The position numbers and the translations under genes were made by a program. DNA of 64,000 nucleotides from Calcarisporiella thermophila CBS 279.70. Its lineage: Eukaryota > Fungi > Calcarisporiellomycota. Shown piece by piece: positions 1 through 64,000 of the stretch. The notes under the pieces are model-generated. The model was not told the DNA's origin. It did no database searches and saw nothing but the letters and a program-made list of their open reading frames with translations. Position 1 is the first letter of the stretch, and every line of letters begins with the position of its first letter. Where the stretch lies: the NCBI RefSeq assembly GCF_041956535.1, contig NW_027192222.1, positions 1 to 64,000 on the forward strand, given 5' to 3'.

Positions 1-1519
1 CCTAACCTAAGAATCCCGAACCGCCTCCATCTTTTCTACGTGCTCCTATACGTTTTCTAGCAGCTTTCACCAGGCGGGTTTTTTGTAGGGTCTACGATTC
101 GTTTTATAATTTTTTTTCTCAAAATATGCCATACTTCCTATTTATTTATTGATCATCATTTTGCAAGAGCATGTTATAGTATATCGCTTTTGATCTATAC
201 GATTGATCATGTATATCATCTAGTTTTTTCATTATTTCAGTGTCATTGGATTTATTCATAATAATACTACAGTAGACTACAATACAATAACTAACATTTG
301 CTATTTTCCGATGTCTGCGCTCGGACTTTACACATTACGAACTTACTGTATTTTTCATTTATTAATCACTAGTATCTCCCGAACTCTACTTGCGTTTATT
401 ACAATATCCATATAATCTCAAAAACAGTTGAATCTCTTCTTAGATTAATAATTTACGATGCTATGCTATTATCAAGTATTTTATGTTTTACTATAAAATA
501 ATGAGTATTTGGAACAATTTAGGCCGTCGTCTTGCAGTCCACTGTATTTTCACTAAAGTTGCCCTAATCCAAAATAGAGTAGAATAGAAATACAGCATAT
601 TTACACCAATATGTTAGGACCTCCCGTACTACAGTATATGGAATTGATTACGTTAACAACATTTGTAGACAGTTATGAAACAGTTGAAAAGTGCAAAAAA
701 ATAATACTTCTCTCTTTCGCAGGCTCTGGATTCAATTGTTGGTGCATTATCCGTTACATGCACTGTCAATCACAACATAATAAACTTGGATTCCTCTACT
801 ACATATCCCACGATTTTCTGATGAATTGGATTGCTGTGCTATAGCATATGCGGTACAATACCAAAATATTACACATGATAAACAAATTTTAAACTTTAGG
901 CTCCTTCCTGAAATTAATGGGTCGTCAAAATACAATACATTACAAGTGAATTGAGTGGAAATGGTTAGGAAATTATTTATTTTGTATTGAACATAACCTC
1001 AAAAGTTGTGTTGCATAACTTACAATAATAATAAATTATTCTAGAGCTGCGGAGATTCAAAATTATGGTTACACAATATTAGGGTTAGATTTCGTCTCTT
1101 GATATAAAATAATAAGTTTTAAATTCGTAGGAAATTAGATAGATTTTAATGTATTGGACTGAGCGGTTATAGCAAGGAAGCAATTTAGTAGTATAATAAC
1201 TAAGATAATTCTCCCATGCTTTGTTACACTTATATTACAAGTAAATGAGATCCAAACAACACTATTAACTTAGTTTGCATATGGCACTCAAAGTGGGACA
1301 ACAATAATATTCTTATTAGAATAAAAGTTCTAGTTGAAATATAAAGTTTTTTCAAGCGAAATAAAAATCAGAAATAAACAAGATGATTTTTTCAAAGTGC
1401 AGAAATCCTTTCAAATAAGCACTGCTTCAATTAGCACTTGAAGCAAGGGTAGTTGTATATTGTTATGGGTGGTAGTATAATGTAACTAAGAATACAATAT
1501 TAATTGAAAAATTCGAAAA

Positions 1520-4025
1520 ATGCAATTTGCAATATCAAGCAGCGAATTAGCGTTAAATATAGCGTCCATCGTTTGCGGATTGCTTATTATGATATTAGTT
1601 GCTTGGCTTCGATACACCCAACCTCAAGTTACCAGGAGCATGTCGTTTAGACTCAGTTTTTGGATTGGTCTTGCCGACACTCTTTACCGTAGTTTTTATA
1701 TCTTGGGTGCAGCGTTCGATTTCCTTGATGTAGTTTTACCTAATCACATCTGGTTGTGTCGTATTATCTTCTGGTCTTATACATTTTTCCCTATGTGGTT
1801 TTCTCTGCTCACAGTCAGCATCGCATGTGATCTTCAACTCTCCGCATTCCACAAGCACATCAATATTGCTCGATTTCAGAAGTGGTATCTTCCTCTGTCT
1901 ACTATTATACCATTCGGTTTATCAACACCACAGTTATTCTATGGCAATGCATGGTGGAATGTAACTAGGGTATGCACAAACTCTCTTTTTGCTTCTTGAT
2001 CTACTTGGGGCAAACTATCAAAAATTCTTATTATACCTTATAATTTGCTGTATTATAGAAATACATCAGTACTGACTGGTCTCATAATTTCGAAGTGGCC
2101 ATGCTGGTGTTATTCAACCTGGTCGTGTTCAGCGGCATTCTCTATTCTTTCATTGTGATATTTATCTGCACAATCATGGTATTTCGTATAATTCTGAACT
2201 CAAAGGGAAAAAGAATCCAGCGTGCTGATCAAAATCAAAGCAGAGATCAACTAGTGATGATATCTATAATTAGACTACTTGGTTATCCACTCGTGCTAAT
2301 CTTAACCATGCCGCCTGAATGCATTATGGGTATCATATATATTTCTCAATTTCGTCGTACGCCTTTTGGTGAATCAACAGCAAGAGCAAAAGCCAGCTTG
2401 ACTGGAATGCAAGGAATTTTCAATTTCATTATCTTTCTATTTAATCCTACCTTCTCGGCTGCTCTTCGTGAATTTTCTTTCTTTAACTGGGGAAGGTCGC
2501 ATCATCAATCGCGTAGTATCTCAAATGCATCCACTAATTTGCATGGAGCCCTCACACTTCTCCATCAGGAGCTGGGAGTAAGAAAGAAATCCTTTGGTTC
2601 AATGAAACAACAAACAGAAGAGGTGCCTTTAACTATCATGTGGAGAATCAGATTTTTAAATCATTTCAATCAGCAGTGCAACAAAAAGTCACCAATATCA
2701 GAAACAAGTTCTCAGTGGCAGAAAAATGACACAATTTCAGAGAGTTGCCGTCAATATCAAACAGTATTCTCACCAACCGATGTACCAGATCAACAGAATA
2801 GCGTTGATGGAAACAAGTGGATATTGGGGAGACAGTTTTGGGATAGTAAAGGTGCAGTAAGTCAATCGCTAATTAGTGTAGGAAAATGATGATAACATGA
2901 TATTATGACAGGGACACATTACATTTTGCCAAATGATGAAAAAGAGATGGATCGGTTGATAAATCAACACTATTTTCTCCAGTAATTTAATCTAAGCTAA
3001 TGCTACAAAAATACACACTTACGCTATTCTTCTGGTTTTTAGACACCTTTTTTCCAATTGCAATTTCCTTTCTCCGGTGCAATCTATTTTAAGTAGCGGA
3101 ACCACGGTGTTGGATATTGGGTGAGTATTTCTGCTAAGCACAATTTTAATCCAATTTTCAATATCCCCTACTGCTTGCGCTCATTAGCTGCGGACCAGGA
3201 ACGTGGATCATGGAAATGGCAGTGGAATATCCTAGAACCAAATTCTATGGCATTGATATGTTTAAAATGTTTCCGTCGCATATTGTCCCAGCGAACTGCT
3301 ATTTTCAAACTGCAAATGCTCTCGAGGCGTTGCCATATTCGGATCAGAGTTTTGGATTCGTGTTCATTCGAGATTTGGGCCTAGCAGTATATCAGAAAGA
3401 ATGGCCAAGTTTGATTACGGAAGTCCTGAGAGTCTTAAAACCTGGAGGTTACTTGGAGTTAGTTGAAACTGGTAGGAGTTATTTGATATTTTAAATTAAG
3501 TATTTCGATGAAATAGCACTAAATCAACATTGCAGATTATTTTGTTCAGGGTGAAGGAGAAGCATTTGGAAAGATTTCCAACGGATGTTAGTGCTAGACG
3601 TTTTTATTACATTCGTGTCTAAAATAATTGGAGCTCTTTTTTGTTTCATTTTAGTGTACAATGCCTTACGTGCACGCGATATCCATCCTTCTTGGACACA
3701 AAAGATTGGCGATTATCTAAACACTATGCATATGGAGGACGTCAATTCATTTCCCCAGTCCTTTCCAGTAGGTAAATTAGCTGGAAAAATAGAGAAACTT
3801 GGACTTGATACCTGGATGCAATTCTTAATTGCATTGCGGCCACATCTAGCTCAAGTGATGTATATTAGCGGTGAAGAATATGACGAGTTATTAAGAGGTG
3901 TGTATCAAGAATTACTTGAGAATGGCGTTCATATCAAAGTAATATGCACATACGGGAGAAAGCCACCACAGATTGGGCATGAGATGGAGAATGTAGATTG
4001 TATAAAGTTGTGTTCAGATAAGTAG
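1520..4025 (+). CDS. 7TM (GPCR-like) receptor fused to a LaeA-like class I SAM-dependent methyltransferase; manual model join(1520..1969,2059..2851,2912..2981,3043..3120,3188..3471,3536..3586,3655..4025), 698 aa
   Basis: Seven hydrophobic segments with SFRLSFWIGL, RLLGYP and GIFNFIIFLFNP motifs. GT..AG introns join in compatible phase to GRQFWDSKGTHYILPNDEKEMDRLINQHYFL, VLDIGCGPGTWIMEMA (SAM motif I), LPYSDQSF and RVLKPGGYLELVE. Exon lengths sum to 2097 nt (699 codons). Confidence 0.75.
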
Positions 4026-4792
4026 AATAAAGAGATACATAATTTATTCCTGACAGTAATTTAAAGCTAAGGCATATTTCTAATTTTCACTCTTGTTGAC
4101 TATATTCCATTAATATTAAGAGGCATGTACATTACATTTGTATAGCTTAATGGATCACTAATAATAAGATACGGTACTATTGAATTTAAACCAATAAAGT
4201 GGTGTATAGGCAATTAGTATAGAGTACAATTGTTGGATCTTATTAAGAGTATATTAATAAAAGGAAAGAAGACAGATAGAAGGGATAACACAAATAACAC
4301 ACACTACAAAAGAATTCAAAAGAGAGAAAGCACATCTTATATATATGATAGAATAGGAGATGATGACTAATAATGATGATAAGATACTTGCTTATACATA
4401 TTCGTATAAGTTTGAAATAACCGTCGTAACACAACAACTATTCAGCCTTAGATCATGCCTGGTCGTTCTCCAACAACTATTATAATGAATGAATTTTTAG
4501 ATCAATTACGACATTATCCCGTAATATTAAAGTACTACGACAATAGCGGAATATCACTTAGGTTCCGACATTTCAAAAATCCCCGTGATTCATAACTTTT
4601 GTTATCTGATGTATGAATTTGAATATTTTTACTTGAATCATGCCATAAGTATTTAAAATATTATTTATTACTTATTCCTAGTTATTCAACAGGTTACTAT
4701 CCAAATATACGGTTATATATAGCCCTTTACACCTGCTTTGATAAATAAGGCACTCCCTTTAAATAAGTTTTTTGAGGAAATAAAATATTTTC

Positions 4793-5860
4793 TTAACATT
4801 TTCTCCATCGCAGATGGTAGATTTGCTGAATCTTGCCATCGATGGTATCAGTGGTAAGCAAACCAGTAGCTTTGATTAAAAGCAGACATAGGTAGGCATT
4901 AGTTTAATATTATATATACATAGGATAAATTTTATCCATAGATTTTAGCTTACCAGTCTTTGAAGCGCTTGAATCGGCAGTAATGCGTATATTTGTGTTA
5001 ATATTGACATTACGCGTTGCATTGCATGATGACCAAACAGTAGATTCGAATGGAATTTTGTCCTCAATTAAATAGTTTTTATCATAGGGTCCGTTGAATC
5101 CACTTCGAACTGTATACTGGGGAGCAGAGCCTAGTTGACGGTGAAAATTTGAGTTCGCATATTTTATCTCCAACACTAAACTTATCCAACAACCCATATT
5201 GGTAGACAAATTCTTACCAGAGAAATAATAAGTGCTTGACTGTGCGCCATGCACACCACGATCCATACGTGCGTATCCACGATATATTGCAGATGCTGAA
5301 ATATGCAGGAATTGTATACAATTGCGCTCTTTTAGTCAACCAAATGATGTTATAAATGTGTGCGAAATATAACCCACCAACAGAATATTGCCAGCCTTGA
5401 GGGACGTGAAGATCGATCGAGAGCTGGCAGAACTTTCGATTTTCCACAGGCTTAATATTAGGGCCATACTGAGCTATATACTTGTTGAAGATAAGGGTGA
5501 AGACGGTTGCGTCACCTATATGAGCATTGACGTCAATAACCAAAGGTTAAAACTGATATCTTGTAGAAAGAGCGTATAAATATTTCAAAAGGAATGCATA
5601 CGAGACAAAATCTCGGTAACACTCTTGGCAGGACAACCATCTCCGTTGTATTTAATATCTGTTGTTGAACAATGAAACGTTATTTTATATAAATCAAATT
5701 TATTCTGAAAATATTTCTGGAAATGTCTAGTATCGTTACCTCGGACATAGACCTTATTTGGATCAGGATTATCGCGTTCTTGACGTTTAACGCTGCCTAA
5801 AGCAAAAATAGAAAAGATAGCGAAGTATGCAATGGTCGTAATAAGAGAGAATTTCAACAT
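4793..5860 (-). CDS. Secreted DUF4360-family protein (multi-exon)
   Basis: Signal peptide MLKFSLITTIAYFAIFSIFALG, then YNGDGCP, ENRKFCQLSIDLHVPQGWQYSV, DYRGYA, VWSSC and a terminal YHLRWRKC*, typical of DUF4360. Confidence 0.85.
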
Positions 5861-8800
5861 GGCTCTTAAGTTGAGGATGTAAAAAGTTAGAATGAAGAGG
5901 AAAATTTTGCTTGAAGATTTTCAATTTATATAGCAAAAAATAATGGCTGATTTATGCTTTTCAGTTAATCTCGTGCTTTTAATTATGCCTTTCCCTGTAG
6001 TGGCTTCAGTCATTAAAAGAATCACCTAATGTATGATCACAGATCAATTGGATGGGAGCCATTTTCTATTGGAAGCTTCTATTTGCGTTTTATTATCGAA
6101 CCAATTTTATTTGCATTATGTTAGATATATCTTTAACCTCGCTTAGGTAAGTTTGAGAAAAAGAATTACAGTCAATTTAATGAAATCTTCATATTTCTAG
6201 ATTCTTGCCTTATTCAGCTTTCACAAGATTCTTCTCTTTGAAAATTCTTGTTTTAACATAATTTGCTTTAAAAAAAAATATAATTCAATCTTGATTACGG
6301 AAGGAATATCGCATGCTTTATCATGGTTTGAAACTTCTAGCACCACCCGCCACCAGATTAAATGATCTCTTCATTTAATTATATTGGAATATTAAACTAA
6401 GATTTTGTTCGTACACCTGTGGCGGTTATATTGTTTGAAGAGAATTAAGTTAATTTTACTAATGAGATTCTTGAATTACAGTTATTTTCTCACTCAAACC
6501 CGGTCACTTCAATATGCAATTTTCGTGGGAACCGAGGGCTGAACCTCTAAGTGGCTACCAATTGAATCAAGTTCTCTCTGAAAAAGGATTGTATAAGCCA
6601 AAAAAAATTATGCTTAAGATAACTTGAATAGAATGTATGAAATGTAGTGATCTTACTACATAAAATATTTTTGGTAATGATTTAAACATAATACGCTAAC
6701 ATACAGTACTTGATCCAACATGATTTTAGATAATAATTTGGGAGAAAACAGAATGATATTGCAATAAATTGCTATTAAATTAATTATCCCGCATCAATAA
6801 CAATTTGTATAAACATATGTTACTAATTTTACCTCAAGCTTTACACTTCATATTCTCTAATATAATAGCAAAACCAAATTCCCATTCTTTTGTATCTAAG
6901 TAAGAATACCATCTCAAAGAGAGATGGTGTAATAAACCAAAGCAATTTAGTGAATGTTATTCATACAATCCTATGATAAGTGTTTATTTCGTTGTAATAA
7001 AAATGTCATTGATGCTGTATGAAATTCAGTATGAGTAGTGGATTTAGGGTGTTAACCCAATATCTGCAAGTTGAAAAGTTTTTTACAGTAGTATCTATTT
7101 ATATAAAACTTGGTCTTTCTTAGCAAATCTGTTTGGGTTTCGTGCGAAAAAATTTATGAATTCACTTTATGATATATAAACTTCCTAACCAAACTTGCTT
7201 TGTTTATAGTCCAAAGAAATTAATATGATTTATTATTAGATAGGTCGAAATTCACCAAACACGCTAAATGATATCGTGTTTAACAAATAGTAAAAACGTG
7301 GAGAATGCGCTACATCAAGTATAGTCGAATATATTTTTTTAGCATCAAAATTGAATTGACCAAGCGCTATAAACTCGATTACCCACGCAGGTGAAATGAT
7401 CAAGATAACAGTTAAATGTAAAAGATTCCGAATCACTGACACTATAGCATGTTTAAGCTGTTCTATATCAATCTATGAATCAAGTACGGTCTTTAGAGCA
7501 CAATAATATGTCAACAACGTAACGATAAGGTAGTATTATACACTTGATTTAATAATAATGCACAATATGACCATGATCAATTCAAATTGAAATCGTTGAT
7601 ATAATGTATACAATGTAATATTATATGTATATTTTAGCGCATTTAAAAGTCTTTTTTGATTTGATGGTAAACTTATCCACAATAGGTAAGTTTTCGATAG
7701 GGATTACTCCTTTTTATTTGAGTGTGTATTTTTTGATGCAACACATTGACTAGCACTGTCCAGCACTAAATTTGCAATGTATGCTCAATTGCCTTAGGCT
7801 GGATCAAGCTAAATGAAAAGCATCTCATAAGTCACCAAATACTCCAGGAATTACAATTTGAATTGATGATTACATCTCCATGAAAATAACGATATATTGC
7901 AATTTTCGATAATATAAATATAATGTATAACATATTGTTTCTATATTATTGTAACACAGATTTAACAATAATTTTTTAACGAGCAAGCGATGAAAAGGTA
8001 TTGGAATTGGTTTTGAAATTCTCTTATATGTTTAATCCATACATTTTTTTCCTTCATAAGAGAAGGCATTCACTATATACTTAATATCCTAGTAGAATAT
8101 TTGTATTAAACAACAATGATATTAGAACCAGTATAGTAGGCTTCTTAATCAACGTTGTACCCTGCTAGATTCACCTTTGTCTATATATTTTTCATTGCGA
8201 TGCACATACTATACTCTAATAACACGTTAAGAATTATCTTCCCACTATATACGAACTTGCTGATATCATTACTCTTAGCAAAATATCCATAGATATCCTC
8301 TCCCAATTGCAACTATCGCAATTTATGCAAAGGCTTTTATGTTCTAGATTGCAACTTTGTTTTTTTTACAAAGGAAACTAAAATTTAAACCAGCCAATAT
8401 AGTCCCATGACTCGAATATAGCAGTTCTCTTTGGAAAGCAACCAATATCTACACAAAACCTCACATAAATTCTCTCATTCTGGTTACACATGTATATGAT
8501 GCAATAGAGTTTCCTGTGTGTAACATTTTAAGAAAAATATTAATTGGAGGTTGCTTTTCCTGTGTTCGAATTGCTCTTTTCAAATTGTACACAATAGGAA
8601 AATTTAAAATTCGTTTCCCAAGCAAAATATCAACACTTATACTAAAACTATAGAATCAAAATTTGCCAAGTTATAAATAAGCTTGACCAGTTTCCATTGA
8701 ATTCGAAACACTTTACAAAACCACGAACCCCCTTTCATATAATTATTGATTGATTTTTATTTTTATTATTTTTGTAAGTTGAGACCTTGCGTCTAAACAT

Positions 8801-8924
8801 GCTGTAGCTTTCTCAAGTTGTATTTTCTACTGTTATCAAAACATTTTTTTAATGCTACTCATTCAGCCTTTATAATATATAATTCACCTCTTCCTCCGCA
8901 CATTCAAACCATTTTCAAGTAAAC

Positions 8925-10037
8925 ATGCTTCTGTCGCTTGCACATCTCATCCTATGCATTATTTCGGCATGTTGCGATTTGGTTATAATGGCCATTGTAT
9001 TGTGGAGCCGTATTTCCCAACCATGCAAAGCCAGTATACTTTCATTCAGATTATCATTCTGGATCGGTCTTGCCAACATGTTTTGGTGCATCCAGTATAT
9101 TATACTGAGATCAGATGAAATCGTTCACTCACTTGAGGGTCAACTTGAATGGTTTATTAGAGTCATGGCTTTTGCACAGACACTTTTTCCCGTGTGGATA
9201 GCCATGTTAATATTCTGCATTGTATTTGATGTACACCTGACTGTTATTCACGAATTCCACAATATGAGTCGATACTACCGTTGGTACGCTCTGACTACCT
9301 TTTTATTCGCTTTCATATTCAACATACCTAACGCCATCGTAATCCATCCCGAGTTAATCCACTGGGATTCGGCGCATGGTTGGCCTATCCAAGTTCCAGC
9401 AATTCAATACATTTTCACCGTGACCATATGGATAGGGGGCTCCATCTTGTATTCAGTTGCTGTGATTTTATTGACCCTTCACAGAATGTCGACTAGTATT
9501 AACCGCTTGAAGAAGTTGGATGAGATAAATGAGGCAAAGCGCCTCAAAGAAAAGCGACTCTTCAACACTCTTCTTCGCATTCTCCTGTACCCAGTGGTAT
9601 TTATAGTGACCCAGACCTCCGGACTTGTTGCTATGTTGACTCAGATTGTTACCCGGGACGCGCATTCCTCGACTTTGTATGTGCTTTTCAACATTGATGC
9701 TACACTGCTTGGATTGAGTGGGGTGCTTAATCTGATGGCATTTTTAATCAATCCAAGTACCTTTCGATTCCTTAGTGGAATTCCATGGTTGGCCAATTAT
9801 TTTCCCTTCAAGAAGAAACCAGAAAATTCACCTTACGTTTTTGGTAAACCTGAACAGCGGCGCCCGGTGCTCCCAGTTGAGGACGAGATCTCTTTCGATA
9901 TTACACAAAAGGTGCGTCAGATATTGTACCAGGAAGATCCAGATTACATCGACACGCCAACTGCTTCCATCAAAGGAGTTGGTTCTTCTTCCCAAACATC
10001 CCAAAGAGAAGACCCATTTTTTCAACCCTTTCATTAG
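8925..10037 (+). CDS. 7TM GPCR-like protein, intronless paralogue 2
   Basis: 370-aa ORF with seven hydrophobic segments and the motifs SFRLSFWIGL, RILLYP and GVLNLMAFLINP shared with the other two copies. Confidence 0.85.
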   Translation: MLLSLAHLILCIISACCDLVIMAIVLWSRISQPCKASILSFRLSFWIGLANMFWCIQYIILRSDEIVHSLEGQLEWFIRVMAFAQTLFPVWIAMLIFCIVFDVHLTVIHEFHNMSRYYRWYALTTFLFAFIFNIPNAIVIHPELIHWDSAHGWPIQVPAIQYIFTVTIWIGGSILYSVAVILLTLHRMSTSINRLKKLDEINEAKRLKEKRLFNTLLRILLYPVVFIVTQTSGLVAMLTQIVTRDAHSSTLYVLFNIDATLLGLSGVLNLMAFLINPSTFRFLSGIPWLANYFPFKKKPENSPYVFGKPEQRRPVLPVEDEISFDITQKVRQILYQEDPDYIDTPTASIKGVGSSSQTSQREDPFFQPFH

Positions 10038-10999
10038 ATCAGTATTTTGTTTTTTTAGTGTATATTAGCGATTTACTCTAATTCAATTTTTTTTTCTCAT
10101 GCACATAAATCTGGGTTGTTCCACTGTAATACTCTTTTTGTCTCACAATGCAAATGATGCGTAGACTTAGAATTCCTTCCAGTTTATGTTTAAGTGTTGG
10201 TACCTAAATAATTTGGTTCTCACTAATAAGTCCTCCACCAGAAGATTGAGTTTACATCAGCTTTTGTATTCAAATTTTATTTATGCATTGCGTTTACGTG
10301 ACTCCTCGGTACACTCTGTAGTCCAGAATGGAACATGACCTCGTCATCTATACAAGAAAGAAGATTTAGCATGTATGTTAGAGTCGAGAAAAATGGTTCG
10401 TCCTTAGCAACAGCACTACAAATGTTTTACAATCATCGATTTTACCCAGGCTGGCTTACTCTGGGCGCAGCGTCTATTTATTTCGGGATTGTTTTTTAAG
10501 ATTTTATATTAAACCATCAGTGTTTATTTTTTGAAGAAACTCCAGAATACACTATAGAGTTACACTCACTCAAAAGAACCAAATTCTTGGAGCACAATTT
10601 TATTCTCTTTATTCATTTTTGCGAAACTTTGAATATACTGATCGAATCATTTAGCTACGAGAGAGGAAACCATTCTCATACTGAAATCAATGATCGCAAT
10701 GAAGGAATCAGTACAGAATCCGAAGAGGATTTCAACCCCACCAATTGTGGTAGCATTCCGGTGCGTCACACCAGTTGCAGGAGTTCCTTGAATCGAGGTC
10801 GTAGCTTCCGTGCATAAACCTCCGATTCTGATATATTGTCAGTCGGTGATTGTGAAACGGATCTGCTGCATCGGGCATCTGCAAGCCACGACAGGATTTA
10901 ACTTGTCCCTTGTGGGCGTTAATATGCTCAAAGAGGACTTGCTTATTCAACAAAAACCATCCTCATTCCATTTTGCTCGATCCTCTCTCCCACAATCCA

Positions 11000-12514
11000 A
11001 TGTTATTCGATAGTATCTTATTGATGTATAACACTGCATATGGTAATGTTGCAGTTTGCTTGGCCACTGCAATGGCCATTCAAGTGGCATGTTATTGTGC
11101 GTCAGTTATCCCTAGAACAGAAAAGGTGAGCTCGAAGAATTTATATATTTCTCTGGTGCTAGAAAATGAAACAGCATTCGCTCCGAAATATGTGTTAGCT
11201 ATTGATTTAAATGCGAATCACTGAAAACCACTTAATCTATTTAAATACCATGTTTAGTTTTACGACGCTTCGGGAAGCGCTACTTTTCTCGTTGTCATTT
11301 TAGCTTCTCTTTTACACGAGTCGTGGTTCTCATACTTGAAGACGAATGAGATTTTGTTTCCAGAGTTTGCCTCATTCCATCCGAGACAGCTTTTGGCTTC
11401 TACAATGATAGCTGTGTGGACTCTTCGTCTTGGCACATTCTTGTAAGTCCAAATGACATGCTTTTCGACGACCAATATTTGCACACTTAAAAATTCGTTT
11501 CATTCACCAAAAGTCAACTAACCTCTTCATTTCTACTTATTACTCCTTTATTTTGGGGGACTCCAATAGGTTATATCGTATATTCAAGGAAGGAAAAGAT
11601 TCCCGCTTTGATGAATTGAAGAAAAATGCGTTTATGTTCTTCATCCCATGGAGTATCCAGGCTCTCTGGGTCATATTCCTTTCTCTGCCCGTCATTTTTG
11701 TGAATTCGGCTCCTGCTCATTTGCATCCCTCATTGAACTTGTTGGATTTGACTGGCTTCGCCATTTGGGCATTTGGATTCATATTCGAGTCTGTAGCTGA
11801 TTTTCAAAAGCTATCCTGGCGTCATGAAAGGCCTGAGCATCGAGAAAAATTCATTCAACACGGCCTCTGGAGGTAGGATGCAAGTCAAATTTTAGGGAAC
11901 CACGGCTTGGGATGATAACTGACTACTCACTTGTCGTTTCTGTTTTACTTAATCTAGCGTCTCTCGTCATCCCAACTATTTTGGCGAAATAGTTTTATGG
12001 TATCTATTTCGTATATAATTTTTGGAAATCAGTCTATACTAGCCACTGCCCACTTCAGAGCGGTCATTTGTAATAACTAAGACATTTGATTTATTTTAGG
12101 TGGGGGGTATGGATACTATGCTGGAATTCACTTGCTCAGATGACAAAGCAACATTTCATCCCTGAATGGGCGGCCCAGAGCACGCTAATTTCGGTATCCC
12201 ATCCTCATATCCTTCATCTCTGCGGTCTATTTTGGCTAACTCTCAATTCATTTTTCTTCCCAATTGCTCTTATGTAGCCAATATTCGACGCCTTTCTTCT
12301 ACTTTTTGTAAGTGGCATTCCACCTCTTGAAGAAAGCAGCAATCGCAAATTCGGCTCGGTAAGTCCATGTTTTAATTTTGGATGCCAAATTTTAGGGTGA
12401 GCAATCAAATGTCTCTAAATATCAAAATCTTGTTGGCAATAGCTCAAGGCTTACCAGGAATATAAACGCAGGACACCCATCCTTATTCCAAAGCTCTGGA
12501 AATCAAGCAATTAA
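11000..12514 (+). CDS. DUF1295 / steroid 5-alpha-reductase-like membrane protein (multi-exon)
   Basis: Spliced motifs EK|FYDASGS, WTLRLGTFL|LYRIFKEGKDSRFDELK, ESVADFQK, GLW|SVSRHPNYFGE, SGIPPLE and YQEYKRRTPILIP. Confidence 0.9.
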
Positions 12515-15279
12515 TACCGATTCTATTGGAAACTCAACCTCCTTGCTTCTAATCAAAATTTTCATTATTAATTATCACTACTTTTTCTTTCTGTGACATT
12601 TTTAGCTTAATACCATCCAATTGATGCTAAGTATAGGATAGGATATTCAATAGCTTGGCTTGTGTATATAAATATATAAAAAACGAAAATAAAAATAACC
12701 ATTATATTCTTACTAGAGATGTATAGCTAGTGATAATTATTTAAGCCGTCTCCTCATACATTTTGCAAATTAAGAAACTAGGAGGCATTCAGACAAAAGA
12801 GTTATGAATTAAGTAGGGTGAAGTAAATTTTAGCTCGAGAAAACTCGAATATAACTATTTTTTATTAAAAAAATTGGTCGCTCATCTCTAATGATTTAAA
12901 CCGGCTATTAGCTCATCGTATCATCCCGAAGTCAATTGGATGCATTCACTTTGCTATGTACCATTAAGTTGAGGCAACTTTAATGAGTTGATATACAAAC
13001 ATTCAAACAATGCTTTTCCCACGTGTAAGCTGCGAGATGTAGTGAATGGAATTCAAAGGTAAGAGAGGAACCATGTCAGTTTTTTTTTTTCGCAACGTAA
13101 ATTATGACATATTTGACTTGGATTAGCACAATTGTTGGAATTGAAAACCATGTTTCAACTCGGAGTAAAAATTCGCCTTCACGTTGATGGCCATATAACT
13201 ATGAGCAACGTGATATCAATTTTAAAAAGCACTTACCGTATTTCTAATGTTTTTCGAGAAGCCATTGTGTCGAAGAGAAAGAGAATCGAATTTAAACAAT
13301 TCAGGGTGAATTACAAAAGCGATTGAGGTAAATTTCCAATATATCGCTGCATCAGGATTGCAAATATTAGTTAATCATGATGTACTTTGCTGTTTCTTAA
13401 TTGTTGCCATTCCCAATTCAGTAACATAGGTGATTCGCAGAGTGCTCCTTAGAGAGCATATCCCGATTTGTTAGCTTTCAAGAAATATTTTAGGCAACAA
13501 TAAGCCGTAATTTTTACGTCATCTTCTGTTGCCATAGCAGGTATCATATATATCGTTAGTAAGAGAAATGAAAAAGCCCGGTCGTTGCATTCAGTCAATT
13601 TCCGCTGGATACACATGCTGTATTCTCGTATAGCTTACCTTTTTGCTTAGCAAGAATCGCAACAATGCACTGTATACCGTGTATTACGCTACGCAATTAC
13701 GCAATTATGGTATTTTCAAACTCGGCTCTGCAGAGTTAGAGGCTGCGTCAACCCGTGCTAAGTCTCCCATGAGCCCATTCTCCGTATCAACTCGTTCTCA
13801 GCATTCGTGCCAAAACGTAGAGAGATTCTCGTGGTTGAAAAGGGGATTTTACCTGCTTCCTCCTAGCGTATCACTCTTGTTGTCTGTTAATCTGCAAAAC
13901 GAATTTGCAAAAGCGGTTGCTGCTCTTTGGGTCCAAACTTTAACACATGCTCAGGGACGGAGATCAGAAGATCTGCGTTGGTGGCCCAGAATAGACGCCA
14001 ATAGGGGCCTCTACTGTGGTCACGCCTCCATGTGCGACGCTCCAGGAAAATAGTTTTAGAGTATTCTCCAATATGCGACGACCCGAATTCCGTCAGTCTA
14101 TGAGCTTTTACAAGTCTTCTGACCATTCTTCTGTAAGTTGGCTTGCTTCCCCCCTCGTTTCGACTCAGCCAGGTAGCTCAATCGGCTCAATAGTATCCAG
14201 TGCTTCAACCGATCTGGCTTTGATCTGGAAAATAGATCAAGGGAGCAAAAGCATAGCCGCCTTTATGCGGCATTTTGAGGGGTTGGATACTCGCAGCTTT
14301 GCTCAGGCTTACACGGTGTTGTGTCAACGTCTCAAACCTTCGCCATGTGCTGGTAGGGGAACGCTATTTTTATTCCGCCCGTCAACTGCATTGACGCAAT
14401 CATTTCCACACCCCTCCGCCGCATATCGTGAAATCTGGAAGATTCGCGTTGGGGGCTTCTCACTTCGGATACTCCCATATCGGCACCTTTGGTTCAAACT
14501 CGCCTTTTGCCGGAGCAAATGATGAAGGCCCTTAAACTAAACAAACATCTAATCATACACTGTCATAGTGAGACTAGCCAAGAGTGCTTGCCATCACGAT
14601 TTGGGCAATAAATGCGTAGTGCAACAGATAAGATTCATCGACATACAAATGCATATGCTACTGTTATCATGTCGAAAAGCTAAGCTATATCCTAAGCTTC
14701 CCGGATAATTTTTTGTGCATATTTCTCCATCCATCAAATACATTCACAATGCGTTAAGATTGTTTGAATATGCAAAAGAGAGGGACATAGTAACAGCATC
14801 CATTGGTCCAAATGTATAATATTGTCGTAAAGGAAGAGATGGCGTCTCCATGAGTATTAGAGGACCCTCAAGTGTTAGCCTTTATACTCGCTAACAAAGT
14901 ACAAATGTACAAACAATAAATCAATTGTAACGCTTAAAGTGGCGAATACGAAATTACAAGTACTACATGGTTAAAAATACAAGTATTGCTTGGTTGTAAC
15001 AATAAGTCATGGGAACAAAAGGAAACAGAGTCGATGGAAAAATATTCATAAGCTTATCTCTGATAGCTGGGACATTATAGAGATACTATAGAGGGGTATA
15101 GCAAAACAAAATCTTATAAATACTCGGGCCTAACCCCCGTGCCCCTATTGTAAATTAATTCTCTCTGGACTCTTACTAATATTCCCTCTTCCCCTCTTTT
15201 CCTCTCCCTATTTCCTATTAGTTTACTTTAACATTCCCTTCGCTCTAATCTTTCTCTGCCTATCCTTCTTTTATATATT

Positions 15280-17702
15280 ATGAAAATCCTTTTTAGTTCT
15301 CTCCTCTTGGTCTCTGCTCTAGCCCTGTCGGCCGCTAAACCCTCAGAGGGCAGCAAACGTCTGCGCATCCAACCTTTTGGTCCAGACATATCCGATTCCC
15401 AAACTTACATCGTCGACTCCTCCTCAATACCCCAGGCTGACCTCAGCGGCTTTTCAAGAAAAAAACCCCTTGATATTGCCCGCGATTTTGCAAAGAGCCA
15501 TTTGACTAATTCCGATTTTGTCGTGAAGAACTCCTACAAATCCGACTTGAACGGGGTCACTCACGTCTACTTGAGACAGGTGGTGGAGGGCCTCGAGGTG
15601 ATTAATGGAGATATCAATGTCAATGTGGACGCCAAGGGCAACATCGTCTCCTACGGCAACTCTTTCTTCAAGGGAACCAAGGGCGATGAAAAAGGAAAAG
15701 GCTCCAAGCACAATCCCTTTACAAAGCGAGGTGCTATCGACCCACGAGAGGCTCTTCTCTCCCTTGCAAAACACATCAATGTGAAGGTGCCTCACCCTAA
15801 TCGCATCGAAGTGGAAGAGAGTGACTCTCTCAAGGGAGAATCGCAAACCGTCCTTACCAACGTGCCTTTTGCTGTGGATGGTAGCGAAGTTCCCGTACGA
15901 AAGGCTTTGATCCAAACGGAGGGAGGCCGCCAACTTCAACCGGTCTGGGAAATAATCGTAGAGATGGAGGAAAACTGGATCCAGTCTCATGTCCACGCTT
16001 ACACCGGAAAGGTCGTATCCGTTGTGGACTGGGTGTCCGATGCCACCTACAACGTATATCCAATGGGCATGAATGATCCTTCAGAGGGCCCGCGCAAAAA
16101 AGTCGAAGATCCGCATGACCTTACTGCCTCTCCCGATGGATGGCACACGCAGGGCTCTAAGAAGTTCCAGGTGACGGTCGGAAACAACGTCTATGCCCAG
16201 GAAAATCTCAAAGGCGATTTCAACTGGGAGGAAAAAGAGCGCCCGAATGGTGGTGAAAAGCTGAACTTCGACTTCCCGCTAGACTTGTCTCAGCACCCCA
16301 AGACATACATTAACGCATCCGTCACCAATCTCTTCTACTGGAATAACATTATGCATGATCTGTCTTATCGGTATGGTTTCAATGAGGCCGCCGGTAACTT
16401 CCAAGAGGACAATGGTGATCGCGGGGGTAAGGGCGGCGATGCGGTCATTGCAAATGCTCAGGATGGCGCCGGCTTCAATAACGCCAACTTTGCCACCCCG
16501 CCAGACGGTAGAAAGGGTAGGATGCGCATGTATGTGTTCAACTCATTCGATCCCAATCGAGATGGTGACTTGGAGGCGGATATCATGGTCCACGAGTATA
16601 CTCATGGTATTAGCAATCGACTCACTGGTGGGCCTGACAACGTAGCTTGTCTCCCATTCGGTGAAGCGAGAGGCATGGGTGAAGGTTGGGGCGATTTCAT
16701 TGCCGCTATTTTGCGCACAAAGCCCCACCACAACCGTACCGTCGAGTTTACCGAGGGTGAATATGTAGATGGCAAGAACATTCGCAGATATCCATACTCC
16801 ACTAGCATGACGACCAACCCAGAGACCTATGGCACAATGAACAACCCCGGTTATGAAGATGAGCACGACAAGGGACCAGTCTGGGCTAATATGCTCTACG
16901 AAGGTAAATTGAGGTTTTTTCTCACGTTCTGTTGATCTACTTGATTTGGCTTTGGCGGCTCTTATTACAAAACTCGTGAGAAAGCACTTCTAACGGATGA
17001 CAAATCGCTTTGATAGTGTACTGGAATCTCGTCGATGAGCACGGCTTCAATCCAAAATGGTTCCCCCCACACACCACGGACGCCAAGAAGCTCCGCGAAT
17101 ATATCACTAGCCACGGCAACACACTTATGCTGCAACTTGTCCTCGACGGCATGAAGCTACAGCCTTGTCAACCGACTTTCATCACTGCTCGTGATGCAAT
17201 TTTGCAAGCAGAGAAGCTCCTGACGGACGGGAAGAATGAGTGTGCCATCTGGCGTGGATTCGCCAAGCGCGGGTTGGGTGTGGATGCAAAATTGATTGAA
17301 AACAACCCCCTCGGCAGTGGAAAACGTGAAGAGAGCTTCAAGATCCCCGAGAAATGCGAGAAAGCCCCCGAGGATCCCATTAAAGAGTGCCTGAAAAAAC
17401 TGTGCGGCAAAACGTCCGAGAAGGACCTGAAGCAATGTGCGAAGAAGAAATGCGGACATGAGTCGAGCGAAGCAGAGAAGCAGTGCATGAAGAAGAAGTG
17501 CAAGCATAAGACGGGCAAAGCCAAAGAGAAATGTCTCAAGAAGAATTGCGAGAAGGAGGCCGGAAATGCGATGAAGCAGTGTTTGCAAAAGAAGTGCAAA
17601 CGCAACACGGAAAAACCTGCTAACCAATGCAAGAAGAAGAAATGCGGCCATCTGTCGGGCAAGGCCGCCAAAAAATGTCTAAAACAGTGCCATCAGCACT
17701 AA
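15280..17702 (+). CDS. Fungalysin (M36) extracellular metalloprotease with FTP propeptide and C-terminal Cys/Lys repeat tail; intron 16904..17016
   Basis: Signal peptide, GVTHVYLRQ (FTP), NLFYWNN, GFNEAAGNFQ, NNANFATPPDG, zinc motif HEYTH, GMGEGWGD, PCQPTFITARDAILQA and IWRGFAKRGLG. Confidence 0.95.
17388..17690 (+). repeat. Coding repeat: seven ~16-aa C-x4-C-x10 Lys-rich units
   Basis: CLKKLC, CAKKKC, CMKKKC, CLKKNC, CLQKKC, CKKKKC and CLKQC, each separated by exactly 10 residues. Confidence 0.9.
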
Positions 17703-17860
17703 CTTAGAGGCCTAATGCTTTAATCTAATTTATTTTTTCTTTTTCTAGTACTTTAATATTGTAATTAAATGATGTTTTTATTGTAAACATTTTATTTAAT
17801 AATAATCTTTCTCATCTTCTTCTACTTTACTTGGCTATTTTCTTTGCATGAAATACGCTT

Positions 17861-18333
17861 TTAGTGTTCTTTATTCCCCCCATACCTATCGACATTCGCA
17901 TCTTGGAGGGGCACCCTTCTGAGAAGTAAACACTCTTCACCGAGTAAGAGTGAGGCGCACTGGCCAAAGGATGAAAAGTGCGATAGTATTGCCTCTAGGC
18001 ATAGTTTTAAGTAGTGAATACTCGTGAAATTGGGTGATTTAATGGAATTCGATTGAATTGCGCACAACATTAACAATTGAGGCAATAAGAAGCGTTAATC
18101 ACGTTTACTTTTTCCAGTACTTTGACGGTCTCAGTCACCGTTATGGTCTTCGTTACAGCTGTGACATACATGACGGGTACACCCGTGGGCGGTACATCCG
18201 TTGGGGTGGTGAGTAGAGTCCCAGGCAATGATGTTAATGTGTATATTGGTGCGTTGACTGGAATTTCATGAGCTGGTCTCGCCCGAACTAAATTGATCAG
18301 GACAGTGACGATAGCCAATATGCTTGCAATCAT
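17861..18333 (-). CDS. Small secreted Thr/Pro/Val-rich protein (3' exon uncertain)
   Basis: ATG at 18333, hydrophobic signal MIASILAIVTVLINLVRA, TKTITVTETV stretch and a likely GTAAAC donor after EK. Confidence 0.55.
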
Positions 18334-19044
18334 TTGAAATGATATAAACCAAAAGATTAGAGAATATCAAGAGAAGAACCAAAGCTTAAATAAGAAGAGT
18401 GGTGGTTACGAACAAAAATTACCAGGGTATCACTCTTTTCCAACCAGTCATTCCCAAATCCGATCCCATACCCTCGCCTTAAAAATCCGAATGTTTGTCG
18501 CAGCTTAGGTCGAATACCAAATGCGGGGATTAAAAGATCCGAAGAATTGAGTATCCCATCTATGAAGTAAAATAGATTTGAAAAGTCAAATTAATTCATG
18601 TTCTCAAAACTATAGATTAACTTCTCTTCATATTATGAGTTCCAGTTTTCAAAAATTTTTGGATAATACTAATAGATATGTGTGTGTAATCATGATATAA
18701 ATTTTCGTTTGCGAAAAGCACAAAGACACAACAAGCAATGCTAAGATTCTGCCAGAATGGTTTAGCGGAATTCGTCCTGATCGATATGGCTTTAATCAAC
18801 TACTTCACACGAAAGTGTTATATAATCGAGTTATTACCTCACCTGCTTCATCTTGCCAAAATCATCTAGAAACTTGAGACAAAATTCTGAAAACGAAATA
18901 GGGTATCAACGCTCTATCTAATACTACATCTCCAAATTGGCAAGGCTGGCTTGCCGAATACGAATATAATGTAAGTAATGTGGTAGTTTTATTCTGATTC
19001 ACAGTATATTGACCAATATAAATAATTACATATTGATACAGCGG

Positions 19045-19998
19045 TTAATTCATCCCCTCCAACTCCTTCAACCCAGCCGCTTTGAGGCTCTTGAGAGTAG
19101 AAACAGCACTGTGCAAGTACTGTGTTTCCTCTTCATCCAAGTTGAGGTCAATGATTCGGTGGATGCCATTTCGACTCAACACGGCTGGATTGGATATGTA
19201 ACAACCGTTCGCGGGAACGTACACCGAGAGCGGGATAACCGAATGAGAATCTTTAATGATAAATTCTACTATTCGAGCTACACACACGGCGACGCCAAAG
19301 TAGGTCGCTCCTTTGCACTCGATGATTTCGTAGGCCTTGTTCTTGATTTTCTCCGAATGCTTTTTTCTATCCAGTTTTTCCATCCCCGGGTATTTTAGCA
19401 TCGGGATGCCTCCAACTGAGGCCGCATGCCACGCCACAAATTGGCTGTCCCCATGCATTCCCACGACGTAGCAATGGAGAGAGCTATGATTGACTTGCAA
19501 TTCACGGGCTAGTTCCGTACGCAAGCGATTGGTGTCAAGAAATGTGCCTGAGCCAAATATCTGCTCGCGGCGGAATCCGTCCGCAACTGCAAGATCGGAA
19601 AAGTACTCGGTCAGGATATCGACCGGATTAGAAACGACCAGCACTATCGCGTTTGGATTGATCGGCTTCATGTTTTTGTATATTGACTGAATAATTTTGA
19701 AATTGCGGCCAACAAGCTGCTCTCGTGGCTCTCCCGGGCGTTGCGCTGCGCCAGCTGTGATGACTATAATATCCGCTTGGGATGCATCCTTAAAATTACC
19801 CTTGCAAATTCGTGTACATGAGCGGAATGTTGCGTCCTCCAGGTCCATCCATTCGCCAAACAGCCGGGTCTGAGCTTGCTCAATATCTGCATCAACCACA
19901 ATGACCTCGACGGACAAATTACGGAGAATCATAGTAAAAGCTGAGCAAGCCCCAACTTTTCCTGCGGCACCGATGACTGCGACTTTTGTGAGGCCCAT
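19045..19998 (-). CDS. ldh: L-lactate dehydrogenase (NAD-dependent), intronless
   Basis: KVAVIGAAGKVG Rossmann motif, ITAGAAQRPGE (Gln at the LDH specificity position), VSNPVD, GSGTFLDTNR, HGDSQ and KGATYFG. Confidence 0.92.
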   Translation of the reverse strand: MGLTKVAVIGAAGKVGACSAFTMILRNLSVEVIVVDADIEQAQTRLFGEWMDLEDATFRSCTRICKGNFKDASQADIIVITAGAAQRPGEPREQLVGRNFKIIQSIYKNMKPINPNAIVLVVSNPVDILTEYFSDLAVADGFRREQIFGSGTFLDTNRLRTELARELQVNHSSLHCYVVGMHGDSQFVAWHAASVGGIPMLKYPGMEKLDRKKHSEKIKNKAYEIIECKGATYFGVAVCVARIVEFIIKDSHSVIPLSVYVPANGCYISNPAVLSRNGIHRIIDLNLDEEETQYLHSAVSTLKSLKAAGLKELEGMN

Positions 19999-22110
19999 TG
20001 ACTTGAGATGGTGAATAGTTTTATTGATATGGGATTACAATGGAATCGAGGGGTTTTGAGAGAGGTTTTAAATACTTGAGTGGCAACGCCAAATAAATAG
20101 GACAAGGGCATAGCCGAATGAGTTTAGAAATAAAGAACACCCTAATTTAGATATATTGTCACCAATAAACCACTTAAAATCAGGAGATTCTCATTCTCAC
20201 AAACAGCTTTTTAAGAATATCCAATGAACTCGGTCAAATTATCGACAGCATTATCCCAGCATCGGTTCGCTCAGTCTCTAGTGGTATGGATAAATAAGGA
20301 CCATTCTCTAGTGAAGTACGGTCCTTCTTCGCGCCAGCTTCGAAGAAACATACAAATGACTGAAGTTAGCATAGTTTTCCTCCTATTTTCCTCGAATAAG
20401 CAAATATGCAAAGGCCACAGCATGCGGCTCCCAGCAGTATGTTCAAGGTCGTACTCAATCCCACACTCTTTGAATAATCGAGTCCCTCCCAACCCCATTT
20501 AATGAATTTCGCTCTGATGCCAGTTGAAACGGCTAAGTTTGAGAAGGTGTATAGTAAGAGGAAACCCCAACCAAAAAAGCTTAGGGTAAGGCCCTATGGA
20601 GTTTTTGAACAATTCCGAGCCATGTTAGCAGATATACATCCTTAAATTTCGTCTTGAGAGCCGTATGGTAATACTTCAACGGAATTGATAAGCTATCTTA
20701 AGATAGAATTCAAGTTTTCAATTATCAGCGTTACCTAAGTTCAACTCCGTATTTTTAGAGCTGCTTGACTCATTATCTTAACGCATCCCTCCGATTACAA
20801 GTCTTTCGAAATAGCAAAAGCATAGCACTTGAAAGTGAAGAATAACCACATATTCCTCTTCGTTTCAAATAGTAAAAGTAAAAAAAAATCTTAGCTAGAG
20901 TAGGTTTTATCAGAGATCTCGACTCAATCGCACTCTTCACGCTTACCACGGGCGTACAAAGGAATTTGGGGCGATATAATAAGGCATTTTATTTTTCTTC
21001 TGTGACCTCCAGATCCACAACTTATTTAATCAGAAATTTTGGCCGCTCATCCTATTCAAATAACTGAAAAAGATTGGCACATAGCCCTTCAACTCGACAA
21101 GAGGAAACACCCCTGCCGTTAGAAAATAGACAAACGCAATCCAATATTGGTTCCAATATTTTTACGCTCTACTCCAAATCTGCCATCGGCTAATCTTGAT
21201 TCGGAGGTTAGGGAAAAATTACGATACTCACAGGTGGCTAGCACTGCTTTTACCCTTGTGCTTCTTATCGTGTTGCGCACCTCTTTCGTTGGCGGATTCT
21301 GCCTTTCAATTTGACCAAGCCTGTTTGATTGGAGGGACAGAGTGACGTAAAACCGATATGCCTCGACCTCATGTATCCTCCACAATCTGAACCCTCTTAT
21401 TCATCCGATATTGCAGAGTTGAGACACGTTTCCTATGGGCGAGCTTATTCCCGCCCCAAGTCCAACTCAAAGAGGCTCCACTAGCAAAAGGTTCAATGTT
21501 TTCGCGGCCCATAAGCAACCTCAATACAAGATCCCCCTTGATTCAGTGCTAGTTGAACCAATTTATGGTTTTCGCAGTGCGCAAAATAGAGATGAAAAGT
21601 GGCACACAAAGTTTCGCACGTCGAGATTGAACCATCAACAAAATGAGAAAGATGATAAAGCAGGTGTTCCATCCCGCTTGCGATTCGAGTGGGTTGGCTA
21701 GAGTGGTATCCAAGGATTCTGAACTCTTGCAGCTTCCTGGATTCCTTGCCTTCCTCTCCACCCGATTGCCTCTCGTGATAATAGGACCCAACGCGGCGGA
21801 ATTGAGTTTTCGGCAAAACTTGAAATGTAACGAAGCGATTTTAAGCTTAATCAATACTAACTTTTCAAGTCGGAATATCCGGTCTATCAAGAAAGCGAAA
21901 ATAAATAGAGAAGACCGCTTTTCCTAATGACTTTACCCTTTGTTGGTTCCTCTATTTCTTTGACCCTACTGTTTGATGGTGGAATGCACAACCACTCTGC
22001 TTATGACTTAGAGACAACTCTGCTCCCCACTTCAATTCCCCCTGTCCCCACAACCTCTCTCCCCCCTCCCCCCCTTTCCCACTCCCTCACTCCCTAAGCC
22101 CCTCACCGCC

Positions 22111-23160
22111 ATGCACCAACGCATGATTGTCCCCACCTATATCATCGTCATCAATGTCCTTTCGATCCTTTGCGGACTTTCCATGATGGCGCTCGTCTCC
22201 TGGCTCCGCAGGAGGAAGCCCGATACCACGGACACGGCATCGTTCAAGCTTAGCTTCTGGATCGGCCTCGTCAACGCCTTGTGGAGCACCCACTTCCTCC
22301 TTAAAAGCTCTGGCGACATCCTCTATTCTATGGCCGAGACTGATGCGTGGTGGATTCGGATGCTCGCGTGGTTATCGTGTCTTTTCTATGTATGGGACAC
22401 TGCATTGAGCGCATGTGTAGCATTCAACCTGCAGCTCTCCTTCATCCACCACCGTACCAATCTGAAGCGCATTCAGGCTTGGTACGCGCCAGGCTCCTTT
22501 CTCTTCTCCATTTGCGTGACTTTCCCCTGGCTCATCAAGCCAACCTGCTTTAACAAGGCAGGCAATGCCTTCCAAAGCGAATTGTCCAAGGAAGAGTTCG
22601 TCCTGTTCTATCTGTTTTTCAAAGATTTATGGGTGGGCATAGGGATCCTCTATTCCACGGCCGTCATCGTGTTGGTGCTCTTCCACGTGGCTCGTGAGGC
22701 GCGAAGGTTGAGGGAGTTGAAGAACGACATGCTATATGCCAAGGAGCTGAAGTTCACCCAATCGGTGGTGTGGATTCTACTCTATCCCGCAGTGCTCATT
22801 GTGACGCACACATTTGGCATCATCAAAGATTTCAGCATCAGAAATTATGATTGGGACACTCGCTCCACGCTTAGGATGGTGGATAAAACCATGATCAGCT
22901 CAGTCGGCATCCTCAATTTCATTGTGTTTCTTCTCAATCCAGCATTTCGCCGCTCTCTCGATAATATCCCTTGGCTTTCCAAGTTCTTGCGGTTATCATC
23001 TCCAAACACCCATGTTCCAACAAGCAATGGCATTGATAGATCCGTGTCTCGGAGGGAACCCATTGCGTCCGAATTTCATTCAAAGGCTTGGCAAGACTTC
23101 TTCCTGGAAATTGAAAGACAAGTGAATAGTGATCCAGCCCTCGCAAAACCACAACCATAG
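22111..23160 (+). CDS. 7TM GPCR-like protein, intronless paralogue 3
   Basis: 349-aa ORF with seven hydrophobic segments and the motifs SFKLSFWIGL, ILLYP and GILNFIVFLLNP. Confidence 0.85.
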   Translation: MHQRMIVPTYIIVINVLSILCGLSMMALVSWLRRRKPDTTDTASFKLSFWIGLVNALWSTHFLLKSSGDILYSMAETDAWWIRMLAWLSCLFYVWDTALSACVAFNLQLSFIHHRTNLKRIQAWYAPGSFLFSICVTFPWLIKPTCFNKAGNAFQSELSKEEFVLFYLFFKDLWVGIGILYSTAVIVLVLFHVAREARRLRELKNDMLYAKELKFTQSVVWILLYPAVLIVTHTFGIIKDFSIRNYDWDTRSTLRMVDKTMISSVGILNFIVFLLNPAFRRSLDNIPWLSKFLRLSSPNTHVPTSNGIDRSVSRREPIASEFHSKAWQDFFLEIERQVNSDPALAKPQP

Positions 23161-26100
23161 CTTTTGCTATTGCATGAACCCCTCTAGCATGACCTCATCA
23201 CAGATGCCACGTCTTTACGGTATATGGGGAAAATTCTATTTTTCACCGCATACATACTTATCCTCTCCTCTTCTTTATTCAATAGAAATATTTGAAGCAA
23301 CCCAATACCCTCACCCTTGTGAAAAGTGCGCATGGATGTATGGATGAGCGAGAAAATCCGATGCTCTCATCTCTGACAACCTCCAAATATATGGACATAA
23401 ATCAAGCATATCTTCTTTCGTTCTCGATCCTTGTCATGGCTGAGCCATTTTCCGTCAGAGAAGAACAAGATATTAACCCTGGCTGACAATCAGAATTGGC
23501 CAGGCAAGCACGGTGCGGCTCAGCTATTGCGTTCTTGGTATACCAATTTCTCTCAACCTTCGATCTTGAGGTCGATAGGCGGCGGTTCAATGGATAGGAC
23601 GTGGCCTCCGCTCACTGTTTATTAATATGTCTCTGTCCAGACATGTGTACAGTTTCCTCCTAAAAGCTCAAATAAAAGGTATAAGAAACTTCTTGCCCGA
23701 AGAGCTGGTCTCTGGTGATCAAAACCCCATTTCCTTTTGTTTTCTTTCCTATGCACGGCCTAAAGGAAATAGTCTTCTATTTTAACCAACAATTACATTC
23801 TAAATTATTTTCATAATAATAATGCCCATATTTGTTCGGGTGGATGGGCTAGTTTATTGGTATAAGTGATCTGAGGTAGAGGTTCGCTTCTACTCTCGAA
23901 GCGTATATTCAACCAGAAATAAGCTTTTAACGAGACTCGTTATATCTACTCTAATCGAAGAATGGCCTAATTCTTAAGGGCTAGTAAAAACGAGCTGATG
24001 ACGTTGAATGTATGCTATTATTTTGAAAATGATCAATTTTATCTAGGCCTCCACCCGTTTCTTCCTCCCTGCGGAATAGAAATGCGTGTAATTCGAACCC
24101 ATTTTCTGCCCAAAACCTCTCTAAACTATTGCTCTATATGACCTTGACTCTGGCCGATGGCTTATGAGGGATTTTTAGGGACTGATGCATTGAGCGCCTT
24201 ATATACAATGCTTCAGGGGATGCTCCCGTCTATTAAATTAAACGGGATGAGGAGGAGGCACTATGAACCATTATTACAAACTCCCGTGAAAGTATCCCCA
24301 AGCTTGGGCATGTCGCTTTACAGGTTCACGTCGTTGCAATGATATGGTGTCCTGCTATAGAAACCTATAGGATTGCCATGGAGAGTCTAAGTAGCTCCTC
24401 TGACTCTCCTCTCTCGCGGGTGTGCTTAGAATTCATTCCCAAGCTCAGGTGCCTCCCATGGCGAGAATAAAAGTAGATTGAGGCTGTTCTACTCGATAGC
24501 TTCGTAGTTAACTCTTCTCCAATCAGTTTTTGCTTTGCATTTAGCTCTTCCATCCAAACTCTCCGCCCTTCAAGTCACTACCAGCCGGAATCCCCCCTCT
24601 ACCTTCTTCCTGTCCCCCATCTAGTGCCAAAAGCCATCCTAGCCACTCTATTTAAGCCGGCATCCGTCGCTCCCCACGCACAATAAAACGCGATCTCCAC
24701 TGACCTATGCATTCTCTGCTTACCATGACTGCGATTTAGACTTAATGCGCTGAGACAGGAGCCTATCCCTCCTCCAGCCACGGGCCGTTACCACTGGCGA
24801 GTTGGAAAGAGTTGATTAATCTCTCCCATACACAGGCGCATCTGCTCCCCAAACCTCGTCTGTGCCGTGCCCATCGTTCATATACCTAGTTAGGAACAAG
24901 CGGGATAGGACAAAGTTCAGCCAGCACATGATGGTTCTTCCGGCGTAGAAATTTCCTCCTGAAGCCGACTCAGAGCACTTGCACAAGCAGCCTGATGAAG
25001 CAACACTTCGGGCGCCCATTCGCGAGACATTCTCCGAGAACACGGAGCGAAAAAAAAAATAAAGATCGAAGCTTCGCTCGAGCTTAGTCTCAGGCCTGCG
25101 ACTGGCCGCAGCCTCAGCGCGTTTGGATGGAAAAGGGAGGCGGCACCACGCTCAGAACCAAGGAACCAGTCTCCCCCTTCTGTCTCCCAAATAATTGCCA
25201 TTTTTGGGCCTCTTACCTCGTGTGGGCGCGAATATCACCGGACGGGCGATGGAAAGCTAACCTGCCCAGTGTTAAGCCGTGCTCCAAGGGGGAAGCATAA
25301 GGATGCCAAAGACGAGGAGTGTCTTTTTTCTTCCTCATTCCCAAAAGTAGCGAGGTCAAAAGTGCATCTGCGGTGCTAGGATGGGGCCCGCCCATGGACC
25401 CACAACCCCTACGGCGTCTCCCCCCGAGCCACCCCATCTCATCAAGGCAGAGGAGGTGGGCTGACAACTAAACAGGGTGGATAGGCTCGGCTGAGTCAGA
25501 CGGGCCACAAGGTTAAGCTCAAGCTTACCCCCGACGTTGCTCCCGCAGCTGTGTGCTCCGTCCACGCCAGTCACTCTCGCCCCACCGCCTTCCCATACAT
25601 AGAAACCACGACGTGGTCCCCTTCCTATTTGTCCTCGATTGAAGCCCCGCGGCGGGCATCGAGTGGTTCCGCAAATAGGGGGCGCCCAAGTTTAGTGGGG
25701 ACAAAGCATTTTCTGGGAGCGGTGTGGAAATGAAAAATCAACAATTTAAGCATCCCCCATGACACAAACGGCAGCATGACGTCCACCCGCACCCGATTTC
25801 GCGCTCTTGAAATTTGTCGCCAGCCATGGTCGCACCCCGTCCCACGTAATATATCGAACTTTCGTATTAGCCGGTACCACCGTTGGCTAGCCCCCGCCCC
25901 CCCGCTGGGCTATGGGCCAGGCCCGCCCCCTTGTTTCCTATTCAAGCCGGCCACGCACAGTCCGATTTCATGCACAAAACCGAGCATGCCGCAAGCTGTC
26001 AACGTGAAGCTTATTGACGTGCTGTGGGCCGCCCAAGTGCAGGCGGCATCTCCCGTGTATAGGCGGGAGGGGTACAAGCATGTCTTTTGCAAACCGCTCG

Positions 26101-27755
26101 GTTTGTTTGTGCGAGGCGGCCTGTTTGCATTGTAGGAGAGGGCCCCTACTGCAGATCTGCCTGTTCGATGGTATGGTGGCTTAGCTATTTATGCAGATGA
26201 CGTCTGGAAGGGGGCTGATAGCTCCTGGCTCATGGGCCCACCCAACCCAACTCTCCACCGTCGTGGAAGGTGGAACGAAAGGAGGGAAGAGGACGAAGAA
26301 GCCCCCTTCTTCTCCCCCGTCTCCCCATTCCCCTTGCTCACCACACAGCCGCCCTATTAGTTAGGGGGAAGTATTAGGAGGACGGTCGGTGGCTGGCAAT
26401 TATGTGTGGGAAAACATGCGAGACTGTGCTTCAAGCCAAGAACGGGGAGAGGGGAAGGGTTCCGAAAAGGTTTTAGAGATTCCAAGTTTAAATTGGGGGA
26501 TTTCAAGACCCGACTATGGATTCGGACTAATTGGCCTCGATTCGCATCCGGCGCCTTCCTCCTTCTAGGCAAATTGGGGTATCGTGGAGGAATGTTGCCG
26601 CCTGGGGGAGAGCGCCTAGCGCTTATGGGCAAAAGGCCTGCGCGGCTCGTCGCCTTTGGCCGCCAGGGATGGGCAAAGCTGCCAAGACCATGCCGCCGCC
26701 TCTTCCCATGCAGCTCTGGGCACCAGTGAACGAGCGGGTACGTCATCTCCTGCAAGGGACCAGGGCATGAATCCGTCCTCAGCCATGAACCCAGAGGTGA
26801 AAGGCAATGGAGGGCTTGAGCCCGAACAGATCGGACCGGAGCGCCGTGGTTGAGACAGAGGAGAACGTTGCGGCCCGAGCGCCTGGGGGAAGAGATCTGG
26901 ATGCGCCCAGCCAAGCTGCGCTGCCGCGCGTCAAGCGCGCCAACGCCGCAAGATCCACGGCACGAGATGGCCGACAGAGGGGCGCGGCGCTCCGAGTAGG
27001 CGACGGGGGAGGCCATAATTTGGCCCAGCGCCGAATCGGAGTGGAAGGAGGTTAATGCAGTATAAGGAAGGCTGCGCATGCAGAGGAAGTCCGGCATAAG
27101 GCGGGCGGCAGGCGAGCTCCATATCGGCCGTAGCTCCGGGCCATGGCCAGGGGAGAGGAGGGGTTGTGGAAGAAACTAGAGAGTGGGCAAGGCACGGAGG
27201 CGGGCTCCGGGATATTTTCGTGGGATTTGGCATTGGGCAGACCTCTTTAGCGCTTGCAAAGGAAAAAAATGCTTTGGCGACCCCCTTCATGCCCCGTGGG
27301 AAGTTGAGGTAGCACCTTTCATGGAACTCTGTAACTTGTCATGTGGAGGGGGTGTGTTCCCCCAATGACCGCGCGGTGACACAGCATGAAAATGTGCGTG
27401 TTTAGGGAATCGATTTGCATCCCCGACCACGGTGCAAGCATTTTTGAGGCTCAACCAAACTCAATTTAAAATCATTGCAGCAAAAATTTTTTATTTATAT
27501 TGCCCGAATTCCTCGCCGCATTTCCGTTGCTCTCTTCGCTCGCCCTCTCTGTTTTCTCCCGTGCCTTGTTCCTGCCGCATCCCGCCGCCGCAGCCTGCGC
27601 TCTCCGCCGCCCTCGCTCTTGCCGCCCGCTGTTTCTTCTGTCTTCGCCATAGCTTCGGTGCTGAAACCTAGCTCTCATATCTGTCTCGGCGCTCCTACCC
27701 TCTTGTCGTCATCTCTTCCAACGCAAAAGCAACCAAATACAAGCACAGCTCTACT

Positions 27756-29392
27756 ATGCTAGGCAACAAAATTCGAGGAGCATGGAACGACTACGTCGCC
27801 TACATTCATGCCCCCAACAATGTTCAAGGTCCAATGCGGCCTTTGGTCAAGCCTTATCGTGTGGTTGCGAAGACTAACTTGACATTATGGTAGGCGCCAA
27901 CTTATTCCATAGCTTCTTCGATAGAAGATTTCTCAATATTCTTGATTCAGGATCTTCATTGGCATGTTAATCGGCATTCTTATCGGCGCTGTGAATCCCC
28001 AGGCTGGAATTACAATTGGACCTTTTGGAACCGCATTCATTCGTATGATTCAGACCCTGATGGTGCCTCTTATTTTCTCCACACTCGTAGTCGGGTAATT
28101 ATTGTTTTGCAAAGCTGATTTCTGATCCCGTGTGAAATGATTCTAACCCCCTTTTCCCGACGCATCATAGTATTGCTGGCCATGGGGATGATCTTGTTCG
28201 TATCGGAAGGCTCGCCTTGAAGTCAATTATCTACTTCCTTATCGTAACCACCCTCGCTCTTGCCGTTGGGTTAGTCATGGTCAACATCTGTCGCCCTGGA
28301 GATGGTATCGATTTGACCAACGTGAGCGTCTCGAAACAGGTCGAAGATTTTAAGAACAAATCAATTACGTGGGAGGACGAGTTCAACAAAATCATCCCAA
28401 AGTCCTTTTTCCAGGCCGCCTCAGATAATGAAGTGCTCTCGATTGTGTTTTGCGCCGTCATGTTTTCCGTGGGTATTATCAAGGTGGATCAGCATAGCAA
28501 ACGTACCATGCTTGCATTCTGCGATAGCCTGTCCAACATAATGTTCAAGGTCGTAGCGCTCGTGATGAACTACGCCCCCATCGGTATTGCTGCCGCTCTC
28601 GCTGCAACGGTTGGTAAAAACGGTGTCGGAGTGCTTATCAATTTGGGCAAACTGGTTGGAACGCTCTACGGCGCCCTCGCGATCTTCGTGTTGGTCATTT
28701 TCGTCCCCATCATCCTTGTACTCCGCATTCCATTTGTGGGCTTCTTAAAACACGTGGGTCTCCCTTGGTTGATTGCGTTCTCAACCGCCTCCTCCGAGTC
28801 GGCTCTGCCCCGTGCCATGGAGAACATGCAGAAGTTTGGCGTCCCCAAGCGAATTGTCGCCTTCGTCATTCCTTGTGGTTACTCATTCAACTTGGATGGC
28901 ACCACGCTTTACCTATCTCTTGCCGCCATTTTCTGTGCGCAGGCCGGTGGCATGAACTTGGATATCGGCCGCCAGCTCGCCATCCTTGGTACTCTCATCC
29001 TCTCCTCAAAGGGTGTGGCGGCCATTCCTCGTGCTTCCATGGTGGTGCTAGCCGGCACGGTGACGAGCTACGGTCTCCCCCAGTCAGCTGTCACATTAAT
29101 TCTAGGAGTGGACGCCCTCATGGACATGGCTCGTACCTCGGTGAATGTGTTTGGAAACTGCCTTGCCTGCGTTGTCATGAGCAAATGGGAGGGTGTGTTC
29201 CGAGGTGAAGAATGGCAAGAGGAGATGCGCCAGCTTGAATTCCAGGCACAGAGAGAACTGCAAGACGATCTGGAGGCCAACAACGAGAAGGTAAACCCGG
29301 ACAACAAGGACGGCGTCAGTGTATCCTATCGTGAGCATGCAGAATACCCCCGCCCCGTCGACATTGAAGAGAGACAAGACAGGCACCCTTAG
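27756..29392 (+). CDS. Dicarboxylate/amino acid:cation symporter (DAACS, GltP/DctA-like); introns ~27889..27950 and ~28095..28170
   Basis: FIRMIQTLMVPLIFSTLVVG|IAGHGDD, AFSTASSESALP, VIPCGYSFNLDGT, SKGVAAIPRAS and DMARTSVNVFGN. Confidence 0.93.
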
Positions 29393-30263
29393 ACACCATG
29401 CAAATACACCCCATGCCACAAGGATCGAGAAACAAACCATGAAACGTAGAAGAGATGCAGAAGTAGGTCCAATCAAACTTGGAAGAACCTAAAGGAGTGG
29501 AGCAAGCGGAGGAGAGAAAGAGTGGACGTGGACAAAAGCGTTGTTTTTTACTTTTAATTTATTTATTTATAGTGTTCTTTTTATCTTTTGTACTTTGCTT
29601 TATCCTATGGTTTAATAAACTTGTCTCTACTTGATTTCTTATATGTATGGGTAATGCTCATTCCTGAAAAATAGAAGACTCCCGGGTCATCGTAGAGAGA
29701 TATCTCTTCAGGGCTTAAGAGCCGAAAAGAAGATTCGCCCATTGCATATGAATGAAGGTAGGTAGGCTTCTCCGATGAAAAGCTGATATACAAAGAGAAA
29801 CTTCAACAAAAAGGGGAGGTGGATAGATTTTAGATTCTCTCAATGCTAGCCTCCCAATATAGCTCATATAGGTAACCCTTTGAGAACCTAGGAGTCTGTA
29901 TCGCCTCTCTGTACCCTCTTCAACATTACAGTTGAATAGTGATCGCCACTTTTGAAGACACAAATCGAAAACCCTATGTAGGGCGAGACCAAATTATACT
30001 CCTACCATTTATCTTCATTTGCTTACAAGTTCACCCACAGCCACCCATTTATATCAAGAGAGTGTTGGAAAAAAAAAGAGGAAATATCACTTTACATATT
30101 CAGGAGAATATAAGAAGAATAAAAGGATCGGAGTTGAGAGAGAAAGGTAAAGAACATGGACAAGAACACAAGACCAATAATTCGTAAGTTAATAAAAAAA
30201 AATCCCTTTGGTGTGATAAAAAAACAAACAAATGAAAGGAAAAACGAAAGGAATGAGGTAAGC

Positions 30264-32552
30264 CTATGCACCATTGCCTCGCAACGTTTGTAAAAGCGTC
30301 TCTCTTCTCGCCTTTAAGAGGGCATGGGGCCCATCCTGGCCATTTCCGCGCGACATGGACGACCATGGCCGCAAGGGTTGTCCGTGAGGAGGCGGGATGG
30401 GGGGCGTGGGGGCTGGATGAGGGTGTGGCTGTGCTCCATGCTGTAAGATATTAAGAAGGGAGTGACGCCGTGCTTGTTGAGAGGCAGCGTCCAGAGCTGT
30501 ATTCACAGGTATCGTTGGTTGGGCCTTGCTGGGGGATTGAAGAAGTGTATGCAGTAAACTTGACTGCCGAGTTGAGATAGGGGCGTTGGTTTGATTGGCA
30601 GGATAAACGGTCGGGGCAGTGGAGTGCATCTTGGCGTGTACGGGAGGCCACACCGGAACCGGCGATTCATGCCGCGGAATGTTGCTTGCCGGGGGAAGTG
30701 AGGATCGCGCGGGTAGGGGAATCCCGCCCGGAAGCATGTGTGAGCTTCGAAAGGTGGTAGCGGTAGCGGGCCGTTGTGGAAAAGGCGGTGAGACCGGGTA
30801 GCTGAGCGAACTGGACCGATAATTTATCGTGCTAGAGAGGTTGGAAAGGGCGGTGGCGGTGGGTGGGGTGGAAACGGGAGGTTGGTACTGTTGCGGTTGT
30901 TGCGGCTGTTGCTGCTGCGGTTGCGAGACGTGATTAGAGGAAATGCCAAGGAGGCTCTTGAGGGCGTCGGATTTTCCGACGGGCCCTGCTGTTGTAGGGC
31001 GCTCGGCAATCCCAAGCATCGATTTCAGCATATTGCTAGCGTCCGCTCCTTGGCTCATCCCGCTCTCGCGGCCGCCAATCATGGGTATACTCGAAATCAC
31101 GGCCGGGTCCACATGAGAATTGTGCATGACAGGCGTCTGGTCGAGTGGCTTGTGATTGTTAAGATCGGATGTATAGCCTTCTCCGGTTTTCCTTTTCGCT
31201 TTTTTGCGACTGCTCACCCATTGCCGCAATTTTCTACACAAAAACATGGACCCGTTAGCGGGAATTGGATGAAAGAACTCGTCCACACTCGAGTCCGTAC
31301 CCGACAAAGGGCACCACCAAGAAGAAATTACTCCGATTTTGCTTGATGATGGACTGTCGCACTGTGCGCCCCTCCGTATCGCTCTTTGCTCCGCTACCTC
31401 CCCCTCCACCGTATCTGTTGTTCCCACAAGCTCCACTGGGAATGGCCCCACCGTTCATCCCTTTAGCGGCGCTATCCGGTCGCCAAGTTGGAAGCTCCGA
31501 AAGTTTATGCCAGGCAATTTTCTAAAAAAAAGAATGCCGATTTAAAGTTAACTATGATATAGAGGAGAATGCTTCATCAGGCTAGTGATGCCATACGCTG
31601 ATCTCTTTACGAGTTTGCGGACAAAATTCTGTCTTTTCTGGCACACCCTCCACCAAGTAGAGTCGTATCCGCTGCTCCTTCAGAGTCATCTCGATGTACT
31701 CAGTCTCAACAAGATAGGGTGAGATATCAAATCCTGTCTCTTCATAGACCTAATTAAAAATAATAGGAATGTCCAGGTTTCCGTTGAAAATAAAAAACAA
31801 GGGTAAAATCAATGTACCTCTCTAATTGCACAGCTGTCTTCTGATTCATCCTTGTTTATTTTACCCTTTGGAAAACCCCAACTTGAACGGGAAGACCAGC
31901 CTTTTACTAACAGACACTGGAGATAAAATTGTACGTAGAGAGATCGGATTAGAGAGATTAGCCATTCATTACAAGCATCGTGGACGACATACCTTATCTA
32001 GCTTTTCATTCAATATAATGGCCCCACAAACTGGGACCCGGATCTTGTATTGCATAAAATCTGCGAATGCACGTTCATGATCGTTGGACCACTGACTTAG
32101 GAGTGGGCAATGCTGAAAAAGTAATCAAAATCAACAGGTTAAGGACAATGGTCTGCCCATCTGTACACAGATGGGTCCACTAGAACAATGTTTAAATAGT
32201 AACAAAGAAAAAAAGGAGGTGGAGGGGGATGAACAAAAAGGATATTTTTCTTTGAAAAGTTCTTTAGATTAAAACTGGGGAGCTGTGGGTTCTGTTCGCG
32301 AACAAAGTCTTCGTAGAACCAGTGTGCTTGCTCTATCTGGAAGCAGATGCGCTCCACGCTTTGTAGCTCTTCCTCAGGTACATTGATAATAAATCGACTA
32401 AAATAATGGGATTGGGAGCGGAGGAAGAAGATGGAAATCGGGCAGAACCCACAAGATCAATTCTTAAATTCTCCCATAGAATTGAGAAGAATGAATGGTC
32501 ACCTGCAGAGATCATCTAGGATTTCGTCCAACGTTGCTTGCGCAAGCGACAT
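30264..32552 (-). CDS. DCP2: mRNA decapping enzyme Dcp2 (multi-exon, disordered C-terminus)
   Basis: [16 protein letters not shown]|[25 protein letters not shown] (Box A), [10 protein letters not shown] and Nudix box CAIRE|VYEETG; C-terminal LL-x-L helical leucine-rich motifs. Confidence 0.93.
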
Positions 32553-32994
32553 TAGGGCTGTAATATATATACAAAGATGCCTATAATAATGGAATGGGTA
32601 CGCGTTCTCAGAAAATAAGAGTGGAGGGAAACCTTTTCAGCCTGTGTGGCTTGCTTGAGAAACTGAAATAGAGAGCAGATCAATTTTGTTTTTTGTGCTA
32701 AAGTTTGGGCCATGCACCAAGTCACGAATTAGAAATGGTCCAAAATGTTACGTCGAATATATAGCCGCTATGGAAGAGACGTGAAGCACCGGTTCTCAGG
32801 AAAGAGTATGTATAAATTGAGGAAAGAGAAAGGGGAAAAAAAATGAAATAGCATAAAATTCACACAAAGGCATAGGCAAAGAATAAAAAGCAAACAGTGG
32901 TTTTTTTCGTAGAAAACAGGAGTAAACAAATCGAAGAAAATAATCATCAGGCTAAGAAATGTATATAGAATATTACACAAGAGTCTAGTCCAAT

Positions 32995-35130
32995 TCAATC
33001 CACTTCCGCATGGTCGTCGGCGTCTTGTACGGTGGTTGCATATTGCCCTCTCGAGCTACTTCCACTGGAGTTATCCGCATTTTGCGTGTCAGCATTATTG
33101 CCGGACGTGGGGGCATTAGTGGACGAAGATGGACCAGTGGCAGCTGGTTGTGTTGAGGTGGCAGGGTTGGAGAGATTAGACTGAGGCGGGGTAGGCAACA
33201 CATTAATTGCCTGTGTTAGCACGTTGATTGCTTGGAAAATTTGCTCCTGGGCAGCAAGTAGAATACGAAGCCTTTCCGCGAGGGCCTCGCGAGTGGTTGT
33301 CTCCAGTAACCGAAGCTGATCGTCAGTTAAGTCTCGAAGAGCTGCTGCCGATGGCTCAACTCTAGGAGGCTGCAATGACGAGGATAGGAAAGCAGCTGTC
33401 GCGGTATTAGAAATGGATGCAACAGGGAGCGAAATATTAACTGGTACTGCTCCCACCTGAGCGGCTTCACCCGAGGATGTAGCCTCTCTTTGGGATGTCT
33501 CTGGATTATGTTGCTGTAGTTGTTGCTGCTGTGGTTGCATAGCTGAGCCACCCTGCTGCCAAAGAGGAGGAGCATTTCCCATCGGAGGCATGAAAAATAC
33601 AGGAGCATATGTTGTGGTAGGATTCATGAGGGGAGGGGAAGCGATGGGACCTTGAGGAGTGTTAGGGAGAGGTGGGATGATGGGCTGAGCTGGTTCAGGT
33701 GTCTCCTGAATGACCGATCGCCGACTATTTAGAAATAATAGAATGAATGAATGCCTCGGTACAACTCAAATTCATGTGCATTTTACCAGGTTGGGCAAGC
33801 TTGCTGTCTTTCTAGCCAACTTCTCAAACACCTAAAGTGGAACACATGCCCACACGGCAATCGCTTTGGATTTTCCCCAGGTGAGTTGCTTGGCCCTCCC
33901 GCGCCGTTGGCCTGTCTCTGCCTATTGGTAGCGGTTCTCGCCACCATCTCTTCTCTGCAGATAATACAGGTACGATCACTCATTCGTTCGAATTCCTCTT
34001 CAGTCGCGTCTGGGTATCGTTCATCCATATTACGTGTCGCACGGCGATATCGCAACAAGTCACGACATTTTTGGAGGAATGAGCGCATTGTCAGGTAGAC
34101 ATCACGAATAACATGCAGAGGGAGCCCATAGTATTGGCTCACCACGCCACAAAAGATAAGATAGGTGATAAGTTTAAAAAGATCTGATGTAAAAAAAAAA
34201 ATACACCGTTTAATCCGGCGTTAATATACTGTTCTCAAAAAAAGCGGGGGAGTGAACATAGCATTAGATGTTTACCAGTCACTAAATCTAAGTAGAAAAG
34301 GTAGAGCGATTTCTCCTCCCAGTGACCCTCACGCCTCATATCCATGACATGCAAACAATATCGCGCCATAGTGGAGAGTATCGTCAACACAAGTATGGCA
34401 TACTGTTTTGGAAATAGAGATTTGTAAAAAAAGCACTCGAGTTTGCATTTCAATTACAATAATTCATACCTCAAATCCAAACATAATCTCAAGGCTTCCC
34501 GATTTTGTTCTCAAAGTCACCTCTACTGCATGGAACACTCTCCAGAAGTCGATATACCATAAGATCAACATCACGATGACAATGCGAGTATGGAAACGGG
34601 GCGAAAGAGTAGGCGATTGACTCATCTAATTATGAAATAAAAAATGTCAGGAAAAAAAAATCAGGGAAAATCGAATGTTCGAAAATCTACATAGTCAACA
34701 CGATCCTGGGAGATCCAATGAAAGATTTTGCAAAAGAGCAGCATGGTAAGACTCCAGATGAATGCAGCATTAAACTGTTCCCGAAATATAGTCATTGCAA
34801 GACAAGCCTCCATCACCGAATACCAGGAGCGCTCATATAAATGCTAAGTATAAGAATTAATCCGCAATTAGTTTGATCGTGACAAGAATGTTAGATTTCA
34901 CGACATACCTCGACCTCAATCGCCCGCAATTCTCCGAAGAATATTCGTTGCAACATTTTCCCAAACAAGAATGTCAAGAGGAACCCCATGTTCATCAAGA
35001 CAAGTAGGCAGGCGGAAGAATGAGAGAGGAAGATGCTTGCTGAATAGTAGTTAGAGCGCAGTGAGAGTGACCAAAGCACCGTGGCTGCAAAAAGCAGACC
35101 ACTCACGCCAGCGTAGGCCGTTAAGCGCAT
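32995..35130 (-). CDS. HRD1: ERAD E3 ubiquitin ligase Hrd1/synoviolin
   Basis: IFFGELRAIEVE, LYERSWY, YGLPLHVIRDVYLT and RING-H2 CIICREEM...PKRLPCGHVFHFRCLRSWLERQQACPT. Confidence 0.95.
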
Positions 35131-35602
35131 CGCTTGCAATTATGCGGCAAAAATGAAAGCACGAGTGGGGAAAAGAGACGCGTCGATCAGTCTAATTGGA
35201 CAAGTGAAATTAAGCGTATTATAAGGAATGTAAAATCAGAACAAGTATCAAGCAAACAATGTGATCAGTACTTCGAGGAATCGTTATTGGAGATTATGAA
35301 GTATGAAATACTTTGACATCCAAAAAATTACGTGGTGAATAATGGGTGGCTCACAAAGAATATAATTCTCAATTACATTATATATAACCTAACCTAAACC
35401 CTTCATCCAAGAGATATATTGGATTAAAAATAAATTGCGGTTCGGGCAAAAAATGTCCAGCATGTTTAATAGACAAGAGACTCTTTTATGTATAAGGTTA
35501 TTGTTTACTGAAAATGTATTGATATTTTATTTAACCACCTTTTTCCGAAAAACAAAGCTTCGTTCGTCCATACTAACCCACCCCCTATTAGTTTATGTAA
35601 AT

Positions 35603-36386
35603 TTACTCGGGAGTCCGTGATCGTGACTTGCTACGATCACGCGCGGGAGTTGGAGAGCGACTCCTACGATCTGCCTCCTCTTCTTGTCGCTTTGGGGAAG
35701 GTGAACGCTCTTGTCCGTTCATGCTGTCACGCCTTGGTTCGTCGCGAGGTTCTTCGTCTTGACGTCTAACTGGAGACCGGCTTCGGTCGCGGGGTGAGCG
35801 GTCGTAGTCGTTTCGTCGGGGAGAGGGTGAGCGTGAATACCGCCGGCGGCGAGGCGATGGAGAACGACGACGACGAGGGGGAGGGGATCGATCGCCACGA
35901 CCGCCACCAGGTGGGAATTTCGCCCACTGTTTGAAGAAATCGTATTAAGAAGGTATCACTAAGTGTAAGATTTGTGCTATTTACCTGAACATTCAAAACA
36001 TAACCGTCCACACGGCGGCCATGCATCTCATGGTAAGCATCTTCCGCATCGCGAGGGTCTTCAAATTCCACAAATGCAAAGCTAGAAATTGCCATGCAAA
36101 GGTATTGGATCAATAATCAATCAAATTAACGAGAAAACCACCAATGACTTACAGCCTGGATGACGATGATTTGGGTGCAGGAATATCACAGCGCACCAGA
36201 CGGCCGTACCTGCATATATCCGAAGAGGAAGGGGGCGACGAGGGTTGAGGGGGTCAGTTACGAGGGAGGGGATCGTAAAAAAGATTTTTCCGAAAATCTT
36301 TACCGCTCGAATTCGTATGCTAAATCTCTAGCGCGGAGGTGGCTGCCAAAACCAACTACGAAGAGTGTTGTCCGTCCACGGGTCAT
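35603..36386 (-). CDS. SR-type splicing factor (RRM + RS domain)
   Basis: [17 protein letters not shown]|[13 protein letters not shown]1-like [15 protein letters not shown], then an RSPSPRRR-rich tail. Confidence 0.9.
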
Positions 36387-36992
36387 TTTGGCTGACAATC
36401 AAAATGAGCAAGTCTGTTTATTCCGTTTGTTCCGAGAGCCCTCAAAGGCTTTGGAAAAGAAACGAAAAATCCATCGAGTTGTTTAAAAAATTTGTTGAGG
36501 GCAAGTATCCCCTCGGTGTTGTAAAATGAAAGAATTTAATTAAGCTCAGGTTGAATAGCAATTAAAGTTGAGGATAAAAGAAGCCTCGACCAAGTCGCTC
36601 AAGTCAATAGGGCACAAAGGAGCGGCCTGATCACGTCCTATATCAACTTTTTTGTTGACGGTGCCATAGCTTATATGACCTAGAAGACGGCGCAGCACAG
36701 CTCCATCGCTATGAGACTCATTTCCTCGAGTTTCCAAAGAGGGACCGTGGCCAATCACAGGCGTTCGATCTAATTGTCCTTAATGAATCGGTTGAATAAG
36801 GCTAATGGACATTTATTTTATTTCCTTTTTATTCCATATAAAAAGAAACCGATTTTCGCACCAGACCTTTTTATTTCCCCTATTTTCGTCCTTTGCCAAA
36901 TAGCTTGCTTCGTTTCAAAGACCCTAATATACGCGTAATTAGTCTCATTATACTTCGCACTGGCTTTTTATTTGAAAAAGTATATCGAAGTA

Positions 36993-38980
36993 ATGCTCCG
37001 TTCCCTAAATTTACTATTGCTATTTGTCCTCATCTTAAGGACCACATTCGCCCTCCCAATTGAGGTGATAAGGCTTCATGAGCGTTCAACAAAGCTTGTG
37101 TCGCCTCATTTCACGAACTATACCATCACATTTAACGAACCAAAGCTCTGCGATCCTGGCGTAAAGCAGTATTCTGGCTATAGTGTGTTTCTTTAATTCT
37201 GCCTATTTTCAATTCTATGCGTCTCTAACCAATGTGATTTCTACCATCAGTGCATACCCCCGATGACAAGCATATATTTTTCTGGTTTTTCGAGGCTCGT
37301 AACAATCCTGAGAATGCGCCGGTGACTCTATGGCTCAACGGAGGTCCAGGTTGCTCAAGTCTTATCGGGTATTTAGCTATTTTTAAATAGTATCTGTAGC
37401 TCTTTATTAATATACTATAAAGTATTTTCGAAGAAATGGGCCCATGTTCTTCCGATGGGAGCAAGACTATCTATCGCAAGCATTCCTGGACTGAGGTTTC
37501 GAATATGCTCTTCCTTGATCAACCAACGGGGACTGGATACTCATATGGCAACATGAGTGATGACTCCACCGTGAAAGCTGGGCAAGTTGTGTATAAATTC
37601 CTTCAACTTTGGTTGACCCACTTTGATAAATACCAGAAGCTGCCTTTTCATATCTTCGGAGAATCCTACGCGGGTGAGTAGTTGGCTGTAACTTCTCAAA
37701 TAGGCTGACCTATTTAATTAATGTCAAACTTATAGGCCATTATATTCCATCATTTGCGCGTACCATCATGGAGAACAACAAAAAATCAACAGATGAAAAA
37801 CTGGTTCACATCAACCTTATGAGCATAGGAATTGGCAACGGGTGGATTGAGTAAGCATTGCTCTCCTTTAGCTATTTCGGTTTCACATTCTCACCTTTTA
37901 CTTTTTTCTCATTTCCGCTGTAGTGCCCTAACTCAATAGTAAGCATACAATCATATGTTATTATTAGAAAATTGACTCAATTTATGTCTATGCATTAATA
38001 GCGGGAATTATGGTAACTTTATGTGCGAAAATCCCAGTGAGTGCTGCTGTATTTGTTGCTATGAGCTCGTCGTCACTGACTTGAAACTCTTTATTTTTAT
38101 TTAAGTTAAACAACTGACCTCCAAAGAGAATTGCACCAAGATCCAACATGAATATGAAGTGAGCTGTAAACCACAGAGTATGTGACATATCTTCAACTAT
38201 ATCAATACTCTCTCGTTGACAATCCTTTTATCATTTAGTCCAAAAATGTTACAGCGACATCTCCAATACCACGCAGTGTGCTTTTGCAGACGAGTTATGC
38301 ACGAATATAACCTACGTCCCTTTTCTCGATACACACCTAAATATATACAACTTCGTTCAGAGTGAGAAAGAGCAGATCCCAAGTGCCTGGGTGCAATATC
38401 TCCGTAAACCAGATGTAATGGAAGAGTTGGGAGCACATCCAAGTGTGAACTATACTGACTGCTCGGACCCTGTTGGCTCGAAATTTGGAAAGATTGGCGA
38501 TTCGGCGATGCCGTTTCATCAAGATGTGGAGTATCTGCTCGAAAAGAAACTAAGAGTACTTCTATACGCAGGAGATCAAGGTACTTCATTTCGATCGAAA
38601 TTTATTACCCCAATGCTAACAAATTTTCAATCACCTCACTAGATTTTATTTGCAATTGGTTTGGTAACCTGGAATTATCTAACAAACTCCAATGGAGTGG
38701 CCGTAAAAGTAGGCAACCTATTCTACTGGAATAGCTAATCCTTTCAAAAAACTAACGCTTCTCCTTTCGTTTCTATTATTTTTTAAAAAAATATCTAGTT
38801 TATGCAAATAAAGACCTCGAAGAGTGGAGCTACAAGAAGAGGCCTGCAGGCGAGCAAAAGTCGTATGGTAATCTCGCGTTTACGACAATATATGGAGCTG
38901 GACATGAAGTACCCTATTTTCAGCCTGAAGTGTCCCTCTACATGTTCCGTTCGTGGTTAGGAGGAAAAATGCATTTCTAA
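36993..38980 (+). CDS. Secreted serine carboxypeptidase (S10), many short exons
   Basis: Signal peptide, [30 protein letters not shown], catalytic GESYAG, DFICNW and AGHEVP. Confidence 0.93.
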
Positions 38981-39057
38981 ATTTGAATATTTAGTCCCCA
39001 CATCAGTTTATCTATACATTTATTCGACTCTCCGTATTGCGCTATTTGCTTGTATAA

Positions 39058-39425
39058 GTCGAGTAATTTATTTGAATCTCGCTGCTGTATTCGCGCTTTA
39101 TATATTGTACATTGAAAATCATGAAAAGCGGTATAATTATAATTATATATTATATTTTCCACTCAAATCAAATCTCTTTCAATAAATATTGCCAAGAGTA
39201 GAGGCAACTGCTCACCCCCTCCTTCCTTGAACACTTATGCTCGAATTCAGCTCGTTCTTTCCGTACTTCTCACATGATTTCAATGTATGGTTCACGCAAT
39301 GCATTACATACGACCGTATATACCACTTCTCCTTTTCTGTTTTGCGCGAATCTTGGATGATACACTGGTTTCTAACAACAAATAAACTCATCTAAAGTAA
39401 CAATAACGCGCCTCAGCCTCTCTAC
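39058..39425 (-). pseudogene. Decayed duplicate of the 3' end and 3' flank of the gene at 45751..46928
   Basis: Colinear similarity to ~45630..46015, e.g. gagtaatttatttgaatct, ggttcac..tgcattacat, cttctcctt.tctgtttt and cgaatcttggatg. Confidence 0.8.
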
Positions 39426-40189
39426 GCAAATCCTATCCCTCATATTCTTTTGGCCGTTTGAAAGATAAAATTTAGAAATTAGTGATGGATAAATTTATCG
39501 AACAATACCATCGTACAGAGGATTTTGATCTTTTCGAAAAAGCGGGATTGTGTTTTATCGGCAGTAAAGTTGGTTATTATAGCATTATAATAACAAGGAG
39601 GTGAAGATAATACTACCTCCTCAACAGTCTAGTTCCAAAGCTCTTGTGCCTTGGTTGCGTCCTTACACTCTTCTGTCGCCACGCTTCTACATATTCCTTT
39701 TTCACCACGGGTGGACATTTTGCTCGGGCGGCCTATTATCTTTCTTCATAATAAATCGCTATATCCCAAGAAAGTTGCAAACAAAATATTCAATATTGTG
39801 AACATCGTATAAGCAGGCACGGTTAGATTTTAATACATAATTTTACTTATCTGTAATAGTATCTTTCAGTAAATATGATCTATTTATTAAAAATAAAGAG
39901 CTACCGCAGAACTTTCCGGAGATATATTACAAAGACCTCTTCTTTAGATTTCTCTCATGAGATAATTCTATCTTAGAAAAATATGACCATCCAACAAAAG
40001 GTTGTTTGAATTTTTACCAGTTTTTTGGAGAGATTCTAGTCCCCCAGTCCCTCTAGGCACATAATTTGGCGAAAAAAGGTAACTACTTGTATAGTAAAAC
40101 GAATTATTACTGGTCCGTAAATATATGCTCCACGTCTCTGGAAGTTTAAATTTTCGATGGAAGTGAGCCTGGTAGAGATTTTACCAGTA

Positions 40190-40490
40190 TAAGATCCACC
40201 ACAATATGGGATCCATTTCGTTGGCAGCAGCCCAAATTAGTGGGGAGTCAAAGGGTGCCAATCTCGTATCAAACAATGGTAATTCGGTATATACATCACA
40301 TGCTTCGTTTTATGGATATCCCTAGCATACGAATTGCTCAATTACACCAAGAGATACATCTTCAAAATTGAACCCTAAGCGATTTGGGTCTAGTCTCTGT
40401 GCCATTGTCATCACAGGCTTCTTGATAGAATTGAACGAGTAGTCATCTTTTCTATCGAGTCTTCGCTCTGATTGCCGAGTTGTTGCTCCT
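40190..40490 (-). mobile_element. Degenerate partial copy of the hAT transposase C-terminal region
   Basis: Strong similarity to 41396..41690, e.g. caatatgggatccattt..ttggcagcagcccaaattagtggggagtcaaa and gtcatcacaggcttcttgata. Confidence 0.85.
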
Positions 40491-41127
40491 TAGCTGCCGC
40501 CGCGCCATTTTAATCTCGATTCAAATTCACAGCTCAACTTGTTAAATGGGATTTTTCAGAGCATTCAGGGAATAATATTCTCGAATGAAACAATAGTTCC
40601 TTTTTACAGACCACTAGAAAGGAATATTTAATTAATTCTCATATCAATTGGCTATACACAGTGAATTTAGCTCTACCCTTGCTGTAAATATTCTATAGTT
40701 CCTTTATACATGAATTCCGTAGAGAGGCTGATTTAGCCTTCGGATTATATTTTCTGTCTTTACGGAACTTGGATAATTTAAGTGTATAAATAGCCTTTAG
40801 ATCCTATTCTTTGTAACTGGAGTCAACAAGAAGTAGCTAGAACATTATTGGTTGCAATTACAATGTCATCGTTATTAGTGGGATATATGGCGATTAGGAG
40901 TGTGATAGGAATAATATGTAAGACATAGATAAATCAAAGAAATCAAATTAATACAAAGACAATCCTGTCTATTATTACAATCATACGAAAATGCTCTTGA
41001 ATAAGTTAGAGATGTTGTGAAATTTGGAGTATTTATCTGGTTGCAGTTACTGCTCTTGTAAAAGCTATGTCCCCCTTTATGCTCGTTAACCAACATTAGA
41101 TATCATATGCGCCCGAATTATATATTT

Positions 41128-42870
41128 TTAAGATAAATCGTCCTCGCAGTCTCCTTCTTCCAACTCCTCCTCAGTGAACCATATATGTGGATCGCTTATC
41201 CCGTTTTGTAGGCGCAAACTGGAGTATATATTCACCAGTTTGAAGAGCTTTGGATTTTTCGAACGATTCCATATTCCACTGTGTATGAATCCCAAGTCCG
41301 ACCAGATTCGCTCTGATACAGCTGCGGTTGCAGACATTGAGAGTACGGTGATGGCAAGCTTCGCTAACTCTGGAGAGAGTGACGTATGTACTTTCCACCA
41401 CAATATGGGATCCATTTCTTTGGCAGCAGCCCAAATTAGTGGGGAGTCAAACGGTGCCGATCTCGAATTAAACAATAGTAATTCGGTATATATATCACAT
41501 GCTTCGTCTTGTGGATATCTCTCGCTTAGGAATTGCTCAATGTCTCCAAGCGACACATCTTTAAAATTAAACGCTGAGCGATTAGGGTCGAGTACCTGAG
41601 CTATCGTCATCACAGGCTTCTTGATAAAATTGAAACGAGCAGCAATCTTTTCTATCAAGTCTTCGCTCAGATTGCCGGGTTGTTGCTCAGCCATTCTCAT
41701 TAATGAATGGTAGTGTTGATTGACTATTGAAAGGCGGGGAAAGTCTCTTTCAAGATCAACAACTACATCTGCAATTGGTTTAGTAAAGTTGCGCAATGCT
41801 TCCACTTTATCTCACCACGTATCTTGAAGCAAACAGCGTAGTTCAGATGAAGTGAGCTCCAAAGCTGCCGTTTGGAGAGGTGTTCGCGAGGACAAAATAG
41901 ATTCCAGGCATTTTGAGTAAGAGAGCCAGCGAGCCTCTACTGGAAGAGTAAGAGCAATTTCATGACCAAGCTTCTCTCTTTGAATCTTCTTAAGAATGGA
42001 ATAAGGAATCGGGTGATTTATAAACCACTTCGCTATTGCTTTCACTTCTCCAACTATGGTCACCGTCCAGGGTAGATTTAAAACATCTTTAAGAAGTAAT
42101 TTGGTGGCATGTAAAGCGCATCCATAACATACGAGGTTGCTAAACTCCTTTTCAAGGATACTCCAGGCTATTTTCATAGTTGCCGTGTTATCCGTCACTA
42201 CAGCTTTCACCTTATTAGGGCCAATTCTCCTGATAGTATTTGATATTTTATTTGCAGCGTATTCTCCTGTATATTGATTAGCATCTGTAAATATAGCGTC
42301 GTAGAAGAAGGGCTTAGGCGTAGTTATTACAAATATCATTACAACTTCTCCTCTGATACTTGTCGAATCGGTCAAAAGACATATATTCTCGCTATTTTCT
42401 AAACTTTGATCGAGCTCTTGTTTGACGTCTCCGAATATTTTGGACAAAATAGAGTCCGCAAGTCGACTTCGTGAAATAGGATTGTAGCCAGGTCTTATTT
42501 TCTTCAAAAATTGTCGAAAATATTCATTTTCAACAAAGTCGAACGCTACACCTTCACTAAATAAAGCTTTTGCGAGCAATTCATCGACCTCAGTTATATC
42601 TTCCTCAGCAGCTTCAGGTAAAATGCGCTTATGCTTTCCTAGGTTTATGGTCGTCGAACTAGAAGGAATTGTGTCTGATCTTGCCAACTCGGAAATGTTA
42701 TAATTTGTCCCTGGGTAGCGACATCTTAATAAATGCATTCTGATTTGGTTCGCACCTTCTGTCCAAAACATTGTACCGCAGTTATTACAACGGACGAGTG
42801 AAGATTGCTCGCCCTGTTTAATTATATCGACGGATTCCAAGATGTTATTTTTTTCATTATCCATTTTCAA
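41128..42870 (-). mobile_element. hAT-superfamily transposase (BED-like Zn finger, DUF659 core, hATC dimerisation domain) interrupted by one in-frame TGA at 41812..41814
   Basis: VRCNNC..MHLLRC, VVTDNTATMKIAW, CALHATKLLLKD, PVEARW, DPILWWK and PELAKLAITVLSMSATAAVSERIWS. The two listed ORFs are in the same frame. Confidence 0.9.
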
Positions 42871-45033
42871 CTAAAACCAACAAAACAAATGATTTATAAA
42901 AGTCGAGCAGTGAAATCAATTTTTTTAAAAAATAATACCGTAAGAAAGCGAAATGATGGATCTCATGAGTAGAATTGAATGTTTTTAAAAGGGAAGAGAC
43001 GGAGGCATTTTAAAATGGTTTTTATTTTTCTCACCGAGAAAATATAGATAAATTTGAGAAACTCAGCAGAAATACTGGATTTAGAAATTAGAGAATCAGT
43101 TTCAGAAATTTCTGCAACTATTAATATATCTTGAAAAATTCTATTTCTAGAATAATTACTCATTATATATGTTATTAAGATACAAAAGATTATATAGATA
43201 CGAAAGATATCAGGTCTGATCGATTAATTGTACATTTTTTGTCCTTGCTCTTTCGTAATACAGTATTTATTCTCGCTAAAAGCATCAAACGATATAGTAA
43301 AGAGCTAAATTCACTTGATCAACTAAATAATCTATGACTAGCAAAGAGGTCTTACATTAATATTTATATACAATAGAAGGGATTGACGCATTTATTTTTC
43401 TTATAGCCTCTCTCGGCTACAAGTATTTGATTCGCTGTTTATAAATCACGAGCAAACTCTACATTTGTTCAAAGTAGCTCATCGCGGTTTCATATCTGTA
43501 ATATACTCGATGTCATATTGATCCCATGCTCCCTCCTCTACCCCCTCCTTCACGTCCAGCATGACAGAATCCTCGGTAGTTTTGGCGGCAACCACTTTAA
43601 TATAGATATCGCCGATATGACCTCACATGCGACTAGTTGGGCTGTTTTGCAAAGCAAAGAGATATTCTCCTACAAGAATTCCAAAATGATACTTAACTAG
43701 TCATGATATCAATATCGACCTTAAATGCACATTACTTACACTCTTCGATTGTTTTCAACCGTGCCTTTGAACTTTCTTTGGAATGATGCGTTGAATATCA
43801 CTGAAAACCAAGGAAATAAATTTCTGTAAGAATTGAATATGGGAGTAGGTAGTCATATCTTTCTAAACTATGCCTGGATCTCTTACGCATTTCGTCCGCT
43901 TTTCAATACGCATAAGGGTCTGTTTCGGAACATAAGGGACTTCTGAAGAGCGTCCGCATTGCCTTTTCTTTCTGGTTTTAAGAAGAAAGATGATTTTCAC
44001 TTCAGTCCCCGTATATCAATCGTATTTGATATATCGCCTACTTACAAGTGAGATAATAGCACTTTGTGTGCTTCACGCTGATCACACATACCGCAAATAT
44101 CGGTGAAATACTTCGCAAAGAATTTGACCCTCATGGCTTGCCAATTACAGACTCTATAGATAATGTTAGCTGTATCTTAGTTGGTGTATTATACCAACCT
44201 ACTCAGTTTATCGGATCATAATTGTTGGCCTCACATTTAGCAGGATAGAAATACTTTTGTCCATATTTATCGGTAATCTTGTACGCTTGATATTCTCGAG
44301 CTGTTTCTTTACTCCCTAAGAATGTTCTTGCATTCTGTTTATCAGAGCATATCAAATGATACTCAGCAGTAGATAGAAGTGAAGAAAAAAAGCAATAGTT
44401 TTGGTTATCTAATGTCTACGATTTATTAAATACTCGACGTCCAATGGGGTATTCCCTTCCGACATTGAGATAGCTTGGGGATGATATTGGGATTTGTTTT
44501 GGTTGGCTTCTCGAGACGCCTAATTCTTACATATATATCAGTTTTTTCATATTATATTTCTAACCTAGTTGATGTGGATTCTTGAAAAACTCCATTGTGA
44601 TCAGTTGGAACAAAGGAGAAATTCTAAATTCTAAATTCTAACTATAACCTAACTATTTAAAATTCATAACAACACATAGATATTAAAAATATTAAACAAA
44701 TCGTTTGACTATTAAGAGGCTACACAGTGACCCACTATTTCTCTTATCTCTCTTTAGACAAAGGCACATCACTTGGATGTTAGGACAAGATATATCAAAC
44801 CCAATCGCCGAGTCATTATGGTCACGAATTTAGAATAATATCTTTGTTAGGTTTATCTACGCCCTTGTTTGCGATAAAAAGGACAATCATCTATTTTCAT
44901 TTATTAATCTAAAGATAGCACATATAGTATTCGCCGTATATAAGTCAAGAGTAAAACCTGCATTGCTCAACGTGGTTCATATTAGTATCATTTTTTGCAT
45001 ATAAATCGAAATAGCAGTAATATTGTTATTTCT

Positions 45034-45454
45034 AAGTAGTAATTCATCTTACCGCTATTCGGTAATTTATAATGGATATATGGTCAGTCTTCAAACGGTG
45101 AGTCTCACCTTTTAAGCATTCGAGTATCTATTCAGGACGCAGATTATATGGTTTTATTCTATTTGTTCGTGGAGATGACATGCCAGTTATTCCTCTCATT
45201 TGAGTATGCGAGGAGAGAGAAATTTCCTTTATTGTTTACCATTTGTTCTTGGTCTTTTTGTAAACTCGTCAAGAAAAGGTAAGCAAAAGTGAGATGAATA
45301 GCGGACATGTCACCTCCACGAACAAATTGAGTAAAATCCATATAATCTGCGTCCAGAATAGATACTCGAATGCTTAAAAGGTGTGACTTACCGTTTGGAG
45401 ACTGACCGTTTATCCATTGTAGGTTACGAATAGCGGTAAGATGAATTACTACTT
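45034..45454. mobile_element. MITE/foldback-like element with ~165-bp imperfect inverted repeats
   Basis: 45034..~45197 (aagtagtaattcatcttaccgctattcg...ttttaagcattcgagtatctattc...) is the reverse complement of ~45291..45454 (...gaatagatactcgaatgcttaaaagg...cgaatagcggtaagatgaattactactt). Confidence 0.85.
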
Positions 45455-45750
45455 GTGCAAGTAGCCATCCATCTCGATGCCGATATATGCTCCGCTGAAT
45501 TCGTGCCCTATTATCAGCCTGAGATACCTCTATACACGTTTCGTTCGTGGTTGGGGGGGGGGGGAATGCACATTTAAATATGATTATTTGGTTCCTACAC
45601 CACTTATCTATGCATTTTTTGCTTGTGAATATCGAGTAATTTATTTGAATCTTGCTGATGTATTCTCTTTATATATATTATAAAGTGAAACCGTGAAAAA
45701 ATCAATTTTAGTTTTTCTTTATTTTACCAATTTAAATCCATCCTCTATCA

Positions 45751-46928
45751 TTATAAATTACCAGAGGCAGAAGCAAATGCACGCTCCCACCTTCCCTTAA
45801 ACTCCTCCGCTCGCATTTTCAGCTCATCCTCTCCGTGTTTCTCGCATGCTTTCAATACCTGGTTCACACAGTGCATTACATGCAACCGTGCGTAATCCTT
45901 CTCCTTCTCTGTTTTACACGAATCTTGGATGGCCCCCACCAACTTATCTTCGGTTTCCAACAACGAAAAGAACTCGTCCGCAGTAATTTTAGCACGTCTC
46001 CAAGCCTCCTCTTCTCCAAGATAAGCGTGAGATTTCAAGCTTTCCGAAATGAGCATTGCGTAGGCAGAAGGATCTACATTGTTGGAATAGAGCCCATAAT
46101 ATTGGCCTATCAAATAGGTTTGAAAGGCTTTGTCAAAAGTTTCCTCGCTCTGCTTCTTTATAAAAGCACGCATCAAGCGTCGAATATCCACCTGCGCTGG
46201 GTCAAGATTATAGGTGAAGCGATCCGCAAGCATAGTAAATGCTACTTCTGGTTTGCCCAATCTACAGGCCTTGCGGATTAGAATCTCCGTTGTTGTCCTC
46301 CCGATGGGCAGCAACTTCTTGCGCCATTGAGCAATCAAATCGGGTAGTTTTTCGATTTCACCAGGATGTTGTACATGATATCGCACGAGGTGGTTGAGAG
46401 CAGTGTGTCGTGGAAGCTCATGTTCACCACGAGAAGGATCCGTCTTTTCCATAAGGCTCTCGTAAAGGGAGGCAAATTTAGGTTCGGATTCTGGCTTGGA
46501 GGTATCGGTAGTTTGAGAAGAGGCAGAATCGAAATCTTTTTCGGAAAACGCATCCTCAATCTCGAGCTCTTCCTCAAGCGCCGCGAGATCCTCTTCAATG
46601 GAGGCGCGCTTCTTCTTTAATACTATTCATATATGATCGTATTAGTTGATGAAACAATTCAAAAATTCTGCCTAAAAAACAAAGAAGGCTATAAACCTGT
46701 AGGCGCGGTAAAGAATGGGCGACTGGATGCTCGATTCCATGTAGCAGTAACATTGACCTCGTAGAACCGCCCTAAATCAGATGGGTCATTATAAATCTAG
46801 AAACTTGTACTACTCGACGAAATGTTACCTCTTGCAATAGTTGTAGAATTATGCAATTTACTTCCTCTACTCTCCGCTGCATGTCGCCATGCGTGCCGAA
46901 ATACTGGCAGGATTCTTCGTGATAGCAT
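45751..46928 (-). CDS. Mitochondrially targeted helical-repeat (PPR-like, mS27-like) protein
   Basis: Arg-rich presequence MLSRRILPVFRHAWRHAA and ILIRKACRLGKPEVAFTMLADRFTYNL segment; the family assignment is from recall. Confidence 0.6.
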
Positions 46929-47523
46929 GTTTTATTTTTTAAGATCTCGACGGCAGTTTACCTCTGGACTTTGTTTTCTGTCTTGCTGGACTGCTATTGC
47001 TGCGCCTCATATTCTCCATAAGGTATCGAAACAAATTAAACAATCAATTGACATCGTATAATCCGAATACAAGATAATCGAAAAATATGGTAAAAAAATT
47101 GATGAATGACGAGAAATAGTATAAAATTTAGTTTGCTTGCTTTATTTCTCGCTAATATATCAATATGAAAAATTACTCAACTCTTTAAGTCTCAGGGATT
47201 TAATTCATGATAATTATATATCGGGAGATAGGTTTGCCAAAAACTACCAATTTAGAATAATAGTATAATAATAATAATACTTATTAGGGATGCAAAGGCA
47301 TCGAATGTTGTATGATTTTGAAATTTATTGTACAAGATTAAGTATAAAATGATATAAATGAAAATGTCCTTGTGGTTGGTATAGAAGGTGATTCTAACTA
47401 CTAATTACATCGATTGAAGTCGTGTTGCAAAAGAAAAATGGCAAAGAAATTGCTCCTCTATATAGCCTTTAACTCGCATCTTATTTCTCGAATTCATTGA
47501 TTTATCATCCCATAAATATATCA

Positions 47524-50264
47524 TTATGAGGTCGTTGCATTATCTACACTTTCATAGTCATTAACTGAGAGGCTCTCTCCTGCATCCCACTCATCTTCCC
47601 AGTCTCTATCCATCCATTCATCTCTCATTGCCTCGTAGTTATTGGTATCATGAATTTCAATAACCTCTGGTAAATCTCCGCCTTTCTCAGGAAGAATCTT
47701 TCGTGGTTTTCCCAAAATTCTCTTTCTCTGCTCGCGCCGTGGAATGTTCGTCAAACGCCAAAACCGAATAAATTGTGGCGAAAGAGATATATTAACTCTT
47801 CTCCACAGCTTTTGTTCTGCACATACATCGCGCCAAAAATCAAGCATGTCGATATTCCTAGTAAGTCGCCATTCATCGATTGCTCGCCGCTTACGAATAT
47901 GCCAGAGATTTTGTCTCTTGGTCTCAACATCTTCACCACTGTCCTCATAATACTCATATCCTTCTATCTCAAATTCAGGGACCTGTTGAAAACCAAGTTC
48001 TCTCCATAAGTCTTTTCCTATTGTTGCCCCAGAATTATCATGATAGACTGACAAATCATCTTCCTTCTCATCGTCACCCTCTTCCATAACTCCATCTGTA
48101 TCACTTGAAGATTCATTTTCGGCACGCCTTCTCTTCCGCTCTTCATGCTCGCTATCCTCGCTGTCATCTTCCTCCGTTGAGCCCATGGCAATACCATTGA
48201 TTTCCATTTCGTTGTCACTTTCACGCCTTTCCTCATGCAAGTTGCGCTTTCGTTTGTGCTTACCAATTTCTGCATTAATATTTGTATTTTCGATTGACCA
48301 TTGGCTTTTTTCCTCACTAAAGCGTGCCCATGGGCCACAAGTGATGTAGCCATCTCGGCGAATAAAAGGTCTGTTGAGACGAGTTGGCATCTCACGAAAA
48401 TATTCCTTTAGAGATAAAGATTTGCGCTCGTGTCGGGAAATTGCTGCCGTCACATCAGAGAGTTCAATCAAATGTTCATACTTTCCAACCTCGTCAGCGT
48501 CCATTAATTTAAATCCTTGACGGTGCTGTGATCCTTGGCCATTTTCACCACTAGATATATTCATGGCATCAGTCGAGTTTGCTAGAGCAGGAGGGGATGT
48601 GGATTCCGAGCAAGTATTTTGAGTGGAAATCGCAACATCCTCTTCCTCTTCTGAACCAAGTATCCCTTCCCACTCAGATCCATACTCGCTCCCCTCTTTC
48701 AGAGGAGCATTGGAGTCGGAAATATCTTCTTCATCGCTTGAATTGGTATCTACACGGACGCTGCTCGGTGGAAAGCGCCGGCGTCGTTCCTCAGCAAGAA
48801 AAATAGCATAGCCAAGGACATCATAGAGCCAATCGTGGAGGATAGCACCAAAATAAATGACATTATCCTTGAAAAATTGGGTTGAAGGACGCTGGACGTA
48901 AAATCTAGATAAATAAGATGTATGCGATAATCGATTGAATAATTAGATTTTTTTTAATAACCCAAGGTTACTACATACATTTCCGAAAAGGATTTCAGTC
49001 TACGCAATTTTATGAGATCAAAATATTTCTGATTCAAAGGAGCCGGATTTATCTCTTCAACAGGATCATTTTTCAATTCATGGTGTTCAAGCAGAGCACT
49101 AAGATGCTCGCTTTCGCGGTTCTCGAACTCAAGCCATGCGTCTGATACTTCTCGTGCAGCCGGAATGTCGCTCAAGGGTATAGCTATATATAAAAGCGAA
49201 GGTTGAAGGAGATTTTTAATACTCTCAATAGATAACTTAGCCATCACACAAAAAATTAGCTTACGCTCGAATCCTTTGGACAGCTTTTGCAGCCAACGTA
49301 AATAAAGCTCGACTTGTATATCATTCTTTGTAGGAACCGATTTGGCTATGGCTCGCAGGTTTCGCTTACCAAATCGTCCAAGGGCTTCAAAAAACTGCTC
49401 CTTCTCAATTGCAGTCCAGTAGACTCCCTCAACAATCGAGTCAGATAAGCAATTGCTCGATCTAGAGTGGTGAAGTGTTTGAGATTCTTCATGGAATATT
49501 ATTCCATAGTCGCGCGTATGCTGGATGCACCAGCGAATGGAAGGAACTCGAGTACGAATTATGCGGCGCCATGTCGGTAATTGGGTCGTCTGCTGAAATT
49601 CGACGGATGTTCGTCTTCGTATCTTATTTGTGGTTGCCTCGAGTTGAGGAGTTGGCTTTGATCGTATTTTACGCCTCCCACTTTGACCCTCTCCTTCATA
49701 ACCGCTGGTATTTTCTCCTCTCATTTCGCGGGCAGGCCCTTCCCCGCTGCTCTCATTTCTTTGCCTTGCCACCGCAAGCAATTTTTGTCTTCTCAACCTG
49801 AGCTGATTTTGTCTTTCCAAAGTGCGCTGCATTTTTTCTCTCTGGGCTGGAGGTAATGCTTCAATTCGCTTCAATCGTTGCATCTTACGCAATCTTCTAT
49901 CCTCCTCCTTAAGCTGTCGAATTTTAAGCATCCTCTGATCATGTTCATGTCTCTCTTCAGGCGTCATGCGATTTCGTTCTTCACGCTGACGTCTTTTCGT
50001 CTCCCGTATTTTTAACAGTCGTAACTGTTCACTCTCATTAAGTGTTGCTATTTCTGCAAGTCTCTGTTCCTCTGTCATTTTGTTCTTTCGAATATAATAT
50101 CGTCGACATTTATCACTATTCTTGATCTTTCTTATCCGCTCTTCCTCAGGCAATTGTTCGAGCTCGCGCTGTTTTTCAGCTAGGAACCGCTCCCTGGCTT
50201 TCGCTCGATAGATCTTCTTTCTCTCATATCTTCTCTTTCGCCTCGCAATTTCAACTTCGTTCAT
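47524..50264 (-). CDS. Myb/SANT-domain protein, Rrn5-like (RNA Pol I upstream activation factor subunit)
   Basis: WTAIEKEQFFEALGRFGKRNLRAIAKSVPTKNDIQVELYL and IPLSDIPAAREVSDAWLEFE; introns near 49190-49264 and 48906-48978. Confidence 0.7.
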
Positions 50265-50385
50265 TTTAGCAAGTTTATTTCAAGTTTCAATCATTTCAAA
50301 CATTGTTTTTCCAAAAATATTTAGCAGTCATAAAATCGCGTGTACTCCAATTTTAGAAAGCGAACTCTTCGGCATAAGGGTTGAT

Positions 50386-53022
50386 ATGAGCCAAAATTCC
50401 GCCTTGGATCTCCAACTTTACGGCATTGCAAACCTCTGTTACCTACCACCGGAGTATTCACTCGAATCTAGATCCCAATTTTATGGGCATTTTATAGCTT
50501 TTCCTACCAAGGCCATTTTTACGATTCGAGGCAGTCGCTTAAATGAAAATGAATGCCCTGAATCGAATCCTTGTGAAGAGATTCCAGAATACTTCTCGTT
50601 TATAATATCTCAATCATCGGAAACTTGGACAATACCTGTGGTGAAAAGATTGGGTGGCGATGCTGGTCGTCTGATGTCTGAGGATGAAGGTGAATCGTTT
50701 CTATTTGAAACTCAATTAATAAAGGTGGATGGGGAAGCAAGAGCTCACATCAGGAGATATATGAGTAATCTTTCAACAAGAATTGGAGACGGTGAAGGGA
50801 TCGTAGTGTGCATAGGTGAAATGAAGATGCGACTGGTGGAGGGGTGATGATTTTACCACCGCCTTCATGTATATATGTATATAACATTTATCCCCTTAAG
50901 CTTCTCACAGACTTCCTCTTACTATATCTTTACCATTAACAATAAGCTAATATATCCATCAGCTTTTGCTAAAATACATCTATCATGGTATTTTGCTCAT
51001 TTTAAACCATCCTCTTAGAAACATGTAACGTGTCTTTTAGTGCAAGTGCGGACAGAGAAGTTTTTGGCCTAGCTTTGTATAGACAACCAGCTATCCACTG
51101 GCTTATTGTAGGAGAAAAGGGATTTATAAAACGCTCTTTTAACACAAAAATTTTCTATGTATGAGCAGACTCCCAAACTTATATATAGCAGGGTAATCTT
51201 CATTGTAAAATTGCCAAAAAATATTTGTAAGCATAGTTTAGTTCCGAGAATAATAGTTAATACTGCTCAATAGTGCAATTATCTGACCTGGTTTCTGCAA
51301 ATCATCAAGGATTTAACGTTGTTGTGAAGGGGAAAAAGCGTTAGTAGCCAGTCAATATTTGTAAGAGTATTCGTAGGACCATCCTCAGTTTCATTGTAGA
51401 GATGTGAGGTTTTTAATAGAAACAGAAAAATAGGATCAAAAATCAAACACGAAAAGAAATGTTCAAAAGACCCAGAAATAATTTACGCAATAAATAATTA
51501 TTCTCTCCTAGTTAAATCCTCATCGTTCGCGGACGATTTTTGAAGTTTTTCCTGTGCTTTCTTTTGTGCCCCCATATACAGAGATCCACCAACTGCTGCC
51601 AAAACTGTCGCTCCCTGAGCTAGCACACGCAATCTCATCATACGATTGGCATGTTCACGGTTTCCTTGGCGCAACGCAATGGTTGCTGCAACAAGCGCAA
51701 AGACCGTTACTCCAATTCCTGGAATTAGAAAGCATAAGCATTAAAGTTATAAGAGAAATTTAAATTATAGACACCTATTGGGACAATCGGCTCTTGTTTC
51801 GATTTACGCTTGATACGATCCCATACGAATTCGGGTTCTGACATATTTTATTAGATCAAAGTCTCCCGAGTCGTTTTAAAAATCAACACTTTTTCCCGTA
51901 CGAATGTGGCTAAGCCACCCAACACGACTTTAAATTTTGCCACCATTTTATTTTTTTTTTTTTGTTGCCAAAGTTTAGTTCTTAAAGAATGCACCCGATT
52001 GCAAGTACACGCTTCAAGGAAGCGCGAGGAGGCATTTAGGATATTTCTGAACCGGAAATAACTCATTAACACTATAATATATATTAATCTTGTTTATAAT
52101 AGAAAAAGAGAAGCCTTTGCGCATTCCACTCCGCGATAAGTCCAATTCACAAATTCCTAAACCCACTCAGAGACCGTGTCCGCGAGAATCAGTTAGCGAG
52201 CGAAAACTATTCAATCTAAAACCACTTCATTCTAAAAAGAGAGCGGTTGGTATTTGTAACTGAATCTCACGGTTTATAACATTCATTCCATGAATCAAGT
52301 CCATTATTACGATATCCTTGATAATATCTTGTTCATCTGTGGGTGTTGTTTTTATTTGCTTTGGATAGACAAAACAGCTCGCAGTACCAGGGAAACAGCT
52401 ATGTTTATCGTCGGATACTGAAGAGTTGGCGGAGATGGACCTTGAACAAGGTGAAAGCGGTCCAGGGATAGAAGAGTATATGTTGGAAAGGAACAAGCCT
52501 GATAAAGTGTCATCGGCGGTGGGTGGAGTATACCGCTATTTTGTTAGTTTTGTAGAGGATGATATGGTCCCCATACGGTGGAAGAAGAGTGTGGAAAAGC
52601 ACAACATAGAGAAGGGGAAAGGGGAGAAAGACTCTGTGAATTGCGAAGAGTCTGAGCTTGATACTAATGCGCAGAGTCCAGATAAGAGCAAAGGCTGTAC
52701 CCCTTCCCATATTGAATTTAGAGGGGTAGAGGGGGAGTATGCTTTCTCCCAAAATATCTCTCCAGTCCTCGCGCCCAACGCACCCACCAAATCTCCCAGC
52801 TCCCACTTTTTAACTCCAGAGTCGCCTTCACAATCACTTCCTAGCATACCTTCACCTGAGCTTAAGCCCGCGGCATTGTTTCCTCCTCCACCAGGTCGTG
52901 ATCCTTCTTCCTTAAAGCCTACAGTACGTACTCGCACAGATTTTTGGTATCGAATAGAGACAGATCCACTACCGCCGACAAAGAGTGATGATGAACTTAA
53001 GCAGGCTTACTATACTCCTTAA
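50386..53022 (+). CDS. Uncharacterised multi-exon protein with Pro/Ser-rich C-terminus (exon chain not fully resolved)
   Basis: 153-aa first ORF, intervening short exons flanked by GT/AG, and ORFs 51554 and 52426..53022 on the same strand. Confidence 0.55.
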
Positions 53023-53336
53023 AAGTTTACATACTATTCTGCAGAGCATTAGCATTGAGACAGCGAATTTTTTGTATGGAATAAAAAAACATCATTTCTT
53101 GCTTGTTGCAAATAACATAAAATCAAATAATTATAGATATAAACAGTTCTAGAGTTACAAAAAAGAAAAAAATTGCTCTTGAAAAATAAAATAAACGGAA
53201 GTTTTAACAAAAAAAACATCACATTATTGCCACTCATCTCTAGAGTATTATCCCCTTTAAGATATATAATAAGTCTATGACGACGTATATGTAGTAACAC
53301 GTATGCTAGATTAGATGAAAGCTCATATAAAATTTC

Positions 53337-55289
53337 CTAAATATGCTCTGGCGCCCTAAACGAGAATTCATGGACTGCATAAGGAAAATCAAAATCTCGT
53401 GTGCTTCTCAGTCGCATAAATCGGTAACCAGGCTCTTGCAAAATGAACTCGCAGTCAAATATCTTTCCTATATGCGTGCTCTTCCACCACAGCCAGCCTT
53501 TCTCGCTTCTTCTTGCGGGGGCATCGGGTCCCAGCTCGCGGCAAACCACTTCAGGTAAAGGAGGGCCAACAATAGTCCAACTTATACCGTCTTGAGAGGT
53601 TTCGATAACAAGCGCAGAAAAGTAGTCCTTGTCTTGAGATATAAGAAGGCGATATATGATTGGAAAAGGAACAGGGAAAAGGAGATCTAATCCGATATAA
53701 TCTCCTTCTGCAATATCTGATTAAATGCATGGTATATAGTTAAACATATTTCTCACGGGTATGTAAAGTTTAACAAATCGCTTTAATTGATAACTTACTC
53801 TCATGGGTTCTCCATACCGTTGAATCCTTTCCGTCTACGGCAAAATGATAGGGAGAATTAAAAAAGTCATTGGAATCATGGTACCGTTCGTGTAGAGATT
53901 CGCTTTCGCTTATGTTCAAGGAAGGATTGTAACGGAATAATCGGACGTCCGGGAACGAATGCTTGCTTGCTAAAAAGAGACAGCGATCGTTATGGCAGGG
54001 GGAACGAACATCGCGCTGATAGATGGTAGGACTGAGCTCTTGGGTCTGGAAAACGCCAGTGCCACGAGAGAGATTATCATATAGTCTTGTCAAGCCTTTG
54101 TGCTGTTAATTGGAAAAAGGTAGACACAAAGAGGCAGTGCTCAGTTAAATCTCTGCACGATCCAATTTATTAAAATTGTCTGCATTGTGATCCTACCATA
54201 TAAATCTCGTTCCTTCTCCACCCATCTCCTGCGCTGAAAGCTTTGTATTGAGGCAATTCTACAAGATCGTTTTCAAGTTGGTAGGGCGGCTGGTTCATAT
54301 AGGTAGTGAAATACATATCTCCGTAGGCGAATTCAGTAGGGTCCATCTGTGTTTCGGATGCAAGCCTCATAAATCGAACCACATTTTCTCGCGACACAAA
54401 AGCACCGGTACCAACCCACGAAAAACAAGTATGTAGATTGACCGCTAAAAGGCGGAGCGCCAAGTGTTAGTACAGGATAGTGTCATAATAGAATTGAGCC
54501 GTTAGGGGAAATGGATACTCACCATCATCGAAAAAGCACCAGCGCCAAGTAGCAGAATACACACGCTCGTTGGTATCCGTGTGTACAAGGTGCGGTGACC
54601 GCAAAAAGTTGGCGTACATACTGCGTAGATTTTTCACCAGCCAATCATCGTCCTGAAAGAAGCAGTAGGGAGTGCTTGCCATAGAACATGCCATATAGCG
54701 TGCGATGAAAAGCATATTGCCAGGCGAATTATACACTTCCACTTTGCTAGGACAATGTTTTGCAAACATCTAAGAAAATGGGATACCAAGTCAGTATACG
54801 CATCAAAACATTGGTTCAGACGCTCGTTCCAACGCCAGCATATTAAAACAGTATATCAACCATTACCTCACGAGTTAAATGCACATTCTGGTTGTTATTC
54901 CAAATCATTATGGTCTTAAACATTTCGTATTTACATAGATGTTGCACAATCTCTTTCAAGTTTTTCAATCGCATCCAATTCAGTAACACTGCAGTTACTT
55001 GTCCTGCGCCGTCCTGCGGATAGATTTTCGCCATTAGATCCATTTCTCTATCCCCGCTACCTTTGTCTCTAGACCATGGAGAGAAGAAATACAAGTAGAG
55101 AACAAAGAGGGCAGCAAAGGTAAAAACAACAGCGCGATTGTGTGTTCGCGATTTTCTCAGTGTGCCATGTCTTATTCGGGAAAATTTGCGCAGCAAGGAA
55201 AGTGGGAAGGAAGGTCGGTGGCCAACGAACTGGTCAGTATTGACGTTAATGTGCACATGTGAGCGAGCATGGAATTTCGGCCGAACCAT
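53337..55289 (-). CDS. Type II membrane GT-A glycosyltransferase (GT64/EXTL2-like) with C-terminal beta-sandwich-like domain
   Basis: Single TM AVVFTFAALFVLYLYFF, VTAVLLNWMR, IMIWNNN, ARYMAC and CFFQDDDW (DxD); C-terminal FAVDGKDSTVWR. Confidence 0.75.
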
Positions 55290-55582
55290 CGAATACTGCC
55301 AAGAATACTGTACAATTCACCAGCGTGTTTTTCTAGCGTGCGTTTCTGGTACACTATCGGGATCAAGTGGAAGATGATGAAATCGAAGAAATTCTGTAAA
55401 AGCGGAGGAATATAGGCAATAATATTTTATGGTAATGGATATGAATGCAATAAAAAATACTGCGCCGCCATCTGAGCTCAATTTAGTGACCGGGACTGCG
55501 TAATCACCTACTCTAGTCGACGCGTGCTCTTTTTTCTCGATTTTATCATTAGGAGAACCGCAAAAACTAGACTGTGCTTACT

Positions 55583-57520
55583 ATGTCAACAACCAAAATT
55601 AAGGAAGATTTGAGTCCCGCTGTGGATGCTGCAATGCCACAGGCCGAGGAGCTTGCTAGAGTGAGATTTCACACACTATATTCCCCATGGATTCCGCTGA
55701 TCGCTTCATTTCTTCTTTATTAGCAAAATAAGTTAAGTGAAGCGATCGAGAAGCTGCTCGTAATTGAAAAGAAAGCACGGCAGGTAAATCACAAGTCTCC
55801 ACGTCTACTACTCCGACATCAATACAGATCGATTTCTAATTTTAAACAGGCCGAAGATCTTGCATCAACCAGCCGGATTCTCGTCGGGATCATTCGTCTA
55901 TGCTTTGAAGCCCAGGAATGGCAGCTATTGAATGAGAATATCGTATTACTTTCTAAGAAGCACGGTCAGCTCAAGCAGGTACGATGTTGACTGGGTTCCT
56001 GGGGCATATTTCGACATCAAAATGCTTAATCATTTTTCTCTCTTTAGGCGGTGACTAAAATGGTTCAAGAGGCCATGACCTATATCGACCGTACGCCGGA
56101 CGAGCCCACCAAGTTAGAATTGATTGATACATTACGTACGGTTACCGAGGGCAAGGTAAATATTGGATATCATTCTATTGCATAATATATTTAAGAAAAA
56201 TACATGGTCACTTTATTGTTAGATGTATGTGGAAGTGGAACGAGCACGCCTAACGCGGATGCTGGCCAAGATCCGAGAAGAGGAAGGAAAAATCGCGGAG
56301 GCTGCTGATATCCTACAAGAGCTCCAGGTGAGAAACTCTTCAAGGATCTCCGCATAGAGCATTTATACTGATTGAGATTTTCTTTCATTTGCTTGATATG
56401 ACAGGTCGAAACTTTCGGTTCCATGGAAAAACGAGAGAAGACCGACTTCATCCTTGAACAGATGCGTCTCACGCTGGCAAAGAAGGACTACACCCGCATG
56501 CAAATTATCAGCAAGAAGATCAATACGAAATTCTTTGCTGTTACCGAGAATCAGGTCGGCTTTACTTTAGATTCGCGCCAATACTGCCCCTGAAATTTAC
56601 ACCGTCTTTTACCTACCATAGGATTTGAAGCTGCGCTACTACGAACTTATGATATACTATGCTCTTCACGAGAACCAGTACTTGAATGCCTGTAAATACT
56701 ATCGCGAGGTCTATAATACACCTTCAGTGCTAGACGACGAGGAGAAATGGAAAGAGGTAATCCATTTCAATTCAGCTCGCCCGCTATAATTGTTGACCTG
56801 ATTTATCATCTTTGAACAGATTCTGCAAAATGTAGTTCTGTTTGTAGTGTTATCGCCGTTTGACAACGAGCAACATGACCTCATTCACCGTATCTACGAG
56901 GATGAGCGGCTAAGCGCGCTTCCACTCCACTAGTAAAATGTCTCTGCATTCGGGAAATTAGACCAGAGTTATTGAGATTTATTTTCTCATTTTTAGTGAG
57001 CTTGTCAAATGCTTTATCACCAGCGAACTCATGCGGTGGCCAAGGATCGAAGAGATATACGCAGAATCCCTGCGACAGTCCTACGTGTTCGGGGTGGGCG
57101 ACGAAGGGGGAGAGCGGAGGTGGCAAGAGCTTCGCGACCGTGTTATTGAACATGTATGGTTTTAAGCTGATGCTGTGAATTTTTTCCATTGCTGCTACTT
57201 ACACCACTTTTATCATGTCGCTACCGCAGAACATCCGGGTGGTGGCCAAGTACTACGACCGCATCACAACGAAGCGACTGACCCAGCTGCTGGACCTAAC
57301 CCCCGATGCCACGGAGGCATTCTTGTCGAAGCTGGTCGTGTCGAAAACGATATATGCACGGATTGATCGACTGGATGGGGTGATCACATTCACCACCCCA
57401 AAGGATCCCAACGACGCGCTGAACGAGTGGTCTGATAATATCAACACGCTGCTGGGCTTGATCGAGAAGACATGCCACTTGATCACAAAAGAAGAAATGG
57501 TGTCGCTCATTTCTTCCTGA
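55583..57520 (+). CDS. RPN5: 26S proteasome lid subunit Rpn5/PSMD12
   Basis: [41 protein letters not shown]|NIRVVAKYY and YARIDRLDG (PCI). Confidence 0.97.
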
Positions 57521-57890
57521 TTCGACGCTGTGGGAGGATTCATGGGCCTGAGCATATTGGGTTGCTCGAGAATGCTACATTGCAATACTTTTTTTTAATT
57601 AAACATTTGTTTATCTGTGAGAAGGGCGGGTGTGCATTCTCTGCCGTTGCAGCTCAGGTGCTCCGCGATGCATGCACGGAGTGGGAGCAAAAAGAAATTT
57701 GTGATGCAACCGGAAAATTCTTTTAAGACTAAGGAAAAACCTGATCTCGGGTTCTCCCAACTTTCTTTTGCCCTAAGAGCTTCCTTCTCCGGCTCTGTAC
57801 GAGGAAAGCTTGCGGCGATAGAGTTGATACCCATCCCCTGTAGTCAAATCTGCAACATCCACTCTCATTACTCCCTGAGTGCCCAAACCA

Positions 57891-60043
57891 ATGATGGGGG
57901 ACGATATCTTCAGCACCATCCCCAAAATCAGATCGCTCCCTCTGCCCTCCCATCAGAACTCATTTGTTTTTGTGATTGAAAGCCCGGTCGAGCATCTTCA
58001 ATCCGTTCCAGAAAAGGCCCAGAGCCCCATTTCAGACGACCATGCCGGTAAGACATCCGAGTGCGCATTACCTGCAAGGGCATGCGAAATGTGCCGCATG
58101 AAGAAGGTAACTAAGAGGCCCCACTCTCGATGCATTAAAGCTTTGGTATCGCAGTACATCTGCGCCATCCTTACTCCATCAATCCCTTGCACCTAAATGT
58201 TGATTACTTGTCCATTTCTTAGAATCGCTGCAGCCGCGAACTTCCTTCCTGCAGACGTTGCGTCAAAGCGGGCGTGAAATGCGTCTACGCTGAACACACC
58301 GACGTCGCTGATTTCGTGCAGATGTTCGCGCAACGCCTAAACCAGGAGGCAGCGCGCGCGTTGCAGTATCAGCACCAACTGGACGACTTTTGGAATTCGC
58401 TCATTAAGCCCCTGCCCCTTCTATCCTCCTCGAGCAACAGCAGCGACTCGAGCAATAGCAGTGATGAATCGAGCGTAGGGGATCGTTTTTTGAATCTGCC
58501 GCGCTCTTGGTCGCTGATGCAGACTCCGCAGGGTATAACCATCCAGACCAACCTCCGCACGATTGGAGACCTCTTCGCGTTTTGTAACGCCAACCTTAGC
58601 GGCCCTTCTCTCCAGCCCCTCCCCTCGTGGCGTACCCCACGACGTCGTAAAAGGTCCAAAACTCCCCCCGTCACCATAGAGATCGTCCTGGCGCGGCAGT
58701 ACGGCCTCTACTGCAACAAAAACTACACACAGGAGCTTGTGTCCACGCGTTCCTCCACCCACTTTCCCATCATCATTGCCAAACTTATACAGCTGATAAT
58801 GGACTGCCCGTTTCTACACAGAGTGATTCCGCCGGGAAGATTCCTGAGGGAGCATAAGCAAGGGACCCTGGATCCCGCGGTGTGGTGGGCCGTCATTGCA
58901 TGGACAGCTTGGCACGCATACACTCAACACCAGATGGCAGAGCACCACATGCTCCCGATAGTTGCCCGTTCCGCCTTTGCCAATGCAGAAAAACTATTGG
59001 TAAATTGCTACTTTCCAGTTGTAATAAGAGGGGGGACCACATTTATAACTTAACCCTATCTGTGTTTCTATCATGGATAGAAAGAGAAGTTCGACGACCC
59101 ATCCATCTCCACGATTATTGCCGCAATGGCACTCCACTATTGCTGCCTCTACGGGGACAAGAGCACCGCGTATCTCTCCCTGGCGCGACAGCATTTGGAT
59201 GCATTGCGCCTCGCAAACTATGAGCAGAATCTCCCACCCCGCGAGGCCGAGCACTTCCGACGCGCAGCACTACTAGTGGGATTCTTTGAGTACATGACGG
59301 CTCACTTTGTGCTGCCGGGTTTCCCAGCAAGCGAGGAGTTCAATTTTGAGGTGCATCGCTTGCCTGATGACGAGCCAGGCAGCTTTGAGTACGTCCTCTC
59401 CGATCTGGAAAGCGCCCTCACGCTGAGAGAGGTGGATTGCCTGCTGCGGCGCAAGGATACGTACCCCTCTGAAGACGAATACGTTGCTCAAGTTCAACAG
59501 CGGGTCTCGGAGCGGTACACGGGTAGGCAGGCTATTGTGGGGCGAAGTGATTTTTGGACCAAGGTGACACGCAATGCAAAATCCAGGCTGGAGGCAGAGT
59601 ATGAGATTGCGGTATTGTCGGGGTTTGTGCAGGTGCACAGTTCGCTCTTCATCGCCGCGACGTCAAGCCTGCTTGACCAACGGCATCATCCGGCGGGAAA
59701 GTCTCCGCCCAAACAGCGAAGATCAGAGTGGAGTTTGGCGGAGAACCTAGCCTACGATGTGTCGATGTGGGCGGCCGATCGCATGGTGATGGTCATGGAG
59801 CGCCTGGTGGAGATCGGCGAGTACTGTCTCATTGCCGAAATGACAGAAGGGCTCAACAGCGCCTTCAAGGTGTACACCCAGCTCTATAAGTGCGTGACCT
59901 CCGAACGGAAGCTGGCTAGCCGGAGATGTCTCTCCGTCCTGGCCGTGCTGCGGTCGTGTGCAGCGATGGGTTTGAGAGAGCCGCGGGAGCTGTTCAACCA
60001 AATCAAGCAGTTCGTGGATGAGAATGGAATCGAGGATAATTAA
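57891..60043 (+). CDS. Zn(II)2Cys6 transcription factor
   Basis: ACEMCRMKK|NRCSRELPSCRRCVKAGVKCVY across an intron, followed by a fungal TF middle-homology-like region. Confidence 0.88.
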
Positions 60044-60746
60044 TTGATGTATTATTTGCTCTGTTGTTTGTACTTCATTTCATCATTCGCGTGTTCTTTG
60101 ATATTTCTGTTTTTATTTTTTTTTTAAACTTCGTCCTACTGTTTTATTTGCTCTCCTCCCTCCTCCCCCTCCTCAGCTCCCCAGCTCCCTTGGATTCTAT
60201 AATTATTCCCAACTTATTCCCTCCTCCCCCTACATATTATCCACCTCCTATCTCTTGTACTCATGAATATATCCTTTACCAATGAAGCAAGAAAAGCGTG
60301 GCAAACTATTTGTATTTCCATGAATTCTTGACCTTGCTTTGCAAATAGCCCACACCCTGTCTTATCCCTACCTACCATCCCTCCTACGGCGGGTGGGCAC
60401 GTGTGTCCGTGCTCGGAATATGCAACTCTGTCGTTGATTTTGCTCAATGGACTATGCCGTTGTAAAATTAAGTTGAATGCAATTTTAGGACAATCTAATC
60501 ATTCCCCTCATCCTCTATAGCTGTACGTAACCTTATTCCCTCCCCTTCCTCCACATCCCTCTTTCATCCTTGCTTACAGCGACTAAGAGGATAAATGGTA
60601 TTTAATTAGGTGATGCATACCACAGTTAGACCAGTCAAATTGGAGCAGTGTCACAGATATCCAAGTGTGATAAATGGTTAATTAGATGCCGAAAATATTA
60701 TACAAAACAACGAAGAAAAAGAAAAATAGGTCATATGTACATGCAT

Positions 60747-61630
60747 TCAGAGAATTGCCTCGCATACATCGCAAACACTACACAGTGCAATCACTCCAGT
60801 TGCTTCTTCACAAGAGATGAGAACCTCACCAGGGCACTCCTTGCTATGCTCCTCCACTATGAATGCTATCCGCTTCCTTCCGTCCGCATCAATGGATAAG
60901 CCACAGCTGGCGCACTCTATACCTCCGGCATGGGTGGTTATGATATTCGGACTACTGCACCGAAAACATGCACGAAAGCAAGGATGATTAGAGGAGAGAG
61001 TAGATTCATATGCGTGAATAGTGTGTGCAAGATCGGATTCTTCTTGCGCAAGAATAGTGTCGAGGATTGGATCATACTCGGACTCTGAAGCAACCATGCC
61101 ATAAGTTAGCTCGTAGGCGAGAAAGGACGCATAGTAAGAGAGGGAATAAAGTGAAGCAGTGCTCACCGTGTTTAATCTCATTCACAAAATCGAATTCCAA
61201 TAGATTATCCATCTCAACATTTCCAACCTCGGCCATATAGGCTCGCTCGTGTTCCTCCTGAAATCGTTTCCATTCCTGTGCAACCACATCACGTAACCAC
61301 TGTTGAAGAGAATTGAATCCGACACAAAGTTTTAGAGATCATACTATAATACCACCGAGTATGGAAAATTCTTACAGCATCTTCGTTGCAATCCACATTA
61401 CCTTCGCTTATGAGGCCGTTTCTTCTTTTGTTTATCGCTTCTTGCCGAGATAGTTTGATGCGTTCGACGCACTGCTGTTTAAATCGATCTCTCCATTGCT
61501 GGCTAGCTGGCTGCAGCAGTCGTCGCCGCGTTGTGTGATTGTGGCGATGCCGAGACATAGGGGGAGATGCGATGGATCTTGTTGAGCTGCCTTGCTTTAG
61601 ATGACCAGAGAGTTGGGGTATTGATATCAT
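60747..61630 (-). CDS. RPAIN: RPA-interacting protein (RPAIN/RIP)-like
   Basis: WRDRFKQQCVERIKLSRQ N-terminal motif and a C-terminal Cys/His Zn-finger array (CFRC, CASCG, EHSKEC, CSVCD). Confidence 0.8.
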
Positions 61631-61879
61631 TAAAGCATAGAATGGTTGTCACGATGGATTGGCAGAGGCAGTAAACTTGTGCAAGATACAGATGGAATTT
61701 CGACCTCGCAGGTGTGATTCATAGATGCAAAAGCCAGTCACGCTGGAAAACGTCATTCGAGTGGAGGCAGAAATAAAGTGTAGCTTTATTTACAAAAAAA
61801 AAAAAAAAATAATGAAATCAACAGAAGCATTCACACGAGAAAACCACGCAAAATTATGAATGATTAAAAAAGTAATAGT

Positions 61880-62872
<993 letters not shown>

Positions 62873-63043
62873 GAAACGATATCGAAAATCCTTGGAGATC
62901 TATGAGATCTAAGACTTGCATGCGCGAGATAATATTCCTTTGAAGCTCAAAAAAAGACCTTGTTGTGACTGCTAGAGGCTTAGAGCAACTTTGAAATTCG
63001 ACACCAAGTGGATTGAAGGGTAGCGAAGGACATCACAACGGCA

Positions 63044-64000
63044 ATGTCGTCCAAACCAAAACCGAGCAAAGAGGAGGTTCGGCGACTATTTTCGCAAACA
63101 CGTAACACACGCCAAGAGAGAATTAATTCTCCTCTCGCACGCTACGATGCTCTCGGTAAACTCTCATGTATTGTGTGCAACTGCGTGATTAAGAATGAAG
63201 CAATCTGGAGTGCCCATTTGGGGAGCAAGCAACACAAGGAAAATTTTGCCGCTCTAAAGGATGCAAAAGAAAAACTGGTAAAACAGACTAAAACGGGAGA
63301 AAAAAGGAGACAGGAAGAGGAAGATCGGGTAAGAGGAGACGGAATGCGGGAGGATGAATTGAATGGCAAGAAGAGGATTAAAGTAAATGAGGAAATAGAA
63401 ACGCAGAATGAGGTGATGCCCGAGCAGAAGAAATCGGAAGAGGAAATAGAAGAGGAGGAGAAGGAAGGCTCGCTACCTGCTGACTTCTTTGATGCTCAGG
63501 ATGCTAGAACAAATACAGCCGCTCCGCATGAGGAAGAAGATGAAAATGCACCCACGCTGCCAGCTGATTTCTTCGATGTGCCACCGTCCAAAACCTCCGA
63601 GGCCCCAACTGAGAATCGAGAGGATGCCATTTCAAAACTTCCTACCGACTTCTTCGACTCGACCAAAAAACCTGCCGCCTCCGTTCCTTCCTCCGCCAAT
63701 ACCAAGGCTCTTGAAGAGCTCGAGAAAAAGGTTATTCAAGAGGGATATGAGCTATTCAAGAAAGAAATAGCGGCAGAAGAAACTCAAACTGCTGCTGCTG
63801 AGCCTCCGACAGCTGGACCTCCGACAGCTGGACCTCCGACTGCTGAACTGGGGGACGAGGACGACTTTTTGCGCGATCGCGACGAGGCACAAGCGTTCCA
63901 ACAGGATGTGCTAAGGGATCGTCTCATGCACCTGAAACAAGCCCGTCAAGTGGGACAACCGAAATCCTATGCCGAGCTCAAATTGGAGAGAAACATGTAC
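63044..64000 (+). CDS. ZNF830/CCDC16-like zinc-finger splicing-associated protein (runs off window end)
   Basis: RINSPLARYDALGKLSCIVCNCVIKNEAIWSAHLGSKQHKE and LPADFFD motifs; the frame is open to the window edge. Confidence 0.8.
   Translation, partial: MSSKPKPSKEEVRRLFSQTRNTRQERINSPLARYDALGKLSCIVCNCVIKNEAIWSAHLGSKQHKENFAALKDAKEKLVKQTKTGEKRRQEEEDRVRGDGMREDELNGKKRIKVNEEIETQNEVMPEQKKSEEEIEEEEKEGSLPADFFDAQDARTNTAAPHEEEDENAPTLPADFFDVPPSKTSEAPTENREDAISKLPTDFFDSTKKPAASVPSSANTKALEELEKKVIQEGYELFKKEIAAEETQTAAAEPPTAGPPTAGPPTAELGDEDDFLRDRDEAQAFQQDVLRDRLMHLKQARQVGQPKSYAELKLERNMY
63803..63847 (+). repeat. 15-bp coding tandem repeat (cctccgacagctgga) x~3
   Basis: Directly visible; encodes PPTAG repeats. 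Confidence 0.85.

Follow-up and report, generated by a model that had tools for sequence, protein, structure and literature searches.

An N-terminal GPCR followed by a C-terminal intracellular catalytic domain is the architecture of the GPCR-bigrams, which were described for oomycetes and other protists in the forms GPCR-PIPK, -INPP, -AC, -PDE and -TKL (van den Hoogen and Govers, PMC6033456). They form a multi-copy family alongside free forms of the enzymes, and the outputs known for enzyme-fused GPCRs are phospholipid, cyclic-nucleotide and kinase signals (PMC6033456). A seven-transmembrane (7TM) domain is also joined to a cytoplasmic signalling domain in the 7TM-RGS proteins, for example plant RGS1, where RGS is a non-catalytic GTPase accelerator. 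The fungal protein GprK is likewise a 7TM-RGS protein.

Two further systems concern methyltransferases (MTases). In NHMT (AN4663) of Aspergillus nidulans, an N-terminal seven-helix membrane domain without similarity to GPCRs precedes a soluble, spermidine-synthase/METTL13-like enzyme; the protein is single-copy in Pezizomycotina and ER-resident (bioRxiv 10.1101/2022.10.03.510680). LaeA and the LaeA-like MTases are soluble class I SAM-dependent enzymes which work with velvet proteins and in the nucleus, and in VapA-VipC-VapB such enzymes are tethered non-covalently to the membrane, under signal control, by a zinc-finger protein (PMC4299510). None of them is an integral membrane receptor fusion. 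What the LaeA-type MTases use as a substrate has been debated ever since these enzymes were discovered (PMC4299510).

The window analyzed here is a stretch of 64,000 nucleotides from the beginning of a contig of the thermophilic early-diverging fungus Calcarisporiella thermophila, whose genome paper is silent on GPCRs in its main text (PMC11393059). The gene at the start of the window encodes, on genomic evidence, a GPCR and a C-terminal catalytic domain in one polypeptide, and like the bigrams it belongs to a multi-copy family that occurs alongside free enzyme forms. In contrast to the bigrams, the effector is a SAM-dependent MTase, outside the listed types, and the host is a true fungus, with one species so far. 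Because its receptor comes from a family specific to the lineage, the fusion has an origin independent of the bigrams. It carries an enzyme, unlike the 7TM-RGS proteins, and it differs from NHMT in its GPCR fold, its Methyltransf_25/23 enzyme and the 120-aa disordered linker between the two, so that NHMT may be regarded as an analogue only. The class I SAM domain with the opening motif GR.[YF]...Y.LP.D..E..RL is shared with LaeA and the LaeA-like enzymes.

The window model was searched exon by exon, and structures were predicted for natural paralogs. The seven-exon, 698-aa model of the first-pass annotation holds, with 698 codons free of stops in the spliced exons and a stop codon at 4023-4025. 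Six GT-AG introns of 60-89 nt join the exons in frame, including the claimed 60-nt intron at 2852..2911. The features of the gene are as follows (P numbers denote individual proteins; P0005 is the 704-aa paralog):

1520..1969, forward strand: exon 1 (150 aa) with a short N-terminus and TM1-TM4; 70% identity to residues 1-147 of P0005.
About 1538-1618, 1640-1711, 1748-1849 and 1886-1939, forward strand: TM1-TM4, mapped 1:1 from the paralog model.
1970..2058, forward strand: intron 1, 89 nt, phase 0, in extracellular loop 2; position common to P0005, P0017, P0023, P0007 and the public model P0004.
2059..2851, forward strand: exon 2 with TM5-TM7, NP, helix 8, the linker and the first half of the MTase opening motif; single open frame.
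About 2083-2211, 2227-2343 and 2362-2439, forward strand: TM5-TM7, with the NP motif at 2443.
2449..2817, forward strand: cytoplasmic linker, 123 aa, predicted disordered, no conserved Met; homologous among fused paralogs.
2509..2535, forward strand: Ser/Thr cluster S.SIS.AST just past helix 8; aligned in seven of seven subclade copies.
2644..2655, forward strand: RIRF, a PP1-docking-type RVxF motif in the linker; same column in seven of seven subclade copies.
2852..2911, forward strand: intron 2, 60 nt, phase 1, donor GTGCAG, the junction of receptor exon and MTase exon; conserved in codon and phase.
2912..2981, forward strand: exon 3 with the motif Y.LPND..E..RL..QH; 77% identity to P0005.
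2982..3042, forward strand: intron 3, 61 nt, phase 2; conserved position.
3043..3120, forward strand: exon 4, ending in VLDI(G), the first half of SAM-binding motif I (3107-3120).
3121..3187, forward strand: intron 4, 67 nt, phase 2, which splits motif I; conserved position.
3188..3471, forward strand: exon 5, the Rossmann core (CGPG, acidic motif II GID, LKPGG); 59% identity to P0005.
3472..3535, forward strand: intron 5, 64 nt, phase 1; conserved position.
3536..3586, forward strand: exon 6, 17 codons.
3587..3654, forward strand: intron 6, 68 nt, phase 1; conserved position.
3655..4025, forward strand: exon 7, the C-terminal MTase lobe to YGRKP, a short tail and the stop; 58% identity to P0005.

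The claim that exon 2 leads from TM5-TM7 through the linker into the MTase motif in one frame was borne out, as the frame is open from 2059 to 2886. The opening MTase motif had been placed entirely in the receptor exon. This is correct for its first half (W..GR.F, 2818-2838), but the Y.LPND half sits in exon 3 and the motif therefore straddles the 60-nt intron. The linker, given before as about 130 aa and Ser/Gln-rich, was determined to be 123 aa (from NP of TM7 to W of the opening motif) with a moderate enrichment (16 S and 12 Q in 117 residues). The chance that the 117 tested linker codons are free of stops is 1.4e-4 with the intergenic stop rate and 3.6e-4 with the shuffled linker. The other two reading frames across the linker contain 4 and 7 stops.

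A phmmer search with exon 2 identified proteins of 704, 764, 743 and 454 aa with matches that include the receptor part. Each of these carries the MTase and is an 'uncharacterized' protein from the same genome. A search with the enzyme region yielded two more copies, of 674 and 528 aa. Four paralogs are annotated as full-length fusions (704, 764, 743 and 674 aa), and an unannotated exon 1 was found upstream of each of the two short gene models. At the DNA level, TM7 and the MTase opening motif were found in one stop-free frame, 118-127 aa apart, at seven loci including the window. Decay was seen in at least two further copies: the first has a stop between TM6 and TM7, the second a deletion and a stop in the linker. 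Another non-intact copy is a rearranged remnant.

All six introns of the window gene match those of P0005 in codon and phase. The five enzyme introns are common to all intact copies and to the solo enzyme P0025, so the junction intron at 2852 stands at a conserved place; its codon and phase are identical in P0005, P0008, P0010, P0017, P0022, P0023, P0025 and P0049.

Between the window gene and its three nearest intact paralogs, pS was 0.70-0.88, which is near saturation, whereas pN was 0.19-0.33 in the receptor exons and 0.23-0.26 in the enzyme exons 5 and 7. For exon 7, the values were 0.74-0.83 (pS) and 0.24-0.25 (pN). Thus, pN is well below pS in all exons tested (1, 2, 5 and 7) and also in the linker, where dN/dS was 0.27-0.65 where estimable; the constraint is weaker here, but the linker is still coding and homologous among the copies. 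The four annotated paralogs, the identical introns, the seven open linkers and the purifying selection support, at the genomic level, the proposed one-protein architecture of 7TM domain, cytoplasmic linker and SAM MTase. The fusion is real at the genome level, in the form of a conserved multi-copy GPCR-MTase gene family.

The public annotation of the contig (MU987595.1, same coordinates) splits the locus into two genes, at 1640-2318 (164 aa) and 2780-4025 (260 aa). The corresponding reading, in which a receptor gene and an MTase gene lie next to each other and the open frame between them is accidental, was judged highly improbable. Gene callers do appear to produce chimeras in related genomes (P0026), and the receptor would stop at 2727 if an intron were spliced out between 2578 and 2651. 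However, this linker intron is absent from all fused paralogs and was ruled out, and seven independent linkers are open, homologous and under selection. Internal starts at 2602, which had been named in the first-pass annotation, and at 2638 were also ruled out, because neither is conserved among the paralogs. With no conserved internal Met, and with no Met at all in the linker of P0022, translation of the enzyme on its own cannot be the condition common to the family. The length of 260 aa fits, by arithmetic, a model that skips exons 3 and 4. Such a model is not credible, since it removes half of the SAM-binding motif I. The public split of the locus is therefore probably wrong.

A consensus donor GTAAGT is located at 2857, 5 nt downstream of the in-frame donor, and was missed by the earlier annotation. 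Its use shifts the frame and leads to a stop at 2957 and a receptor-only product of 431 aa. The family could thus be fused and the window copy nevertheless splice mostly at this site, yielding the 431-aa protein or a degraded transcript. We consider this unlikely for the window copy, and it can coexist with the fusion as alternative splicing. The short distance between the two donors, the public gene model, which appears to use the donor at 2857, and the decay of two other family copies are in line with it. On the other hand, the enzyme exons 5 and 7 of the window are under purifying selection at a saturated synonymous distance, every splice site of the window model is intact, and the in-frame donor lies at the codon conserved in the family and has a favourable AAG on its exon side. 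Non-consensus donors are also usual at this junction, being found in most paralogs. The in-frame fusion is retained as the main reading of the window gene.

In the AlphaFold model of P0005, seven long helices and helix 8 are followed by a linker, whose pLDDT falls below 50 at residues 292-380, and by a Rossmann MTase domain. The pTM of this model, 0.50, corresponds to no confident contact between receptor and enzyme. For the receptor-only paralog P0001, the pTM was 0.84. The top 50 Foldseek matches of the receptor-only paralog model in the PDB are all GPCRs (probability 1.0, 10-16% identity), with a TM-score of about 0.56-0.72 in 49 of the 50. The 7TM topology proposed earlier is supported by these two paralog models, with seven helices, helix 8 and GPCR fold, and by the loop charges of the window exons, which fit an N-out, C-in orientation. 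This orientation, together with the paralog models, places the MTase in the cytoplasm, as had been suggested.

A Git3- or Dicty_CAR-like assignment could not be confirmed, as the window exons match no Git3, GPR_Gpa2_C or Dicty_CAR profile above the cut-off. Of 18 relatives, 3 matched GPR_Gpa2_C below the cut-off (lowest E-value 0.0016), a weak hint that a distant kinship with the fungal Gpr1-type receptors is possible. No Pfam family was found above the cut-off for the receptor exons, the receptor has no DRY motif, and its profile matched nothing among the PDB sequences. The GPCR fold of the receptor was recognized by fold search alone and not by sequence.

Fused copies do not group apart from unfused ones in the receptor tree but are intermixed with them, and the unfused copies often adjoin a fused copy in tandem. 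This pattern could stem from gene conversion between neighbours or from repeated domain exchange. That the receptor-only paralogs are shortened fusions is unsupported, as their tails are unlike the linkers and alike among themselves.

In the enzyme half, exon 5 matches Methyltransf_25 with 41.9 bits (cut-off 27), in agreement with the proposed MTase. The enzyme is of the Methyltransf_25/23 type, with Pfam matches above the cut-off and no spermidine-synthase-like Pfam match. A seven-strand Rossmann fold, the DxGxG motif I and the acidic motif II, identified from the sequence and the paralog fold matches, characterize it as a class I SAM-dependent MTase. The fold matches are small-molecule and peptide MTases with 13-21% identity, which does not name the substrate. 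The description 'LaeA-like' applies to motifs and fold only. GR.[YF]...Y.LP.D..E..RL, present here, was taken as the mark of LaeA/Llm when it stands before motif I. The opening motif is shared with the ascomycete protein P0056, and such an ascomycete protein matches the profile with an E-value of 2e-32. An interaction with velvet proteins or a nuclear action of the uncleaved membrane protein is unlikely.

The window copy breaks 7 of 79 invariant enzyme columns, compared to 4-10 in the paralogs, and the otherwise invariant Asp before beta-4 is a Gly (nt 3354). This loss could point to a SAM/SAH sensor or scaffold, whose enzyme domain binds SAM, has no substrate in trans and tunes an ordinary G-protein-coupled receptor. 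LaeA itself has no known substrate except itself (PMC4299510). However, all intact copies retain motif I, the acidic motif II and an undamaged opening motif, and the structural neighbours are active MTases. A sensor or scaffold of this kind is improbable.

The fused enzymes and the solo enzyme P0025 form one clade (support 100/100) apart from the relatives in Mucorales and Bifiguratus, and a single clade of the fused copies was not rejected (p-AU 0.30). The branching of the fused copies agrees between the receptor and the enzyme tree, as would be expected if one old fusion was later duplicated. In these trees the window is represented by single exons, and degenerate copies were omitted from the second enzyme tree. 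The MGxxxS-starting solo MTases of Mucoromycota (e.g., VTP21DRAFT_11468 and P0025) are the sister or the source of the enzyme domain, with 48-50% identity, and P0025 has five intron positions in common with the fused enzymes. In contrast to the fusions, they are free proteins without a 7TM domain, carry a predicted signal for N-myristoylation and have an additional intron upstream.

Among the solo relatives, 21 of 28 start with MGxxxS/T, the consensus for N-myristoylation, and an upstream MG start was also found in 6 of 8 fungal-like metagenome loci. No characterization of MGxxxS-starting solo MTases was found in the literature searched. Since the enzyme groups with a free MTase of a family that mostly carries this signal, the receptor probably stands in the place of a former lipid anchor. 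The simplest history suggested by the sequences is that the receptor took over from the lipid anchor on an enzyme that was probably already working at membranes.

Such an origin would also suit a 7TM domain that merely holds a constitutive MTase at the membrane in place of the myristoyl group, without control by a ligand. The long disordered linker without a predicted interface, the probable lipid anchor of the ancestor and the precedent of NHMT, whose 7TM domain is thought to anchor, are consistent with this explanation. However, the entire GPCR fold has been kept under strong selection and the family has diversified, with several copies at 38-62% identity to P0005. Neither is an obvious requirement for a mere anchor, and we regard a pure anchoring function as unlikely. 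A receptor that still senses is preferred.

Further indications come from the linker. The Ser/Thr cluster just past helix 8 represents candidate phosphorylation sites. RIRF was read as an instance of the PP1-docking consensus RVxF, and its function is presumed accordingly. No such motif was present in P0010, P0017, 15 receptor-only tails or 13 N-termini of solo MTases. Any RVxF match occurs in 5-18% of shuffled linkers. Both this motif and the Ser/Thr motif are missing from the two most divergent fusions (P0010 and P0017). As the subclade copies are kin, the presence in seven of seven copies reflects conservation and not seven independent events.

Alternatively, a signal might trigger cleavage in the disordered linker, which is conserved in length and contains a basic motif, and so free the MTase to the cytosol or nucleus in the manner of a one-chain VapA-VipC-VapB. 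The membrane release of LaeA-like enzymes has been described (PMC4299510), and cleavage is among the modes proposed for bigrams (PMC6033456). Yet no cleavage motif is conserved across all copies, and the signal borne by the free relatives is one for a permanent lipid anchor, not a nuclear one. Tethering with subsequent release is thus rather improbable, and an enzyme that stays attached to its receptor is the preferred state.

The mechanism which we consider moderately likely is that of a GPCR-bigram with a new output, namely protein methylation near the membrane, coupled to the receptor by tethering and phosphorylation. It would consist of a single membrane protein in which a 7TM sensor with a GPCR fold is connected, by a disordered tether of about 120 aa in the cytoplasm, to a class I SAM-dependent MTase of the LaeA-like motif type. 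The design has precedents in the GPCR-bigrams (PMC6033456) and in the membrane tethering of VapA-VipC-VapB (PMC4299510). The fusion would have exchanged the N-myristoyl anchor for a receptor and would hold the enzyme at the membrane patch of that receptor, which may be switched by a small extracellular ligand. The linker is too long and too disordered for a rigid coupling. Coupling would be indirect, through the action of a G-protein or a kinase, with phosphorylation of the Ser/Thr cluster past helix 8 that may be reversed by PP1 docked at RVxF. Receptor clustering or endocytosis may contribute. As its output, the enzyme would methylate a membrane-proximal protein, for instance the receptor, a component of the G-protein pathway or itself.

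A more direct scheme is a ligand-gated receptor MTase, in which an agonist turns on the tethered LaeA-type enzyme without a second messenger. Direct gating appears unlikely. If true, methylation would be a first-step transmembrane signal in a eukaryote, and a switchable system would be available for trapping the substrate of this enzyme class. The receptor-fixed enzyme points to a membrane-proximal target and makes proximity labelling and activation-dependent methyl-proteomics feasible.

No described GPCR-MTase fusion was found in the literature searched, which included few subscription papers, and NHMT is not GPCR-like; the first-pass annotation had likewise known of none. The architecture is also not widespread, being found in C. 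thermophila alone by searches that were word-based or based on single sequences. With exon 2, phmmer against 1.84 billion representatives gave 20 matches, all of them from C. thermophila. No receptor was found in the long MTases of other fungi, and metagenome scans revealed no receptor relative and no receptor next to 35 MTase loci. Given the limits of word- and single-sequence searches, distant fusions could remain. The architecture is easily overlooked in databases, because Pfam has no match for the receptor half and truncation or splitting affects several of the gene models.

The family described here, with all evidence from one genome, appears to be GPCR-bigram-like with a new type of effector, an MTase. 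Such a fusion would link membrane sensing to methylation. Furthermore, the large and apparently unstudied group of Mucoromycota MTases with predicted myristoylation signals suggests that membrane-side methylation may be common in these fungi.

The public annotation splits the fusion locus into two genes (window 1640-2318 and 2780-4025) and places a 95-nt intron within the receptor, and exons 3 and 4 are probably skipped in this model. For these reasons, the public gene models at the locus look wrong. The models of the proteins P0008, P0022, P0023 and P0047 likewise look truncated or mis-spliced. In the junction intron (2852..2911), an extra GT was found 5 bases past the in-frame donor in three copies, namely the window gene and the two most divergent fused paralogs, P0010 and P0017. 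This second GT may be due to chance or may be a shared alternative donor.

Two receptor-only paralogs from the 7TM family of the fusion lie in the window, both intronless and both grouping with the divergent fusion P0010; they are listed here together with the other neighbours:

4793-5860, minus strand, annotated DUF4360, convergent with the fusion
8925-10037, plus strand, receptor-only paralog
15280-16935, plus strand, fungalysin M36 protease
19045-19998, minus strand, lactate/malate dehydrogenase
22111-23160, plus strand, receptor-only paralog
28217-29392, plus strand, dicarboxylate symporter
41812-42870, minus strand, DUF659 protein
48954-50264, minus strand, Myb-like protein

The Pfam profile match of the paralog at 8925-10037 to GPR_Gpa2_C was weak. 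The DUF4360 neighbour showed no sign of a connection with the fusion, and the remaining five non-receptor genes are ordinary neighbours; DUF659 proteins are transposase-derived in many cases. The contig starts with two CCTAA units (window 1-10), perhaps a telomere remnant, in a stretch too short to judge.

At three other loci, receptor-only and fused genes adjoin in tandem:

L002, 4209-8491
L006, 8233-12454
L008, 9932-18946

The receptor halves of these neighbours cluster together whereas their tails do not, and gene conversion between them is therefore possible.

Two solo methyltransferases, both with an MGxxxS start, lie in tandem at locus L007 (3219-6728); of the two, P0025 alone is close to the enzymes of the fusions. 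In Bifiguratus adelaidae, protein P0024 carries a tandem pair of methyltransferase domains. P0026, from the same species, looks like a chimera created by gene calling, in which a methyltransferase is apparently joined to a ribosomal P protein and a small membrane domain.

Degenerate copies of the fusion lie at three loci:

L008, 9932-12389, decayed copy, premature stop at 10756
L009, 7088-9386, decayed copy, deletion and linker stop at 7824
L005, 6261-8601, rearranged remnant

Gene birth and death are seen in the receptor-methyltransferase family.
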